Source of the DNA: Microcoleus sp.
GTDB taxonomy: Bacteria; Cyanobacteriota; Cyanobacteriia; Cyanobacteriales; Microcoleaceae
NCBI GenBank assembly: GCA_042408215.1
Contig: JAYFMW010000008.1
Coordinates: 192,001-256,000, forward strand
Direction: 5' to 3'
DNA length: 64,000 bases
Translations under genes and position numbers: made by a program
Notes under the pieces: model-generated
The model's database searches: none
What the model saw: the letters and a program-made list of their open reading frames with translations, nothing else
What the model was told of the DNA's origin: nothing
In this document: positions 1-64,000 of the stretch, piece by piece
Layout of the letters: the number at the start of each line of letters is the position of its first letter
Position numbering within the stretch: the first letter of the stretch is position 1

Positions 1-3000
1 AGGAATCAGTTGCGTTGCATTAGCAAGATTATTGCTGCCCCGATCGACATTTGTTTGAGGAATTCCAGGGACTTTCACCGTAGGATGAGTCGGATCTCCT
101 GGTAACTGCTTGGCGATCGGATGTTGAGAAATGAAGACATCGGTAATACTTCGCTGTCCGGGTTTAAGCGTGTAAAGTTCCGGTATAGTTACCTTTGCCA
201 ACTGCACCGCAGCCGCCACATTCAGCAAGCCAGACCCAGTTTGAGCGTCCCAATTAGGTCGATCGAGGTCTGTAGCAGTACGCTTGATAATGTCAATTGC
301 CTGAGTGTAATTCAGCTTGGGATTTGCTGCTAAAATTTGGGCGATCGCATTCGTGACTTCAACAGCAGCAACCTCTGTGCTGGATGTATTGCCACTGCTA
401 CCGTTAGCGAGAATATCGAGAGTATTGCCGCTACCGGAATAATCTGCCAATTTAAAGGCATTGGATAGTGCAACGGAATCGTTAAATCGTTGAGCCGCAC
501 CGACAGTAACTACGTTGTCAACTTCCTTAGATAATAGACCGAGAGCCGACATTGTGCCTGAGTTATCTCCAGCGGGAACAACAACAATAACATTGTTCTG
601 ATATGCGTAGGCGATCGCCGATCGTTCTGCTGCCGTTAATTCCTTGCGGGGAATCACAGTTCCATCAGGCTGAGTTTGAGTCAGGTTGATGTTAATATTA
701 ACAACGGCATGGGGTTGCTTCGATACCTTAGCAGCATCCACAAATTTAATCAGAGATTCTACCCACTGACTCGAATTATCTTGAGTGCGATCGACTGGCT
801 GCGACGGGTTATTTGTGCTATTTTCTGGTTTTTCCCCTGCAACAATCAGACTCTTTTCCTCAGCAGGATTATCGACAGTCAAGCCAGTATCGTTGATAAA
901 ACCGACCAAAGGGCGATTTTCGACAGGAAACTCAAATTGTACTGCTTCGACTGGTTCGACTGGTTTAGGTTCGACTTTCACAACCATATCTTCCAGCCGC
1001 GAAATCAACGCCGCTGTATTATCCGAAATAGGATTCGAGCCAGTTTGCTCCCTCAACTTCTCAGTCATGGCTTCCAAACGAGCAATCGAAGTGCGATCGA
1101 TCGCATTTTCGGCAACAACATCAGCACCACCCAAATTACTCAAACGCTGTTTAATGCTATCCAATCGCGCAATCCAATCAGCATTGACATTATTATTGTT
1201 TTGTGCTAATTCCTGCTTAACCGATTCAGTCACCGCCGCAGTCGAATTATCCTCAGTTGGTTTTGCAACAGTTGGAGAAATTGGCAATAACTCTTTTGGT
1301 GCAGCATCATTAACACCAGCAGTCTCAGTCTGAGTAACTATCTCCTTGTTCCGCAAGTCTACAGCAGTATTCGTACCTACAACTGGCATAGTTTTCGCTG
1401 CTGTCGGCGGCACAATCGCTGGAGTTTCTTTACTCTCAACCGCCGCTGTTGGCTGACTTTCCTTCACCGACTCTACAGGATTTGCGGCTACAACAACTTG
1501 AGTAGTTTCAGTTTTCTCTACCTCAGTTACTAAAGCCGGCTTTGTTTCTACCTTTGTCAGACTTTCCGCTGGCAAAACTGATGGCTTTGTTTCTACCTTT
1601 GTCAGACTTTCCGCTGGCAAAACTGACGGCTTTGTTTCTACCTTAGCCTGACTTTCCGCTGGCAAAACTTCGGGTTTAGTCTCTACTTTTGTCAGACTTT
1701 CCGCTGGCAAAACTTCGGGTTTAGTCTCTACTTTTGTCAGACTTTCCGCTGGCAAAACTTCGGGTTTAGTCTCTACTTTTGTCAGACTTTCCGCTGGCAA
1801 AACTTCGGGTTTAGTCTCTACTTTTGTCAGACTTTCCGCTGGCAAAACTTCGGATTTAGTCTCTACTTTTGTCAGACTTTCCGCTGGCAAAACTGACGGC
1901 TTTGTTTCTACTTTCGCCTGAGTTTCCGCTGGCAAAACTTCGGGTTTTGTTTCTACCTTTGTCAGAGTTTCCGCTGGTAAAACTGACGGCTTTGTTTCTA
2001 CTTGTGTCAGAGTTTCCGCTGGCAAAACTTCGGGTTTTGTTTCTACTTTCTCAGTTGGTATCGTTGCAGCAACTTCCGTCTCAGTAGTAGATTGAGCTGG
2101 CAAAGTTGGCATCGCTGGTGCTTCGGTAACTTGGTCTTTTACCTCAGTTGTCGCTGCGGGAATAGGCGTTTTTTCAACTGGTAAATTTTCAGTCGAATCC
2201 GCCACAGTATCTTTGCCAGCAGTTGGTGTAGTTGTCGCACCTGTTGTCGGATTTGCATCTACCTTGTCGGTAGTTTCAACCTGAGTCGAATCACCCGAAT
2301 TATTCGCAATATCTTTGACTTTTTCCTCAGTCGTCACCGCTGGAGTAGTAGGCTTTGCATCTACCTTGTCGGTAGTTTCAACTTGAGTCGAATCACCCGA
2401 ATTATTCGCAATATCTTTGACTTCTTCCTCAGTCGTCACCGCTGGAGTAGTAGGCTTTGTATCTACTTTGTCGGTTGTTTCAACTTGAGTCGAATCACCC
2501 GAATTATTCGCAATATCTTTGACTTCTTCCTCAGTCGTCACCGCTGGAGTAGTAGGCTTTGCATCTACCTTGTCGGTAGTTTCAACTTGAGTCGAATCAC
2601 CCGAATTATTCGCAATATCTTTGACTTCTTCCTCAGTCGTCACCGCTGGAGTAGTAGGCTTTGCATCTACCTTATCCGTTGGTACAATCTTGGTTGCATC
2701 AGTAGTATTGGTGTCGGTATTTGCGACAGGCGCTGGAGTTTTTGGAGCCTCTTTATCTGAAGTTGATGGATTCAGAATTTCCGTTTCTAAATCATCAAGT
2801 AAATCCGATAATTCAGCATCTACATTTGGTTTTGGTTCCGGGGTAATGTAAGGTTTCGCATAAGCAATAAGTGCCTTGCCCAAATCAGTTTTCCGCCAAT
2901 CTTTATCCGGGTTAATCGAAGTATCCAACAAAGCAGTTGTTGCCGTCGCACCCCGCACTTGGAAAATGATATCATTATAATCCCTGTCAGTCCCCGAATC

Positions 3001-4737
3001 TAACCGCATATCCTCCATAACAAAGGTATTGCCTTCTCCCGTGAAATCCGCAATTTGACCAAAGTGAAATCCCTCCACAGGATTCGCCATAGCCATAGAA
3101 AATAAAGGACGTTGAGCACCCCCAATAGTCGGATTATCAAACACAGACTTTACACTACCATTGGGTATCAACATCACCCCATATTTACCCCCTGGAGTTA
3201 CCGCAAAACTCTTGACTCCTAAGTAGGCTCCTTCATTAGCATTACTCTCTCCTAACACACCAGAAAACCGCGCACCTTCTGTAACATCATCAATCACTAC
3301 ATGACCTTTCACAGAGTTACTTAAAGAACGTGCAGCTACTTCTTTAATGAATGCTTCCGAACCAGGTTCAAATTTCTCTAATCCGTCCAAACTGAAAAGA
3401 GCTAACTCACCTTGGAACATCCCACCATCAAATGTGTAGTCTACACGAATTTGACCACTTTGATCCGTAGTAAATATCCCCGATGTAAATGGAAAAATTA
3501 ACTTTTTGTCCGTAGTTTGTTCTAGTTCTTTTGTGGTTTCAGCAGTCGGTATTGAAGTATTTGCATTCTCTGTTTTGGTGTCTTCCCCGTTGCTGGTGGC
3601 GGTATTCGGTTTGTCCCCTGGCTTGGTGGCATCTGGGGAAGTAGCAACTGGTTTGTCGGTAGTTGCTGATGTTGTTGCAGCCGCAGATTCAGTCGCGGCT
3701 ACAGGTTTTTCCGGTTCCGATGTGAGAGTTGTTTCGGAGGTTGTAGCAACTGGTTTGTCGGTAGTTGCTGATGTTGTTGCAGCCGCAGATTCAGTCGTGG
3801 CTACAGGTTTTTCCGGTTCAGATGTGAGAGTTGTTTCGGAGGTTGTAGCAACTGGTTTGTCGGTAGTTGCTGATGTTGTTGCCGCCGCAGATTCAGTCGC
3901 TGCTACAGGTTTTTCCGGTTCAGATGTGAGAGTTGTTTCGGAGGTTGTAGCAACTGGTTTGTCGGTAGTTGCTGATGTTGTTTCCACCGCAGATTCAGTC
4001 GCAGCTACAGGTTTTTCCGGTTCAGATGTGAGAGTTTTTTCGGAGGTTGTAGCAACTGGTTTGTCGGTAGTTGCTGATGTTGTTGCAGCCGCAGATTCAG
4101 TCGCGGCTACAGGTTTTTCCGGTTCAGATGTGAGAGTTGTTTCGGAGGTTGTAGCAACGGGTTTGTCGGTAGTTGCTGATGTTGTTGCAGCCGCAGATTC
4201 AGTCGCGGCTACAGGTTTTTCCGGTTCAGATGTGAGAGTTGTTGCGGAGGTTGTAGCAACTGGTTTGTCGGTAGTTGTTGATGTTGTTTCTGTTGTTTCT
4301 GCGGTGACAGTCTTGTCATCAACAGGAGCTCCTGTAATTACATCTTTGTTGGTAGTGGGTTTTTCCGAAGTTGTGGTGCTGTTTGAGGAAAGTGGATCAT
4401 CTGATTTTGCGCCGGTGAGGGTGTCTGCGTCGGATGCTGGTTTAGTGCTAGCTGGTGCTAAATTCAGCGTGTATTTGATGTCGCCAGTTATCGGCAAAAC
4501 TTTGACTGGATAGTCTCCGGCTACTAAGCTGTCAGCGCTAATTGTTTCTGCACTGGTTCCCGCGTTGGTGGAAATGTAACCTGTTGCGCCGCTATTGTTT
4601 GACAATAATACGTCGGCATTCCCGCTTAAAACGTTGGGGGAAAATTCAAAAATTTTGGGAGTGTCGATATTTGTAGTGCCAACACTACCTGTGTAGGTTG
4701 TGCTGCCAGTCAATGCCCCGATGTTAAGTTCAGCCAT
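1..4737 (-). CDS. Large repeat-rich surface/secreted protein (PPC-like N-terminus, T/A/P/E-rich repeats, DUF4114-like domain, subtilase-like domain); 3' end runs off the window
   Basis: Absent from the ORF track because it has no stop in the window. ATG at 4737 (MAELNIGALTGSTTYTGSVG...). Segments translated by hand give ...FVMEDMRLDSGTDRDYNDIIFQVRG (DUF4114-like, ~2850-3500) and ...VIVVVPAGDN...NVVTVGAA...ILAANPKLNY...TATDL...GSGLLNVAAAV (S8-like, ~200-800). Confidence 0.8.
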   Translation of the reverse strand, partial: MAELNIGALTGSTTYTGSVGTTNIDTPKIFEFSPNVLSGNADVLLSNNSGATGYISTNAGTSAETISADSLVAGDYPVKVLPITGDIKYTLNLAPASTKPASDADTLTGAKSDDPLSSNSTTTSEKPTTNKDVITGAPVDDKTVTAETTETTSTTTDKPVATTSATTLTSEPEKPVAATESAAATTSATTDKPVATTSETTLTSEPEKPVAATESAAATTSATTDKPVATTSEKTLTSEPEKPVAATESAVETTSATTDKPVATTSETTLTSEPEKPVAATESAAATTSATTDKPVATTSETTLTSEPEKPVATTESAAATTSATTDKPVATTSETTLTSEPEKPVAATESAAATTSATTDKPVATSPDATKPGDKPNTATSNGEDTKTENANTSIPTAETTKELEQTTDKKLIFPFTSGIFTTDQSGQIRVDYTFDGGMFQGELALFSLDGLEKFEPGSEAFIKEVAARSLSNSVKGHVVIDDVTEGARFSGVLGESNANEGAYLGVKSFAVTPGGKYGVMLIPNGSVKSVFDNPTIGGAQRPLFSMAMANPVEGFHFGQIADFTGEGNTFVMEDMRLDSGTDRDYNDIIFQVRGATATTALLDTSINPDKDWRKTDLGKALIAYAKPYITPEPKPNVDAELSDLLDDLETEILNPSTSDKEAPKTPAPVANTDTNTTDATKIVPTDKVDAKPTTPAVTTEEEVKDIANNSGDSTQVETTDKVDAKPTTPAVTTEEEVKDIANNSGDSTQVETTDKVDTKPTTPAVTTEEEVKDIANNSGDSTQVETTDKVDAKPTTPAVTTEEKVKDIANNSGDSTQVETTDKVDANPTTGATTTPTAGKDTVADSTENLPVEKTPIPAATTEVKDQVTEAPAMPTLPAQSTTETEVAATIPTEKVETKPEVLPAETLTQVETKPSVLPAETLTKVETKPEVLPAETQAKVETKPSVLPAESLTKVETKSEVLPAESLTKVETKPEVLPAESLTKVETKPEVLPAESLTKVETKPEVLPAESLTKVETKPEVLPAESQAKVETKPSVLPAESLTKVETKPSVLPAESLTKVETKPALVTEVEKTETTQVVVAANPVESVKESQPTAAVESKETPAIVPPTAAKTMPVVGTNTAVDLRNKEIVTQTETAGVNDAAPKELLPISPTVAKPTEDNSTAAVTESVKQELAQNNNNVNADWIARLDSIKQRLSNLGGADVVAENAIDRTSIARLEAMTEKLREQTGSNPISDNTAALISRLEDMVVKVEPKPVEPVEAVQFEFPVENRPLVGFINDTGLTVDNPAEEKSLIVAGEKPENSTNNPSQPVDRTQDNSSQWVESLIKFVDAAKVSKQPHAVVNININLTQTQPDGTVIPRKELTAAERSAIAYAYQNNVIVVVPAGDNSGTMSALGLLSKEVDNVVTVGAAQRFNDSVALSNAFKLADYSGSGNTLDILANGSSGNTSSTEVAAVEVTNAIAQILAANPKLNYTQAIDIIKRTATDLDRPNWDAQTGSGLLNVAAAVQLAKVTIPELYTLKPGQRSITDVFISQHPIAKQLPGDPTHPTVKVPGIPQTNVDRGSNNLANATQLIP
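1541..2050. repeat. Coding tandem repeat, 45-bp unit (15 aa), about 11 copies
   Basis: Unit TTTGTTTCTACCTTTGTCAGACTTTCCGCTGGCAAAACTGATGGC recurs every 45 nt with variants. Confidence 0.95.
2257..2672. repeat. Coding tandem repeat, 102-bp unit (34 aa), 4 copies plus a partial
   Basis: ATCTAC(C/T)TT... unit starts at 2257, 2359, 2461, 2563, 2665. Confidence 0.95.
3641..4290. repeat. Coding tandem repeat, a second 102-bp unit, about 6.3 copies
   Basis: GTAGCAAC(T/G)GGTTTGTCGGTAGTTG unit starts at 3641, 3743, 3845, 3947, 4049, 4151, 4253. Confidence 0.95.
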
Positions 4738-5595
4738 TGGTACCCCTGAAAAATAGTTGCTGAAAAGTGTTCCTAAATGTATATCTGGGGGAACTTGAGG
4801 TTTTTATTCAAATTCCGGGATATTGTTACATAACTTTATATTTGGGCTGCCCGATCGCCCAAAATTTGCCATCTACCCGGCCTTGAATTTACCGGATTCA
4901 GTTGCTTCAAACTCTTGTGGGGTGGGCTTCTAGCCCGCCCAAAACTGCAATGCAAATACAGCCAAGCTGAGTTGCGCTATTTGTAGTATCAACACTACCT
5001 GTGTAGGTTGTGCGGCCAGTCAAGGCCCCGATGTTAAGTTCAGCCATTGGTACCCCTGAAATAGTTGCTGAAAAGTGTTCCTAAATGTATATCTGGGGGA
5101 ACTTGAGATTTTTATTCAAATTCCGCAAAATTGTTACATAACTTTATATTTGGGCTGCCCGATCGCCCAAAATTTGCCATCTACCCGGCCTTGAATCCAC
5201 CGGCTTCAGTTGCTTCAAACTCTTGTGGGGTGGGCTTCTAGCCCGCCCAAAAGTGCAATGCAAATACAGCCAAGCTGAGTTGCGCTATTTGTAGTGCCAA
5301 CACTACCTGTGTAGGTTGTGCGGCCAGTCAAGGCCCCGATGTTAAGTTCAGCCATTGATACCCCTGAAATAGTTGCTGAAAAGTGTTCCTAAATGTATAT
5401 CTGGGGGAACTTGAGGTTTTTATTCAAATTCCGCAAAATTGTTACATAACTTTATATTTGGGCTACCCGATCGCCCAAAATTTGCCATCTACCCGGCCTT
5501 GAATCCACCGGCTTCAGTTGCTTCAAACTCTTGTGGGGTGGGCTTCTAGCCCGCCCAAAAGTGCAATGCAAATACAGCAAATCTGAGTTGCGATT
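4671..5595. repeat. Tandem triplication (~309 bp) of the upstream region and first ~23 codons of the large surface-protein gene
   Basis: Near-identical units start at 4671, 4981 and 5289; minus-strand ATGs at 4737, 5047, 5355. Confidence 0.95.
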
Positions 5596-5785
5596 GAGTG
5601 TTGAAGGGGCTAAAACTCTTGATGCTGAAGCAATTTTCGGACTAAACGATCGACACGGACAACGCTATACCGTAGACTTGGAAATTATGGGAGTACAAGG
5701 ACAGCAGGAGATTGTCCGTACAGGTTGGATCGTAGAACCAGGCAGTAATGGGGCGAGACTGGTAACACTATTCGTTCGGAGGTAA
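5590..5785 (+). pseudogene. C-terminal fragment of a DUF6883-like putative toxin
   Basis: HGQRYTVDLEI.G...IVRTGWIVEPGS...RLVTLFV resembles the DUF6883 C-terminus; the 5' part is replaced by the third repeat copy; a DUF4926 gene follows. Confidence 0.6.
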
Positions 5786-5793
5786 GCACGATC

Positions 5794-6099
5794 GTGCCAG
5801 AATTATTTGATGTAGTTGAATTGTTAGTAACATTGCCTGAATCTAATTTACACCTAGGTGTTAGAGGGGCAATTGTTGATTGTTATTCAGATGGAACTTA
5901 CGAGGTAGAATTTAGCGATCGCTCTGGTGAAACTAGAGCTTTGTGTACTCTGTCATCCGAGCAACTTTTAGTTGTTTGGAAGGCTAAAGAAAGGCGTTGG
6001 TTGTCTGTATCGGAGCTATTAGCTGCGATGGTTGAACGTTTGTCTGATGAACGTCAGCAACAAATTTTAGAGTTTGCGCGTTCTGTGTCTCAGAAATAG
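5794..6099 (+). CDS. DUF4926 domain protein
   Basis: ELFDVVELLVTLPE..L..G.RGAIVD.Y....YEVEFSD..GET.A motif. Confidence 0.8.
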   Translation: MPELFDVVELLVTLPESNLHLGVRGAIVDCYSDGTYEVEFSDRSGETRALCTLSSEQLLVVWKAKERRWLSVSELLAAMVERLSDERQQQILEFARSVSQK

Positions 6100-6223
6100 T
6101 CTGTTTTGGCGGGGTTTTGAGAGAATCAGACAAACTCTGCACTTGGATTTAAAAGCTATTAATCGACTGTTGTCCGCTTGTATGTCACAATAAACAAGCA
6201 ATTATTATATTTTGAGTTATCCT

Positions 6224-7327
6224 GTGAGTCCTACTGCCCAAGCCAGCAATACCCTGAATGCGGATACCCAGCCAACCATGACCGCAGCCCGCCGCGCTGT
6301 TTTTCCCTTTACTGCCATTGTCGGCCAGGAAGAGATGAAACTGGCACTGCTATTGAATGTCATCGATCCGAAAATTGGCGGGGTGATGATTATGGGCGAT
6401 CGCGGTACTGGTAAATCTACCACAATCCGCGCCCTCGCCGACTTGCTGCCGGAAATTGAGGTGGTAGCAGACGATCCTTTTAATAGTCATCCCAGCGATC
6501 CAGATTTGATGAGTGATGAGGTGCGCGATCGCACTTTATCTCAAACTGACATCAAAATCGCCCGCAAAAAAGTCCAAATGGTAGATTTACCCTTGGGCGC
6601 GACCGAAGACCGAGTTTGCGGTACGATCGACATTGAGAAAGCTTTGTCCGAAGGTGTGAAAGCTTTTGAACCAGGCCTTTTAGCTAAAGCCAACCGTGGC
6701 ATTCTTTACGTCGATGAAGTCAATTTGCTCGACGATCATTTAGTCGATGTTTTGCTTGACTCCGCCGCCAGCGGTTGGAATACTGTGGAACGAGAAGGCA
6801 TTTCGATCCGCCACCCAGCTAAGTTTATTCTAATCGGTTCCGGCAACCCAGAAGAAGGAGAATTGCGGCCGCAGTTGCTGGATAGATTTGGGATGCACGC
6901 CGAAATTCGGACTGTAAAAGACCCGAATTTAAGAGTAGAAATTGTCGAACAGCGATCGAGTTTTGACCAAAATCCCGCAGACTTTCTCTCGAAATATCAG
7001 GACGAACAAGATGATATGCAGGAGAAATTGGTGGAGGCCCAGGAAAGGCTGAAATCGGTAAAGCTCGATCGAGATTTGCGAGTAAAAATCTCCCAAGTTT
7101 GCGCGGAATTGGACGTAGACGGACTGCGAGGCGATTTGGTCACAAACCGCGCCGCCAAAGCTTTGACCGCCTTAGAATGCCGTACAGAGGTCACAGTGGA
7201 CGATATTCGCCGAGTGATGACCCTGTGTTTGCGGCACCGATTGCGGAAAGATCCGCTAGAATCAATAGATTCGGGTTCTAAAGTGACCAAAGTGTTCGAT
7301 CGAGTATTCGGCCTAGAAACCAGTTGA
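6224..7327 (+). CDS. chlI: Magnesium chelatase ATPase subunit I
   Basis: [48 protein letters not shown] at 6224 preferred as start; ORF is open from 6212. Confidence 0.97.
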
Positions 7328-7332
7328 TAATA

Positions 7333-7467
7333 ACTGAGATATTGCATCATTCGTGTGGAAGCTGTAGGGGCGGGTTCGCCAAGGGTCTTAAAGCTTGCAA
7401 ATAGGCTAGATAAACCCGCCCGACCCCACGCAAAATCCCCTTATTGACAATGCTGCAATATCTCAGT
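7333..7467. mobile_element. MITE-like element with 14-bp terminal inverted repeats, enclosing a REP-like palindrome
   Basis: ACTGAGATATTGCA ... TGCAATATCTCAGT; internal GGGCGGGTT...AACCCGCCC. Confidence 0.55.
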
Positions 7468-7476
7468 AATTCCTAA

Positions 7477-7641
7477 TACCAATTTTTTATGAAGCTGCAT
7501 AGAATTCGATCCCCCCTAACCGAGGGCGGGCACGGGGGCACCGCCCCTACATTCGGGGGGGACAAGAGTCCAATCAAAGTCCCCCTTCTTAAGGGGGATT
7601 TAGGGGGATCGGAATATGTGCAACGACCCATTAAATTGGTA
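7477..7641. mobile_element. MITE-like composite repeat (TACCAATTT...AAATTGGTA) carrying a CCCCCTT..AAGGGGG element and a nested 29-bp REP-like unit
   Basis: Terminal inverted repeat visible; internal AAAGTCCCCCTTCTTAAGGGGGATTTAGGGGGATC and GAGGGCGGGCACGGGGGCACCGCCCCTAC. Confidence 0.55.
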
Positions 7642-7728
7642 TAACTATTTTAGGAAATAAGTACATCAGTCATCAGTGTGTAGAAAGCAAACAAAAAATC
7701 AATGACGGCAACTGATGACTAATCGCCC

Positions 7729-8268
7729 ATGAAAAAGATAATTCTCGGATTAGATCCAGGCTTAGCAAGCCTCGGCTACGGCGCAATTTCCTGTCAAATT
7801 GTCCCCGGAAAACAAGATGAAAACCTGGTTTCCCTGATAGATTGCGGCGTGATTAAAACAACACCAAAACAGGAAATGGGACAGCGCCTCAAAACAATTT
7901 ACGAAGATTTGCACTCCGTAATTGAACAAATAAAACCAGATGTAGCAGTAGCCGAAAAACTATTCTTTTACAAAATGGGAAATACCATACTTGTAGCGCA
8001 AGCGAGGGGCGTTTTGACCCTAGTATTAGCCCAGTGTGGAGTGCCGCTGTTCGAGTTTACCCCGTCCCAAATTAAAAAAGCCTTAACTGGGCGCGGGAAT
8101 GCTGACAAATCGGAAGTGCAAGAAGCCGTAGCGCGGGAGTTGGAGTTGGGTTATATTCCGAAACCGGATGATGCGGCGGATGCTTTGGCGGTAGCTTTAA
8201 CTGGTTGGTATGATGATGATATTTGTCCGAAAACCATACAAAAAACCTTAATTTCTAACACCATGTAG
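7729..8268 (+). CDS. ruvC: Holliday junction resolvase RuvC
   Basis: [32 protein letters not shown]. Confidence 0.95.
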
Positions 8269-8351
8269 ATGCGTAGGGTGCGTCGCCACGAGTAACTTTT
8301 GCTGCTTCCAATTATTATTGAGCGACGCACCCTACTACTACCCAATCTATT

Positions 8352-9722
8352 TTAGCGCCATTTCTTGCCAATTATAATCAGCAACATCGCACCCAACACC
8401 CCTGCAACAATTCCCAAACCAAGACTCAACCCAAAAACCGCATTCGCATCCATCGGATTTTGCGGAGGTTTAATTTGGCCTGCATAGACGCTAGCTGCGA
8501 CTCCGCTGGTGGCAATTCCCACACCTACAGCGCCGATGGTAAGATTCAAAGCGCGATCGCTCTTAGCCCTCTCAATCTCAATAATCCCCTCAATCGTCTC
8601 AATCGCATTTTCCAGCAACCTCAAACCCGCACTCAAACTCCGATTATCCGCCGCCACTTGCCAAACATACTTCTCCTTAGCAAAATCGCTGAAACTGGAC
8701 AGAAACTTAAAAGCTTCGGCATCATTTCCCATGTCCTTACCAATAGTTTCCAACCGTCTCTTATAATTTTTCAGATTAGTTTTGATTGTATTTTCTTGCT
8801 CTTCCAATCTACTGATAGAATTAGCATAAACCGAGAAAAATGTCAAGGAATCAACCAGACTTTGCTGCAATTCTTTCAAATCAACTTTCGGCGCATTCAC
8901 CTGATTTGGGAGTTGAGTAACAATTTGTTGAATCGTCCGCGCCGCATCTTTCAAATCATCCTTAAGTTGGCGGCTTTGAGTGTAAGCCCAAATCACCTTA
9001 TTGCGGAAGGCAAACAATCGCATTAAATGCACATAAAGTTTAGCGACACTCTTGCTAATATCGCCAATTGCTTGACCGTTATTGTAAGGAAACAAGCAAA
9101 TTAAGACATGATGATTTTGGCTGATATTACCTCTGTCTCCCGGTGGTAGCCACAATTCGTAAAAATTTGCATCTAAAAATTTACCCTCAGCTTTCAAGTC
9201 TCTATCCCATTTAGTATTCGTAACTAAATTGAGTTGGCTGTAGCAATTTTTAGCAGTTTCTAAAGCATTTTGGTCATCAGCAGTCAATTGTCCCCAAACC
9301 AGCCAACTTTGACCAATTGTCGCAGGTGGATTGACACGGGAGATTACTTGTTGTTGCAGCCATTCCAAACAGTCGATTTCTTTTGGTTTAAATTTGTTTT
9401 CATTGTCGGATTCGATTTTCCCAGACAAGTCAAATTGTGCCGCATAGGTATCGCCGATTTTCACGGGATAAGCATAGCCATCGAGGGGAGATTCAAATTT
9501 TGCTACTTTTTTCTCGCCCAGTAACTCGATATACTCAGCAGTTTCAGTTTCCGCTTGCTTGAGTTTTTCTAAATCTTTGTCGCCAGGAATCTTTTGCCAA
9601 AACTGTGCGCGATTTTGGCTAATCTTCTCGTCATTTTGCCCGATACCGTCTGCTAAATCGCAGATAAACAAATCGACAGTCGGGTAGATTAGCCAATTCT
9701 CGTTACTCATGGACAAAACCAT
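8352..9722 (-). CDS. Hypothetical protein with a long coiled coil and two C-terminal transmembrane helices
   Basis: 456-aa ORF; helical region followed by LTIGAVGVGIATSGVAASV and AVFGLSLGLGIVAGVLGAMLLIII. Confidence 0.75.
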   Translation of the reverse strand: MVLSMSNENWLIYPTVDLFICDLADGIGQNDEKISQNRAQFWQKIPGDKDLEKLKQAETETAEYIELLGEKKVAKFESPLDGYAYPVKIGDTYAAQFDLSGKIESDNENKFKPKEIDCLEWLQQQVISRVNPPATIGQSWLVWGQLTADDQNALETAKNCYSQLNLVTNTKWDRDLKAEGKFLDANFYELWLPPGDRGNISQNHHVLICLFPYNNGQAIGDISKSVAKLYVHLMRLFAFRNKVIWAYTQSRQLKDDLKDAARTIQQIVTQLPNQVNAPKVDLKELQQSLVDSLTFFSVYANSISRLEEQENTIKTNLKNYKRRLETIGKDMGNDAEAFKFLSSFSDFAKEKYVWQVAADNRSLSAGLRLLENAIETIEGIIEIERAKSDRALNLTIGAVGVGIATSGVAASVYAGQIKPPQNPMDANAVFGLSLGLGIVAGVLGAMLLIIIGKKWR

Positions 9723-10167
9723 CTGCGATCGACAATAAGATTGTATCTCGACTTGCTCGCACTGAGTCCTTAGCTTGCAAAATCTTTCCGAGGAATGCTT
9801 TAAAGCCGCGTGACTGGATTTTTGACTCGATTTGAGTCAGAATTTTCGGCAAATCTGTCAAATCGCTGATATCGCTAGCGCTGTTATCAGTTTCGATATT
9901 AGTAGTATTGTTTATTTCAAATTCAGCATCCGGTACACAATCTAATCCTGCGAGACATTCGTTGCTGTGATTCTTTAACCAGACACGATTTTTTTGATAA
10001 GCAGCTAACAGAGGAGGATGCAGTTTTGTCAGTCTTAGAATATCGGTAACTGTACAATTTTCATCGGTTTGATTAAACTCGGATTGGACATCGGCGGGCA
10101 ATGGTTCGGTTTGTTGGAATATTGCCACAATAAAAGCTTGAAAAATCTCGTCTTGCGTGTCTTTCAT
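9703..10167 (-). CDS. Hypothetical protein
   Basis: 154-aa ORF overlapping both neighbours (4-nt overlap at 10164-10167). Confidence 0.7.
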   Translation of the reverse strand: MKDTQDEIFQAFIVAIFQQTEPLPADVQSEFNQTDENCTVTDILRLTKLHPPLLAAYQKNRVWLKNHSNECLAGLDCVPDAEFEINNTTNIETDNSASDISDLTDLPKILTQIESKIQSRGFKAFLGKILQAKDSVRASRDTILLSIADGFVHE

Positions 10168-13100
10168 AATCCTGTGATAGTAAAGGCAGCCCAGTAGTAG
10201 GGATGCTGATAGGGTGGGTATAATTCTATTGTAGCCAATGCTAGGCGATCGGTTTCCAAAGAATCGATTAAGGTAATTTCAACTTCAGAAAGTTCGGGGC
10301 TGTTTGCGGAAATATTGTCAATTTCCCCTTGATACCAGGCGGCTAAATCCTCGCAGGTGGCTTCTCGCAGCCATTTTTGAGCATTTGCTAAAGCCACGGG
10401 TAGAGAATCGCCGGCTTCTCGCCACCGTTGGTAAAAATAAATCATTAATAACGCACTCGCACCGGATTCTACAGGCCACAGGGTACTGACGACACAGCCA
10501 ACTCCGGCGCGCATAAAACCGCTAGTCAATCCTACATATTCGGCGAGAATTGTTTGTTTGTCTGTCAAGGCGGTTTCGCAGGCGGGAAGGCAGATTAATT
10601 GGTAGTGACTGAGGTCATGTTTGATAATTTCTCTGACTGTTAATCGGTGGGTGTTGCTTAAGTATAAAGTCGATTCTAGGGGGGTCTCAAAATTATAGCT
10701 GCCGTGGCCCGTAAAGTGAAAAATATTGTGTGCTTGTTGCAACAATGTTTCGACTTCATCGAGGGTGGCTGCGTCTTCTTCGAGTCGGGTGGAATTGTCG
10801 AACATTCGGCAAATCATTTCCGATTCGATTTCGGCGGCGGGGAGAGGGGCGAGTCTTTTTTGTTGGCCGTTTTTATCGGTAATTACGCTGTGGGGATTTT
10901 CGATACTGAGGATGGCCAGATCCCCCCTAGCCCCCCTTCTTAAGGGGGGGACCGGAGTGTTCAAAGTTTCGCTTTGTGAGGGAGGAATCTGTTCATTCAA
11001 AGTCCCCCTTCTTAAGGGGGATTTAGGGGGATCTGAACTTGGAGGTAAGTCAGAGATTTCGGGTGGGTTTTCAATGCTTTGATCCCCCCTAGCCCCCCTT
11101 AAGAAGGGGGGGACTGGAGTGTTCAATGTCTCGGTTTGTGAGGGGGAGATTAGAGTATTCTCTTTAGCCCCCCCTTAGCAAGGGGGGGTTGGGGGGGTAG
11201 GAGCCCAGGAGGTAGTCGAGGATTTAGGTGGATCTAGATTTGGAGGTAAGTCAGAGATTTCGGGTGGGTTTTCAATGCTTTGATCCCCCCTAGCCCCCCT
11301 TAAGAAGGGGGGGACTGGAGTGTTCAATGTCTCGGTTTGTGAGGGGGAGATTAGAGTATTCTCTTTAGCCCCCCCTTAGCAAGGGGGGGGTTGGGGGGGT
11401 AGGAGCCCAGGAGGTAGTCGAGGATTTAGGTGGATCTAGATTTGGAGGTAAGTCAGAGATTTCGGGTGGGTTTTCAATGCTTTGATCCCCCCTAGCCCCC
11501 CTTAAGAAGGGGGGGACTGGAGTGTTCAATGTCTCGGTTTGTGAGGGGGAGATTAGAGTATTCTCTTTAGCCCCCCCTTAGCAAGGGGGGGGTTGGGGGG
11601 GTAGGAGCCCAGGAGGTAGTCGAGGATTTAGGTGGATCTAGATTTGGAGGTAAGTCAGAGATTTCGGCTGGGTTTTCAATGCTTTGATCCCCCCTAACCC
11701 CCCTTAAGAAGGGGGGAACTGGAGAGTTCAAAGTCTCGCTGGTTAAAGGAGGAATCTGTTCTTTCAAAGTCCCCCTTCTTAAGGGGGATTTAGGGGGATC
11801 TGAACTTGGAGATAAACGAGAGATTCCGCTAAACCGATGTTGCAAACTAAGCCCAACGGCCGCGCTAGGCAAATAACTAACCACAAAATCCCGACTAAAC
11901 AAAGCATGAATCGGGAAGCGGTGCAAGTCCCGGTGCGGAATCAAAATTAACTCAGTAATCCCCTCTAATTGCTGTTCAATATCATCAATTTTCAGAATTG
12001 CATTGAGTCGGGCAAATTTACTTGCCATTCCCCCGCGCCAAGGATGATTTTGTTGACCTTCTTTCTCCTTAGATTGATAATCTGTATATTCTTTATTCCA
12101 CTCCTTAACCCATTTTTTAAGTTCATCTGGAGAATCGCTGAAACAGGTTTCTGGAGACAACAAACCGTCGGATTTAATGATAAATGTTGTCAGGGATGCG
12201 TCGCTGAGATGCCAGTAAATCGCGGCTGTTTTGGGATTGAGAAGTTGCTGAATTTGGGCGTGAGTGACTGTCTCTTCTGTTTCGTAATCGGGAATTGGCA
12301 AGGCATCCAGCAGCCAAGATAGGCAGACATTTTTGTCTGTTTCTGCTGTGGCTAAGGCTTCGGCAAATTGCCCGTATTGGATGAATATATTTACGGTTAA
12401 TTGTTCAAAGCTAACTAATTTGTCGGTGAGTTGCTGTTGGGTGAGTTGGGAATATTTTTGCTTCAGTAAGCGTTGCAATAAATCGGTGGCATCTCGCTGT
12501 AATTTATTGGCTTTGTCAGTTTGTTTTAAGCTGACTAAGGTTTTGATTAATTTCTGCAATACTTGTAGATGCAGTTGGAGGAAAGTATCTGGTGTTAGAG
12601 TTTTGAGGGCTTCTTTGTAGCTGGTGGCGGCTTTATTCCAATAGGTGTTGGGAGAATTGAGTTGTCCGCGACTATAATGAGCATCTCCTAGTGCTCGATG
12701 CAGTTTTCCATATCCTTCGGGGTGGGTATTTTCTCGGCAATATTCTCAGCCTGTTTTTAATGTTAATACTTGTCCTTCATAGCCGCGCTGTGTCAGTTTG
12801 TGAGTTATGAGAGTTCTGGTTACTGGTGGAGATTTAGGGAATTGTAGCTGTAAGATTTCATAAACTAGCTGGTTATATCCAGATGCGTTGCTGACTGCAT
12901 TACTTCGATTAATCCATGATATGCGATCGTTTGGTTCAATTTCTAAAGATTTATCGAAGGAGGCGATCGCCTCTTCATATCTTTTTAAATCATCGCAAAG
13001 TATAGCACCCCGATCATTCCAAGCTGTGTCATTATCTGGATTAGATTTTAAGGCTTTATCATAGGAGGCAATCGCTTCTTCTAATCTTCCTAACTTACGC

Positions 13101-13903
13101 ATTACAGGGCTTAGGTTGAAGCAGGCTGCTTCATTATCTGGTTTTAATTTTAAGGATTTGTCGAAGGATGCTATCGCTTCTAATAATCGACCTAATTGAT
13201 GCAGTACAAGGCCACGATTGTTCAAGAATTCATAATCATCCGATTTCAATTCTAATGCTTGATCTAAGGATGCGATCGCCCCTTCAAAATCTCCTTTGAT
13301 ATATTGCTCTCTAGCTCGATCGCACCAAGCCTCAGCCTCTCCATCAAAATCCTCACCCCCCTCATCCGAAACTAGCGGAAACTCAACCAAAATCTCCCTA
13401 CCAACATTCCCCGCCACCTCTCCCAATTCCCCACCCGCAACTCTACCCAACAACTCCAACCTGCGCGCCAATTCCCGAAGCGATACCACCGCATCCGTAG
13501 GGGCGGTGCCCCCGTGCCCGCCCTCTGTACTCCCCTGCGCGCCCTCCAACAATCGCACCCCAAACCTCCGCAACCAAGCCGCCAAATCACCATTTTTAAT
13601 CCGTTTTGCGATTAAGAATTCCGCAACATCGCCTCTTCCCCAGCCCTGATTCACCCCTTCGAGAAGTTCCATCAACTTCGCCTCGTATTCCGCATCTGTC
13701 AAAGTTGGAGGAACCCCCCTCAGTCCCCCCTTGGTAAGGGGGGAAGCAAGATTTGTTTCCCCTTTACCAAGGGGGGAGGCAAGATTTTCTTTCTTGTCCC
13801 CCCCCTTACCAAGGGGGGGCCAGGGGGGGTTAAAATACTGAGTATAAGCGCACAAAATCCGCTGAATTAATTGTTTGAGGAATCGCCAGATTTTATCTAA
13901 CAT
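10164..13903 (-). pseudogene. TPR + CHAT (caspase-like) protease gene, interrupted
   Basis: TPRs in ORF 12746-13903; in-frame TGA at 12748-12746 (LKTG*EYCRENTHPEGYG) reads on into ORF 11567-12559 (LILIPHRDLHRFPIH); stops and frameshifts in the repeat block ~11040-11700; CHAT core in 10164-11126 (HFTGHG, LPACETA, HPYYWAAF). Confidence 0.85.
10915..11810. repeat. Expanded array of CCCCCTT..AAGGGGG palindromic units, including three ~201-202-bp tandem copies, inside the CHAT domain
   Basis: TTTAGCCCCCCCTTAGCAAG(7-8)TT at 11163, 11364 and 11566; copies differ by one G. Confidence 0.9.
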
Positions 13904-14136
13904 TGGTGAGATGGTGAGGCGGTTGGTTTTTGTTATTGTAGCAGGAATTGTGGGGATTGGTTATCGCCTCGATCACCCGGCGGTTGAAACCGCGTCTACA
14001 CAAACAATGTCCGCCTCCGCGGACTAAGAGATCGGAGATATTTTAGTTATTCTCCCAACCCAAAACAAAAAAAATGCTATAATATCAACTTTAACTCCTA
14101 AACTTGTCCCGCAACCAAAGAACAAAGGAAAATAAT

Positions 14137-14511
14137 ATGGTCGTTATTACATCCCAAGAAATTGCCCTATTTCGCTCCGAATTAGCCGCCTATCCCTCAG
14201 CATTGAAAGCCCTCGATGAAATCGAAGATTGCGAGGGAAACATTGAGGATGCAGCGATATCTCTGGCAATTCAAGCCGGACAAGAACCGAATATCTCGGA
14301 AAATTGGTTAGACGGATTAGCCAAAAGATGCCGCGTTGCTATCTGCAAATCAGAGTTAAAAGCAGATTTGAAAAATGGGGGATTGAATGCGGCTTTCGGA
14401 GATTTAGTTGCTGCAAAGGTTTGCCCGGAGATTTTGATAACTGCGGTGATTATTTATGTGTTTAAGACTGGGGTGAATGAGTTTTGTGAGCCTCTCGAAT
14501 ATAAACTTTAA
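14137..14511 (+). CDS. Hypothetical protein
   Basis: ORF 14104-14511; ATG at 14137 follows AAGGA. Confidence 0.7.
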   Translation: MVVITSQEIALFRSELAAYPSALKALDEIEDCEGNIEDAAISLAIQAGQEPNISENWLDGLAKRCRVAICKSELKADLKNGGLNAAFGDLVAAKVCPEILITAVIIYVFKTGVNEFCEPLEYKL

Positions 14512-14524
14512 AGCTATATTAGTG

Positions 14525-14890
14525 GGTGGCCAGAAACCGGGTTTTTACCAACCTACTTTGTCACACCACCCAAAAATCACAAAAAACCCGGTTTCTTAGA
14601 TTCCCGGTTTCTTAGATTCTGTGGGTGGCCAGAAACCGGGTTTTTACGAACATACTTCGTTACACCACGAAAAAATCGGGTTTCGACACTTCGGCTTCGC
14701 TCAGTGCAACGCTTCGCTCAACCACCCGGTTTCTTTGGTTTTGAAGAGTGTTTTTAAAGTCACTCCTACTCCAATTAGACTTTCGATCCCCCCTAACCCC
14801 CCCTTAAGAAGGGGGGGACAAGAGTGTTCTCAAAGTCAACCCCTACTCACACCCTACTCCCTTCTTAAGGGGGATTTAGGGGGATCTAGA
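14525..14890. repeat. Cluster of dispersed palindromic repeats (GAAACCGGGTTT...AAACCCGGTTTC and CCCCCTT..AAGGGGG families)
   Basis: Two copies of GTGGGTGGCCAGAAACCGGGTTTTTAC plus paired CCCCC/GGGGG units. Confidence 0.8.
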
Positions 14891-14930
14891 CTTGACAACA
14901 AGCGACATTCATTAAACGAGAATACACAAA

Positions 14931-16154
14931 ATGCAAATAGGATTATTTTTAGGAAATCTCGGAAATCCGGTAATCTATTATCCAAAATTAGCCAAGATTA
15001 CCGGCGGTGTCACAGCCAGTATTTTTCTGTGCCAATTATTTCAATGGCAATCTCAACTTGCCAATTCCGAGAATTGGGTGCAAACTAACACCGCTGAAAT
15101 TGAAAAAGCTACTGGTTTAAATCCCGAAGAACAGGAATTGGCGAGACAGCAACTAAAAGGTAGATTTCTCCTGAAAGAAAAACTACCAAATCCTCCAGCC
15201 GACACCATAGAACTTTGGGCTGAATTTGATGCTTTCGAGGAAAAAATCAATAATTATTTTACAGCCAATTCTGACCATATCATAACACAAACCCTCCCCA
15301 AAAGCCTCAATTATCCTGTAGAAATAGTTGCTGATAATTCCCCATCAAATCCTAGCATTAAAACAGACAATTTTTTCGGTCAACCCCGCCCCAAAATAGC
15401 CGTTGCTGTCACCCCAAATTACCGATTTAGCGGCCCTTGGAACTCCCAAGAACAATTGCACAATTTTCAACGAGCCTTAGAAGCCTATGCTCAAGAACGT
15501 AATCTAGGTTTTGGCAATCCTTCGGGATGGGCATTTAAAATTATTGATAGCATCACAAAGGGCTTAGCCTCGACTTTTTGGGATGAATTTATTGCCGGCA
15601 TTCCTTTAGGAGAAAGTCAGAAAGTTCAGCGAGATTGGGAAATAGCACCAGAAGTGCCTTATCCGGCTTTTGAAGAGGAGCGAATTCAGTATTACGTCCA
15701 CAAAGGAGAACCGCTGGAAGCAGCAGTATCTAAGGCTCGTGCTGACTTGAGAAATCCTGTTTTGGGTAAAGATTTGTGGGAGGGTTTTTTGCGAAAGTGC
15801 GATCGCCTTGCTGATGATGCACTCAAAGCCAAAAACCAGGGCGTTGATACCCCATATTTGCCGTCTTCCTTCAACGAAAAACCGCAAATCACCAAGGATA
15901 GCGTTATGCGGAAATTAGGGGCGATCGCGCCGCAATTTGCCCTCAATCAATCGACATCTGACGCGATTCCAGCGCCGCCGAAACTTGAACAAACAGCATC
16001 GCCAACCCCCGCCGAAATTCCCAGTATTTCTGCTTTGCAAAAAGCTTACAAAACCCCTCTCGGTCGAAGTATAATTGAAACACAAATCGCTGCCAATCCA
16101 GAATGGGGATACGAAATAGTTGACGATGAAATAGTAGAATCAATCCCTTTTTAG
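14931..16154 (+). CDS. Hypothetical protein with an N-terminal winged helix resembling phage-type replication proteins
   Basis: PVIYYPKLAKITGGVTASIFLCQLFQW...EIEKATGL..EEQELARQQLK; 407 aa. Confidence 0.6.
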   Translation: MQIGLFLGNLGNPVIYYPKLAKITGGVTASIFLCQLFQWQSQLANSENWVQTNTAEIEKATGLNPEEQELARQQLKGRFLLKEKLPNPPADTIELWAEFDAFEEKINNYFTANSDHIITQTLPKSLNYPVEIVADNSPSNPSIKTDNFFGQPRPKIAVAVTPNYRFSGPWNSQEQLHNFQRALEAYAQERNLGFGNPSGWAFKIIDSITKGLASTFWDEFIAGIPLGESQKVQRDWEIAPEVPYPAFEEERIQYYVHKGEPLEAAVSKARADLRNPVLGKDLWEGFLRKCDRLADDALKAKNQGVDTPYLPSSFNEKPQITKDSVMRKLGAIAPQFALNQSTSDAIPAPPKLEQTASPTPAEIPSISALQKAYKTPLGRSIIETQIAANPEWGYEIVDDEIVESIPF

Positions 16155-16163
16155 GAGGCGAAT

Positions 16164-16397
16164 ATGAAACGAATTAGCGAGATTAATCCCTTGGGGGAAG
16201 AGCGCCAGAATCCTTCGGAGGAAGAGAGAGAAAAACTGCGGCGGGAAAGGTTGCAGCGAGAGAAAGATGAGGGATATCAAATGTTAGTTGAACTTTGCAA
16301 TTTGGGCGAATATGATATGGCCCAGCAGTTGGCAAATCGAAACTTTAATTGGCGTTATGAAATAGTTGATGGGATTGTGATGGAAACAATAGATTAG
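16164..16397 (+). CDS. Small hypothetical protein
   Basis: Strong SD (AGGAGG) before the ATG; C-terminus resembles that of the upstream protein. Confidence 0.75.
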   Translation: MKRISEINPLGEERQNPSEEEREKLRRERLQREKDEGYQMLVELCNLGEYDMAQQLANRNFNWRYEIVDGIVMETID

Positions 16398-16429
16398 ATT
16401 TGTAGTAAATAGGCACCAATGTCAATAAC

Positions 16430-16735
16430 CCTGTAGGGGCGGGTTCGCCAATAATATCTAACTCTCGCTAACAATCTATATAAACCCGCCCCCCACCACT
16501 AATAAACCACATCAACCTTAAATTTGCATTAAATGCTAAGATGTAGGCGCTGATTTTTCCTTGGGTGGGGGCGGGTTTGATAGATTGTAAATGCTAGGCA
16601 ATTATTGTTTGTAAAACCCGCCCCTACGAGCAAATTATACAATCCCAAAAATAGTTGGGTGGGGGTGGGTTTGATAGATTGTAAATGCTAGGCAATTATT
16701 GTTTGTAAAACCCGCCCCTACGAGCAAATTATACA
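16430..16735. repeat. Three REP-like GGGCGGGTT...AAACCCGCCC palindromes, the last two a near-tandem duplication
   Basis: Same family recurs at ~7365-7405 and ~23600-23665. Confidence 0.8.
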
Positions 16736-16737
16736 AG

Positions 16738-16769
16738 AAAAAAAAGAGGCGGGGAATTTTTCCCGCCTC
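16738..16769 (-). terminator. Rho-independent terminator of rbcLXS
   Basis: GAGGCGGG/CCCGCCTC stem followed on the minus strand by a T run, ~50 nt after the rbcS stop. Confidence 0.75.
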
Positions 16770-16820
16770 CAATTAGCAATGACTGTTAACCTAAAAATTA
16801 GATTGGCCAGCCAATACTTT

Positions 16821-17156
16821 TTAGTAGCCTCTGGTGTTAGGCTTGTGGACGATGAAGCTGAGCACTTGGCATTGCTTCACGTTGTCAAAACCCATGACGC
16901 GGATGTAGCAACCAGGATTTTCTTGGCGGCAAGCTTGCACTTCTACCATGATTTCTTGGACGCTGCGAGCACCAAATAAAGGCAACTTCCACAGAGTCCA
17001 ATAGCGCATTTCAGCGGCTGAGGTTTCGTTGAATTCTACGCCGGGAATGTAGCCTTGATCCAAGATGTATTGCAGTTGCTTGGCGATTTGCGCGTCTGTC
17101 AGCGGGGGTAAATAGGACAGAGTTTCGTAACGACGCTCTTTAGGTAAAGTTCTCAT
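16821..17156 (-). CDS. rbcS: RuBisCO small subunit
   Basis: [31 protein letters not shown]. Confidence 0.99.
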
Positions 17157-17203
17157 TTTTTGTATCTCTAAGGTGTGTGTTCGATTCGCACTCGTGCGAT
17201 CGA

Positions 17204-17617
17204 TTAACTCGACAAATTATCTAGATTCGGTTCAGAATCTATTGAGGATGTTTCAGGATTACTGCTAGCCACAGACCAATTAAGCTGCGTAATTCGCTCT
17301 AAATGCTGGCGTCTGTGTTCCATATTAGACTGTTGAATTCCAGTGCGAACCATTTCCGGCAAAAATTCTGTCACATCATGGGCCAGATATTCTCGCACAG
17401 TCATGATCCGAAATCCTAAATCTTGATTTTCCAATAGCAACTCTCGAATGTATAATTCTCCATCCTGGATTTTGCCCTTCGTGGAAAATTCATTCAACCA
17501 GATTGCCAGAGGAGGATTGGTTTCGCTCAATTGAGCGATCGCAATCCGCACGGATTGATAGGTTAGGTAACTTGCCAGCACCTTAGCGGTGTCTTTCGCA
17601 ACTTGTTTGAGATCCAT
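17204..17617 (-). CDS. rbcX: RuBisCO assembly chaperone RbcX
   Basis: [21 protein letters not shown]; lies between rbcL and rbcS. Confidence 0.98.
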
Positions 17618-17752
17618 TTTTGACCCCAGCCCTTAAGAGTTTTAGATTGTGATTTTAGATTTTGGATGCAAACTTACTTGTAAATCTTCTTCTAAGATAA
17701 AGACATAACAGCAAGTTTGCTACCTAAAACCTAAAATCTCAAACCCAAATCA

Positions 17753-19183
17753 TCAAACGGTATCCATTGCTTCATACTCGAACTTGATTTCTTTCCAAAG
17801 TTCGCAAGCAACAGCCAATTCAGGGCTCCATTTGCAAGCTTCGCGAATGATGTCTCCGCCTTCGCGCATCAAGTTGCGGCCTTCGTTACGAGCTTGGACG
17901 CAAGCTTCCAAAGCAACGCGGTTAGCTGTTGCACCAGGTGCATTACCCCAAGGGTGGCCCAAGGTGCCGCCGCCGAACTGCAAGCAGGAGTCGTCGCCGA
18001 AGATTTCAACCAAGGCTGGCATGTGCCAGATGTGGATACCACCGGAAGCAACTGGCATGACACCAGGCATGGAGGCCCAATCTTGGGTGAAGTAGATACC
18101 GCGAGCGCGGTCTTGTTCGATGTGGTCTTCGCGCATCAAGTCTACGAAGCCCATCGTGATGCCTTTTTCGCCTTCGAGTTTGCCCACAACTGTACCGGAG
18201 TGCAGGTGGTCGCCGCCGGACATCCGCAAGCACTTGGCAAGCACGCGGAAGTGGATACCGTGGTTCTTTTGGCGATCGATCACGGCGTGCATGGCGCGGT
18301 GAATGTGCAACAGAATACCGTTTTTGCGGCACCATTTGGCCAAGCTGGTGTTTGCAGTGAAACCACCGGTGAGGTAGTCGTGCATGATGATGGGGGTTTT
18401 GATTTCTTTGGCGAATTCAGCCCGTTCCATCATTTCTTCAAAGGTAGGGGCAGTTACGTTGAGGTAGTGACCCTTGACTTCGCCAGTTTCTGCTTGAGCT
18501 TTTTCAATAGCTTCTTGAACGAACAAGAAACGATCGCGCCAGCGCATGAATGGTTGGGAGTTGATGTTTTCGTCGTCTTTGGTGAAGTCCAAACCGCCGC
18601 GTAGAACTTCGTAAACGGCACGGCCGTAGTTCTTAGCAGACAGACCCAATTTGGGCTTAATTGTACAACCGAGCAAAGGACGGCCGTACTTGTTCAATTT
18701 GTCGCGCTCAACGGTGATACCGTGAGGAGGACCTTGGAAGGTTTTGAGGTAAGCAATGGGAATCCGCAAGTCTTCCAACCGCAGAGCACGCAGAGCTTTG
18801 AAACCAAACACGTTACCGACCAAAGAGGTCAGCAGGTTGGTGACGGAACCTTCTTCAAACAAATCCAAAGGATAAGCGATGAAGCAGATATATTGGTTGT
18901 CTTCGCCGGGGACTGGCTCGATGTCGTAGCAACGGCCTTTGTAGCGATCGAGGTCGGTCAGGAGGTCAGTCCACACTGTTGTCCAAGTACCGGTGGAAGA
19001 TTCAGCAGCCACAGCAGCGCCGGCTTCTTCTGGGGGAACTCCCGGTTGTGGAGTTACGCGGAAAGCCGCCAAAATATCTGTATCTTTCGGGGTGTAGTCC
19101 GGCGTGTAATACGTTAGTTTATAGTCTTGAACTCCGGCTTTATACCCAGCCTTGGATTGAGTTTGGGTTTGCGCGTAAGCCAT
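17753..19183 (-). CDS. rbcL: RuBisCO large subunit (form IB)
   Basis: [31 protein letters not shown]. Confidence 0.99.
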
Positions 19184-19807
19184 ATCTCGCTTCCTAGTAT
19201 TCGCTTAATTTTTTGGCCTGATGGCAGGCTCTTAAAAATATATCAATAAAGTGACACTCTGAAATTTTAATATTCTTTTAATCATCATAAGTATTATTTA
19301 TTTAAATTTACATCTGGATAAAAATCGTAACATTTCTTATCAAACATAAGGCACGAAGGATGCAGGGGGAATAGCTGGGGATCGTAAAAGAAGGAAGAGG
19401 GAAGGGAAGGGGAAATTAGTAATAAATACTTAGTTTTATGGTTTTTGGTGGCGATCGAGCTTGTGCGATCGGTATGCAGTAAGTTCACTAAAATTGTCAG
19501 GAGATAGGCTTTGCCTATGTGTCATTCTGAGCGTTGCGAATGACAGAATGCGTAAGTCCTGATTGTATTACTCCGTTCCTTCAGACAAGAAAGATCGGCT
19601 AAAAATTCCCCTCTCCCCATTTCTCCCCGATTCCCCCAAGTCAAAAACCGACACCATAGCACATAATATGGACAGGACTTGCGCCGTCGCCCCGTGTTTC
19701 TCAACCCAAAAGCCTGATTACAGCAATTTAACCGGGGGGTCAACCCGGTTTACTCAGTAGCTGCGCGTAAGTCGTAATGGATATTTAGTCCCATTTCTAC
19801 TCTGGTT

Positions 19808-21565
19808 GTGCCTCACCCCCATTCAAAAGCCGTCCACTGCATCAATCCAGATTGCCCAAAGCCTTACCCTCAGACTTGGGGCAACAATTTTTGTCAGAGT
19901 TGCGGGGGGCCGCTGCGGCTGAAAAATCGCTACGTGCCGCTAGAAGGTTTGGGCACAGGCGGTTTTGCAGCTATCTACACTGTTTGGGATACAGAATCTC
20001 AAACCGAGCGGGTCCTCAAAGTATTGCTGGAAACTTCCCCGAAAGCGCTGAAATTGTTCGAGCAAGAAGCCTGGGTTTTAGCGCTTTTGCGACATCCGGG
20101 TGTCCCTAGAGTCGAGCCTGACGGTTATTTTCATGTGCAAATGCCAAATTTTGCTCTGAGCGAGGGAAGTGCTGCGGCGCGGCGGCTTCCTTGTTTGGTA
20201 ATGGAAAAAATTCACGGCAAAACTTTGGAAGAAGTTCTGGATGAGCACCCTCAAGGTTGTCCGCAGGAATGGGTTTTGAGTTGGCTGAGTCAAGCTGTGG
20301 AAATTTTAGAGGAGTTGCACAGGTGCCAGATTATTCACCGGGATATTAAACCCTCAAATTTGATGCTGCGGAATTCGCCATCGCCACAACTTTTACTGGC
20401 TAAGGGTTTGGGTGGATTGGAATTGGTGACGATCGACTTTGGGGGAGTTAAAAAAATTGGCGGTGTCGAACCGGTGGGGAAAGATTCTCCGAGTTCGACG
20501 CGGTTGATTTCCCCTGGGTACAGCCCGCCGGAGCAAATTTTTGGGGGCGGTGTGGGGCCGGCTACGGATTTTTATGCTCTTGGCCGCACTTGCATTCACT
20601 TGCTGACGGGGAAGTATCCGGCCCAAATTGAAGATCCGATGACGGGGGAGTTGCGGTGGCGCCACATATCGCCGATCGCCCCGGCTTTTGCTAATTTGTT
20701 GGATGATATGGTGCGATCGGACGTGCAGCATCGTCCGGCGACGGCTGGGGATGTTCGCCAACGTCTGAGGAAGATTTCTGCCCGGAATCAGGGACAAATT
20801 TCGTTAGCCCCAATCGGTCAAGCTATTTTAAAATTCTGTCGGGAAATATTGGTGGTGGGGGCGCAAAAAACTGTTAGCCTGACTGGTTTTGTGTTTGGGG
20901 CGATCGCCCAAATTGTGGTAGCTTCTCTGGATACGGGCTGGGAAATGGTGCTCGGTGGGATTGGGGGAAGTGCGGGGGCGATCGGCGGTTTGGTTTTGGG
21001 CTATGCTTCGCCTATAGGCCCGGAAATTGCCAGTTTTTTGAATGAAGGTTTGCATCAATTAATTCCTAACATGACTTTCGCTGTGGGGCCGGAGGTGCTA
21101 CTGTTTGGATTTGCGGGGTTGGGAACTGCGATCGGTTTGACTGATGCGGGTGGTTTTCGCCAACAAAAACAGTATTGGCTATCTGGATTAATGGGAGTTC
21201 AAGGCTATTTATTAGCTGGTTTGTGCTGGTTGGAAGCAACAACTTCTAGTGACGTGCAGGGGATTATTTTGGGTGCTTTTGCGATCGCCACTTTAACGAT
21301 CGGAATGGGTTTGCGGAGTCACCAATTGGTGCACGCTTTGGTGGTGGCTGTTTGTTCTACGGGAGTGTTTTTGTTTCTGAATGCTTTGAGCATTTTTCCT
21401 GGGAGTTTCTTGGAGAGTTTTGCGTCGTCTTACGCTGTACTCGGTTGGCTGCAAGTTTGGGGGGCTGTGGCGTTTTTTGGTTTGTTGGGAAGTGCGATCG
21501 GGCTTTGTTTGGGAGTCAGTCATTATTTGGTTGTGCCTTTGTTAAGGTGGTTGGGTTGGAAGTAG
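19808..21565 (+). CDS. Hanks-type Ser/Thr kinase with N-terminal 4-Cys zinc ribbon and multi-pass membrane C-terminus
   Basis: CINPDC...FCQSCG, LGTGGFA, HRDIKPSN, IDFG, SPPEQ; hydrophobic C-terminal half. Confidence 0.92.
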   Translation: MPHPHSKAVHCINPDCPKPYPQTWGNNFCQSCGGPLRLKNRYVPLEGLGTGGFAAIYTVWDTESQTERVLKVLLETSPKALKLFEQEAWVLALLRHPGVPRVEPDGYFHVQMPNFALSEGSAAARRLPCLVMEKIHGKTLEEVLDEHPQGCPQEWVLSWLSQAVEILEELHRCQIIHRDIKPSNLMLRNSPSPQLLLAKGLGGLELVTIDFGGVKKIGGVEPVGKDSPSSTRLISPGYSPPEQIFGGGVGPATDFYALGRTCIHLLTGKYPAQIEDPMTGELRWRHISPIAPAFANLLDDMVRSDVQHRPATAGDVRQRLRKISARNQGQISLAPIGQAILKFCREILVVGAQKTVSLTGFVFGAIAQIVVASLDTGWEMVLGGIGGSAGAIGGLVLGYASPIGPEIASFLNEGLHQLIPNMTFAVGPEVLLFGFAGLGTAIGLTDAGGFRQQKQYWLSGLMGVQGYLLAGLCWLEATTSSDVQGIILGAFAIATLTIGMGLRSHQLVHALVVAVCSTGVFLFLNALSIFPGSFLESFASSYAVLGWLQVWGAVAFFGLLGSAIGLCLGVSHYLVVPLLRWLGWK

Positions 21566-21584
21566 GAATTAATCCCAAATCACT

Positions 21585-22064
21585 ATGCCGATCGAGTCGC
21601 TGTCGATTAAACTTGTGTCCAGATTTTCAATGATTTGTGCTCTGGCGATCGCCCTTGTCCTCAGCAGCCCCAATCTAGCCAAAGCCGAATCGCGATCGCA
21701 AGCCGTCGATCGATTAACAGATTTCTTATTCTACAAGGTTAATCCTCAGTTAAACAATCGTAAACTGCAAGCGGGCGATCGCAACTACATAACGGAATGG
21801 CAGAGATTACGCACAGCAATAGATCCGCGAGTTAAGCCCGCCCAAGAAGTCTGCAATAGTCCGGGCCCAGAAGATATAGGATGGGAATTCACCACAATTA
21901 ACGGCGAAACATACCAACAAACTTACGATCGCCTTGCAGATATAATTTTTTATAGTCGTCATCCTCAAACGACAGGACAGCAAATTCCTATAGGTGATGA
22001 AGCCAGCAGCAAGGAATGGTTAGCAATTCGACGCGAAATGTATATTTCCAATTGTGGAATCTGA
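21585..22064 (+). CDS. Putative secreted protein
   Basis: Signal peptide ending ...LAKA; paralog of the next gene. Confidence 0.75.
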   Translation: MPIESLSIKLVSRFSMICALAIALVLSSPNLAKAESRSQAVDRLTDFLFYKVNPQLNNRKLQAGDRNYITEWQRLRTAIDPRVKPAQEVCNSPGPEDIGWEFTTINGETYQQTYDRLADIIFYSRHPQTTGQQIPIGDEASSKEWLAIRREMYISNCGI

Positions 22065-22105
22065 GACTCTATTTCACTTCAAATTCATTTACTTTATAGC
22101 TCACT

Positions 22106-22678
22106 ATGCTAATTAAATCAGGACTTACCCACTCCTACCAAAGAAACCGGGTTTTTTTTCCCAAAAGACGGGTTCTGGCCCGAAGATTCGCTAAAAAACC
22201 CGGTTTCTGGCTCCCCATAAGTCCTATACTGTCAATAAACTCTGTGTTGAAGTTTTTAGGGGTGTTTGCGTTGGCGATCGCCCTTGTTATCAGTAATGCA
22301 AATCTCAACAATGCTATAGCGCGAGATTATGAATCACGAACTCAAGCCGTGGATAGATTTACGGATTGGTTTTTCTACAAAGTTAATCCTCAATTAGGAG
22401 GTCGAAAATTGCGATCGGACGATTCTCCTGTCTACATCCGCGAATGGAATGCTATTCGTAGTACAGTCGATCGCGAAATGATTACTACACAAGGAGATTG
22501 CGTCGGTGATGCTTTCTGGGACTTCGATTATCGTTCTCATGGGCGATCGCTCGATCGGATTGCAGATACAATTTGGGCTATCCGCGATCCATCGGGCGAT
22601 CGAACTCGTGCAGATGTTTCTCAAAAAGAGCGAAATAAGCTTCGGGAATCAATAATTAGAGAGCATTTTTGTTATTAA
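22106..22678 (+). CDS. Putative secreted protein, paralog of 21585-22064, with a repeat element inserted in-frame near the 5' end
   Basis: SRTQAVDRFTDWFFYKVNPQL versus SRSQAVDRLTDFLFYKVNPQL. Confidence 0.7.
   Translation: MLIKSGLTHSYQRNRVFFPKRRVLARRFAKKPGFWLPISPILSINSVLKFLGVFALAIALVISNANLNNAIARDYESRTQAVDRFTDWFFYKVNPQLGGRKLRSDDSPVYIREWNAIRSTVDREMITTQGDCVGDAFWDFDYRSHGRSLDRIADTIWAIRDPSGDRTRADVSQKERNKLRESIIREHFCY
22120..22225. mobile_element. Small MITE-like element (AGGACTTA...TAAGTCCT)
   Basis: 8-bp terminal inverted repeat with an internal GAAACCGGGTTTT/AAAACCCGGTTTC palindrome; related ends near 19550 and 19674-19774. Confidence 0.7.
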
Positions 22679-22800
22679 TTTGCAAGATTTGAAACCAGAA
22701 AATTAACAATAAATAACAACAGGGATCTCGGTTACAAAAAATGTTAAAATTTTGCTATCATCAGTAATAGCCGGAAATAATATTATATTTTTGCACTAAA

Positions 22801-23580
22801 ATGTCAGTCACTACTCATCAATTAATTCAGTGGAAACAACAAGGGCGGTCAATTGTCGCACTGACGGGCTATGATTATGCGATCGCCCAACTCATAGATC
22901 AAGCCGGCGTAGATCTAATCCTCGTCGGCGATTCCCTCGCCATGCCTATATTAGGCTACGAGACAACACTGCCGCTAACTCTCGATGAAATGCTGCACCA
23001 CGCTAAAGCTGTGCGTCGCGGTGTTAAACAAGCATTAATTGTGGTGGATTTGCCATTCTTAACTTATCAAGAAAGTGTCCAGCAAGCCATGCACTCAGCG
23101 GGGAGAGTTTTGAAAGAAACAGGTGCTCAAGCTGTCAAATTAGAAGGCGGATATCCAGCAATGGCCGCAACTATTTCGCAACTGACATCAGCGGGAATTC
23201 CGGTGATGGGTCACGTCGGTTTAACCCCGCAGTCGGTACACCAACTCGGCTACAAAAAACAGGGGAAAACTGTGGAAGCGGGAGAGAGGATTTTGCAAGA
23301 GTCGATCGCACTTCAAGAAGCAGGTGCTTTTGCTGTAGTATTAGAACACATCCCCGCAGACTTAGCCGATCGCATTACTCAAAAGTTAACTATTCCGACA
23401 ATTGGTATCGGTGCGGGCCCATACTGCGACGGTCAAGTTTTAGTTACTTCCGATTTGTTGGGACTTTCCGAAAAACAGCCGCCATTCGCTAAAGCTTATG
23501 CCAATTTGCGATCGACAATTACCCAAGCTGTGAAAGATTATTCCCTAGAAGTTAGAGAAGGCAAATTTCCCGATTTGTGA
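22801..23580 (+). CDS. panB: 3-methyl-2-oxobutanoate hydroxymethyltransferase
   Basis: [33 protein letters not shown]. Confidence 0.97.
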
Positions 23581-23695
23581 AGATTTTATAGCGATTAGTT
23601 GGGCGGGGGCGGGTTTACAAGATTGCGGGTTTTAGGCAATTATTGTCGGTAAAACCCGCCCCTACAGTTGTTTGACTGAATCATTTCCAATTTAC

Positions 23696-23899
23696 CTAAT
23701 CCTCATGTTTAACCTCTTCGTCCCGATTTTTCTGCTTCTCCTTCTCAACAGCTTCATCATCAGCCAAACCCACACCATCCTTGAAACTCCGCAAGGTTTT
23801 TCCCAAAGCATTTCCCAACTCAGGAATTTTCTTGGGGCCGAAAATTAGAATAGCGACTAGCGCAATAATGCCCAATTCGGGCAATCCCAGACCAAACAT
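23696..23899 (-). CDS. tatA: Twin-arginine translocase TatA/E subunit
   Basis: MFGLGLPELGIIALVAILIFGPKKIPELG; ATG at 23899 with AGGAG upstream. Confidence 0.93.
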   Translation of the reverse strand: MFGLGLPELGIIALVAILIFGPKKIPELGNALGKTLRSFKDGVGLADDEAVEKEKQKNRDEEVKHED

Positions 23900-24029
23900 A
23901 CACTCATCTCCTGTAAAACTTACTCGATCGCACGTCGATCTGCTAATATCCTTAAAAGTATCTACCTTTGTTCCTGTATCCTGCAACAGTTGAATAAAGT
24001 TTTGTTAAGCCGATCGCCCATAAATAAAA

Positions 24030-24767
24030 ATGTTAGACATATCCAAACCTTCTCTACGCGACCAACAACACTACCTCATCCGCGAGTTAGCCGATCGGAT
24101 GGAAGCAGTATGGCATCGTTACCTAGACCTAGAACCATACCACCTGCCCGCTGAGTTGGGATACGTGGAAGGGCGTTTGGAAGGAGAAAAACTGGTCATT
24201 GAAAACCGCTGCTATCAAACGCCCCAATTCCGCAAAATACATTTGGAACTCGCTAAGGTTGGGCCGATGCTTGACATTTTGCACTGCGTGATGTTTCCTA
24301 GACCGACCTATGCTTTGCCGATGTTTGGTACGGACATAGTAGCAGGTAAAGGCCAAATTAGCGCGGCGATCGCAGACCTTTCTCCCCTGAATGCCGATCG
24401 AACTTTATCAGAAATCTACCGAACCAGACTAAAACCTCTGCCAGTTAACCAATTTTCTTGTCTCCGCCAAATTCCCGACTGGGGCGATATCTTCTCGGAA
24501 TTTTGCCTGTTTGTGCGGCCAGATTCCCAGGAAGAAGAAAGCCGATTTTTGGACATAGTTGAATCCTACGTGGAAATTCACTGCAAACAAGCAGTGGCAT
24601 CAAAACCAGTCTCTGCCGCTGAGGAGGAGAAAGTTCTGGCGGCTCAAGTTTACTACTGCACGCAGCAGCAACAAAACGACAAAACCCGCCGCGTACTCGA
24701 AAAAGCTTTCGGTCAAGATTGGGCAGAACATTACATGACAGAGGTACTTTTTGATCTCCCTAAATAG
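24030..24767 (+). CDS. pcyA: Phycocyanobilin:ferredoxin oxidoreductase
   Basis: FRKIHLELAK, LDILHCVMFP, QQQNDKTRRVLEKAFG. Confidence 0.96.
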   Translation: MLDISKPSLRDQQHYLIRELADRMEAVWHRYLDLEPYHLPAELGYVEGRLEGEKLVIENRCYQTPQFRKIHLELAKVGPMLDILHCVMFPRPTYALPMFGTDIVAGKGQISAAIADLSPLNADRTLSEIYRTRLKPLPVNQFSCLRQIPDWGDIFSEFCLFVRPDSQEEESRFLDIVESYVEIHCKQAVASKPVSAAEEEKVLAAQVYYCTQQQQNDKTRRVLEKAFGQDWAEHYMTEVLFDLPK

Positions 24768-24839
24768 TTAAGATCTGTTTACAATACTGAAGGAGGCGAG
24801 GGCAAAAATTCGATCGGCAAATGAGCTACCTCATAGGTA

Positions 24840-26483
24840 ATGGGAAAGGAATCGAAGGTCAAGGACAAATCATTGTTAAAACCGACCGGGCGAGGAGTTC
24901 TAGGTTTAGCGATTGCTGCAACAGTCATTACCACAGCAGTGGGTTTTTGGCAAGTATCCGAAATTAGAAAATCTCAAGAGTTAAAGGCCGCCGCAGCAAC
25001 CGCTACTGCAACCGCAGTCGCCACCCGCAACAGCGTCACAGCTTTGGGTAGGTTGAGCCCCCAGGGGGAAGCGATCAAACTGTCGGCCCCTTCGGCTTAT
25101 GACGGCGCGCGGATTGAACAATTGCGGGTGGAAGAGGGCGATCGAGTCAGTCAAGGACAAATCATAGCAGTTCTCGATACGCGCGATCGGCTCCAAGCCA
25201 CTCTCCAACAAGCCGACAAAGAAGTCAAAGTCAAACAAGCAGAATTAGCCAAAATTCAAGCAGGCGCAAAAACAGGCGTTGTCGGCGCCGTCCAAGCAGA
25301 AGTTGCCAAGTTTCAAGCTCAACTGCAAAGAGAAACCGAAGGCGAAGCAGCCAATGTCGCCCGCTTAGAAGCTCAACTGCGGAGAGAAACCGAAGCCGAA
25401 CAAGCTAACGTCGCTAAATTCGAGGCTCAACTGCGAAGAGAAACCTCAGCCGAACAAGCTAATCTTGCCAAATTTGAGGCGCAACTGCAAAGAGAAACTG
25501 AAGTACAGCAAGCCAAACTTGCGAGGCTAGAAGCTCAATTGCGGGGCGAAATAGCCTCTCAAAACGCTACAGTCGATCGCCTAAAAGCAGAATTGAAAAA
25601 CGCCGAAGCCGAGCAACAACGCAACAAACAACTGTCAGAAACAGGTGCTATTTCTGCTTCCACTTACGACACAAAACGTTTAGCAGTAGATACGGCTCAC
25701 CATAAAGTCATAGAAGCTAAAGCAATCTTAAAAAAAACCGTGCAAACTCTGCAACAGGAAATAGTCGAAACTCAAGCAACAATCAAACAAACAGTAGAAA
25801 CAGGCCAGCAAGAAATCAATCAATCTCGCGCTAATCTCAAAGGGAAATTAGAAACAGGTAAGCAAGAAATTAATGGAGCCAGAGCCGCCCTCAACCAAAA
25901 GATAGAAACAGGACGATCGCAAATCAATCAAGCCCAAGCAATGCTTAAACAAAAAGCAGAAACAGGCCAAGCACAAATCAATCAAGCTAAAGCAAATCTC
26001 GACCAAATTGCCGAAGTACGCCCCGAAGACGTACAAGCCGCCCAAGCCGCAGTCGAAAGTGCGATCGCCACCAAACAAAAAGCTCAAGTAGACCTAAATT
26101 TAAGCTACGTCAAAGCACCCGTATCCGCCTCCGTGCTCAAAGTTCACACCCGACAAGGAGAACGCATCAACACTCAAAATGGCATCGTAGAACTCGGCCG
26201 CACCGATCAAATGTATGCGATCGCAGAAGTATACGAAACAGACATTGCCAAAGTGCGAAACGGCCAGCGCGCCACCGTCACCAGCCCCGTTTTTGCAGGC
26301 ACACTAGAAGGAAAAGTCGCTCGCATCGGTAAACAAATAGGCAAAAAAGATGTCCTGAATACAGACCCGGCAGCCGACACCGATGCTAGAGTTGTAGAAG
26401 TGAGAATTCGCCTAAATCCAGAGTCGAGTAAAAAAGTTGCAGCCCTGACAAACTTACAGGTTGAAGTTAAAATAGAAATCTGA
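24840..26483 (+). CDS. devB: DevB/HlyD-family ABC exporter membrane fusion protein with extended alpha-hairpin
   Basis: VTALGRLSPQGE, AIAEVYETDI, DARVVEVRIRL. Confidence 0.88.
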   Translation: MGKESKVKDKSLLKPTGRGVLGLAIAATVITTAVGFWQVSEIRKSQELKAAAATATATAVATRNSVTALGRLSPQGEAIKLSAPSAYDGARIEQLRVEEGDRVSQGQIIAVLDTRDRLQATLQQADKEVKVKQAELAKIQAGAKTGVVGAVQAEVAKFQAQLQRETEGEAANVARLEAQLRRETEAEQANVAKFEAQLRRETSAEQANLAKFEAQLQRETEVQQAKLARLEAQLRGEIASQNATVDRLKAELKNAEAEQQRNKQLSETGAISASTYDTKRLAVDTAHHKVIEAKAILKKTVQTLQQEIVETQATIKQTVETGQQEINQSRANLKGKLETGKQEINGARAALNQKIETGRSQINQAQAMLKQKAETGQAQINQAKANLDQIAEVRPEDVQAAQAAVESAIATKQKAQVDLNLSYVKAPVSASVLKVHTRQGERINTQNGIVELGRTDQMYAIAEVYETDIAKVRNGQRATVTSPVFAGTLEGKVARIGKQIGKKDVLNTDPAADTDARVVEVRIRLNPESSKKVAALTNLQVEVKIEI

Positions 26484-26610
26484 AAAACCGACTCACTCTC
26501 GATAATTAATCCGTGTATCCGTGTCCTCTTCTTCTTCCTTGTTCCTGACCTCCGTTACATCCGTTACATCCGTTACATAATCCGTTGCCGAACTTCCTTC
26601 ATTAAACATT

Positions 26611-27771
26611 ATGGCAAAAATACCGCTAGCTTGGGCACAATTAACGCGCGAAAAAATGCGTTTAGTAATCGCGATCGCTGGGATTGGATTTGCCGATTTG
26701 CTGATGTTTATACAGTTTGGATTTAGAGATGCGCTCTTTGAAAGTTCCATCAGCTTTCACTCGCAATTAAAAGGAGATATTTTTCTCACCAGCACCCAGT
26801 CAACGGCTTTAATAGCCATGAAAAGTTTTCCCCAACGGCGTTTGTATCAAGCTTTGAGTTTTAATGGCGTTACAGGAATTAGCCCGGTATATTTAGGCTT
26901 TGGTTTGTGGAAAAATCCCGAACCAGAAAAAAACAATACTCGCCAACTGATGGTAATCGGTTTTGACCCCACTCATCCCATCTTTGATCTGCCGGAAGTC
27001 AAAGATAATTTGGACAAAATCAAAATTTCAGATGTCGTTTTATTCGATCGATCTTCCCGCCCGGAGTTTGGGCCAGTAGCGGAATATTTCAAGCAGGGAA
27101 AAACTGTGGAAACTGAAATAGATAACCGCCGCGTTACTGTAGAAGGGTTATTTACTTTAGGAGCATCTTTCGGTGCTGATGGCAATATTATTACTAGCGA
27201 TTTGAATTTTCTGCGGATTTTTAACGGTAGAAGAAGTAAAGGTTTAATTGATCTAGGAGTTGTTCACTTGCAGCCGGGAACGGATGTCAAAGCAGTTATT
27301 GAAAAAATGAGATCGACTTTACCACAAGATGTGACAATTGCTTCTAAAGAAGAGTTTGTAGCTTTTGAGAGAAAATATTGGGAGGAAAGCACGGCGATCG
27401 GATTTATTTTCACTCTGGGCGCGGCTATGGGATTTATCGTCGGGATAGTGATTGTCTATCAAATTCTTTATACTGATGTTACTGACCATTTGCCAGAATA
27501 CGCTACGCTGAAGGCGATGGGATATAAAGATATCTACTTTTTGAGTGTGGTTTTTCAAGAGGCTTTGATTCTGGCAATTATTGGTTATTTGCCAGGATTG
27601 GGCGTTTCTATGGTGCTATATAATTTAGCTAGAACTGCTACGAGTTTGCCGATGTACATGACTATGGGGAAAGTTGTAACTGTGTTTGCAATGACAGTGG
27701 TAATGTGTTCTGTATCGGGGGCGATCGCAGTTAGGAAGTTGCAGGCGGCCGATCCGGCAGATATTTTTTAA
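26611..27771 (+). CDS. devC: DevC-family ABC exporter permease
   Basis: IPLAWAQL, GIGFADLLMFIQFGF, EYATLKAMGY, ADPADIF. Confidence 0.93.
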   Translation: MAKIPLAWAQLTREKMRLVIAIAGIGFADLLMFIQFGFRDALFESSISFHSQLKGDIFLTSTQSTALIAMKSFPQRRLYQALSFNGVTGISPVYLGFGLWKNPEPEKNNTRQLMVIGFDPTHPIFDLPEVKDNLDKIKISDVVLFDRSSRPEFGPVAEYFKQGKTVETEIDNRRVTVEGLFTLGASFGADGNIITSDLNFLRIFNGRRSKGLIDLGVVHLQPGTDVKAVIEKMRSTLPQDVTIASKEEFVAFERKYWEESTAIGFIFTLGAAMGFIVGIVIVYQILYTDVTDHLPEYATLKAMGYKDIYFLSVVFQEALILAIIGYLPGLGVSMVLYNLARTATSLPMYMTMGKVVTVFAMTVVMCSVSGAIAVRKLQAADPADIF

Positions 27772-27945
27772 GTGGTTGGACACGCTAATTATAGTAGTCT
27801 GTAGGGTGCGTCGCTGCGAGATATTGGATATAACTTGCTGTATTTCGGGTGGTGACGCACCTGACACGGGAGTTCAAATTGTATGTACCGCGTATATATG
27901 GAATATGCTGTATAGCAACAGACGCAAAATCATTGAGGAACAAAA

Positions 27946-28296
27946 ATGTCAATACCAAAGCCACACTATTCTGTAAGCTGGATTTATCTACTTCTTGCAG
28001 TCGTTTTAGAGGCCGCAGGCACTATTTATATGAAATTATCAGAGGGTTTCACAAAAGTGGTTCCCTCGATTTTGATGCTAATTTTTTATGGAATTAGTTT
28101 TATCTTTTTAAATTTAGCTATTAAAAAGTTAGATGTGAGCGTAGCTTATGCAATTTTCTCCGGGTTGGGGATTGCTCTTGTCACTATTGGAGGCATTTTC
28201 TTTTTTAAAGACCCCATCACGGTGTTTAGAATCACTGCCATTTCCGTAATCATCATCGGTGTAATGATTTTGAATTTTACAGGTTTATCTCATTAA
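27946..28296 (+). CDS. SMR-family (QacE/EmrE-like) efflux transporter
   Basis: WIYLLLAVVLEAAGT..MKLSEGF, VSVAYAIFSGLG; four TM helices with the conserved TM1 Glu. Confidence 0.9.
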   Translation: MSIPKPHYSVSWIYLLLAVVLEAAGTIYMKLSEGFTKVVPSILMLIFYGISFIFLNLAIKKLDVSVAYAIFSGLGIALVTIGGIFFFKDPITVFRITAISVIIIGVMILNFTGLSH

Positions 28297-28450
28297 ACAA
28301 CGCCCGGAAAGAAGTTCGGCAACGTATGCAAGTAACGGATACTTGGACTTCGCTCAGTACAAGTGTAATGGAGGTCAGAAAGAAGGAAGATGGAAGTCGG
28401 AAAAAGGAATTACCAATTACCAATTACCAATTACCAATTGCCAATTACCC

Positions 28451-29173
28451 ATGCACAATATACCCGTTGTCTCTATTCAAAATCTCAACCATTCTTTTGG
28501 TGAAGGTCAACTTAGCAAACAGACATTATTTGACATTAACCTCGAAATTTATCCCGGCGAAATCGTGTTAATGACCGGGCCTTCTGGGTCTGGAAAAACA
28601 ACATTGTTGACCTTAATTGGAGCTTTGCGATCGATCCAAGAAGGTAGCCTGAAAATTCTCGATCAAGAATTGCACGGATCGCGAAAAAATAAATTAGTAG
28701 AAGTTCGCCGCGACATCGGCTATATTTTCCAAGCTCATAACTTGCTCAAATGCTTGACTGCGCGGCAAAATGTGCAAATGTCTCTCGACTTGCACAACCA
28801 TCTTTCGGACCAAGAAACTAATGATAAAATAGAAGGAATCCTGGAAGCTGTGGGGTTGGGAGAAAGAATAGATTATTACCCAGACAGTCTTTCCGGCGGA
28901 CAAAAACAAAGAGTTGCGATCGCCCGCGCATTAGTCAGCCAACCCAAATTAATATTAGCCGACGAACCGACAGCAGCTCTAGACAGCAAATCCGGTCGAG
29001 ATGTGGTGGAAATCATGCGAGGTTTAGCCAAAGAACAGCATAGTACCATCTTGCTCGTCACCCACGATAACCGGATTTTAGACATAGCCGATCGCATCAT
29101 CCACATGGAAGACGGGCACCTCGCACAAGACACAGCGACGCCAGCTACAACAGGCGTTCTTTCCGGCAAATAA
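28451..29173 (+). CDS. devA: DevA-family ABC transporter ATPase
   Basis: GPSGSGKTT, LSGGQKQRVAIARAL, LADEPTAALD; ATG at 28451 follows STRR repeats. Confidence 0.93.
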   Translation: MHNIPVVSIQNLNHSFGEGQLSKQTLFDINLEIYPGEIVLMTGPSGSGKTTLLTLIGALRSIQEGSLKILDQELHGSRKNKLVEVRRDIGYIFQAHNLLKCLTARQNVQMSLDLHNHLSDQETNDKIEGILEAVGLGERIDYYPDSLSGGQKQRVAIARALVSQPKLILADEPTAALDSKSGRDVVEIMRGLAKEQHSTILLVTHDNRILDIADRIIHMEDGHLAQDTATPATTGVLSGK

Positions 29174-29190
29174 AGTTAATTCAAAGTCAC

Positions 29191-30103
29191 TTATTTCCGA
29201 GAATTGGGACGCTTAGCTCCTGTCTTAGTAGAACTCTTAGACGCCGTTTTACTTGAACTCTTCGTCGCACCCTTAGCACCTTTTGCACCCTTAACCGCAG
29301 TCAGTTGACTGTCCTCAGCATTCGCAGGTATGCCCCCAGCAGCTCTAGTAGTTCTAAAGGTAACATTCACCCCTTCATTCGACTGTTCCAGCACCAACAT
29401 CGGCGTCGGTTTCGCCTTTTGATCCCATTCAATGTGAACAATGCGACCTTGAATTGTCGGCTGCCAACTGTCGTGATCGTCTGAAGGACTAAGGTAAGTT
29501 TCCAAACAGTCAATAATTTGATTAATTGTCGCTGATGTTGCCCTGAGTCGGGAGTTTCATCAGCTTAATTTGAATCCGAAACAGCACTCGCTTCTCTATT
29601 TTTACAGCCGGATCGCCAGTTTCGTATTCGATATCAAACATGGAATCCACTTGTCTGCCGCTGCCGGCATTCCCAGTTTTATCTCCTACACTACCCTGAG
29701 TCGGACGCAGGGCGATACTAATTTTATCTTTGACTTTTACCTTAATTTGATTCACAATGGCAAAGTGAAAGACTTCTTCGGCCATCCGCATTCTTAGGTA
29801 GTCTAAATTAAAGTCTCGCGAGTGGATGAGGTCGGGATTTTTTTCCATTTTTGACAGGGTTTCCAGAGCCATCTTGTATTTTTTCTGGAGTTCTCGATTT
29901 CTAAACTCCTCAAACTTGAGCTTCTTGTTCAAACCATCCATTTTTAGCTTGGAAAATACCGCTAAACCGACAAGTAATAACAACAGTAATCCCGACGCTC
30001 CCATCAAGAGTTGATCGGAGGGTAAACCTCCTGGTTTAGCCTGTTTGGGCTTGGGAGAGGCTACTGCCAACCTTGGTTCTACAAGGATTATTTGGGTTGA
30101 CAT
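29191..30103 (-). pseudogene. Membrane-anchored hypothetical protein split by a one-base frameshift
   Basis: Removing one base from CCC at 29541-29543 joins the two ORFs: ...MKLPTQ-ATSATINQIIDCLETYLSP... Confidence 0.75.
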
Positions 30104-30471
30104 GGGCTTTTAAAGGGTAAGATTTGACGCTATATTTATAGAATGCCCTGATTGGAGATCAGATTACAACTCGATGGAGCCACATTGACCTATTTTTACC
30201 ACAATCTTTCTACAACTGGATTTATACAATTGAAATGGGCACCCTAATTTATACTTTATCTTTAACTGCAAGCAGGTTTCCGAAATATCGGAAAATCCTC
30301 TGATGGCAGTGGCAAAAGCGATGGTGAATAGTCCGTGATATATTATATCAATACAATTGAAAAAAAAATGTTTTTTCAGCAGGAGCAGTTCCTAGCACAA
30401 CAGGAGTGATTTTACAGACACATAAACAGATCCTCTGCTAACATAACACCGCAACCAACCCATATTCGATC

Positions 30472-33400
30472 GTGACCTACGAACCCCTCCACCACAAATA
30501 TCGCCCCCAGAGCTTTGCCGAATTAGTCGGTCAAGAGGCGATCGCCCAAACCCTCACCAGCGCCATCCTGCAAGATCGGATAGCACCAGCATATCTATTT
30601 ACCGGCCCCAGAGGCACCGGTAAAACCTCTAGTGCTAGGATTTTTGCGAAATCCCTCAACTGTATTTCTACCGGCGCTCCCACCCCGACACCCTGCGGCA
30701 AATGCAACGTTTGTCAAGAAATTGCCAGAGGTTCCACACTAGATGTCATCGAAATTGACGCCGCCAGCAACACAGGAGTAGATAACATCCGAGATTTGAT
30801 TGAACGGGCCCAATTTTCCCCGGTGCAATGCCGCTATAAAGTATATGTGATCGACGAGTGTTTGACTGGTGATTCTCAGGTGCAAACTAGCGAAGGTCTA
30901 ATCCGCATAGATAATCCCAAAATCAAAGGAAAAAAAGTCCTCAGCTATAACGAAAGCTCAGAAGTTTGGGAATTTAAAAAAGTTTTAAGGTGGTTAGAAC
31001 AGGGTGAGAAACCAACACTGGTTATTAAGACGAGCCATCGAGAAATCAGATGCACCGGCAATCACTTAATCAGAACCGAACAAGGATGGATACCAGCAAA
31101 AGACGTAAAAGAAGGAGTGAAGATACTATCCCCTGTGAATGTGGGTGCGGCACCCTCATTCACAAAATTGGAACAGATGGACGCTTGCGGAGATTTGCCA
31201 GAGGACATCAATTTTACGGGAATACCTACGGACAAAAATCCTACGACTTGGCCTCTATTCTCGAACAGGCTCAAGCCATCCGACCTCTCTGTGCGTGTGG
31301 CTGTGGAGAACAACTCGAAATACCAGACTTTTTACAAAAAAAAGGCAAAGGGATTAAGAGCATTCAGTCTCATTGGCCGCGACATCCCTATAAAAAAGGA
31401 CATGGACTTTGGGATGCAAGAACGGAAAAGTTCTTGGCAAATGCCGAAGTTTTGCAACCAGAAACACTCGGACTCATTTACGGAACATTGCTTGGAGACG
31501 GTTCTATCACATACCCAAATAAATATAGCCGATTTCCAAGATTGGGCTGGACACACGGAGAAACGCAGCGGGAATGGTTGGAATACAAAGCCTCTTGCCT
31601 TTCGACACTGCGACCAAATTTACGAGTTACACCTAACCAAGGATACGGAAATATATCAGTCTGTTGCAACACAGTCTGCCATCCCCAACTTAGAGATGTC
31701 TTTGACGCTGTTAAACCCAACGGAAAAGGAAAATACGTCACAATGGATTGGCTCGATTGCATCACTCCCGAAGGACTTACTTGGTGGTACATGGATGATG
31801 GAGCGCTCAGCATTTCGCCAGAAGGAAGTCCAAATATTCAAATTCATACAGAAGGATATTCTGGGGAAGAAAATCAACTCATTGCCAAGTGGCTTACAGG
31901 CTTGGGATACCCAACAACAACCAAGTTTTACACAAGGTCTAACACAGGTAAAACCTACCACTACATACATATGGGCGCTGAAACCAGCAGAAAATGGGTC
32001 GCAGACTTTAAACAGTATTCAATCCCTTCAATGGATTACAAATTCGGAGAAGGTAGAATCTGTAAAAGTCGTTGGGGTAGAGAAAGTTTATGACATAGAA
32101 GTAGAAGACAACCATAACTTTGTCGCTAACGGTCTTCTGGTTCATAATTGCCATATGCTAAGCACCCAGGCATTCAACTCTCTCTTAAAAACCTTAGAAG
32201 AACCACCAAATCGCGTCGTCTTCGTCCTCGCAACAACGGACCCTCAAAGAGTCTTACCAACCATTATTTCCCGCTGTCAAAGATTCGATTTCCGCCGCAT
32301 CGCCCTCCACTCAATGACCGCCCACCTGCACAAAATCGCCCAATTAGAAAATATCAATATTGCCAGCGACGCAGTACAAATGGTTGCTCAACTAGCCCAA
32401 GGAGGACTGCGAGATGCCGAAAGTTTGCTCGATCAACTGAGCTTATTTCCCGGTGAAATCACAGTCGAAAAAGTTTGGGATTTAGTCGGCGCAGTCCCCG
32501 AAAACGACTTAATGGAACTGCTGCAAGCTATTGACAAAGACGACGCTACAGCCTTAGTAGACATGACCCGTCACCTGATGGATCGCGGCCGAGAACCGCT
32601 GATTGTACTTCAGAATCTCGCCAGTTTTTACCGAGATTTGTTAATAGCCAAAGCAGCACCAAAACGGTCAGACTTAGTAGCTTTAACCAGCGGAACTTGG
32701 GAGAAACTTTGCAATTTTGCCCGCCATTGGGATGCCGAGTTAATTTTGGCTGGTCAGAAACACTTGCAAACCCACGAAGTGCAAATTAAAAACACCACTC
32801 AGCCACGTTTGTGGCTGGAAGTAACGCTATTGGGATTATTACCCTCAGCCATTAGAACTCAGCAGCAACCAGCAAATAAACCAGCACAAAATACTAATCC
32901 AGCACAAATTCACCCCCCCCAACCCCCCCTTGCTAAGGGGGGGAGTCAGATATCTAATATTGCAGAATCTTCAATTCCGAATGTGCAACATCCTCCGACG
33001 ACTTCGCCGCCTATTGCTAATCGCACAGAAAACACATCTACCGCACCGATTCGAGAACCTATACCAACCGCTGAAACTAATTCTTTTTCCACTAACTCAA
33101 CCAATATTACACCGGATGAAATTGATCTAAATCGAGTGTGGGAACAGGTACTTGCTCGCGTGCGACCCCACGGTACTCAATCGCTGCTTCGCCAACATGG
33201 ACATCTAGTAAGTTTTAGCAATGATACTGCTTCTGTTAACATTAATTCGCCGCAGTTGCTCAAGATGGTTAAAGACAAAGTAGCTAATATTGAAGAGGCT
33301 TTTTTGCAAATCTTTAACCGTCGAGTCGCAGTGCAATTGGGTTTAAAGAATTCTAATCAAACTAATAGTTTAGAACCCAAGGATTTGCCAACTTCTAACG

Positions 33401-33831
33401 GAGGTGTTGGCGAAAATTCTCGGAATTTTAATCCTGTGGGTGATGCTAATCAACAGGTGCAGAATTATGGGAATTATGGGAGTTCTGAGATTCCTGATAA
33501 TTTGTTGAGGAATGGGGGAGAAGCACAAAAACAGTCGCCAGCCCCTGAAAATAATAGCGCCAAGCTGTCAAATGTTTCTGAACCAGTCCGGCCGAACAAT
33601 GGGTCGATCGCCTCTGGGAATAGCTCTAACCTTGAGGCTGTAGGGATACGCGCTGACGCACAAGATGTAGTCAATTCCGCTAGGGTGTTGGCTGAAATGT
33701 TTGACGGGGAAGTAGTCGATTTGTCAAATGAGTTAGAGATTTGGGAGTCGCAGAGTTTTAACTTGGAATCTGAACCGGATTTTCCTGAGTTATCTTCTGA
33801 GTCCGATCGGGATGATTTCGTCGATTGGTAA
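30472..33831 (+). CDS. dnaX: DNA polymerase III subunit gamma/tau, intein-containing
   Basis: LHHKYRPQSF, GPRGTGKTS, EIDAASNTGVD, YVIDE|intein|CHMLSTQAFNSLLKTLEEPP. Confidence 0.98.
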   Translation: MTYEPLHHKYRPQSFAELVGQEAIAQTLTSAILQDRIAPAYLFTGPRGTGKTSSARIFAKSLNCISTGAPTPTPCGKCNVCQEIARGSTLDVIEIDAASNTGVDNIRDLIERAQFSPVQCRYKVYVIDECLTGDSQVQTSEGLIRIDNPKIKGKKVLSYNESSEVWEFKKVLRWLEQGEKPTLVIKTSHREIRCTGNHLIRTEQGWIPAKDVKEGVKILSPVNVGAAPSFTKLEQMDACGDLPEDINFTGIPTDKNPTTWPLFSNRLKPSDLSVRVAVENNSKYQTFYKKKAKGLRAFSLIGRDIPIKKDMDFGMQERKSSWQMPKFCNQKHSDSFTEHCLETVLSHTQINIADFQDWAGHTEKRSGNGWNTKPLAFRHCDQIYELHLTKDTEIYQSVATQSAIPNLEMSLTLLNPTEKENTSQWIGSIASLPKDLLGGTWMMERSAFRQKEVQIFKFIQKDILGKKINSLPSGLQAWDTQQQPSFTQGLTQVKPTTTYIWALKPAENGSQTLNSIQSLQWITNSEKVESVKVVGVEKVYDIEVEDNHNFVANGLLVHNCHMLSTQAFNSLLKTLEEPPNRVVFVLATTDPQRVLPTIISRCQRFDFRRIALHSMTAHLHKIAQLENINIASDAVQMVAQLAQGGLRDAESLLDQLSLFPGEITVEKVWDLVGAVPENDLMELLQAIDKDDATALVDMTRHLMDRGREPLIVLQNLASFYRDLLIAKAAPKRSDLVALTSGTWEKLCNFARHWDAELILAGQKHLQTHEVQIKNTTQPRLWLEVTLLGLLPSAIRTQQQPANKPAQNTNPAQIHPPQPPLAKGGSQISNIAESSIPNVQHPPTTSPPIANRTENTSTAPIREPIPTAETNSFSTNSTNITPDEIDLNRVWEQVLARVRPHGTQSLLRQHGHLVSFSNDTASVNINSPQLLKMVKDKVANIEEAFLQIFNRRVAVQLGLKNSNQTNSLEPKDLPTSNGGVGENSRNFNPVGDANQQVQNYGNYGSSEIPDNLLRNGGEAQKQSPAPENNSAKLSNVSEPVRPNNGSIASGNSSNLEAVGIRADAQDVVNSARVLAEMFDGEVVDLSNELEIWESQSFNLESEPDFPELSSESDRDDFVDW
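30859..32148 (+). mobile_element. DnaX intein, 430 aa
   Basis: Starts CLTGDSQV, block B IRCTGNH, ends VYDIEVEDNHNFVANGLLVHN followed by extein Cys; inserted in the Walker B motif. Confidence 0.97.
31050..32093 (+). CDS. LAGLIDADG homing endonuclease with two CxCGCG motifs, encoded out of frame inside the intein
   Basis: 347-aa ORF offset +2 from dnaX; IYGTLLGDGSI and LTWWYMDDGAL helices; CECGCG and CACGCG; alternative start ATG at 31086. Confidence 0.9.
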   Translation: MHRQSLNQNRTRMDTSKRRKRRSEDTIPCECGCGTLIHKIGTDGRLRRFARGHQFYGNTYGQKSYDLASILEQAQAIRPLCACGCGEQLEIPDFLQKKGKGIKSIQSHWPRHPYKKGHGLWDARTEKFLANAEVLQPETLGLIYGTLLGDGSITYPNKYSRFPRLGWTHGETQREWLEYKASCLSTLRPNLRVTPNQGYGNISVCCNTVCHPQLRDVFDAVKPNGKGKYVTMDWLDCITPEGLTWWYMDDGALSISPEGSPNIQIHTEGYSGEENQLIAKWLTGLGYPTTTKFYTRSNTGKTYHYIHMGAETSRKWVADFKQYSIPSMDYKFGEGRICKSRWGRESL

Positions 33832-33956
33832 TTGGGAATTGGGCAATTTTACATTTTAGATATTCATCTGCGTTAATCTGTGTTGATCTGCCTATATCTG
33901 CGGTTAAAAAAAGAAATTTTCTTAACCGCAGATGAAAATTGACAATGTAAAAAATT

Positions 33957-35312
33957 TTAAGCTGACTCCGGTTTTGGTAGGGAAGACGGAAGTACCAACA
34001 ACTCAGCAGTCGATCGCTTCTCGACCATTTCCTTAGTAATCATACACCGAGTGACATCCTTGCGCGACGGCAACTCATACATGACATCCAACATCAACTC
34101 TTCGACAATTCCCCTGAGTGCCCGCGCCCCAGTTTTGCGTCGGTATGCTTCCTGGGCGATCGCCCGAACTGCATCCATCTTAAACTCCAACTGCACATTA
34201 TCCATCTTCAGCAGCTTTTGATACTGCTTAACCAAAGCATTACGCGGTTCCGTCAAAATCGCCATCAGCGTTTCCTCATCCAGGGGGTCTAACACCGCAG
34301 CCACCGGTACCCGCCCAATAAACTCAGGAATCATCCCAAACTTCACCAAATCATCCGGTTCCAGTTGCTTGAGTACATCAGCAGCCCGCTTTTCCTTCGG
34401 CTGAGCTTCTCCCGGCTGAATAAAACCCATTGACTTTTTACCCGTTCTCTGCTCTATCACTTTTTCCAGACCGACAAAAGCCCCACCGCAGATAAACATG
34501 ATATTGCTAGTGTCAATTTGGATGCAGTCTTGATAGGGATGCTTGCGGCCGCCTTGGGGAGGTACATTGGCGATCGTCCCTTCCAGCATCTTCAACAGCG
34601 CCTGCTGCACCCCTTCACCCGACACATCCCGCGTAATCGAAGGATTTTCGCTCTTACGAGCAATTTTGTCAATTTCATCAATATAAATTATCCCGCGCTG
34701 CGCCTCTTCCACATCCATATCTGCCACTTGTAGCAGGCGCAGCAAAATATTTTCCACATCTTCCCCAACGTAGCCCGCTTCCGTCAGCGTCGTCGCGTCA
34801 GCCACCGCAAATGGCACATCCAGCATATCTGCCAAAGTCTGAGCCAGCAGAGTTTTGCCACAACCAGTCGGCCCGATTAACAGAATATTGGACTTTTGCA
34901 GTTCTACTTCTTCCGGTGGGTGCTTGCCGCTATTTTTGCTATGAATAAAACTCAGGCGCTTGTAGTGGTTGTAAACCGCCACCGACAACACCTTTTTCGC
35001 CTCATCTTGGCCGATGACATTTTCGTCGAGATAATTTTTAATTTCCCTCGGCTTCGGAATTTGGCTCATCGAGATACTTTTGCCGGAATTAGCACGGCGC
35101 TTTTGGGTCGTTTCCTGCTTCGGAGGCTTCGGAGGCGTCGCCGCCGCCGCCGGCACTGCACTAGAGTCAAACAACTCCTCATCTAAAATTTCATTGCACA
35201 AGTCAACACATTCATCACAGATATAAACCCCAGGCCCTGCGATCAACTTGCGTACCTGCTCTTGAGACTTGCCACAAAAGGAACATTTTAGATTGGAGTC
35301 GTATTTAGACAT
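33957..35312 (-). CDS. clpX: ATP-dependent Clp protease ATPase ClpX
   Basis: [39 protein letters not shown]. Confidence 0.98.
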
Positions 35313-35357
35313 AACAGCCGATACTTTTTTGCTAACGTTTACTAACAAACACATAAG

Positions 35358-36929
35358 TTAAATCGCTAAAAAGCTTTTCAACCAAGGCGTATCAACCAAT
35401 GCCCGAAGGAAAATCCCACGAGCACCATTTAGATCCCGGTTCATCTGATTTCCATCAGAATCTTTAATCGTTCTACTACCACCAATCTTTTTGACTTCTC
35501 CAGTCCATGAAACAGTCTTTGAAGTGTAAGCTTCGTTGATAGAAGTTAAAGCAACTTTGCCCTGCTCCCAAGCTTTCCACTCTAGATGTTTTTTAAACTG
35601 ATAATGACTCAGAGTCAGCATTTGACGAACAGTCTTAGAACGAATCTTACGACGTGACTTGCTCACCATCTGAGAAGACTTAAACGATGGAAGTAATATC
35701 ACATCAAAATTATCAACTAAAAATTTAGCAGTCTTGTGATGCAACTCTTTGACAAGATGTTGAATCTTAGACTTTAATCTGTCCGCTGCTTTCTTGAGTC
35801 TTTTGCGTTGTGGGCTAGAAGTTTTACTCATCCTTGACATCAACTTATCTAACCTGAAACACAACTTTTGAATCAAAAGATTAGCATCATTCCCAATCCA
35901 TCCATAGAAAGATTCAGAAAAGAAGGTCATGAACGTTCTAACACCGGGGTCTAAGGCAACCACGCGACCTTGGTTGTCGGTTCGTTGTGGTTGCACTTTT
36001 TCAGATGTAACAATGTAATACTCGCCATAGGTAAGCGTTAACCGTCCATCGCTGAAGTCTTCGGGTAATCCCTCTTTCAGCTTTGATTGACCCAGTTTTG
36101 TCTGATAAATTCCTTTCGACCCAATTGCCGACTTCGGAATATAAAGAGATTGCTTTGTATTTTTTCGACTACGAAATTTGCAACTACAAATTTTACCAGT
36201 TTTCTTGAAGTCTGCTTTAGCTTTTTTGACAGCCTCGCAAGCATCCTTAATGGCAATCGATTTGATTTGAAACGGTACTGGTTTTGCCCAGTCAGGCAAT
36301 CCATTAAGTATGTCCGTTTTGATTGACATCCAACTGGCTTTAGTGCCTGGTTGCTGCAAGTATTTGATTGTCACGTTGTACACGTAACGACTCACGCCAA
36401 ACCACTGCTTCAGTATTGCTTTTTGTTCAGACTTTAGGAATAGTCGGATCTTCTTTGATTTTCTGACTGTAACTCCGCCGGGAGTGCATTCGGCAACGGT
36501 CGCCCTGAACGATGGCAAGAAGATCCGCTGTGAGTTCGGACTCTGGGCCGTGAACAGGATTTGCGAGAACCAGGATCGAGCCACCGTTTTGTTTTGCCAT
36601 GAACTCGAAAAGTTCAAATCCGAATCTGCTTTAGATGTCTCGACAGGCAATAACAACCGTGAGCTTATCCCCGCGCACAAATCTGACCAGTAGGGCTTGC
36701 AGTCCTTTTCTCTTGAAGTTGAGTCCCGATCCAATATCTTGGATGATTTCTGAGTCGGGGTATCGCTCTGGCATAAATTCAACTTGTCTTTCGAGGTCGT
36801 CTTTTTGCTTGGCACTACTGACTCGACAATAGCAGATGACTGAGCAGATGCTTCCATCTTTTTGGTAGGAGTCAACGTCGTAGAGGCGTTGTCCTGCTCC
36901 ATTTTTGATTGATTTGATCTGCCCTTCAT
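35358..36929 (-). CDS. tnpB: RNA-guided nuclease TnpB (IS607-associated, rearranged RuvC); true start uncertain
   Basis: KKIRLFL..EQK..LKQWFGVSRYVYN, VVALDPGVRTF, ILLPSF, INEAYTSKT, NRDLNGARGI. Confidence 0.92.
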   Translation of the reverse strand: MKGRSNQSKMEQDNASTTLTPTKKMEASAQSSAIVESVVPSKKTTSKDKLNLCQSDTPTQKSSKILDRDSTSREKDCKPYWSDLCAGISSRLLLPVETSKADSDLNFSSSWQNKTVARSWFSQILFTAQSPNSQRIFLPSFRATVAECTPGGVTVRKSKKIRLFLKSEQKAILKQWFGVSRYVYNVTIKYLQQPGTKASWMSIKTDILNGLPDWAKPVPFQIKSIAIKDACEAVKKAKADFKKTGKICSCKFRSRKNTKQSLYIPKSAIGSKGIYQTKLGQSKLKEGLPEDFSDGRLTLTYGEYYIVTSEKVQPQRTDNQGRVVALDPGVRTFMTFFSESFYGWIGNDANLLIQKLCFRLDKLMSRMSKTSSPQRKRLKKAADRLKSKIQHLVKELHHKTAKFLVDNFDVILLPSFKSSQMVSKSRRKIRSKTVRQMLTLSHYQFKKHLEWKAWEQGKVALTSINEAYTSKTVSWTGEVKKIGGSRTIKDSDGNQMNRDLNGARGIFLRALVDTPWLKSFLAI

Positions 36930-37002
36930 CTGCGTACTTCCTTAAAGTGTTTGGATGCAATCCTAGAAATTCGACTGCTTTTCTAATCGGTATGTATGCT
37001 AT
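36427..37002 (-). pseudogene. tnpA: IS607 TnpA serine recombinase with a premature stop
   Basis: ATA in the expected start position (IAYIPIRKAVEFLGLHPNTLRKYAD), YCRVSSAKQKDDL, DIGSGLNFKRKG; TAA at 36633-36631 in CRDI*SRFGFELF; the frame then continues ELTADLLAI to TGA at 36429-36427. Confidence 0.88.
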
Positions 37003-37073
37003 GAATCAAAGATATTGCATTTGTTTGCAAATATCAATGACTGTTAGGAAATTAACTACTGTGGATCAACCTC

Positions 37074-37763
37074 TTATTTCAGTGCAGTGACATTCTCTCC
37101 CGCCGCCGGAAGATTTTCCTTAGCGATGACTTTATCGACCAATCCATAATCTTTGGCTTCAGCCGCTGACATGAAAAAGTCGCGTTCAGTATCAGCCTCT
37201 AATTTATCGATCGGTTGACCTGTGTGGTGCGCTAACAGTTCATTCAACTTACGTTTATGATAAAGGATTTCTTTGGCTTGAATCTCAATATCAACTGCTT
37301 GACCTTGAGCGCCTCCCAGTGGCTGGTGAATCATAATTCTCGAACTGGGAAGAGACATCCGCTTGCCGGCGGCTCCTGCTGTCAGCAGAAATGCGCCCAT
37401 ACTCGCAGCCAAACCGTAACAAATCGTTACCATATCGGGGCGGATTTGCTGCATCGTGTCATAAATTGCCATGCCGGCTGTCACCGAGCCGCCGGGGGAA
37501 TTGATGTACATTTGGATGTCTTTTTCCGGGTCTTCGGCATCTAGATACAGTAGCTGAGCCACTATCGAGTCTGCCACTTCGTCAGTTACGGGGGTTCCCA
37601 GAAACACAATTCGCTCCCGCAGCAAGCGCGAGTAAATGTCAAAGGCTCGCTCGCCCATCCCCGACTGTTCTAGTACCATCGGCACTACGTTGCTGGGGTG
37701 GTCGCTGACCTCAAAATTGTTATAGCTTGTGATTAGGTAGTTGGAAGATTGAGATACAACCAT
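37074..37763 (-). CDS. clpP: ATP-dependent Clp protease proteolytic subunit
   Basis: [41 protein letters not shown]. Confidence 0.98.
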
Positions 37764-37856
37764 AAGACACCAGTCAAGGATTATAGACTATTTACGGCTG
37801 ATGAAAGCTTGAAATTAAGCCGCCAGCTTTTAACTATTATGCCTCTTCTAGACAGA

Positions 37857-37995
37857 GATTGGGAGATTGGGAATTGGGAATCGGGAATTGGGAATCGGGA
37901 ATCGGGAATTGGGAATTGGAAATCGATCGCCAATAACTCTTCCCTCTTCCTTCTTCCCTCTTCCTTCTTCCCTCTTCCTTCTTCCTTCTTCCTTG
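37857..37995. repeat. STRR heptamer arrays (GGGAATT/C, TTCCTTC)
   Basis: Tandem 7-mers between tig and clpP. Confidence 0.85.
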
Positions 37996-38000
37996 GGGTG

Positions 38001-39419
38001 CTACTCTTCCCCTACAACTTCAACTTCAACAGTTGTGGATGCTTCTGAAGTTTCTGCATCATCTGCATCATCATCGGATTCATCTACTGCGGGAGTCAGA
38101 GAACCTTCTGGTACGAGTTCGATCGTCCCTTGTGCTTCCAACCAGGTGAGGGTTTTTTGTTTGAGCAAGTCTTCTCGGACAAATTCCTGCAACCTTTCGG
38201 GGTCAAAATCTCCTTTCGGAAACTGCTTTCTGACGCTTGCTACTTCTGCTGCTACTTCTGCTGCTTCCACAGACAAAGATTCCAGCTTGGCTATTTCTGC
38301 CAGAGCTAGAGACTGCTTGAGCCTGGCGATCGCCTCTGGACGCGAGCGTTCCCGCATCGGTCCCATATTTGCTTCGGTAAACAGTTGGTTGATATCTATG
38401 CCGTAATTTTTCAATTGGGTGGCTTGTTGGTTCAGCAAGAAATCTATTTCGCGAGCGAGCATTGTTTCGGGAATTTCCACTTCTACTAGCTGCACCAGTG
38501 CTTCTAATATGGCTTTTTCTTTATTAGCTGAAGTTTGGCGCTCTTGGTCTCCTTTAAACCGAGTTTCGAGGGATGCGCGCAGTTCTGCTAAGGTTTGAAA
38601 CTCGCTAACTTCTTGGGCGAAATCGTCGTCCAATTCCGGCAATTCTTTTTCCTTAAGTTCTTTGAGAGTAATCGTAAAGACTGCGGGTTTTCCGGCTAAT
38701 TCTTCACTGCTGTACTCATCGGGAAACTGCACAGAAACTTCTCTTGTTTCTCCCGGATTCATCCCGATCATGCCTTGGACAAAACCAGGTACGAACTGAT
38801 TTTCCGATAATTCTACTTGAAAGTCTTCTGCTTGACCGCCGGGGATTTCTGCGGGTGTTTCGTCGCCCGGTGCGTCTGCAAATCTGCCAGAGAAATCAAC
38901 CAAAGCCATATCTCCTGTTTGAGCTGGCCGGCCTTCTACGGGGATTAAAGCTGCTTTGTCCGATCGATATTTTGCCAATACCTCATCTACCTGAGCCTCA
39001 TCATACTTAGCTTCTTCTGCTTTCAGCTCCAAGCCAGTGTATTGACCCAGTTTGACTTCTGGTGCTACGTCAACCTTGGCTGTAAAGGTTAGAGGCTGTT
39101 CTGGATCGAACTTAGATAGTAACTCTTCAAACTCGATCGCCAGTTCAAAACTGCCAATGGCTGCAATTTTTTCTTGTTCGAGGGCTTTTTGTAGAGAGTC
39201 ATTAATCAAATTTTCCAAAGCCGTCGCCTTCAAGCGAGTATGGCCTATGCGCTGTAGCAAAACTTGGCGGGGAACTTTGCCTTTGCGGAACCCAGGAATG
39301 TTAATTTCGCGAGCAAATTGTTTAATTACTTGCTCGTAGGCTTGTTTTGACTTTTCTGATGGTACTTCGATTTCCAGACTAATTTGGCTAGCTGGAAGTT
39401 TTTCCTGGGTTACTTTCAT
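38001..39419 (-). CDS. tig: Trigger factor
   Basis: MKVTQEKLPASQ, IPGFRKGKVP, FKBP-like middle domain. Confidence 0.97.
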   Translation of the reverse strand: MKVTQEKLPASQISLEIEVPSEKSKQAYEQVIKQFAREINIPGFRKGKVPRQVLLQRIGHTRLKATALENLINDSLQKALEQEKIAAIGSFELAIEFEELLSKFDPEQPLTFTAKVDVAPEVKLGQYTGLELKAEEAKYDEAQVDEVLAKYRSDKAALIPVEGRPAQTGDMALVDFSGRFADAPGDETPAEIPGGQAEDFQVELSENQFVPGFVQGMIGMNPGETREVSVQFPDEYSSEELAGKPAVFTITLKELKEKELPELDDDFAQEVSEFQTLAELRASLETRFKGDQERQTSANKEKAILEALVQLVEVEIPETMLAREIDFLLNQQATQLKNYGIDINQLFTEANMGPMRERSRPEAIARLKQSLALAEIAKLESLSVEAAEVAAEVASVRKQFPKGDFDPERLQEFVREDLLKQKTLTWLEAQGTIELVPEGSLTPAVDESDDDADDAETSEASTTVEVEVVGEE

Positions 39420-39445
39420 TGACTTTTTTGATATTTAACAAGAGT

Positions 39446-39913
39446 TTGACACTCCCCAGCTATCAAGGCATGAGGATTCTTGGTTCACAGATACACCTTT
39501 AAATTACCTATCCTTTCGGCATTACTTAAACCTAAAACCCGTTCGATAGAACCAAGTTTCGAGCATAACTTAGACAAGGACCGAGGGCTGATCTCCCCAA
39601 GCTTTAAGAGATTTCTCTCTTTGTTGACCTGTACCCCACGGTACATTTTATCTACAAAAATTTATTTTTCTGATGAACGGGTATACGTTAGTTTCCCCAG
39701 CTATGTTTATCGTGGTTTTCGCCGCCCACTAACTATTATTATTTCCTAGCCAGTCGTTTTGGGATTGACTACCCATTCGATGCTCGCGGTTATTCTACCT
39801 GTAGTATTATTCTATTTTACCATGCTATTAACATGATGGCCGAAAACGAAAGAAAAATGAATCTGGATAATTAAAGCCTTCCTAAAAGGACGGGGCTTTT
39901 ACCCAATTTTCCG
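39446..39913 (-). mobile_element. Non-autonomous IS200/IS605-type element (no transposase or TnpB ORF), ~468 bp
   Basis: Minus strand: TTAC target motif then left-end hairpin AAAAGCCCCGTCCTTTTAGGAAGGCTTT; right end GAATCCTCATGCCTTGATAGCTGGGGAGTGTCAA ending in TCAA. Confidence 0.7.
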
Positions 39914-40372
39914 GTAACAAGATACATACAAATCTGACTTTGCCTGCATTTTAAGTTTGTACGCTTTCGATCGTACTAGCGCAACCGGACACAACTAAAA
40001 ACAACTCTACCGGATGAGACTGCAAGTCATTGTGCTGCACAAGTTTTTCGTTGCGGAACACTTTGTGGAGATTGAATCCACTAATTGCCGCAGCACCATA
40101 GCACATATCACCTTCAGATGTCAATTTTTGGCGGCCTCCCCTGTCAAAGTTAACAGCAGGCTGTTTGTGTGCGGTTATAGCCCCAGCAGAGTCCATTCCT
40201 TGCTAAACTAGGGATGGCGGCGATCGCGTCGCATCCGTTAAGCTTGAGAGGCAAGTCCGGCTAACTGCGCCCTTGTCATCCTAACCGATCCTGATGTCGG
40301 TTAACATTAATTAAGTTTTATATTGAGTATTGTTATTCTAATTCCAGATTTCGATCGCTTACAATCTATTTT

Positions 40373-41434
40373 GTGGAGGAAACTAATTTGTCTCAATCCT
40401 ATCGAGTTGCCATTTTAGGAGCTACCGGCGCCGTCGGTGCCGAGTTGCTAGAGCTCCTGCACAGTCGCAGTTTTCCGGTGGCTGAGTTGAAGCTGCTGGC
40501 TTCGGAGCGTTCTGCGGGTTCAAAATTGCCGTTTGGTAGCGAAATGCTGCCGGTGGAAGCTGTGGGAGAGCGATCGTTCGATCGTGTAGATCTAGTGCTG
40601 GCCTCAGCAGGCGGCTCTACTTCTAAATTCTGGGCTCCCAAAGCAGTAGCAGCCGGGGCCGTGGTAATTGACAATTCCAGCGCTTTCCGTATGGATGCGA
40701 CGGTACCGCTAGTAGTTCCCGAAGTCAACCCCGAAGCAGCGGCAACTCACCGAGGTATAATTGCTAATCCCAACTGCACGACGATTTTGATGGCAGTGGC
40801 GGTTTGGCCTCTTCACAAAGTGAGGCCAATAAAGCGCATAGTTGTAGCTACTTACCAGTCTGCCAGCGGGGCGGGGGCGAGGGCAATGGAGGAAATGAAA
40901 GCTCAAGCAAGAGCAATTTTGGCCGGGGAAACGCCCAAAACCGAGATATTTCCCTACCCGTTAGCATTTAATTTGTTTCCGCACAACACGCCGATTAACG
41001 ATTTGGGGTATTGTGAGGAAGAGATGAAGATGGTTAACGAAACTCGGAAGATATTTGGTACGGACGAAATCAAAATTACTGCAACTTGCATTCGGGTGCC
41101 CGTACTCCGGGCCCATTCGGAGGCGATTAATCTAGAATTTGCGGAGCCTTTTAGTGCGATCGAGGCCAGGGAAATTTTAAAGCAGGCAAAAGGGGTTAAG
41201 CTAGTAGAAGACTGGCAAGCGAATTATTTCCCGATGCCCGCAGAGGCTAGCGGTAAGGATGAGGTGTTGGTAGGCAGGATACGCCAAGATATTTCTCACC
41301 CCTGCGGGTTGGAAATGTGGCTGTGCGGCGATCAAATTCGCAAAGGGGCGGCTTTAAATGCGGTGCAGATAGCCGAGTTGCTGGTAGCACAAAAATTGCT
41401 GCTGCGAAGTCAAGGGGCGGCTGTTTCTAATTAG
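40373..41434 (+). CDS. asd: Aspartate-semialdehyde dehydrogenase
   Basis: VAILGATGAVG, IIANPNCTT, DQIRKGAALNAVQ; real start may be TTG at 40388. Confidence 0.97.
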   Translation: MEETNLSQSYRVAILGATGAVGAELLELLHSRSFPVAELKLLASERSAGSKLPFGSEMLPVEAVGERSFDRVDLVLASAGGSTSKFWAPKAVAAGAVVIDNSSAFRMDATVPLVVPEVNPEAAATHRGIIANPNCTTILMAVAVWPLHKVRPIKRIVVATYQSASGAGARAMEEMKAQARAILAGETPKTEIFPYPLAFNLFPHNTPINDLGYCEEEMKMVNETRKIFGTDEIKITATCIRVPVLRAHSEAINLEFAEPFSAIEAREILKQAKGVKLVEDWQANYFPMPAEASGKDEVLVGRIRQDISHPCGLEMWLCGDQIRKGAALNAVQIAELLVAQKLLLRSQGAAVSN

Positions 41435-41540
41435 CGCAAACCAGCGCAATTTTAGATGGGAATTGGGGATTTTAGGTGAACGGTTAATCTAAAATCAAAA
41501 ATTTAAAATCAAAAATCACAAGTCGAAAATCGGAGAAAGT

Positions 41541-42434
41541 GTGGTAAAGTTTGGAAGAGTTCTGACTGCAATGATTACGCCGTTTAAGGAAGACGGCAGC
41601 GTTAACTATGCGGTAGCAGAGCAGTTGGCGGTGTATTTAGCCGATCGCGGTACGGATAGCTTGGTAGTGTGCGGAACTACGGGCGAGTCTCCCACTATGA
41701 CTTGGGATGAGGAGTATGAGTTATTCCGAGTGGTGCAGAAGGCGGTAGCTGGTAAAGCTAAGGTAATAGCGGGAGCAGGATCGAATTCTACTCGCGAGGC
41801 GATCGCAGCAACGCAAAAAGCAGCTACACTAGGGTTAGATGGCTGCTTGCAGGTGGTTCCTTATTATAACAAACCACCACAAGAAGGTTTGTACAATCAT
41901 TTTCGGGCGATCGCGCAATCTGCTCCAGAATTGCCTATAATGTTATATAACATCCCCGGTCGCACAGGCCAGAATATGTTGCCGGAGACGGTGGCTCGAT
42001 TGGCAGAAATCCCCAATATAGTAGCCGTAAAAGAAGCAAGTGGCAACTTGGATCAAGCCAGCCAAATTCGATGCTTGACACCGCCTGAATTTGCGATCTA
42101 TTCTGGAGATGATTCCCTAACTTTGCCGATGTTGGCGGTAGGAGGATCTGGTGTAGTTAGCGTAGCCAGCCATCTGGTAGGAGAGCAACTACAACAGATG
42201 ATCGAAGCTTTTGAGAGCGGTCAAGTTCAAGTCGCTACCCAGATTCACTTGCAACTATTTGACTTGTTTAAAGCTCTTTTTCTCACCACAAATCCCATTC
42301 CCGTCAAGACAGCTCTTAAACTTCAAGGCTGGGATGTAGGTTCCACCCGTCCGCCCCTGTGCGATCCCCCCATTGAGGTGACTCAAAAGTTAAAGGACGT
42401 GCTGAGTCAGTTAGCCCAGGTATCAGCTAGGTAG
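41541..42434 (+). CDS. dapA: 4-hydroxy-tetrahydrodipicolinate synthase
   Basis: [24 protein letters not shown]. Confidence 0.97.
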
Positions 42435-42659
42435 ACAGGCGATCGCGAGTTTTCAGACAACTAAATATTTGGTTGTCATCAGTCATCAGTAATTAGTAAT
42501 TAGTCATTAGTCATTAACTTTTAGTAAGTAGCTAATAGTGAAGGATTAAAGACTGAGAATTAAAGATTGAAGGCCCAAGACAACTGACTGTACGGGAGAG
42601 TAAAACCCGTAGGGGATTTTTCCACAAATATCTTGGAAAAAATCGCCCCCATCAACGAA

Positions 42660-42972
42660 CAGAAGACGACAACAGACAGTAGAGAACAGACAGTAGACAA
42701 CAGACAGTAGACAACAGACAGTAGACAACAGACGTACCGGCAACAAACAACAGTCAACAGTCGTACCGCCAACAGTCGTAACGCCAACAAACAACAGTCG
42801 TACCGCCAACCGTCAACAGTCAACCGTCGTACCGCCAACAGTCAACAGTCGTACCGCCAACAGACAACAGTCGTAACGCCAACAAACAACAGTCGTACCG
42901 CCAACCGTCAACAGTCAACCGTCGTACCGCCAACAGACGTACCGCCAAATAACAAATAACAAAATAACTAAC
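42660..42972. repeat. Mixed STRR-derived array (CAACAGT, ACAGACAGTAGACA, CGTACCGCCAAC)
   Basis: Imperfect 7/14-mer multiples with a higher-order duplication and no unique spacers. Confidence 0.85.
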
Positions 42973-42983
42973 AAAGGATACGC

Positions 42984-44858
42984 ATGATCAGAAATACAAC
43001 TGCACAGGCTCTAAAAGTGATTCCCCTCGGCGGGCTGCACGAAATCGGTAAAAACACTTGTGTGTTCGAGTACGGCGACGAAATAATTCTTTTGGATGCA
43101 GGTTTAGCATTCCCGACAGATGGAATGCACGGGGTAAATATTGTCCTCCCAGACATGACTTACCTGCGGGAAAATAGCCACAAAATCAAAGGTATGATCG
43201 TGACTCACGGTCACGAAGACCACATTGGTGGCATCCCTTATCACCTCAAAGAATTTGAAATTCCGGTGATTTACGGACCGCGTTTGGCGATGGCTTTGCT
43301 AGCCGGAAAACTGGAAGAAGCCGGAGTGTCTCACCGCACAGAATTGAGGACAGTTCGACCCCGCGATACCGTAAGAATTGGCAAACATTTCTTAGTCGAA
43401 TACATTCGCAACACTCACTCGATGGCCGACAGTTTCACGGTGGCAATTCACACTCCAGTGGGAATTTTGATCCACACGGGAGACTTTAAAATTGACCATA
43501 CTCCTGTAGACGGCGAGCATTTTGACTTGCAAAAACTGGCGGAGTACGGCGAAAGAGGCGTGCTGTGCTTGATCAGCGATTCTACTAACTCCGAAGTTCC
43601 GGGTTTTACGGCTTCAGAACGTTCTGTTGCTCCGAATTTAGACAGAATTATCGCTCAAGCAACGGGACGGGTACTGCTGACGACTTTTGCTTCGTCGGTA
43701 CACCGGTTGCAAATTGTTTTAGAATTGGCTAAGAAAAACAATCGGTATGTAGGAGTGGTTGGTCGATCGATGCTGAATGTCATCGCTCACTGCCGCAATC
43801 TCGGCTACATCAAATGCGAAGATAGTATCTTCAAACCGCTGAAAGAAATCCGCAATTTGGCTGAAGACAAGGTTTTGATTTTAACGACTGGTTCCCAAGG
43901 CGAACCGATGGCGGCGATGACTCGCATTGCTAACGGAGAACATCACGAACTGAAAATCAGAAAAGGCGATACAGTAATATTCTCAGCTAACCCAATTCCG
44001 GGAAATACGATCGCAGTGGTAAATACGATCGACAAATTGATGATGCTGGGCGCAAATGTAGTTTACGGGCGCGATAAAGGCATTCACGTTTCGGGACACG
44101 GTTGTCAAGAAGACCAAAAGTTAATGATTAACATGACTCGTCCCAAGTTCTTCTTGCCGGTGCACGGAGAACACCGGATGCTGGTTCAGCACTCGAAGAC
44201 GGCTCAAAGCATGGGCATTCCCGCTAGCAATATGGTGATTATTGACAACGGCGATGTCGTAGAATTGACCGAAAATTCGATGCGAGTGAGTGGTAAAGTG
44301 CCTTCAGGAATTGAATTAGTAGATTCTTCGCGATCGGGCGTAGTCAAAGCGAACGTGCTCAAGGAACGTCAGCAACTGGCCGGAGACGGCGCGGTAACGG
44401 TAGCGGCGGCTTTGAATTGGGAAGGCAAGTTAGTTGCTAAGCCAGAAGTCCACTTAAAAGGTGTAGTGACATCAGCCGATCGCGCGGAGGTGATCGGATT
44501 AATCACTCAAACCATTGAAACAGTTTTGAGCGATCGCTGGTCAGAATTTGTCCTACTTGCTAGTGGTGCTGACTCACAAGTTAATGTGGACTGGGTAGGA
44601 GTGCAAACCCAAATAGAAAAGGCAATTCAGCGAGTGCTGCGCCGCCAACTGCAAAGCAATCCGCTGCTGGTATTCATGATGCAAATTCCAGAAGAAGCAG
44701 TGCGATCGGAAATTGTGCAAAAAACTCAGCTTTCCATTGAAGCACCTAAACTAGCATCATCATCAGTACCATCTCCAGTACCAGCCCCTGTGAATAAAGT
44801 AACAGGTCGTCGGCGTCCGAGGACTGCTGCTGCAAAAGTAGCTTCCGTCGCTTCCTAG
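42984..44858 (+). CDS. rnj: Ribonuclease J
   Basis: PLGGLHEIGKN, THGHEDHIGG, TGSQGEP, IHVSGH. Confidence 0.97.
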   Translation: MIRNTTAQALKVIPLGGLHEIGKNTCVFEYGDEIILLDAGLAFPTDGMHGVNIVLPDMTYLRENSHKIKGMIVTHGHEDHIGGIPYHLKEFEIPVIYGPRLAMALLAGKLEEAGVSHRTELRTVRPRDTVRIGKHFLVEYIRNTHSMADSFTVAIHTPVGILIHTGDFKIDHTPVDGEHFDLQKLAEYGERGVLCLISDSTNSEVPGFTASERSVAPNLDRIIAQATGRVLLTTFASSVHRLQIVLELAKKNNRYVGVVGRSMLNVIAHCRNLGYIKCEDSIFKPLKEIRNLAEDKVLILTTGSQGEPMAAMTRIANGEHHELKIRKGDTVIFSANPIPGNTIAVVNTIDKLMMLGANVVYGRDKGIHVSGHGCQEDQKLMINMTRPKFFLPVHGEHRMLVQHSKTAQSMGIPASNMVIIDNGDVVELTENSMRVSGKVPSGIELVDSSRSGVVKANVLKERQQLAGDGAVTVAAALNWEGKLVAKPEVHLKGVVTSADRAEVIGLITQTIETVLSDRWSEFVLLASGADSQVNVDWVGVQTQIEKAIQRVLRRQLQSNPLLVFMMQIPEEAVRSEIVQKTQLSIEAPKLASSSVPSPVPAPVNKVTGRRRPRTAAAKVASVAS

Positions 44859-44871
44859 TTGCGATCGTGAT

Positions 44872-45815
44872 TTTCAACGGCAGATGAACGGAAACGAACG
44901 TAGATAGATTAGATTTAATAATTATCTGCGTTCATCTGTGTTTATCTGCCCCCATCTGCGGTTAAAGAACCAGAGGAATTAAAACTTTGATTTCAAGTGA
45001 AGAGTTAGTGCCAATAGGAGCTCAAAGAGCGATCGGCCATAAAAAAGAAGGATTACCTATTGACTGTGATGGATTTTTCATGGTATATTTTAGATAATGG
45101 GAGTGGTGGCAAAAATAAAAAAATTGCCACCACTCCCATTATCTAATTGTACTTGATGAAAAGCTGAAAGTCAAGCATTTAACCCGAAAAAAAAATGGCT
45201 TTTTTTTTATTTCAATGAAGTAAAAATTCCTGACGATAGCAACAGCTAAGGCTAATCGATTGGGGATTGGGGATTGAAGAATTGGAGAATCAATCGATTT
45301 CAAGGGCAGATGAACGGAAACGAACGTAGATAGATTAGATTTAATAATTATCTGCGTTCATCTGTGTTTATCTGCCCCCATCTGCGGTTAAAGAACCAGA
45401 GGAATTAAAACTTTGATTTCAAGTGAAGAGTTAGTGCCAATAGGAGCTCAAAGAGCGATCGGCCATAAAAAAGAAGGATTACCTATTGACTGTGATGGAT
45501 TTTTTATGGTATATTTTAGATAATGGGAATGCTGGCAAAAATAAAAAAATTGCCACCACTCCCATTATCTAATTGTACTTGATGAAAAGCTGAAAGTCAA
45601 GCATTTAACCCGAAAAAAAAATGGCTTTTTTTTTATTTCAATGAAGTAAAAATTCCTGACGATAGCAACAGCTAAGGCTAATCGATTGGGGATTGGGGAT
45701 TGAAGAATTGGAGAATCAATCGATTTCAACGGCAGATGAACGAAAAGGAACGCAGATAGATTTGATTTAATCATGATCTGCGTTCATCTGTGTTGATCTG
45801 CCCCCATCTGCGGTG
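44872..45815. repeat. Non-coding tandem duplication, 426-bp period, about 2.2 copies
   Basis: GGCAGATGAACG starts at 44879, 45305 and 45731. Confidence 0.95.
45060..45174. promoter_or_regulatory. Two convergent sigma70-like promoters flanking a perfect 23-bp inverted repeat (second copy +426 nt)
   Basis: Plus: TTGACT-18-TATATT (45060-45089). Minus: TTGACT-17-TACAAT (45174-45146). Arms 45090-45112 and 45124-45146. Confidence 0.55.
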
Positions 45816-45820
45816 AAAAA

Positions 45821-46096
45821 TCAACCACCAGCAACCGCCGGTACAATACTCACTTCATCACCATCTTTGAGAGCAGTTTCAGTACCTTCCAAAAACCGGA
45901 TATCTTCACTGTTGACGTAGAAGTTCAAAAATCTGCGAGGTGCTCCTTGTTCATCGCACAGGCTTTTTTTGATGCCGGGACAATTTGTTTCGAGGGATTC
46001 AATCAGTTCGGAAATATTATCACCGCCGCATTCTATTGTGGCTTGATTGTTGGTGAATTTTTGCAGTGGTGTGGGAATTAAAACTTTAACAGTCAT
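45821..46096 (-). CDS. MoaD/ThiS-family ubiquitin-like sulfur carrier
   Basis: [13 protein letters not shown]...IVPAVAGG with C-terminal GG. Confidence 0.92.
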
Positions 46097-46099
46097 TTT

Positions 46100-46352
46100 T
46101 TTAGTCCTTAGTCAGTAGTCAGTAGTCAGTAGTCAGTAGTCAGTAGTCAGTAGTCAGTAGTCAGTAGTCCTTAGTCAGTAGTCCTTAGTCAGTAGTCCTT
46201 AGTCAGTAGTCCTTAGTCAGTAGTCCTTAGTCAGTAGTCCTTAGTCAGTAGTCAGTAGTCAGTAGTCAGTAGTCAGTAGTCAGTAGTCAACAGCTTAATA
46301 ACGAATAACTAATGACTAATAACTAATAACTAATGACTGATGACTAATAACT
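46100..46352. repeat. STRR array (TAGTCAG/TAGTCCT, CTAATAA)
   Basis: More than 20 tandem heptamers. Confidence 0.92.
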
Positions 46353-46353
46353 A

Positions 46354-47652
46354 TTAAACCGAAACTTGCTGCCATTCTAGGCGTTCAAGTGTCCGAGCAC
46401 GTTCTAGGGCACGCTCGAAGGCTTCTAGTTTTGGTTCGAGGGTTATGGGTTCGCCGATGTAACCGGCAACTGCTTCTTGGGTTTTCAAGCCATTGCCGGT
46501 GATGTAGACGACGGTGGTTTCGTCGGGGTTGATCTTACCTGCTTCTACGAGTTTCTTCAAGACTGCGATCGTGGTGCCGCCTGCGGTTTCGGTGAAGATG
46601 CCTTCGGTTTCTGCTAGCAGTTTCATGCCTTCGATGATTTCGGTGTCGCTGACGGATTCGATGTTGCCGCCTGTTTTGCGGGCGACTTCGAGGGCGTACA
46701 TACCGTCTGCTGGATTGCCGATCGCGATCGACTTAGCAATTGTATTTGGTTTGACTGGCTTCACGAAATCGCGGCCTTCGCGGAATGCTTGGGCGATGGG
46801 GGAACAGCCGTCAGCTTGGGCTCCGCTGAACCGGACTGGTTTGTCGTCTACTAAGCCGACTTCGACGAATTCTTGAAAGCCTTTGTAAATCTTTGTGAAC
46901 AAAGAGCCGGAAGCGAGGGGGGCGACGATGTGGTCGGGCAATTGCCAGCCTAGCTGTTCGGCAACTTCGTAGCCGAGGGTTTTCGAGCCTTCGGAATAGT
47001 AGGGACGCAAGTTGATGTTGACAAATCCCCAGCCGTGTGTATTGGCTACTTCGCAACAGAGGCGGTTAACTTGGTCGTAGTTGCCGTGAACTGCCATGAC
47101 AGTTGGATTGTAAATCAGGGTGCCGAGGACTTTGCCTGATTCTAAGTCGGAGGGGATGAAGACTACGCAGTCGAGTCCGGCGTGGGCTGCGATCGCCGCA
47201 GTAGAGTTAGCTAAATTGCCAGTGCTGGCACAGGATACTGTTGTGAAACCCAATTCTCTGGCTCTGCTGAGGGCAACTGACACCACTCTGTCTTTGAAAC
47301 TGAGAGTGGGCATATTGACAGCATCATTTTTAATATAAAGATTTTTTAGACCCAGGCGGCGGGCTAGGCGGTGGGATTTTACTAGAGGAGTCATGCCGGT
47401 GCCGACATCGATCACGTTATCTGTAGCGACTGGCAGAAATGCCCGGTAACGCCAGATCGAGTTGGGCCCGGCTTGGATGGTTTGTCTGGTAACGGTGCGG
47501 CGGATCGCGTCGTAGTCATACTTGACCTCAAGCGGCCCGAAACAGCAATCGCAGACGTGTTTGGCTTGAAGTTCGTACTCTGCGCCGCATTCTTTGCACT
47601 TGAGGGCTGTGAAGGTAGCTGCTGTCGATTGGGTTCTGGTCGCCTGGGTCAT
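46354..47652 (-). CDS. thrC: Threonine synthase-family PLP enzyme
   Basis: PTLSFKDR, CASTGNLANS, ITGNGLKT. Confidence 0.9.
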   Translation of the reverse strand: MTQATRTQSTAATFTALKCKECGAEYELQAKHVCDCCFGPLEVKYDYDAIRRTVTRQTIQAGPNSIWRYRAFLPVATDNVIDVGTGMTPLVKSHRLARRLGLKNLYIKNDAVNMPTLSFKDRVVSVALSRARELGFTTVSCASTGNLANSTAAIAAHAGLDCVVFIPSDLESGKVLGTLIYNPTVMAVHGNYDQVNRLCCEVANTHGWGFVNINLRPYYSEGSKTLGYEVAEQLGWQLPDHIVAPLASGSLFTKIYKGFQEFVEVGLVDDKPVRFSGAQADGCSPIAQAFREGRDFVKPVKPNTIAKSIAIGNPADGMYALEVARKTGGNIESVSDTEIIEGMKLLAETEGIFTETAGGTTIAVLKKLVEAGKINPDETTVVYITGNGLKTQEAVAGYIGEPITLEPKLEAFERALERARTLERLEWQQVSV

Positions 47653-47989
47653 AGCTAAACTCTCTAGTTTTGCGATGTTTTCTTAGTCTTGTGCAAGATT
47701 AGCACGGTCAATTTACCCCGTCAACCATACCCGATTTTTTTAGTCGGGATTGATTTTTCAGTTAAACAGTGGTGTATTTAACTTTGATATTTGGGCGGGC
47801 GGGACGCCCAACCCCTACTCCCCACAAGGATTTGACTTGTTTTCAGGATCGGGCTCTTAATCCAGATTGTCACGCCCGCACGCAAGCCCGATCGCACTCC
47901 AGGATGATTGGCCGACGAATTTGTTACAAAACTTAATATTTTGGTTTGGGGTTGACAATTTGGCAGTCGTGCGATCGAAAACAAGAAGT

Positions 47990-48208
47990 CATTAGTCAGT
48001 AGTCAGTAGTCAGTAGTCATTAGTCAGTAGTCAGTAGTCAGTAGTCATTAGTCAGTAGTCAGTAGTCATTAGTCCGTAGTCAGTAGTCAGTAGTCATTAG
48101 TCAGTAGTCAGTAGTCATTAGTCCGTAGTCAGTAGTCAGTAGTCATTAGTTTTGGTGATTTACGACCCATGCCCCATGCCCCATGCCCCATGCCCCATGC
48201 CCCATGCC
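47990..48208. repeat. STRR arrays (TAGTCAG/TAGTCAT; CCCATGC)
   Basis: Tandem heptamers. Confidence 0.9.
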
Positions 48209-48469
48209 CTACCCGCCGCTGACAGGGGGAATCAGTACAACTTCGTCGCCGTCTTGGAGGATGGTGTCGGGGGAGACGAATTCCAGGTTGAGCCCGAAGC
48301 GGGTGCGATCGCGCCACTGTTCTAATTGGGGATGTTGGGCGATCGCACGTTCTAGAACCTGGGACACTGGGGTGAGGAGTGGAAATTCCAATGTTTGTTC
48401 AGAAACACCGTAGGCTTCGCCGAAAGCGGCGAACAGTTTAACAGTGATGGTAATCAAAGAGTTAGACAC
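48209..48469 (-). CDS. moaD: Molybdopterin synthase sulfur carrier subunit (MoaD family)
   Basis: ITVKLFAA...LQDGDEVVLIPPVSGG. Confidence 0.88.
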   Translation of the reverse strand: MSNSLITITVKLFAAFGEAYGVSEQTLEFPLLTPVSQVLERAIAQHPQLEQWRDRTRFGLNLEFVSPDTILQDGDEVVLIPPVSGG

Positions 48470-48655
48470 AATAATTAAGAGTTAGGAACTTTAGCCAACG
48501 CTCAAATACACAATACAATTAATTGGGAATTAGACGCGCAGAGGCTTAAAATCTGGTTGTTAAGTGCAGTTGGGAAGTCCAGAAACTTTACCCAGCTTAG
48601 TAAGCCATTAGTTTGATCTAAGAATAATAGTGAAGTTCGCGCGATCGGGAGATAT

Positions 48656-48943
48656 ATGGCAAATAATGATTTTAAAGTGCTTCAAATTATTGAAGCTAAG
48701 GGCTGGTATGCCTTTGGAAGTACCAAGCAAAGCCAGCACATAGAGAGGTGGGTAAGACCTGTGGTGTGTTGGGTGTTAGTAGAAGATAAAAAAAAGCGGC
48801 GCATTGTGACTGCTACCGCTAGCTATCAGATCGAAATTGACGATAAAGAAGTCGAGTTTTTTGCCCACGAAAGCGAAATTCAAGATTTAGAGAGTCTCCC
48901 GAAGTCGGTTTCGGTATCAGAATTTCTCAAAACAGAAGATTGA
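48656..48943 (+). CDS. Hypothetical protein
   Basis: 95-aa ORF with GGAG upstream. Confidence 0.6.
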   Translation: MANNDFKVLQIIEAKGWYAFGSTKQSQHIERWVRPVVCWVLVEDKKKRRIVTATASYQIEIDDKEVEFFAHESEIQDLESLPKSVSVSEFLKTED

Positions 48944-49688
48944 GGGAGCGATAGAAAGACCTTGTTTAACAAGTTATTAATTATTCCTTAGTAATTCCTT
49001 AAACTTGCTATTGGATTTTAGTTGAATAAAAACGATGAAGCGGAATTGGGCATGGGGCCTGGGGCCTGGGGCATTAATCAGCCTCCTTCTTGCTTCTTCC
49101 TTCTTCTTTCTTGCTTCTTCTTTCTTGCTTCTTCCTTCTTGCTTCTTCCTTCTTGCTTCTTCCTTCTTCCTTCTAAAAAATAAAGAGGGCGGAAGATTGC
49201 AGGCAATGCCAACACGCTTCCGACCTTTGCTGAATAACAGGGTATGCATATGTTTTTATATTATGGCAGGCTGGTTTTCGCTCGATCAAGAGGGCTATTG
49301 CAATCACCCACTTTTGCTTTGAGGCTGTGTTTGCAAGGCTCCTAATATTTTAGACTGGAACTTTTAAATTTGAGATGGGGCATAGGGCATAGGGCATAGG
49401 GCATGGGGCATGGGGCATGGGGCATGGGGCATTGGGAATGAAGAAACTCAACAGTCAACAGTCAACAGTCAACAGTCAAATAACAAATAACAAATAACAA
49501 ATAACAAATAACAAAGATGGGGCATAGGGCATAGGGCATAGGGCATAGGGCATGGGGCATGGGGCATGGACTCAAATCTCAAATCGGTTGACATCCGGGA
49601 AAAACCAAGTCAAGGGTAAGCAGAATGCTTACCCCACAAGAGTTTTTGGAGATGTCTAATCAGCTCGAACGCTGCAACCGCTTAGAGT

Positions 49689-51068
49689 TCAAACCGGACT
49701 AGCAACAGGTTCAGGCTTCTGAGAATGGCGCATCCGCCGCCCAGTCATCACCATCCGCACGCCGCCGGCAGGCCCTAAAGTGACCCCTCGACGCTTCGGT
49801 TGCACAGGTTTGTTCTCGGCCAATGCTAGGTCGAAATCCCGCAAAATATTTGCCAGCACCAGTTTCATCTCCAACTGCGCCAGAGCCATGCCGATGCAGC
49901 GACGGCTTCCCCCTCCAAAGGGCGCATACTCGTAAGGCGAGAATTGCCTCTCCAAAAACCGTTCTGGTTTAAATTGCAGGGGTTCTGGATACAAATCTTC
50001 GCGACGGTGGGTTAAATAAATCGAGCCGACCACAACTGTACCCGGTTCGAGTTGATATCCCATTAGTTCCACAGGCGACTTGACTACTCGCGGAAATGTC
50101 AGCATTGCTACCGGATAAATCCGCAGCGTCTCTTGACAAACTGCACTCAGGTATGGTAAGCGGAAAATCTCCATCGGGTCTGGATTTTCCCCCAAACTGT
50201 CCAATTCTTCCAGCAGTTTCTGGCGCACTGAGGGGAAACTGTGAATCCAGTAAAATGCCCAAGCTAGGGCTGTGGCTGTGGTTTCGTGACCGGCAAACAG
50301 CAGCGTCATCAACTCGTCGCGCAATTCTTCATCAGTCATCGGTTGCCCGTTTTCGTCGCGGGCGGCCATCATTAAGCTGAGAATGTCGGTGCGGTTGGCG
50401 TCTGGTTGCTCTTTCCGTTCGGCAATTTCGGCGTAAATCAGTTCGTCAATTTTTCGCTGTCGCTGTTTCATGCGTCCCCAAGGACTCCAGGGCCCCCAAT
50501 CTTGCTGCATCCAGCCGAAAAATAGCATACTCGATCGCAGGGGAGAACCAGTCAAATCGACAAGTGAAGCAAGTAGGGGTCTGAGTTCTTGGAATCGCGG
50601 GCCGTCATCCAAGCCGAACACAGCGTGCAAAATGACACGCATGGTGACTTCTTGCATGGCGGTGCGGGCGAAAAAAGGTCGATCGACCGACCATTTGCTG
50701 GCAACATCTAAAGCAATATCGCAAATTTGCTGGCCGTAGTTCCGCATCCGTTCCCCATGAAAGGGGGGCATCAATAATTGGCGCTCCCGTTTGTGCCTCT
50801 CGCCGGAGAGGAGCATCATGGATTGTTCTCCCAGCACGGGTTTTAGGATGCTGTTCAGGTGGCCGGGAGCTTCAAAAGCGCTGCTGTTGAGCATTTCCTG
50901 CACCGCTTGCGGGTGGTCGATCATCACCAATGGTTCGATGTTGCCCCATTGAGTTGTGAAAATGTCACCGTATTGATTAGCACATTTATCCATGTATGTC
51001 AACGGATCGGCGATCCATTGAATTAGCTGCACAAATGGCAGAGTTTTGGGGCCGTTAGGTAGTGTCAT
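49689..51068 (-). CDS. Cytochrome P450 (CYP110-like)
   Basis: AGHETTA, ETLR, PERF, PFGGGSRRCIG. Confidence 0.96.
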   Translation of the reverse strand: MTLPNGPKTLPFVQLIQWIADPLTYMDKCANQYGDIFTTQWGNIEPLVMIDHPQAVQEMLNSSAFEAPGHLNSILKPVLGEQSMMLLSGERHKRERQLLMPPFHGERMRNYGQQICDIALDVASKWSVDRPFFARTAMQEVTMRVILHAVFGLDDGPRFQELRPLLASLVDLTGSPLRSSMLFFGWMQQDWGPWSPWGRMKQRQRKIDELIYAEIAERKEQPDANRTDILSLMMAARDENGQPMTDEELRDELMTLLFAGHETTATALAWAFYWIHSFPSVRQKLLEELDSLGENPDPMEIFRLPYLSAVCQETLRIYPVAMLTFPRVVKSPVELMGYQLEPGTVVVGSIYLTHRREDLYPEPLQFKPERFLERQFSPYEYAPFGGGSRRCIGMALAQLEMKLVLANILRDFDLALAENKPVQPKRRGVTLGPAGGVRMVMTGRRMRHSQKPEPVASPV

Positions 51069-51161
51069 CTGTCTTCCTAGTATCATCTCCCAGCCCCCCT
51101 TTTTTTAAAGGGAAGTGGGTAAGTCCCATCTCCAATAATTTTAATCGCTTATTCTCGAAGG

Positions 51162-51638
51162 GTGTTCAAAATGTTCTCTCCAAGCTCTGTAAAACGAACT
51201 GTTTTAATTGGCCAAGGAGAAAGCAGATTTTTGTGCAGCACCTCTACTGGCGTGCTGGTGACGGTATACCAAAACCCTCAAGGTGCGATCGAGCCTTGGA
51301 TTGAGTGGGCTTCGGATTACTTTGCTAGTTCTGGCTACGATCCTCTAACCCGCTGTCAACAAGTGACTCAGCGCCTGGATAATTATAACCGCAACCAACA
51401 GCTAAATTATGTCACTGTCGGTATGGTAAATAATCAGAAAGTGATTTGCACGACTAGCCGCGTGAATGGGCCTTGCGAAGGTTTGATCTACACACTGCGC
51501 CGCGATCGAGATCCGATTCCTGCACTTAGCAGTTTCTTTGTTTGGCTGGCGAATCAAAAGGCCTTGCCTTCTCTTTCTGAAAGCGGTACTATACCTTATA
51601 TAGATGTCCGGGAACGGCTGGAACGATTTGAGATTTGA
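51162..51638 (+). CDS. COP23-domain protein; start uncertain, no clear signal peptide
   Basis: RFLC...WASDYFASSGYDPLTRCQQVTQRL...G.VNNQKVIC. Confidence 0.75.
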   Translation: MFKMFSPSSVKRTVLIGQGESRFLCSTSTGVLVTVYQNPQGAIEPWIEWASDYFASSGYDPLTRCQQVTQRLDNYNRNQQLNYVTVGMVNNQKVICTTSRVNGPCEGLIYTLRRDRDPIPALSSFFVWLANQKALPSLSESGTIPYIDVRERLERFEI

Positions 51639-51850
51639 GATTTGAGATTTGAGATTAATTAGTAATGGGTAAACCCAGAAGCCCGACTTCGCAGAAGTTG
51701 TCGGGGATCTAAAAGAACTACTTATCAGCTTAAAATTTGAGATATTTCACTTATTTATCATTTACATAACAGAAGTGATGATTTTTTGGAACACGGAAGT
51801 TATAAAATTACTCTTACATCGATCGAATTGAAATTTTTTAGGTATCAAGC

Positions 51851-54091
51851 ATGACAGCAACTACCCCGAAGGCAACGTCAACAACGCCCGCTTTTTGCGA
51901 AGGCATTCAATATTTTTCCGAGACAGTACCTGGTTTTGAGACTTACGGGAAAGCACCTGCGATCGCAAGCGGAAGCAAATCGATCGCCGATCCAGCCGAT
52001 CCCGCAGCCGTCTTTCAAACAATGCTCGCAGCAGACGCCCTGCGCTACCTGACACTGCAAGTAACAGCCAGCAAGGCCTCTGGACATCCGGGGGGATTTG
52101 CTAGCCAAGCCGAGGCTTACGCAGCCTTGGTGATGCTAGGACACAAGAATATTGTCACCGAAGTCGGGCATCACGCCCCCGGCTTTTATAGTGCCATGTT
52201 TCTCGATCGCTCTTTAGAAGACATGGGAATTGTCAACGTACAGCAAGTGCGCGACAAATTCCGAGAAAAAGACGGTTTATTAGGACATCTTTCCGGCTTC
52301 ATTCCAGGTCTTTTAGCACCAGCCGGCCCCCTCGGACAAGGGCAGCATTTTGCCATGTCAGGAGCACTTTTGCACCGCGACAAACTGTTTGCTTTCACAA
52401 TGGGCGACGGCGGCATGGGCGAACCCTATCCGATGAGCAGCATGGGACATTTTCACACTGCTTATCCGAGCGTTACCAACTTTTTACCAGTGTTAGTTTG
52501 GAACGGATATTCTCAGGAACATCATAGCATGGTTTCGACTAAAACCAATGCAGAAATGATTGCTTATTGGCAAGGAAATGGTTTTGAAGAAATCATCTTA
52601 ATTGACGCTAAGGAATTTGACGATCAAAATCAAGCTGGAGATTATGTTGACAGCACTGCTTTTTCACTCGAACAGCGGATGGCGTTTACCAAAGCTGTTT
52701 TGCAAGGGGTTGACAAAGCAGCAAAATCTGCTCTCGGCGGCAAATTAACTGTGTTTATCATCAAACAGTTGAAAGGTGCCGGCGTGCACGCGCGCGGAGC
52801 AAAATCGCACAATCTTTATCCCAAAGATACGCTGGATGCACCACACATTGTCAGTGCTTTAAAAGAGCGTGCTTTGACTGTGGAAGCTTGGCAATTGGTG
52901 CGGACAAATGCTGAACGTGCGGGCGGCGGGCCGGCAGCAAAAACAGTGGTAACAGAGTTTGAATTGCCGCTGGCAGATTTAGGCGAATTGCCTTTAGAGG
53001 AATTTGCAGTTGGTGGTGAAGCGAAGGTTTCGACAACAGCAATGGGACGTTTGGTAGGAAAAGTCGGTGAGCGCGATCGGACTTTTATTGTTACCAATGC
53101 TGACGGTAATGAAGCATCGGGAATTGCCAACATCAACCAAGCCCTGAAAATCATTCACCCTACCACAGATGACCTGTACAATCAAGGGCCAAACGGACAA
53201 GTTTACGAACCTTTGAGTGAAGATGCTTGTGCAGGTTTAGCCGTAGGTTTGTCGCTATTCGGCGCGCGGAGTTTGTGGTGTTCCTACGAATCTTTTGCGA
53301 TTAATGGTTTACCAATTTGGCAAACAGTCACCCAAGCAATGGCAGAATTGCGGCGTGCAACTCCAGCTACTGTCACCTTATTTACTGCGGGTGCTTTAGA
53401 GCAAGGCCGCAATGGTTGGACGCACCAACGCCCGGAAATTGAGGCTTATTTTGCGGCGATGATGCGTAACGGAAATGTGTTTCCTTTGTTTCCACCGGAT
53501 GCTAACAGTATTCAAGCTTGTTACGATTGGGCTTTGACTGCTAAGAATAAGGGAATTGTGATTACTGCGAGCAAGTCGCCGCTACCAATTCGGACTACTT
53601 TTGCACAGACTCGCCAAGGTTTGGAAGATGGTGCTATTGTGTTGCATGAAATCGATCCTCCCCAAACCCCTCTTAATCAAGGGGGGAGTAAGAAAGTTGT
53701 ATTTGCTGTAATTGGCGATATGACGTTAATACCTGTGTTTGAAGCGGCCGCATTTTTGGAAACAGAAGGAATTGGAGTGCGGATTGTTTCTATTATCAAT
53801 CCTCGGCGTTTGTATCGTCCTAGTGATGTTGCTTGGGATACTTGTTCCGACGCTGACGGCGGCTTTTTGAGCGATGACAAATTTGCCGAATTGTTTGGTG
53901 GAGATGCCTTAATTGGCGTGACAGGCGGTGCTTCTGGGATGTTGGAACCGGTGATGCTACGGAGCAATTGTCGGCGGGATACTTTCGCTTGGAAGCGGGG
54001 GGAAACTACTGCTAGTGCTGGTCAATTGATGGCGTTTAATGGGTTGACTGCTGAGGCTTTGACTAAAAGGGCGATCGAGTTAGTTCATTAG
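51851..54091 (+). CDS. Phosphoketolase/transketolase-like TPP enzyme
   Basis: SGHPGG, GPLGQG, MGDGG...WNG TPP motif, GRNGWTHQRP. Confidence 0.9.
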   Translation: MTATTPKATSTTPAFCEGIQYFSETVPGFETYGKAPAIASGSKSIADPADPAAVFQTMLAADALRYLTLQVTASKASGHPGGFASQAEAYAALVMLGHKNIVTEVGHHAPGFYSAMFLDRSLEDMGIVNVQQVRDKFREKDGLLGHLSGFIPGLLAPAGPLGQGQHFAMSGALLHRDKLFAFTMGDGGMGEPYPMSSMGHFHTAYPSVTNFLPVLVWNGYSQEHHSMVSTKTNAEMIAYWQGNGFEEIILIDAKEFDDQNQAGDYVDSTAFSLEQRMAFTKAVLQGVDKAAKSALGGKLTVFIIKQLKGAGVHARGAKSHNLYPKDTLDAPHIVSALKERALTVEAWQLVRTNAERAGGGPAAKTVVTEFELPLADLGELPLEEFAVGGEAKVSTTAMGRLVGKVGERDRTFIVTNADGNEASGIANINQALKIIHPTTDDLYNQGPNGQVYEPLSEDACAGLAVGLSLFGARSLWCSYESFAINGLPIWQTVTQAMAELRRATPATVTLFTAGALEQGRNGWTHQRPEIEAYFAAMMRNGNVFPLFPPDANSIQACYDWALTAKNKGIVITASKSPLPIRTTFAQTRQGLEDGAIVLHEIDPPQTPLNQGGSKKVVFAVIGDMTLIPVFEAAAFLETEGIGVRIVSIINPRRLYRPSDVAWDTCSDADGGFLSDDKFAELFGGDALIGVTGGASGMLEPVMLRSNCRRDTFAWKRGETTASAGQLMAFNGLTAEALTKRAIELVH

Positions 54092-54185
54092 ACCTTTCCA
54101 ATAATTCTTGTGGAACAGGCATCCTGCCTGTTCAAGACTGGCAATTCTTGCGATGTTTATTAAGAAATCAGGACACGGCAGTGCC

Positions 54186-54396
54186 CATTGGTGTCAACTT
54201 AACGTCAAACCAAGTCAGAGACTGCTGTTTGACTATTAAGCCTAGATCCCCCCGCATTCTTGCCCCCTACTCCCCCTTAAGAAGGGGGGGACAAGATTCT
54301 TCTCAAAGTCCCCCTTCTTAAGGGGGATTTAGGGGGATCTGGACTCAGGTAAAAACGAGATTTATCAAGGCTTTCAGGCTTAAGTTGACACCTATG
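54186..54396. mobile_element. 211-bp MITE with 17-bp terminal inverted repeats and a 9-bp target duplication
   Basis: CATTGGTGTCAACTTAA...TTAAGTTGACACCTATG flanked by GGCAGTGCC at 54177-54185 and 54397-54405. Confidence 0.8.
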
Positions 54397-54499
54397 GGCA
54401 GTGCCGTGTCCCTACAATTGATAGCGGTAGGGAAACGGCAGTGCCGTGTCCTCTATATCATTCCGGCGCAGCCGGAATTGATATAATATTTAAAATAGG

Positions 54500-55108
54500 A
54501 TGGTGATACCTATGACAGCACAACTTTTAAAAGAAACAGTTACCCTTGCCGAACAGCGATTACTTCTACCCGGTTATTATAGTTGGGAGCAATTTGAGGC
54601 GATCGAATCTTTGATGGCAGACTCTTCGGGTTTGCGGATAACTTATCTTGATGGGTGGATTGAGTTTATGACATTGGGTGAAGCGCATGAAAGCTTTAAA
54701 AAAGCGATCGCTATATTGCTGGAAGCATACTTTTGTGAGTTCGGAATTACATTCTTTCCTGTAGGTAGTGCTACTCGCAGGGATAAAACCAAAGATGTTT
54801 CATTTGAACCTGATGAGTCTTATTATATAGGTGAAAAGAAAGAGCATCCCGATTTAGCAATAGAAGTGACGATGACTAGCGGGAGTACAAATAAACTAGC
54901 TAAGTATTTGCGACTTCGCATCCCTGAAGTCTGGTTTTGGGAAAATAATCGGCTTGATGTTTATGGGCTGCGCGAGGATAATTATGAGCAAGTTTCAAGA
55001 AGTGAGTTGTTGCCGGAATTGGATTTAGAATTGCTGGTGCGTTGCGTTTTAATGCCTTCAATAATTGAGGCTAGACAGGAGTTTATTAAGGGGATTCGGC
55101 CGCAGTAA
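54500..55108 (+). CDS. Uma2-family PD-(D/E)xK endonuclease
   Basis: RITYLDGWIEFM, EPDESYY, PDLAIEV, IPEVWFWE. Confidence 0.92.
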   Translation: MVIPMTAQLLKETVTLAEQRLLLPGYYSWEQFEAIESLMADSSGLRITYLDGWIEFMTLGEAHESFKKAIAILLEAYFCEFGITFFPVGSATRRDKTKDVSFEPDESYYIGEKKEHPDLAIEVTMTSGSTNKLAKYLRLRIPEVWFWENNRLDVYGLREDNYEQVSRSELLPELDLELLVRCVLMPSIIEARQEFIKGIRPQ

Positions 55109-55272
55109 TTTGGTTAATTAATCAGAGTTACGCAAGAAATCGTTTGATATGGTATAATCTACATGGTTAAAGACTGACTTTTTGTCAGGCGCAACGGAAC
55201 ACAGTAGAATGGCTAAGTATCCCTATTCTACAAAAATGGTTATACATAACAACATTTAATACACATTGAACT

Positions 55273-56394
55273 ATGTCCCTGCAAGATGAGATTGACAAAA
55301 CAAGGCAAGAAATTAGGACTGATGGCTACTCAATGTCTATTGGAGAGTGGATCAGCCTTTATGAGAAGAGTGAGATTGATATTCATCCAGATTTTCAGAG
55401 ATTTTTTCGTTGGTCCGATCATCAAAAATCAACCTTCATAGAATCAATCTTGCTAGGTATACCTATTCCACCAATTTTTGTTAGCCAAAGAGATGATGGT
55501 GTTTGGGATGTTGTAGATGGTGTTCAGAGACTATCAACAATATATGAATTTGTCGGTCTTTTGAAAAAAGATGAATCAGAAAAAGATGAATCAGAAAACA
55601 ATGCACATCCAGTAGCTCTACAAAAAACTACATATTTAGCTTCTTTAGAAGGTAAAAAATGGGACGATCCAAATGACAAAGATAATTCTTTCACTCAAAC
55701 ACAACGTTTATTGATTAAGCGCTCAAAAATTGCTGTCAATATTGTTGAGAAAGAAAGCGACAAAATGATTAAATATGAGCTCTTTCAGCGACTGAATACA
55801 GGAGGTTCAGTTGCTACACCTCAAGAAGTGAGAAATTGCATTCTTTTGATGTTGAATAAAGATTTATATCAATTGATGCGTTCACTTGCCGATTATGAAT
55901 CATTCAAAAAATGCACGGCTTTAAGCGATAGACTCTATGAAGAAAAGTATGATATGGAGTTAGTATTGCGTTTCATACTTCTCTTCGATCAAAATAAGAG
56001 CAGCCTTCAAAAGTTGGGTGGTGATGTTCACGTTTTCCTAACAGAAAAAATGCGTGAAATGGCTGTCAATAAAGAATTAGATTATCACCATATAGAAACC
56101 GCATTCAAAACAACATTCGATCTTCTTAATGAAACTACAGGTGATGATAGTTTCAAGAGATATAAATCTGAACAAGACAGGTTCCTTGGTGGTTTTCTAT
56201 TATCGGCATATGAAGTGGTAGCATTGGGAATCGGATATAACTATAAAAATCTACCTCAAACAAACCAGATATCTGATAAAATAAAAGGTATTTGGTCACA
56301 TCCAACTTATCAAAAATGGTCGGGTGCCGGCGTGAATGCTGCAAGACGTTTACCTTACCTGATTCCGCTTGGTAGAGAAGTATTTTCACCCTAA
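55273..56394 (+). CDS. DUF262 (ParB/Srx-like, GmrSD N-terminal) protein
   Basis: PDFQRFFRW, FIESILLGIPIPPIF, VVDGVQRLSTI, LFQRLNTGG. Confidence 0.92.
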   Translation: MSLQDEIDKTRQEIRTDGYSMSIGEWISLYEKSEIDIHPDFQRFFRWSDHQKSTFIESILLGIPIPPIFVSQRDDGVWDVVDGVQRLSTIYEFVGLLKKDESEKDESENNAHPVALQKTTYLASLEGKKWDDPNDKDNSFTQTQRLLIKRSKIAVNIVEKESDKMIKYELFQRLNTGGSVATPQEVRNCILLMLNKDLYQLMRSLADYESFKKCTALSDRLYEEKYDMELVLRFILLFDQNKSSLQKLGGDVHVFLTEKMREMAVNKELDYHHIETAFKTTFDLLNETTGDDSFKRYKSEQDRFLGGFLLSAYEVVALGIGYNYKNLPQTNQISDKIKGIWSHPTYQKWSGAGVNAARRLPYLIPLGREVFSP

Positions 56395-57053
56395 TGAGTA
56401 TCCGAACTGCTGAACAATTAAGTGATAAGCTTTCAACTGATCTTGCTTGGCGAAAGAAGGAACTTTCGGAACTCAAATCCTTGGTAGAAGCGAGAAATGT
56501 TTCTCCTCAAAGGCATAGTGCGTTGATTCGGAGTGGAATATGTATTCTCTATGCTCATTGGGAAGGTTTTGTCAAATTAGCATCAAATAGTTACCTAGAG
56601 TATGTTGCTATGCAAAAGCTTCGCTACGATCAGCTTAGTAGCAATTTTCTAGCTCTGGCAATGAAGACAAAATTGAATGAGGCGAGAGACACAAATAAAC
56701 CATCATTATATATACCTGTTTGTGATTTCTTCCTTTCTAACTTAAATACTAAATGCTCTTTGCCATACAAAGACAAAGATGCAATTTCTACTGCATCCAA
56801 TCTGTCTTCTGACATTTTGAAGGAAATAACTTGTACTCTGGGAATAGACTTTTCGGTTTACTCTACTAAGTCCGTGTTAATCGATATTAAGCTTTTGAAA
56901 ACAAGAAACGAAATTGCACATGGTAACTATTTGACGGTTGACAGAGAAGAGTATATAGAGTTACACGCAGAAATTATGGGAATGCTTGATGTATTCCGTA
57001 ATCAGATAGAAAATGCTGCTGTTAATAAGGATTTTATGCGGAATTCACCTTAG
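56394..57053 (+). CDS. MAE_28990/MAE_18760-like HEPN nuclease
   Basis: DLAWRKKEL, LYAHWEGFVK, RNEIAHG (Rx4H); TAATG overlap with the DUF262 gene. Confidence 0.88.
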   Translation: MSIRTAEQLSDKLSTDLAWRKKELSELKSLVEARNVSPQRHSALIRSGICILYAHWEGFVKLASNSYLEYVAMQKLRYDQLSSNFLALAMKTKLNEARDTNKPSLYIPVCDFFLSNLNTKCSLPYKDKDAISTASNLSSDILKEITCTLGIDFSVYSTKSVLIDIKLLKTRNEIAHGNYLTVDREEYIELHAEIMGMLDVFRNQIENAAVNKDFMRNSP

Positions 57054-57231
57054 ACGGGCGATCGCAACTCGTGCAATTATCGCAGTGTTTGGTATTTGCT
57101 GCGAAGGGCGATCGCTCTTGATTTTGGTGGGGCGACAGCTACCAATGTTTACTTGATGTTTTATCCTAAACCCGATCTTGCCAAAGCACTCTCAGGTAAG
57201 CTAGAATTGCAGGAAGTTTCTGGAGTCTGAC

Positions 57232-57459
57232 ATGGAAACAACGTTAAATATTGAATATCTTACGAACAAAGACGGAGATGTAAGCGCTGTGGTGATTCCT
57301 ATTGAGCTATGGCGACAACTACTACTACCTAATGAAGAAGTTTCTGTCGATAAACTCGCGGGTGCGGTAGAAGATTATTGCATGAACAAAGCAATGGATG
57401 AAGCTGTTAATACTCCCTTGCTAAATCGCTCGGAAGCCTTAGCTTATCTTGAGGAATAA
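57232..57459 (+). CDS. Putative antitoxin
   Basis: Small acidic protein (IEYLTNKDGDVSAVVIPIELW) directly upstream of a RelE-like fragment. Confidence 0.65.
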   Translation: METTLNIEYLTNKDGDVSAVVIPIELWRQLLLPNEEVSVDKLAGAVEDYCMNKAMDEAVNTPLLNRSEALAYLEE

Positions 57460-57464
57460 TTATC

Positions 57465-57584
57465 TTGGAAGTTCAATACCGTCAGGCTTTTCTAAAAGAC
57501 TTGAAACAACTGAAGAGTTCGACATCATACCAAACAATCAGCGCACTGTTTGGTATTTGCTGCGAAGGGCGATCGATCCACTGA
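57465..57584 (+). pseudogene. Truncated RelE/ParE-like toxin
   Basis: TTG start, MEVQYRQAFLKDLKQLKSSTSYQTI, then runs into a 29-bp repeat and stops at codon 40. Confidence 0.65.
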
Positions 57585-57590
57585 AGGGAT

Positions 57591-58115
57591 TTACCCCACA
57601 CTCAGTAATTCATCAAGCTTGTTCTTTAGTTCGGGCGATGCTATTAGTGGTCTATAAACTTCACCTTCATAGGGCTTCCAAACATATCCAAGACTGAACG
57701 GTCGAAAAAGCGAAGACGATCCAATCGCTTGCCAAACAGCTTCAGCTAAAACCAATCCTGGAAAAACCAAGGCCGATTCTTCAATCAATTCGCTATAGGT
57801 TCTAAACTCGTCTACTTCCATACCCACTAAAGCATACCGAAACGGCGGAGCAAACCGCAAACTCTGATACAGAAAGATACCTATTTCTGTCATTAAATAA
57901 GCACTTTCTGGAGTGTCTATCCCAATCTCACTGATGCCACTTGGACAAACTCGGCACCACCAATTTTCTTCTATATCCTGAAAAATTTCTGCCCGACATT
58001 GGGAATGTCTACCGTTTGAGATCGTCCAGGAAATTTGATTGAAATATTGAGCAAATTGCTCTGCTTCAGATTGCTTTGTCCCACATTCAGCCGATAAGCT
58101 AAACACCCATGCCAT
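57591..58115 (-). CDS. Hypothetical protein, possible immunity partner
   Basis: 174-aa ORF with GGGAG upstream, 30 nt downstream of 58146-58589. Confidence 0.7.
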   Translation of the reverse strand: MAWVFSLSAECGTKQSEAEQFAQYFNQISWTISNGRHSQCRAEIFQDIEENWWCRVCPSGISEIGIDTPESAYLMTEIGIFLYQSLRFAPPFRYALVGMEVDEFRTYSELIEESALVFPGLVLAEAVWQAIGSSSLFRPFSLGYVWKPYEGEVYRPLIASPELKNKLDELLSVG

Positions 58116-58145
58116 TGCTGTTCTCCCCTTGACTAAATTAAACTA

Positions 58146-58589
58146 TCAAACTTTCTCCCATTCGCTTTGTGTCTGGGCGAGGGCTGTTTCATATTTGTCT
58201 AAAAGCATTGTAGCGCTTGGCAAAATACTGACATGAGTTGGACTATCTTGTACAGCTTCAATATCTCCGACGATCTTGCTGTCGTCAATCTGCCAAAGAG
58301 GATCTTTTCCTGTGCCGCCAAATTTTGGGGGTTTGCGAAATGGTGGCAAGCCTTCGATAGATAGGGATACGGACATTCCTTTTGTGTTTCTTATGGCTAC
58401 AGTGACAGACTCCTCTGAAGACTTGCGCTCTGTTTCTGGCCGTAAATAACCTTGTTCATCCAACCATTCTTTGGGCACTTGCTCAACATCAATGTCAATA
58501 GCGGGTCTGACTCCCAGTAGCCTCGCATTGCGTCCGATTTTGGGTTTACCGTTTTCTTCTGCCATGCCTCGATAATAGAGTCTTGTCAT
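58146..58589 (-). CDS. Hypothetical protein, possibly Tse2/ADP-ribosyltransferase-like toxin
   Basis: YYRGM...LGVRP...GMSVS...TH(V)SILP pattern. Confidence 0.5.
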   Translation of the reverse strand: MTRLYYRGMAEENGKPKIGRNARLLGVRPAIDIDVEQVPKEWLDEQGYLRPETERKSSEESVTVAIRNTKGMSVSLSIEGLPPFRKPPKFGGTGKDPLWQIDDSKIVGDIEAVQDSPTHVSILPSATMLLDKYETALAQTQSEWEKV

Positions 58590-58895
58590 GAGCGTTTCAT
58601 CAGCCTAACACGATCGCCAGACTAATTATAAGGTAATTGCTGCATTGGTTTCACGCGATCGATCTTGATGCGCGATCGGGCGATCGCGTGAGGTGAGAAA
58701 CCGGGTTTCTGAACAAAATCTCGGCGGCGATGCTTTAGTTATCTGAGAAACCCGGTTTCTGGCGATCGCGTGGGGGTGAAAAACCGGGTTTCTAAATAAA
58801 ATCTCGGCGGCGATGCCTGAGTTATCTGAGAAACCAGGTTTCTGAACATTGACGCTTGAGTTAAACTGTGATATAATGAATAAAGTAACTATGAA

Positions 58896-59171
58896 ATGGC
58901 AATGGCTACACTTCAGATTCAAAATCTACCCGATGAATTATACACTCGTATTCAATGTCTTGCCTCTGAAAAAAATTTTACTCTCAATGAGGCAGTAATT
59001 CATCTATTGAAGCAATCGTTTGAGTCCGACAAGGTGATGATAGATCGGGCGCAAGAAAGCCAACTAACGTCAGCAATCCTACAAAGGATTCGCAGTCGTC
59101 CCAGAGTTAACCCAAGGGATTTTGGATTAACAGATAGCACTGTTTTGATTCGAGAGGATCGCAACAGATGA
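58896..59171 (+). CDS. FitA/VapB-like ribbon-helix-helix antitoxin
   Basis: MATLQIQNLPDELY...LIREDRNR; ATGA overlap with the PIN gene. Confidence 0.82.
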   Translation: MAMATLQIQNLPDELYTRIQCLASEKNFTLNEAVIHLLKQSFESDKVMIDRAQESQLTSAILQRIRSRPRVNPRDFGLTDSTVLIREDRNR

Positions 59172-59624
59172 CTGTTCCGCTGGTAATGCGTACTGGATAC
59201 AAATATTTGTATTAAGCAGTTTATCGTCGATCCTTTGACTCCTAAAGTTAATCAATTATTCGATTGTCTTGACGATCCGGCTGTTGAGTTTTTTGTGCCA
59301 GATCTGTTTTATATTGAGTGTGCTAATGTTCTTTGGAAGTATGTTCGAGCTAAACTCTACACTGCCGAACAAGTTCAGGCCGATCTAAGTGACTTAAAAG
59401 CTTTACGATTTCAAGTTACTTCAACCAAAGAGCTAATGAATAAAGCTGTTCAAATTGGATTGGACTATGGTATCACAGCTTATGATGGCTGCTATGTGGC
59501 ACTGTCAAAGCAAGTTACGGCACCGTTGCTAACATTGGATGAACGGTTAGTGAATTCTTTGACAGGTAGTGAGTTTGATGTGCAATTGTTTACAAATTTT
59601 ACAGTGCCGTCTTTATCTACCTAA
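59168..59624 (+). pseudogene. vapC: VapC/PIN toxin with a 5' frameshift
   Basis: ATG at 59168 (MTVPL) is one base out of frame with CVLDTNICIK... (from 59187); later IECANVLWK, TAYDGCY, LLTLD. Confidence 0.8.
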
Positions 59625-59855
59625 TAATTAGGATCGACTAAAAGATATGAGGCGATTTAATGTTTTTAGATGGTTAGAAATAGGCGATCGCACTTTTTTT
59701 GGTGAGGCGATCGCGTGGGGGTGAGAAACCGGGTCTCTGAACAAAATCTCGGCGGCGATGCTTGAGTTATCTGAGAAACCAGGTTTCTTAAGTTGCGATC
59801 GCACTGAAGCTCAAGGAGCGCCACTTCGTCCGCTACAATAAAGTCTTAGATGCTT

Positions 59856-62123
59856 TTATTGCAAATTCTTTTTCTCCTCCAATTCATTTAGTATATTTAT
59901 CAATTTAGCCATGTCAGGACTAAGTGTATCTAACTGAGAAGCTAATTCTTTTTTTTCACCACTACTAAGTTTTTGGTTCTCCAAAGATTTTTTTAAACCA
60001 TTCCTGTAGCTTTCCAAATAGCCATCAATTTGCCCAAAATATTGATTGATCGCCTCTTTAATATCTTTGTTGATAAAAGCATCAACCGCTCTTTCTATTG
60101 ACTGCCGATTGTCTTCCATTTTTGTGCTGAATTGAGTCTCAAACTTTGACCTTGAGACTGTGTAGGTTTCATCAGTCCACCAAACCTTGTCGCTAAAGAA
60201 GAATTGGCCAGTTTTCTTAAGGAATGAATTTTTCTTAGATTCGTAATCAAATGAGATATAACGAGACGTGCTGATCGCTGATACTTTAATATCTAACCGC
60301 AAGGGAGATAAATCAACGCTAAAAGCCTTCTCAATATCGTATTTAATTTTCCTGACAAGGGGTTCTGTGTTTTCCTCTAAGAAACGACGGATATCACCCA
60401 TCGTATAATCTACTTGCTTGCTAATTGCTGAAAGTGCAGAATCTATAGCATTCTCTATCTTCCGTTCAGCAATTTTCTCAATCTTAACCTTCCAACTCTT
60501 GAACTCATCTTTACTCATCTCGTCGGTATAAGCCGTAGCACTATCTGAGAAGATTTGCTTAATCTCGCCAGGAAGCTCCTTATCTCGAAAAGCAGTAGAA
60601 AGAGTTAACTGTGCATCTCTTCGCAATTTATCCGTGTAAGTAGTTACTTTGTTAAGGCTGCTTCTTTGTTCCTCGAAATTTTCGAGTTGGGTTTGAAGCG
60701 AACTTATCATAAGGCTTAAGTCGTTTGCTTCTTGATCAAGTCCACTACGCTGTAACTTAATTTGATCGGATATGTGGGAAAGCTTGCTTCGGCATACCTT
60801 AAGTGCTGAATTTATACTGAGTCCCAACGCATTAGGTATCAAACCTTCAATAACTGGCTCTAAAAACTTACTGAAATTAGAATCTTCCCACAAATCGTCA
60901 GCTACTTGTTTTGCTGATTCAATATTCGCTCTTTCTAATTGACGCTCAGTTGCTTTGCCAGCGCCAGATTGAGCTTCAAAAAGCGGACGCATAATATCTT
61001 TAGTCAGCCCTTGCTTATTTCGCTGATACTCTTTGTAAAATTCTCTCGCAGCTAAGGCATATAAGCCTGATACGGGAAATACCTGTTTCTCTGCATTAAA
61101 ATCAGTACCCTCAAACTTCTTGCCTATATCTTTCTTAATTTCGGCTTCATTTTGTTCCCCTCCTTTCCTTGCATCATATTTGTTGCACAAGACATAGATA
61201 TTTTCTGCACCTCTATTAGCTACCATTTTCCTTACTGCGTTAAGCGTCTCGATAGCTGCTGCATTGTTAGGCACTGTGTAGTCAACAATTGTTAGTACCA
61301 AGGAGCTTTGCTCCAATTGTCTAGACATTACATCATAAAGAATTTTCTTCAACATTTGTTGAATTTTCTCATTAGAACTACCTTCATCTGCGCCAGGAGT
61401 ATCTATCAGTACAAGTTTGCCGATGGAGTCGGATCTAGGAATGTTAGAGAAGGGAATAAAAGGCGCTGTTATTCTTGGATATTCACGTAGGGAAAGAATA
61501 TCATCTACCTCAACTTCCATCAAGAGACACATTCGGACTATATGATTTATTCCGGTAAGAAATCGGGAAATACTATCTGTACCATTCACTTTGGTCGGAA
61601 GAGTATCCCATTTACCAGCTTGGATATCATTAGCCAACCCTAAAAGATAACTATACTCTTGAAGCTCATTTTCTACTTGCTTACTACCTTTACGAGTAAT
61701 TTGTTTTTTGAGATTTAAAGTCAACTTCTCCAATATTTTTTTGGCATCATTAGGCAATAAAAGAGAGGGATTATCCACACCTACAACAAGTTCAATTTCG
61801 GTGGGTAAACTTGTCATTCCCTTATTATGTGATGGTAGTAACTTCATCCCACTAATAGCATTGATAACTGTGGATTTTCCTGCTTTCATGGGGGCAATAA
61901 TAGAAATTGATAGCTCTGCCTTTGTTACCTTTCTGACTTCGTTATCAATAATGTCTTTTTCCTTAGTATAGCCGCCCTTCAGTACGGACTCAACTTTAGC
62001 TATCAACAAACTGCTTTTTTGTAAAATGTCAAGAGTTTCATGTTGCAAATGAGTAATCTTAGATTGTTGATTCTTAGCGTCTTTCATAATTCCACCCTTT
62101 TTTTGCTCTGCTATTTCTCCCAT
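59856..62123 (-). CDS. Bacterial dynamin-like GTPase
   Basis: G1 APMKAGKST, G2 MTSLPT, G3 DTPG, G4 NKYD; long helical C-terminus. Confidence 0.85.
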   Translation of the reverse strand: MGEIAEQKKGGIMKDAKNQQSKITHLQHETLDILQKSSLLIAKVESVLKGGYTKEKDIIDNEVRKVTKAELSISIIAPMKAGKSTVINAISGMKLLPSHNKGMTSLPTEIELVVGVDNPSLLLPNDAKKILEKLTLNLKKQITRKGSKQVENELQEYSYLLGLANDIQAGKWDTLPTKVNGTDSISRFLTGINHIVRMCLLMEVEVDDILSLREYPRITAPFIPFSNIPRSDSIGKLVLIDTPGADEGSSNEKIQQMLKKILYDVMSRQLEQSSLVLTIVDYTVPNNAAAIETLNAVRKMVANRGAENIYVLCNKYDARKGGEQNEAEIKKDIGKKFEGTDFNAEKQVFPVSGLYALAAREFYKEYQRNKQGLTKDIMRPLFEAQSGAGKATERQLERANIESAKQVADDLWEDSNFSKFLEPVIEGLIPNALGLSINSALKVCRSKLSHISDQIKLQRSGLDQEANDLSLMISSLQTQLENFEEQRSSLNKVTTYTDKLRRDAQLTLSTAFRDKELPGEIKQIFSDSATAYTDEMSKDEFKSWKVKIEKIAERKIENAIDSALSAISKQVDYTMGDIRRFLEENTEPLVRKIKYDIEKAFSVDLSPLRLDIKVSAISTSRYISFDYESKKNSFLKKTGQFFFSDKVWWTDETYTVSRSKFETQFSTKMEDNRQSIERAVDAFINKDIKEAINQYFGQIDGYLESYRNGLKKSLENQKLSSGEKKELASQLDTLSPDMAKLINILNELEEKKNLQ

Positions 62124-62285
62124 TTTCTTTGGAAATCAAAGCTTTGCCAACTCAAAAATGTTCAGTTTTGTTAGTAATTTTGTGAGCTACTCCAACTCAC
62201 CCTATGTGAAAAATGTTGGCAAATGCCAGAAAATGTTGGAAAATGTTAGGTATAATACGAAAAATCCCAACATCCACGATGCTGC

Positions 62286-63692
62286 ATGAATCTTAAGGAA
62301 GTGTTAAAAATGGCTGACGAGATGGTCTTTGCCAAAACGGGTCAGCACCTCGATAACTTACAAGAAGCAATTCTGCGAGGAACCATGCAAGGTGAGAAAT
62401 ATACCAAAATTGCCGAGGAGATTCACTGTAACGAGAGTTATGTTAGGGATGTTGGCTCAAAGTTATGGCCGATACTCTCAGAAGAATTGGGAGAAAAAGT
62501 TACTAAATCGAATTTTAGATCAGCCATGCAGAGGTGGCAAATTTCTCATGTTACAAACTTTGCACAAGACGTTGTAGCCATCAGTAGTTTTAACACCTGT
62601 GGACAAGCCAGACACCCACCAGAACTATCAAAATCACATCCACCAAATCAGGAAACATCTAACTCAAAAGAACCTGAAACCCTACATCAAGATTTAAGTG
62701 AAATGCCGGATTTGGGTGATTTCTTCGATCGCACCCCCCAACTCCAAACCCTCACAACCTGGATTCTACAACAAAACAGCCGCCTCATCACCCTCACTGG
62801 CATCAGCGGAATCGGCAAAACAACCCTAGCAGTACAACTCGTACAACAAATCAAAGACGAGTTTGAGTACACAGTTTGGTGCACACTAGACGAATTCCCC
62901 ACCATAGATAAATTCCAATCTAACCTAATACAGCTTTTTTCCAATTCCGAAAAACAAGATTTATCCCCAACAAACCAGAAACGCTTACCGCTGATTAAGT
63001 ATTTGCAAAACCATCGATGTTTAATAGTTTTAGATGACGTTCACCACCTTTTCTGTAGCGGCGAATCGGCAGGAAAATACAAACCAGAATGCGAAGAATA
63101 TCGCTCTTTATTCAAACAAATAGAAAAATTATCCCATCAAAGTTGCTTGCTGCTAATCGGTTGGGAACAACCCAGAGAAGTGACTCAAGTTAAAAGCCAA
63201 AATACTGCCATTCGTAGCTTACAACTCAAAGGTTTAGACATAGCAGCCGCCGGGGAAATACTGAGAGATCATGGGTTAGCAGAAATCGACAACAGCGAAG
63301 CACTCATTCATCGCTACCAAGGTAATCCCCTATGGTTAAAAAGCGTGGCGACTCTGATCCAAGACTTGGGTGGAGGCGTGACAGAGTTATTACCAAATGA
63401 TACCATATTGTTGCCGGAAGATTTGAAAGATGTTTTACAGCAGCAGTTCGATCGCCTATCGGAACTAGAAAAACAAGTAATCTCCTTGTTGGCGAGGGAA
63501 AGCCAGCCAGTCGATCGGGCAAAATTACTTGAAAATGATACAATTCCGCTACCAGATTTGGCAAATGCGCTGCAATCTCTATCGCGGCGCTGCTTGATAG
63601 AACAACAAGGAAGTAGTTACACTGTGCCGCCTGTGTTGAAGCAGTATATCAAAACTAGATTATCCCACTTAACAAACATCGACAATGAATAA
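62286..63692 (+). CDS. NB-ARC/STAND ATPase with N-terminal HTH and no C-terminal repeat domain
   Basis: GISGIGKTT, CLIVLDD, GNPLWLK; N-terminal LSEELGEKVTKSNFRS. Confidence 0.85.
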   Translation: MNLKEVLKMADEMVFAKTGQHLDNLQEAILRGTMQGEKYTKIAEEIHCNESYVRDVGSKLWPILSEELGEKVTKSNFRSAMQRWQISHVTNFAQDVVAISSFNTCGQARHPPELSKSHPPNQETSNSKEPETLHQDLSEMPDLGDFFDRTPQLQTLTTWILQQNSRLITLTGISGIGKTTLAVQLVQQIKDEFEYTVWCTLDEFPTIDKFQSNLIQLFSNSEKQDLSPTNQKRLPLIKYLQNHRCLIVLDDVHHLFCSGESAGKYKPECEEYRSLFKQIEKLSHQSCLLLIGWEQPREVTQVKSQNTAIRSLQLKGLDIAAAGEILRDHGLAEIDNSEALIHRYQGNPLWLKSVATLIQDLGGGVTELLPNDTILLPEDLKDVLQQQFDRLSELEKQVISLLARESQPVDRAKLLENDTIPLPDLANALQSLSRRCLIEQQGSSYTVPPVLKQYIKTRLSHLTNIDNE

Positions 63693-63697
63693 ACTTT

Positions 63698-64000
63698 TCA
63701 AACAACACCGCTTGTCAACTCTTGTTTCATCAAATTCGGCAACAATGCCAAAACATCCAAATACCACCACCAACGCTGAGGTGTAATCTCCTCAAATTTG
63801 CGCTTCTGGGTTAAATCCACAAATCTCGACAACTCCTCATAAAACTCCCTTGCTTGTTCAACTAACCGTCGATCGGCATTTGCCAATAAACCCTTCTCTT
63901 CCTCACTCAGTTGAGATTCAACTTTTGCCAACTCATCTCTAAGTTGCAACATTTCTAAATGTTCAGCCCCACTCACATCAGGAAATTCAACCATTACACA
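63698..64000 (-). CDS. Hypothetical protein, possibly 5'-partial at the window edge
   Basis: VEFPDVSGAEHLEML...RWWWYLDVL; frame is open to the window end. Confidence 0.65.
   Translation of the reverse strand, partial: CVMVEFPDVSGAEHLEMLQLRDELAKVESQLSEEEKGLLANADRRLVEQAREFYEELSRFVDLTQKRKFEEITPQRWWWYLDVLALLPNLMKQELTSGVV

Follow-up and report, generated by a model that had tools for sequence, protein, structure and literature searches.

A Microcoleus dnaX intein overprinted by a LAGLIDADG homing endonuclease in the +2 frame: selection on the nuclease frame and a likely start codon inside the splicing domain

The central observation of this work, a dnaX intein whose homing endonuclease (HE) lies out of frame, is already published. 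In recent preprints, as far as their available text goes, the Ssp DnaX intein is credited to Liu 1997 and Gorbalenya 1998, and "Non-canonical inteins" (Gorbalenya 1998) is the source cited for the layout in the available text of both bioRxiv 10.64898/2026.09.14.751524 and bioRxiv 10.1101/2025.01.02.630785. A similar layout in the Synechocystis DnaX intein had been mentioned in a sequence-only reading of the DNA studied here, and these citations confirm it. The first preprint, by Phillips, DeSimone and Gogarten (September 2026), treats in its available part the same element by structure prediction and by dN/dS calculations in two frames. The second, on non-canonical actinobacteriophage inteins, proposes in the part available that their layout arose through invasion by a free-standing endonuclease gene.

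The copy described here was found in a stretch of 64,000 nucleotides from Microcoleus sp. (contig JAYFMW010000008.1), hereafter the window. According to the ORF list and NCBIfam, dnaX, which encodes DNA polymerase III gamma/tau, occupies 30472..33831 (+) as a precursor ORF of 1119 aa including the intein, and it matches PRK14948 (E 4.7e-246) in two stretches that flank the latter. The intein comprises 430 codons at 30859..32148 (+); its Cys1 follows ...VIDE and its end, ...LVHN, precedes Cys+1 (CHMLS). Its frame contains 0 stops, as had been claimed. The insertion site in dnaX is the Walker-B sequence DE/C(H), with the slash marking the point of insertion, and the site was identical in related loci. 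Pfam detected Intein_splicing alone in this frame, at both ends (E 1.5e-17, 64.3 bits, cut-off 35.8), and there were matches to intein_Nterm TIGR01445 (34.3 bits, cut-off 24.5) and intein_Cterm TIGR01443 (39.4 bits, cut-off 15.6). All the residues of a class-1 intein are present, namely C1 (30859), TGNH at residues 66-69, ...VHN and the Cys at 32149, and these were invariant across 28 sequences.

The two splicing parts were delimited by alignment with PDB 7CFV. The N-terminal (HINT) part, with the block-B TGNH and a Gly-Trp pair, covers residues 1-95 (30859..31143, +), and the C-terminal part, ending in VYDIEVEDNHNFVANGLLVHN, covers residues 397-430 (32047..32148, +). In the AF2 model of the intein frame both ends were modelled confidently as beta structure, with pLDDT of 76-89 for residues 1-90 and 70-90 for the C-terminal part. 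Residues 94-391 had pLDDT below 50 and were devoid of secondary structure. The stretch between the parts, approximately residues 96-396 (31144..32046, +), is designated here a read-through linker on the grounds of pLDDT, dN/dS and stop count. The view that the middle ~290 aa of the intein are off-frame sequence devoid of endonuclease motifs is upheld by the absence of a fold and by the Pfam matches, which lie at the ends only. By its sequence and predicted fold, this is a class-1 intein with the HINT fold, and it presumably splices, since the frame of this single-copy replication gene is uninterrupted in 79/79 loci. Considering that the host dnaX frame is continuous in the window, it would be a cis-splicing intein in an unfractured gene. 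A fractured gene or naturally split intein was also considered and discarded in view of the same continuity and the stop-free 430 codons.

Another ORF, of 347 aa, was located at 31050..32093 (+) in a frame other than that of dnaX. The offset is +2, because (31050-30472) mod 3 = 2, and the same frame has a stop (TAA) upstream at 31026-31028. Taken from a conserved ATG to the TGA, the HE gene spans 31086..32093 (+) and 335 aa, an assignment based on Pfam, PHROG, AF2 and dN/dS. It matched LAGLIDADG_2 (PF03161) over residues 142-283 (E 5.6e-20, 72.4 bits, cut-off 25) and PHROG 11023, "homing endonuclease with LAGLIDADG motif" (E 5.7e-16). Its AF2 model (pLDDT 87.1) displays, together with its PDB matches, the double alpha-beta-beta-alpha-beta-beta-alpha fold, the top matches being I-WcaI and I-SceI (probability 1.00, TM by target 0.72-0.75). 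LAGLIDADG motif 1 (LGLIYGTLLGDG, 31467..31502, +), where the acidic residue is Asp, has Y, G, T, L, L, G, and D invariant (n = 26 sequences), and motif 2 (LTWWYMDDG, 31776..31802, +), with its acidic residues, has Y, D, D, and G invariant (n = 26). The acidic cores G-D and D-D-G did not vary in the 26-sequence set or in a set of 42 sequences.

Two CxCGCG modules complete the protein. The first one (CECGCG, 31134..31151, +) has a conserved His 20 residues on, and its C, C, G, C, and H hardly vary, if at all, in the 42-sequence alignment; the second one (CACGCG) lies at 31290..31307 (+). These two Cys3-His modules may aid DNA binding. Relatives contain from 1 to 5 modules. We tried DUF6527 (PF20137) as an identity for them and rejected it, given a score of 15.5 bits, below the cut-off of 23.6, and coverage of 13 residues of a 63-position profile; the five-module relative P0024 is the only one to exceed that cut-off (33.4 bits). 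With the PF03161 match and both motifs located, the +2 ORF is the complete LAGLIDADG enzyme with two CxCGCG motifs that had been proposed. The HE is 62-99% identical to nucleases of other cyanobacteria, the closest being recorded as Microcoleaceae or Microcoleus. Four antisense ORFs and one third-frame ORF in the region gave no Pfam match at E up to 0.1.

The arrangement of dnaX, intein and HE held in all its coordinates and features. The longest +2 open run was 354 codons, compared with a mean of 54.5 and a maximum of 146 in 5000 shuffles of the intein codons. Eighty loci of related cyanobacteria were fetched and one (L156) was dropped; in the 79 that carry the motif, the dnaX frame was open through the region in 79/79 and the +2 offset was the same throughout. 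The HE frame reached at least 324 codons in 68/79 and was interrupted in 11/79, and the third frame was open for 15-89 codons only. The HE is therefore dispensable and able to decay, as the interrupted loci indicate. We exclude an assembly artefact in which two compensating indels mask an in-frame endonuclease domain, the case that had been named as fatal to the two-frame layout: the identical offset recurs in the 79 independent loci and in two phage loci, contigs assembled from RNA run X1 span 31049-31321 and 31437-32400 without gaps, and the switch of codon-position periodicity described below is an evolutionary property, not one of a single assembly. Contigs from RNA libraries (runs X1, X2, X3, and X9) overlie parts of the intein/HE region; as assembled contigs they are uninformative on where transcripts begin, on strand and on expression, and the stretches they leave uncovered carry no meaning. 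The same holds for one contig end, at 31049, which allows no interpretation.

We compared substitutions in the overlap and in the N-extein. At dnaX codon positions 1/2/3 the overlap had 61/177/99 substitutions in 22 Microcoleus-type sequences and 190/490/263 in 28 Nostocales, and the N-extein had 11/5/100 and 58/39/240, respectively. On the 3' side of the HE stop the substitutions revert to dnaX position 3 (18/24 and 31/43). For the Microcoleus-type and Nostocales sets, dN/dS was 0.21 and 0.18 in the HE frame and 0.96 and 1.10 in the dnaX frame of the overlap; the extein gave 0.085 and 0.063. The frame-specific comparison thus shows purifying selection in the +2 ORF, and the nuclease stands as a separate gene under selection (~0.2 against ~1.0). 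The window has the two features of an out-of-frame dnaX intein, a +2 HE overlapping the splicing parts and a dN/dS of 0.18-0.21 against 0.96-1.10. The companion claim, that about 1 kb is constrained in two frames, has to be given up: with dN/dS of 0.96-1.10 and no predicted fold, the dnaX frame in the overlap is kept only stop-free. Since this frame is neutral and unfolded, the middle ~300 codons are mere stop-free read-through. In the linker, 0 stops were observed against 10.8 expected, and 0/5000 resamplings of HE synonymous codons were stop-free; free-standing relatives have 8-12 stops in the corresponding frame. True dual coding is confined to intein residues ~76-95 and ~397-412, ~35 codons in total. 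In the 3' one of these overlaps (32047..32093, +) the C-terminus of the HE, which ends in GRICKSRWGRESL before the stop codon, falls where the C-terminal splicing part begins.

A key aspect is where the translation of the HE begins. The sequence-only reading had offered ATG 31050 or ATG 31086. The second lies in GG-ATG-G (31084..31089, +), the codons of intein Gly76-Trp77, and was singled out by conservation: this hexamer stands 16 codons ahead of the first CxCGC in 79/80 rows, and its six bases are all invariant in 72 unique sequences. At this ATG the entropy at dnaX position 3 drops from 1.20 to 0.48. On its 5' side the variable sites track the dnaX frame (entropy 1.2 at dnaX position 3), and among the 72 unique sequences no HE-frame constraint was detected upstream of 31086. 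The first candidate, 28 codons before the first Cys, is confined to Microcoleus-like rows. Thus ATG 31086 is the likely start, and ATG 31050 is retained only as the beginning of a clade-specific extension of 12 codons (31050..31085, +), recognised by row comparison, which is probably outside the conserved HE protein. Gly codon GGA was kept in 8/8 full inteins and in 13/15 nuclease-less mini-inteins. The set comprised 33 regions; in 4 of them the site could not be recognised, and 2 mini-inteins lacked a Gly-Trp match. Given its presence in those 13 mini-inteins, the conservation of GGA is not specific to nuclease-bearing alleles. In the window there is no Shine-Dalgarno-like core at -20..-5 of ATG 31086, and upstream of this codon it has AGAA where 49/79 rows read AGGA.

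Regarding the way in which this start would be reached, internal initiation and frameshifting had both been put forward, and internal initiation now seems the most likely. A programmed -1 (equivalent to +2) frameshift from the dnaX frame, producing an N-extein-IntN-nuclease fusion, would suit the nuclease frame, which is -1 relative to dnaX; the metagenomic proteins P0081 and P0088 hold N-extein, IntN and the same nuclease family in one frame, which makes a fusion possible, and 12/79 rows contain a slippery-type heptamer. We nevertheless hold it to be very improbable: no zero-frame X XXY YYZ heptamer is conserved among the 79 rows, the window's open stretch has none, in 41/79 rows the conserved ATG is preceded by a nuclease-frame stop at a distance of only 1-4 codons, and constraint in that frame starts at the ATG and not earlier. 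A promoter inside dnaX, giving the nuclease a transcript of its own in place of internal initiation on dnaX mRNA, also seems unlikely, if less remote than the frameshift. Such promoters are common for free-standing phage endonuclease genes, as is generally known and as also appears in the available text of PMC2677866, and cyanobacterial promoters of types beyond the sigma-70-like scan could serve. That scan, a weak one limited to the sigma-70 type, gave no + strand site between 30137 and 32119, and the 2 sites it found in the whole 2.3 kb compare with 3.4 that chance alone would give; upstream of the ATG no conserved non-coding-like element was seen beyond what the dnaX frame needs.

The distribution of the element is patchy, and intein-free alleles occur within the genus itself. 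The HE was found in 30/121 genomes of the family, and dnaX was intein-free in 5/5 HE-less genomes of the same genus examined. These five alleles read ...VIDE/VHMLS..., with Val and not Cys at +1, and their flanks differ from the occupied allele at several bases. An intein of exactly 430 codons stands at the identical position in 62/80 loci, and derivatives shortened by deletion, with lengths of 129-339 aa, also occur. These derivatives and the 11/79 broken nuclease frames, which are consistent with the homing-cycle decay discussed in the available text of bioRxiv 10.64898/2026.09.14.751524, together with the lack of the upstream AGGA element in the window, are what a silent relic would lead one to expect, that is, an intact ORF now unexpressed or inactive whose selection signal dates from past homing. 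We consider a relic improbable here, given that the ORF is full length and retains every family-invariant residue, that dN/dS is 0.21 even inside the closely related Microcoleus-type set and that intein-free alleles in the same genus mean that putative targets for homing exist.

Our preferred reading, which we hold to be probable, is that this locus is the full form of the cyanobacterial dnaX intein, with a linker that is the off-frame read-through of a LAGLIDADG gene of free-standing type and with homing by a free nuclease. The nuclease would be translated alone from ATG 31086 in the Gly-Trp codons, most likely off dnaX mRNA, and would act as a free protein of 335 aa. It would cut intein-less dnaX alleles, and repair would copy in the whole intein. 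For DnaX itself, translation would run on through the nuclease gene, and the intein would be spliced out together with its unstructured loop.

The same HE family was found in other arrangements. In two phage helicase-gene inteins it is overprinted with the +2 offset. Viral relatives were classified by regex, the LAGLIDADG motif pair being found in 34/84 loci with the other 50 left unclassified and not counted as negative; the nuclease was in-frame in 22/34, and CxCGC modules were present in 0 of those. In P0081, P0088, and P0067, seen at the protein level, the nuclease is joined in frame to just one of the halves; when viral and metagenome contigs were scanned for their DNA, only more distant relatives came up. 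Seven metagenomic clamp-loader loci (L167, L168, L171, L172, L175, L180, and L202) have the same CxCGC-bearing nuclease family at the same DE/C...HN/CH site; in these seven loci the nuclease forms an ORF of its own, flanked by the N-extein+IntN and IntC+C-extein ORFs. It is possible, though we advance it tentatively and with less than even confidence, that one nuclease family, equipped with CxCGCG modules and a start codon of its own, occupies the same clamp-loader Walker-B site in an overprinted state (cyanobacteria, and phage helicase genes), a half-fused state and a separate-between-split-halves state (fractured phage clamp loaders), and that these form one evolutionary series of which the overprinted dnaX intein is the still-joined member. 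If so, the read-through linker would be the sole separator of the two architectures, one nonsense mutation in the ~300-codon neutral linker would give a naturally split intein, and there would be a concrete, testable route to the origin or re-joining of split inteins. The fractured clamp-loader relatives suggest a way in which inteins pass between the contiguous and the split form.

For annotation, a nuclease gene placed in this manner is easily overlooked, and the middle of the intein should not be called an endonuclease domain. The locus offers a neat example from nature of a selfish gene that lies, in another frame, inside an essential one whose translation has to run right through it. The cost is visible, as the codon choice of the nuclease must dodge the ~11 stops to be expected in the frame of the host gene. 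A single intein-silent change in the Gly-Trp codons would provide a handle to part homing from splicing.

By comparison with known systems, the splicing domain is orthologous to the Spl DnaX mini-intein (PDB 7CFV, E 1.4e-37), with residues 2-94 and 397-430 of the window intein aligned to residues 3-95 and 104-137 of 7CFV, which lacks the ~300-codon linker and the nuclease gene. The HE shares its fold with the monomeric, double-motif LAGLIDADG enzymes I-SceI and I-WcaI (Foldseek E 1.4e-11 to 1e-10, ~215 columns), and both sides have two motifs with acidic residues in each; however, those enzymes are intron-encoded, are only 17-20% identical to the window HE and have no counterpart of its ~125-residue N-terminal region with the two CxCGCG-His modules. 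In PI-SceI, PI-PfuI and other canonical inteins the LAGLIDADG coding sequence interrupts the HINT domain at the same structural position, but there the nuclease forms, in frame, a domain of the intein polypeptide, whereas the window HE would be a separate translation product. The fractured genes of Dassa et al. 2009 (PMC2677866), as far as the available text goes, resemble the seven metagenomic clamp-loader loci in having split inteins with a free-standing endonuclease between the halves; their nucleases are GIY-YIG and Vsr-like, and neither "DnaX" nor "LAGLIDADG" occurs in that text. The non-canonical actinobacteriophage inteins of bioRxiv 10.1101/2025.01.02.630785 likewise have, in the available part, a nuclease encoded within the intein middle in a different frame or on a different strand; the same part terms the Synechocystis dnaX nuclease "anti-sense", whereas the window HE lies on the sense strand.

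The closest system is the element of Phillips et al. 2026, to judge from the available text of the preprint. It shares with the window the host gene, the DE/C site and the +2 ORF, as well as the AF-predicted fold, with PDB entry 6X1J used for comparison in both cases. The pattern of selection in the two frames, the patchiness, the mini-inteins and the empty alleles also agree, so there is no difference in kind and the window holds another species' copy. Beyond that available text, our analysis adds the start inside the Gly-Trp codons and the onset of constraint at the ATG, together with the occurrence of this HE family in phage helicase inteins, where it is overprinted, and at the same site of fractured clamp-loader genes, where it is a separate gene. 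The available text of Phillips et al. 2026 reports no in-frame relative, in contrast with proteins described here, such as P0081 and P0088, in which the nuclease is in frame with one half only.

The dnaX ORF (30472..33831, forward strand, 1119 aa) matched NCBIfam PRK14948 (E 4.7e-246) in two stretches, with residues 130-556 omitted. The intein starts with a Cys at 30859, directly after ...YVIDE, and ends with ...GLLVHN at 32148, where Cys-His-Met-Leu-Ser follows. NCBIfam intein_Nterm and intein_Cterm were both above cut-off on it, the Pfam Intein_splicing match was confined to its two ends, and the Spl DnaX mini-intein (solved, PDB 7CFV, 137 aa) aligned to its residues 2-94 and 397-430. Judging by motifs in their translations, the neighbouring genes appear to be an ordinary ABC-transporter ATP-binding protein upstream (28343-29173, forward strand) and an equally ordinary ClpX-like ATPase downstream on the opposite strand (33957-35354).

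An ORF of 347 aa (31050..32093, forward strand) lies inside the intein at an offset of +2 to dnaX [(31050-30472) mod 3 = 2]. It matched Pfam LAGLIDADG_2 (E 5.6e-20) and a PHROG annotated as LAGLIDADG homing endonuclease; in the intein/nuclease region, no family matched the four ORFs on the antisense strand or the one in the third frame. The genome of the window holds one copy of the nuclease. Its structure model, built with 42 aligned sequences, reached a pLDDT of 87.1, and the best matches among solved structures were I-WcaI (6X1J) and I-SceI (TM by target 0.72-0.75, about 215 columns). The acidic residues of both LAGLIDADG motifs were invariant in the nuclease alignments. The N-terminal ~125 residues form two modules, each with an invariant Cys-x-Cys-Gly-Cys and a later His; the two CxCGCG motifs named in the sequence-only reading are indeed there in the nuclease frame of the forward strand, at 31134-31151 and 31290-31307. 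Module number varied from 1 to 5 among relatives, and DUF6527 matched only a short piece, below cut-off in the window. The modules may serve in zinc-dependent DNA binding.

A scan of the genome collection gave 152 relatives, of which the best 80 were kept; all 80 were cyanobacterial by record title, with nucleases 61-99% identical to that of the window, and 62 of these loci had, at the same position, an intein exactly 430 codons long. The nuclease was +2 to a long open frame spanning the whole region in 79 of the best 80, the exception (L156) being left out of the frame count as a locus without the exact anchor motif. Among the 79 counted, the nuclease frame had at least 324 codons in 68 and was shortened to 65-296 codons in 11, and the third frame was open over just 15-89 codons. 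Shuffling the intein's codons 5000 times gave a longest +2 open run of 54.5 codons on average and 146 at most, versus 354 observed. Contigs assembled from sequencing run X1 covered 31049-31321 and 31437-32400 without gaps. Compensating indels hiding an in-frame nuclease, named in the sequence-only reading as a refuting finding, were excluded, since the +2 layout recurs in 79 loci and the X1 contigs are gap-free. A contig of another run (X9, about 92% alike) has one base missing at 31032 and one added behind 31036, a shift, compensated within a few bases, that this relative carries shortly before the nuclease start. One protein relative, P0054, on a contig of 2269 bases, begins as a cyanobacterial dnaX N-part in the intein frame and switches midway into the nuclease frame, which reflects either an assembly error or an indel in a copy that is decaying.

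Selection was examined in gap-poor alignments of 22 Microcoleus-type and 28 Nostocales sequences (L106, at a contig end, was dropped) by counting minimum substitutions at dnaX codon positions 1/2/3. These were 11/5/100 (Microcoleus set) and 58/39/240 (Nostocales set) in the N-extein, 61/177/99 and 190/490/263 in the nuclease overlap, and 4/2/18 and 8/4/31 in the intein after the nuclease stop. Substitutions are thus concentrated at dnaX position 3 in the exteins and intein ends, and shift in the overlap to dnaX position 2, corresponding to the third position of nuclease codons. The dN/dS (Nei-Gojobori, ratios of means), a comparison across homologous inteins that had been proposed beforehand, revealed purifying selection in the nuclease frame: 0.21 in the Microcoleus set and 0.18 in the Nostocales set, with 0.96 and 1.10 for the dnaX frame over the same bases, 1.28 and 1.35 for the third frame and 0.085 and 0.063 for the exteins.

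In the AlphaFold2 model of the 430-aa intein (28 aligned sequences), residues 1-93 and 392-430 were confident, and residues 94-391 had a pLDDT below 50 and no secondary structure. The middle of the intein frame is therefore a neutral, non-folding linker whose sole visible constraint is the absence of stops. When the nuclease protein was held fixed and synonymous codons were resampled from local usage, the dnaX frame acquired a mean of 10.8 stops (minimum 3) versus 0 observed, and none of the 5000 resamplings was stop-free; in the equivalent frame, free-standing nuclease relatives contain 8-12 stops. Full dual coding is limited to about 20 codons at the 5′ side (intein residues 76-95) and 16 codons at the 3′ side (residues 397-412), and the first 30 nt after ATG 31086 had low entropy at all three codon positions (0.54, 0.41, and 0.48). 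The earlier proposal that about 1 kb is constrained in two frames is too strong, since the linker is neutral, unfolded and constrained only against stops. Apart from this overstatement, the sequence-only reading was largely right, and the observation on which it was built is real, well supported and correctly located.

How the nuclease is made was approached by comparing start codons in the window and 79 loci (80 rows). An ATG stands exactly 16 codons before the first CxCGC, within GG-ATG-G, in 79 of the 80 rows (L138 is the exception), and this string encodes a Gly-Trp pair in the intein frame; of 15 mini-inteins without nuclease, 13 also retain the GGA Gly codon that creates the ATG. The upstream ATG at 31050 was present in Microcoleus-like rows only. 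Entropy at dnaX position 3 was 1.15-1.20 across the 60 nt before ATG 31086 and dropped after it to 0.48 and then 0.30; therefore, the nuclease-frame constraint starts at this codon. Frameshifting from the dnaX frame, also suggested earlier, is unlikely, considering that a nuclease-frame stop lies at most 4 codons upstream of the conserved ATG in 41 of 79 rows and that canonical slippery heptamers occur in just 12 of 79, none of them conserved. A separate internal transcript encoding the nuclease is possible, but a sigma-70-like scan found no promoter-like site within dnaX upstream of ATG 31086. The sequence AGGA occupies -14..-11 of the conserved ATG in 49 of 79 rows, and the window has AGAA there. 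Taking into account the GG-ATG-G context, the onset of constraint, the upstream stops and the lack of a promoter-like site in that scan, we consider internal initiation on the dnaX mRNA, at 31086, the most likely mechanism and a probable one.

Of 121 sampled genomes of the family, 30 contained the nuclease, as did 20 of 55 genomes of the same genus when the window's own is not counted; some genomes keep only its ends, such as G040 (residues 1-30 and 302-335). Among 401 sampled genomes of the phylum, 47 gave a match to the N-terminal splicing part; 35 of these matches were strong, and the weaker ones belong to other inteins. The 33 regions fetched from these matches contained 8 full inteins, 17 minis (129-259 aa) and 4 other or intermediate forms; in the remaining 4 the search pattern did not locate the intein. 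Six loci (L264, L267, L268, L272, L280, and L286) have inteins of intermediate length (181-339 aa) without nuclease motifs, which look like partial deletions en route from full to mini-intein. All five nuclease-less genomes of the genus that were examined (G067, G049, G004, G030, and G054) had an intein-free dnaX (L246-L250) reading ...VIDE|VHMLS...; the +1 residue is Val (GTT), against Cys (TGC) in the occupied allele, and several more silent differences lie within 30 bases of the insertion site. Extra, shorter, intein-free dnaX-like genes were also seen in the genus (G067:C146, G004:C113, G030:C36, G030:C93, and G004:C103); their open frames of 312-555 aa are 43-61% identical to the exteins, and they may be paralogues or mobile-element copies.

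Outside cyanobacterial dnaX, two viral contigs carry a ResIII helicase-like gene (L006:2949-5708; L007:3072-5672) with an intein at ...ADE|C or ...TDE|C; a nuclease that belongs to the same family and has two CxCGC modules is overprinted in it at the identical +2 offset (L006:3761-4807; L007:3851-4897). The viral survey by sequence patterns recognised a LAGLIDADG pair in 34 of 84 loci: 2 overprinted, 22 canonical in-frame, 1 in frame with the C motif only and 9 other, and the 22 canonical loci contained no CxCGC modules. Seven metagenomic clamp-loader loci (L167, L168, L171, L172, L175, L180, and L202) are fractured at the same site into three ORFs: N-extein with IntN, a separate same-family nuclease carrying 3-4 CxCGC modules, and IntC with C-extein; L185 gave no match to the C-part pattern. 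In L171 (2959-3699, 3709-4776, and 4769-5968) the outer ORFs matched the two halves of the window DnaX across the same junction (E 8e-28 and 3e-23), and the first two ORFs of L167, L168, L171, and L172 lie in one frame, parted by a single stop. Half-fused proteins were found as well: P0081 and P0088 run from N-extein through IntN into the nuclease without a change of frame and end at its stop, and P0067 joins nuclease, IntC and C-extein in a single frame. Together, the overprinted, half-fused and fractured relatives suggest that a single nuclease lineage, having its own start, occurs at one site in three states.

The dnaX intein with its overprinted nuclease is an already known element. A preprint by Phillips et al. 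(bioRxiv 10.64898/2026.09.14.751524) reports the +2 ORF, AlphaFold3 models compared with 6X1J, omega estimated with FUBAR for 123 sequences in both frames, phylogenies, and coexisting alleles. It credits Liu 1997 with the intein and Gorbalenya 1998 with the first proposal, in agreement with the sequence-only reading, which names a similar layout in the Synechocystis DnaX intein. Neither the Gly-Trp start codon nor a connection to fractured clamp loaders turned up in the literature passages surveyed, and we do not claim their absence from print. The metagenomic clamp loaders have the fractured-gene arrangement of Dassa et al. 2009 (PMC2677866), in whose searchable text neither "DnaX" nor "LAGLIDADG" occurs. 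Another preprint (bioRxiv 10.1101/2025.01.02.630785) reports further phage inteins whose nucleases are out of frame or antisense, and terms the Synechocystis dnaX nuclease "anti-sense"; the label does not fit here, where the nuclease, as in the 2026 preprint, lies in the +2 frame of the sense strand. The patchy distribution agrees with the description of Phillips et al., whose two-frame result our dN/dS values independently reproduce.

Follow-up and report, generated by a model that had tools for sequence, protein, structure and literature searches.

A zinc-finger-free, Fanzor-related TnpB of a non-autonomous IS607 element between clpP and clpX of Microcoleus sp., a likely RNA-guided homing nuclease

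The closest described counterparts of the TnpB considered here are the pro-Fanzors, which were collected with a regular expression demanding both CxxC pairs of the zinc finger (PMC10711439). The TnpB in our window, i.e. the whole 64,000-nucleotide stretch of a Microcoleus sp. contig (JAYFMW010000008.1) that was analysed, resembles the pro-Fanzors described there in the DPG at RuvC-I, the IS607 TnpA partner, the cyanobacterial relatives, an alternative Glu that precedes the finger position by six residues and a pseudoknotted right-end RNA, which is computational here. Unlike them, it lacks CxxC..CxxC. Motif fingerprints and the tree place it in the pro-Fanzor clade, while the zinc-finger part of the published pattern does not match; because CxxC..CxxC is missing, it is a variant and not a pattern-defined pro-Fanzor. 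Since the pattern required both CxxC pairs, it had no way of retrieving a zinc-free branch. Neither "overlap" nor "N-terminal" appears as a word in the main text of the study.

Among the Fanzors proper, the mimiviral Fanzor2 ApmFz2 (9b0l; PMC11832414) is the best PDB match by sequence. Both proteins are alike in size (523 vs 520 aa), triad spacing and a G-rich TAM, predicted in our case, and the N-terminal domain aligns as well. They share only ~20% identity, and ApmFz2 binds zinc, whereas the present TnpB has no finger. The N-terminal extension of ApmFz2 is called unique to Fanzor2 in its description (PMC11832414); here it is bacterial and overprinted on tnpA. Moreover, Fanzor2 proteins are encoded by eukaryotes or eukaryotic viruses, whereas this TnpB is chromosomal (clpP-clpX) and its named homologs are cyanobacterial.

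With regard to RNA and target, the reference systems are ISXfa1 (PMC10711439) and CboIStron (bioRxiv 2023.11.20.567912), for which pseudoknot and boundary rules have been shown. In CboIStron, transposase target and TAM match, and retention by the IS607 TnpB has been shown. The present element shares with both the GG core, the UCGG scaffold end, the guide after GG and, as proposed here, a transposase target equal to the TAM and retention via cutting of empty sites. It differs in that its TnpB falls in a different, derived RuvC clade and in a predicted TAM of RRGG instead of TGGG. Replacement of the canonical RuvC-II Glu by an alternative Glu ~50 residues further on is also described for the TnpB2 and RIIr clades (PMC10530073, PMC10691335), and zinc-finger loss has been noted in some TnpB branches (PMC10691335). 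Yet TvTnpB from this group is IS605-linked with a T-rich TAM, unlike this IS607 TnpB, and the rows combining D-hydrophobic-G with the alternative Glu lie outside the DPG clade of our 79-row tree. Gene-less omegaRNA elements, finally, were described for IS200/IS605 (PMC10055086).

The element and its insertion site

The element extends from 37069 to 35318 and comprises 1,752 bp including one GG, with ends taken from the alignment of copies (Table 1). It belongs to the IS607 family, having a serine-recombinase tnpA (Pfam Resolvase and MerR matches) upstream of tnpB and a GG core; comparison with the empty site gives this core without target duplication, i.e. an IS607-type insertion. The element is non-autonomous and tnpA is dead in this copy, with ATA as first codon at 37002 and a stop at codon 124; two sister copies (G000:C5, C29) encode an intact 191-aa TnpA. 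Three more full-length copies are found in the same genome (88%, 73% and 73% DNA identity). Since several elements occupy different sites within this one genome, the zinc-free form belongs to mobile elements.

Table 1. Coordinates of the element, its predicted parts and its flanks in the window.
Feature	Position	Strand	Basis
Host clpX, downstream flank	33957..35312	-	named from sequence motifs
Predicted guide	35298..35317	-	length inferred; boundary rule as described in PMC10711439
Predicted omegaRNA scaffold core	35318..35423	-	stem-loops and pseudoknot; overlaps last ~22 tnpB codons and right end
Cysteine-free segment VSWTG...NRD in place of CxxC..CxxC	35433..35513	-	alignment; model pLDDT 92-95
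tnpB, 523 aa, DPG/alternative-Glu type without zinc finger	35358..36929	-	ORF and motif reading
TnpB catalytic triad	D327 (35951), E466 (35534), D499 (35435)	-	
TnpB N-terminal extension, aa 1-156	36462..36929	-	+1 frame of tnpA; frame, profile and model evidence
tnpA serine-recombinase pseudogene	36427..37002	-	ATA first codon, internal TAA 36633-36631
Left end of the IS607 element	37003..37069	-	copies diverge outside; empty joint 35317 to 37070
GAGG, 5' flank and predicted TAM (family RRGG)	37070..37073	-	flank alignment
Host clpP, upstream flank	37074..37763	-	named from sequence motifs

No group I intron was detected: Rfam gave no intron match on the element at E up to 5, and the non-coding stretch ahead of tnpA, at 67 bases, is too short to accommodate one. 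The Rfam scan of element and mini-elements (see below) returned nothing credible, and a promoter scan of the element gave 1 site vs 3.1 expected. The element is covered by assembled contigs from RNA runs, which as contigs carry no strand, end or transcription information.

The order at the locus is clpP stop, GAGG, element, CTGTT and clpX ATG. In the empty allele, GAGG constitutes the clpX ribosome-binding site directly after the clpP stop, and the insertion at its GG separates it from the clpX ATG. An uninterrupted clpP-clpX junction occurs in 20 of 24 same-genus genomes and in none of 16 others, with no match for the reversed control pattern. Both filled junctions are present at full identity in public runs, as is the precise empty joint (two shared letters) in two runs of one study; hence, an assembly error is ruled out as the source of the insertion. 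Runs X1 and X2 contain the filled allele alongside the precise empty one, possibly from different strains. The same right junction recurs in one of 78 further congeners (G200, another species) as a ~390-bp relic (L266:2716-3103) without left end or pseudoknot loop, whose final 40 bases are unchanged. Since the G200 element has decayed to a relic there, persistence at the clpP-clpX site does not need TnpB. A side observation concerns these same 40 bases: an in-frame ATG three bases past the tnpB stop (35354-35312 (-)) could add 14 residues to ClpX and thereby replace the displaced ribosome-binding site.

The TnpB protein, its N-terminus and the zinc-finger position

The tnpB frame is open from the ATG at 36929 and ends at 35358. 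A preliminary description had assigned only 35358..36460 (367 aa) to the protein and called it compact. Position 36460, however, corresponds to aa 157, where there is no ATG, and beyond residue 25 the next in-frame Met is residue 201; at 523 aa the protein is about Fanzor2-sized, and a construct begun at 36460 would miss a conserved N-terminal domain. The motifs named in that description are all present in the translation: the RuvC-I DPG at aa 327 (nt 35951), ILLPSF from aa 411 with Pro414, NEAYTSK from aa 465 with Glu466, VSWT at aa 473 and RDLNGA at aa 498 with Asp499. It was likewise right about a cysteine-free VSWT at the zinc-finger position, the final Cys being residue 357, and about the stop codon (35360-35358), with 40 nt between it and the element end (35318).

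In Pfam, the TnpB HTH and TNB domains scored above cut-off and OrfB_IS605 slightly below. The sole PDB match of the single sequence is ApmFz2 (9b0l, E 3e-24), and the alignment agrees with the Fanzor-type rearrangement of the active site proposed earlier. DPG falls on DPG, P414 on a Gly at the canonical-Glu position and the triad on D324/E467/D501, where E467 is among the catalytic residues assigned in ApmFz2 (PMC11832414). VSWT falls on the first CxxC of the finger; E466 is followed by six residues and then by V473, aligned with the first Cys of 9b0l. D327/E466/D499 is invariant in all 144 aligned relatives, down to 30% identity; in the 121 closest proteins, D327 and E466 are kept throughout and D499 in 120.

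The front third of TnpB likely forms the extra domain seen in viral Fanzor2. Its PYW helix and SWF strand match the N-terminal domain of Fanzor2. Relative to tnpA, the TnpB core reads in the +1 frame in 43 of 44 anchored elements; over the ~160 overlapping codons of these 43, the TnpB frame is free of stops, whereas the TnpA frame has 13, spread over 11 elements. An ATG lies among the first ten codons in all 43 in-frame elements, at alternative positions, and for each of 4 tnpA segments none of 5000 synonymous reshuffles kept the frame open. Collecting the loci through their similarity to the query gives open frames a slight advantage, and related elements do not count as independent. An AlphaFold2 model from a deeper alignment (pLDDT 88.6) orders two stretches of the extension, with residues 1-73 and two linker stretches disordered or unmodelled and the thumb-equivalent stretch (model 73-86) at low confidence. 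A first model from a shallow alignment (pLDDT 60.9, residues 1-156 unfolded) was excluded from the conclusions. In comparison with the PDB, only for 9b0l does the alignment reach back to model residue 14, equivalent to residue 53 of 9b0l, where the N-terminal domain of the latter starts; it covers 417 residues, while the other top TnpB/Cas12f matches begin at 87-93 of the model; the Z-scores themselves tie (9b0l 26.3 vs ISDra2 TnpB 26.4). The family profile matches 9b0l at 3e-71, the next natural protein at 3e-26, and enters ApmFz2 at residue 77, inside the RuvC-R subdomain. In ApmFz2, RuvC-R contacts the RNA pseudoknot and is described as not seen in other TnpB structures (PMC11832414). Profile match and model range thus indicate a Fanzor2-type RuvC-R part in the N-terminus of this TnpB.

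Among viral loci, five of the eight checked show the same +1 overlap on a tnpA-like frame (three on giant-virus MAG contigs), and the first 150 residues of the query match one viral locus at 31% over 109 aa, to which tnpA homology contributes in part. Conceivably, the extension is an untranslated by-product of the codon structure of tnpA and the working protein a ~370-aa core. Sequence likeness in the overlap may indeed be carried by tnpA homology, and the disordered or unmodelled parts would suit this reading. It is nonetheless highly improbable in view of a core start that has no ATG, the 0 vs 13 stops and the alternatively placed start codons in 43/43 elements, the profile match within RuvC-R and the W-F motif upstream of the WED start, which persists in viral proteins with tnpA on the other strand. 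A translated extension would mean that the likely start is corrected for a large group of Fanzor-related nucleases, that WED-start constructs would miss a domain with which Fanzor2 completes RuvC and contacts the RNA pseudoknot, and that overprinting offers a concrete origin for the Fanzor2-type N-terminal domain. Literature searches yielded no paper on a tnpA/tnpB overprint or on a zinc-free pro-Fanzor; the supplements of PMC10691335 and PMC10711439 may bear on either. As a separate observation, a candidate sliding-clamp-like motif, QLxLPLF (consensus as in PMC3971601), lies inside the overprinted region, in the N-terminal 90 aa of 70 of 121 homologs (P0002-P0121), and is absent from this copy.

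The cysteine-free segment keeps its length. DPG and S-W-T are present, and CxxC is absent from the last 95 residues, in all 121 closest proteins. Clustering at 50% gave 150 representatives, 119 of which are classifiable for the zinc finger: 70 have none, 10 a partial one and 39 four cysteines, and all 70 finger-less ones retain Glu and Asp. Loss as private decay of this copy is ruled out by these 121/121 homologs and 70/119 representatives. In a 79-row RuvC tree (LG+G4, rows sampled from 175 candidates) computed without the finger columns, a 61-row clade with support 100/99 unites the query with 10 Fanzor2-like viral proteins and with DPG proteins that bear the finger; canonical and D-hydrophobic-G TnpB rows fall outside it. 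The Fanzor2-like rows are viral-contig proteins with a profile match to 9b0l of 3e-87 and not curated Fanzors, and several have skewed composition. The query sits in a 36-row subclade (99/96) in which the finger erodes. All 10 Fanzor2-like rows keep the finger, for which they were selected, and branch outside the zinc-free branch. Since the latter is nested among zinc-finger-bearing proteins, with the Fanzor2-like rows outside, the tree indicates a derived loss that does not lie on the line leading to Fanzor2, and a TnpB that is a cousin of Fanzors without being the form closest to them. The preliminary description was thus borne out in its grouping with Fanzor2-like proteins and not with canonical TnpBs; of its phrase "closest to eukaryotic Fanzors", the shared DPG/alternative-Glu clade stands, the closeness does not. 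A single origin of the loss received weak support (69/88) with the finger columns and is unsupported without them (4 changes).

Finger loss might also cripple cutting branch-wide and leave an RNA-guided protein that binds or nicks DNA, protecting or regulating the element but making no double-strand breaks. The function of the TnpB zinc finger has been called unclear (PMC10691335), and no cleavage-tested zinc-free member occurs among the papers found. Still, this appears unlikely considering that D/E/D is invariant across the 144 sequences, finger present or absent, with every graded state (C4, partial, none) in that alignment retaining it, and that the segment keeps its length and is modelled with confidence (Table 1). 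The series of four, two to three and no cysteines is a natural one for probing the role of the finger, and a G-rich TAM read by a zinc-free nuclease would add to the range of targetable sites. Nine further IS607-type loci in the same genome (L098-L106) encode DPG-clade TnpBs with a full zinc finger, several frameshifted and most with the same overprinted N-terminus, and could serve as natural controls.

Predicted omegaRNA, target motif and element retention

The predicted omegaRNA overlaps the tnpB 3' end, as had been proposed, with a covarying computed structure spanning the last ~22 codons. It is an RNAalifold consensus of 53 right ends plus two helices added by eye, in which 97.0% of 1700 cells are paired (slid controls 43-53%) and 11 of 33 pairs show two-sided changes vs 5.4 in shuffles. 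The predicted pseudoknot joins 35393-35389 to 35324-35320, i.e. GATAC in Val-Asp-Thr codons to GTATC before the terminal GG. Its cells are 99.6% paired in the 53 ends, and one pair has 6 two-sided changes; six sequences, probably from one lineage, change both sides, the gene-side change being silent. The symmetry of the right end may partly reflect TnpA binding sites, and the own right end alone folds weakly (z -1.9).

The flank beyond the right end reads CTGTTATGTCTAAATACG, which are the letters named as guide in the preliminary description, and its predicted start past the terminal GG corresponds to two other IS607 TnpBs (PMC10711439, bioRxiv 2023.11.20.567912). This predicted guide covers the clpX start codon (35312-35310), so that making the RNA would cut into the host protease message. 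For the TAM, 57 flank rows were reduced by 11 (3 duplicates, 2 tandem, 6 low score) to 46 distinct insertion flanks: GAGG 15, AAGG 14, GGGG 7, AGGG 7 and other 3, with purines at -4 in 45 and at -3 in 44; the method itself imposes the GG, and one left end (L063) is probably miscalled. The predicted family TAM is therefore about RRGG, taken as TAM because transposase target and TAM match in CboIStron (bioRxiv 2023.11.20.567912). A TAM ending in GAGG, as proposed earlier, agrees with the own flank but is too narrow for the family (15/46). The element itself ends in TCGG, a sequence that would be spared. In its own genome, no RRGG-plus-12-mer matches this copy's guide with at most one mismatch; short own-genome matches exist for a few other guides but do not extend.

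Taken together, we favour, at a probability of roughly 0.7, a zinc-free Fanzor-related TnpB of a non-autonomous IS607 element that is likely an RNA-guided homing nuclease retaining the element. Translation would start inside tnpA, and the overprinted N-terminus would fold onto RuvC as in Fanzor2. A transcript through the right end would fold into an omegaRNA with a pseudoknot and a UCGG end, after which the clpX leader and start codon would serve as guide. The enzyme may then read RRGG beside its target, ignore TCGG at its own end and cut empty clpP-clpX alleles, the break being repaired from a filled chromosome copy, by which the element would be kept in place. Excision would require TnpA from intact sister elements.

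Activity of the family is probable; for this drifting copy, the odds are about even. Compared with 12 close copies, its private codons comprise 16 non-silent and 5 silent ones (others 1-14 non-silent), a near neutral ratio with the highest non-silent count of the 13, though nine of the 16 are common to one 96% relative. Of the earlier attribute "intact", frame and triad stand; given these codon changes, this copy itself may or may not be active. Somewhat short of even odds, the family could be active and this copy a stranded relic, with a dead tnpA, a drifting, non-cutting TnpB and a merely tolerated insertion. The two tnpA lesions fit such a relic, as do the 16:5 ratio including E417K (a Glu present in 119/121), S341F and A300T, the deleted relic at the same site in another species and the coexisting filled and empty alleles in X1 and X2, if not from different strains. 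On the other hand, 523 codons have stayed open while the overlapping tnpA has a stop, every catalytic and SWT residue is retained, the pseudoknot pairs are intact, and departures at highly conserved core columns are typical (6/220 vs a median of 5).

Gene-less mini-elements and neighbouring observations

Ten gene-less elements of a 327-bp type (7 full-length) occur in this genome and share both ends and the last ~100 bases with the element. One example (L014:173-499; G000:C5:363572-363898) has the same ends, a promoter-like motif and the omegaRNA core, and no gene. In having both ends and the RNA core without a gene they are like the PATE-like elements (PMC10055086), from which they differ by IS607-type ends, the promoter-like motif and an extra ~140-nt structured module. 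This module has no Rfam match and is absent from inside the full element; the mini-elements are candidate guide cassettes acting in trans. RRGG flanks and the promoter-like motif were seen by eye in 19/19 checked. The interior is found in 27 of 36 congeners and, when the phylum is scanned with a covariance model, in 7 of 151 genomes, among them the present one and one outside the family. A related mini-element in a different family (L254:1501-1619 (-), G197) has the same RNA module and right-end repeat. The interior folds (z -5.0, 97.8% of cells paired), and the two-sided changes of the module mostly separate two lineages, 69 of 500 shuffles reaching the pair count. Run X1 contained a 189-base contig of the mini-element 3' part at depth 276 vs 21 in the flank, an excess not repeated in X2 or X4, depth being a poor measure.

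Tentatively, with somewhat less than even confidence, a broader reading may be offered. The Fanzor2 N-terminal domain would have been born by overprinting on IS607 tnpA, already present and selected in bacterial pro-Fanzors and still overlapping in the +1 frame in giant-virus elements; the cyanobacterial branch would later have lost zinc entirely, as a zinc-independent nuclease reading RRGG and supplied in trans by self-promoted 327-bp guide cassettes with an undescribed RNA module, one lineage of them fixed at a single chromosomal site in many congeners.

A diverged mini-element lies at one conserved near-tRNA chromosomal site in many congeners (L123-L135, about 1394-1728), with a near-constant 3' flank (a fixed guide), and is not at that site in G000; this could reflect neutral inheritance or domestication. 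Elsewhere, a full element has a mini-element directly at its left end (L026:1037-1360, L039:1044-1365); the predicted guide of that mini-element would then be this left end and could be directed against sister copies. The window further holds what we take to be a dnaX-like gene with an intein-like insert (30472-33831 (+)). Inside it, in another frame, lies a 347-aa ORF (31050-32093 (+)) whose second half is presumably homing-endonuclease-like.
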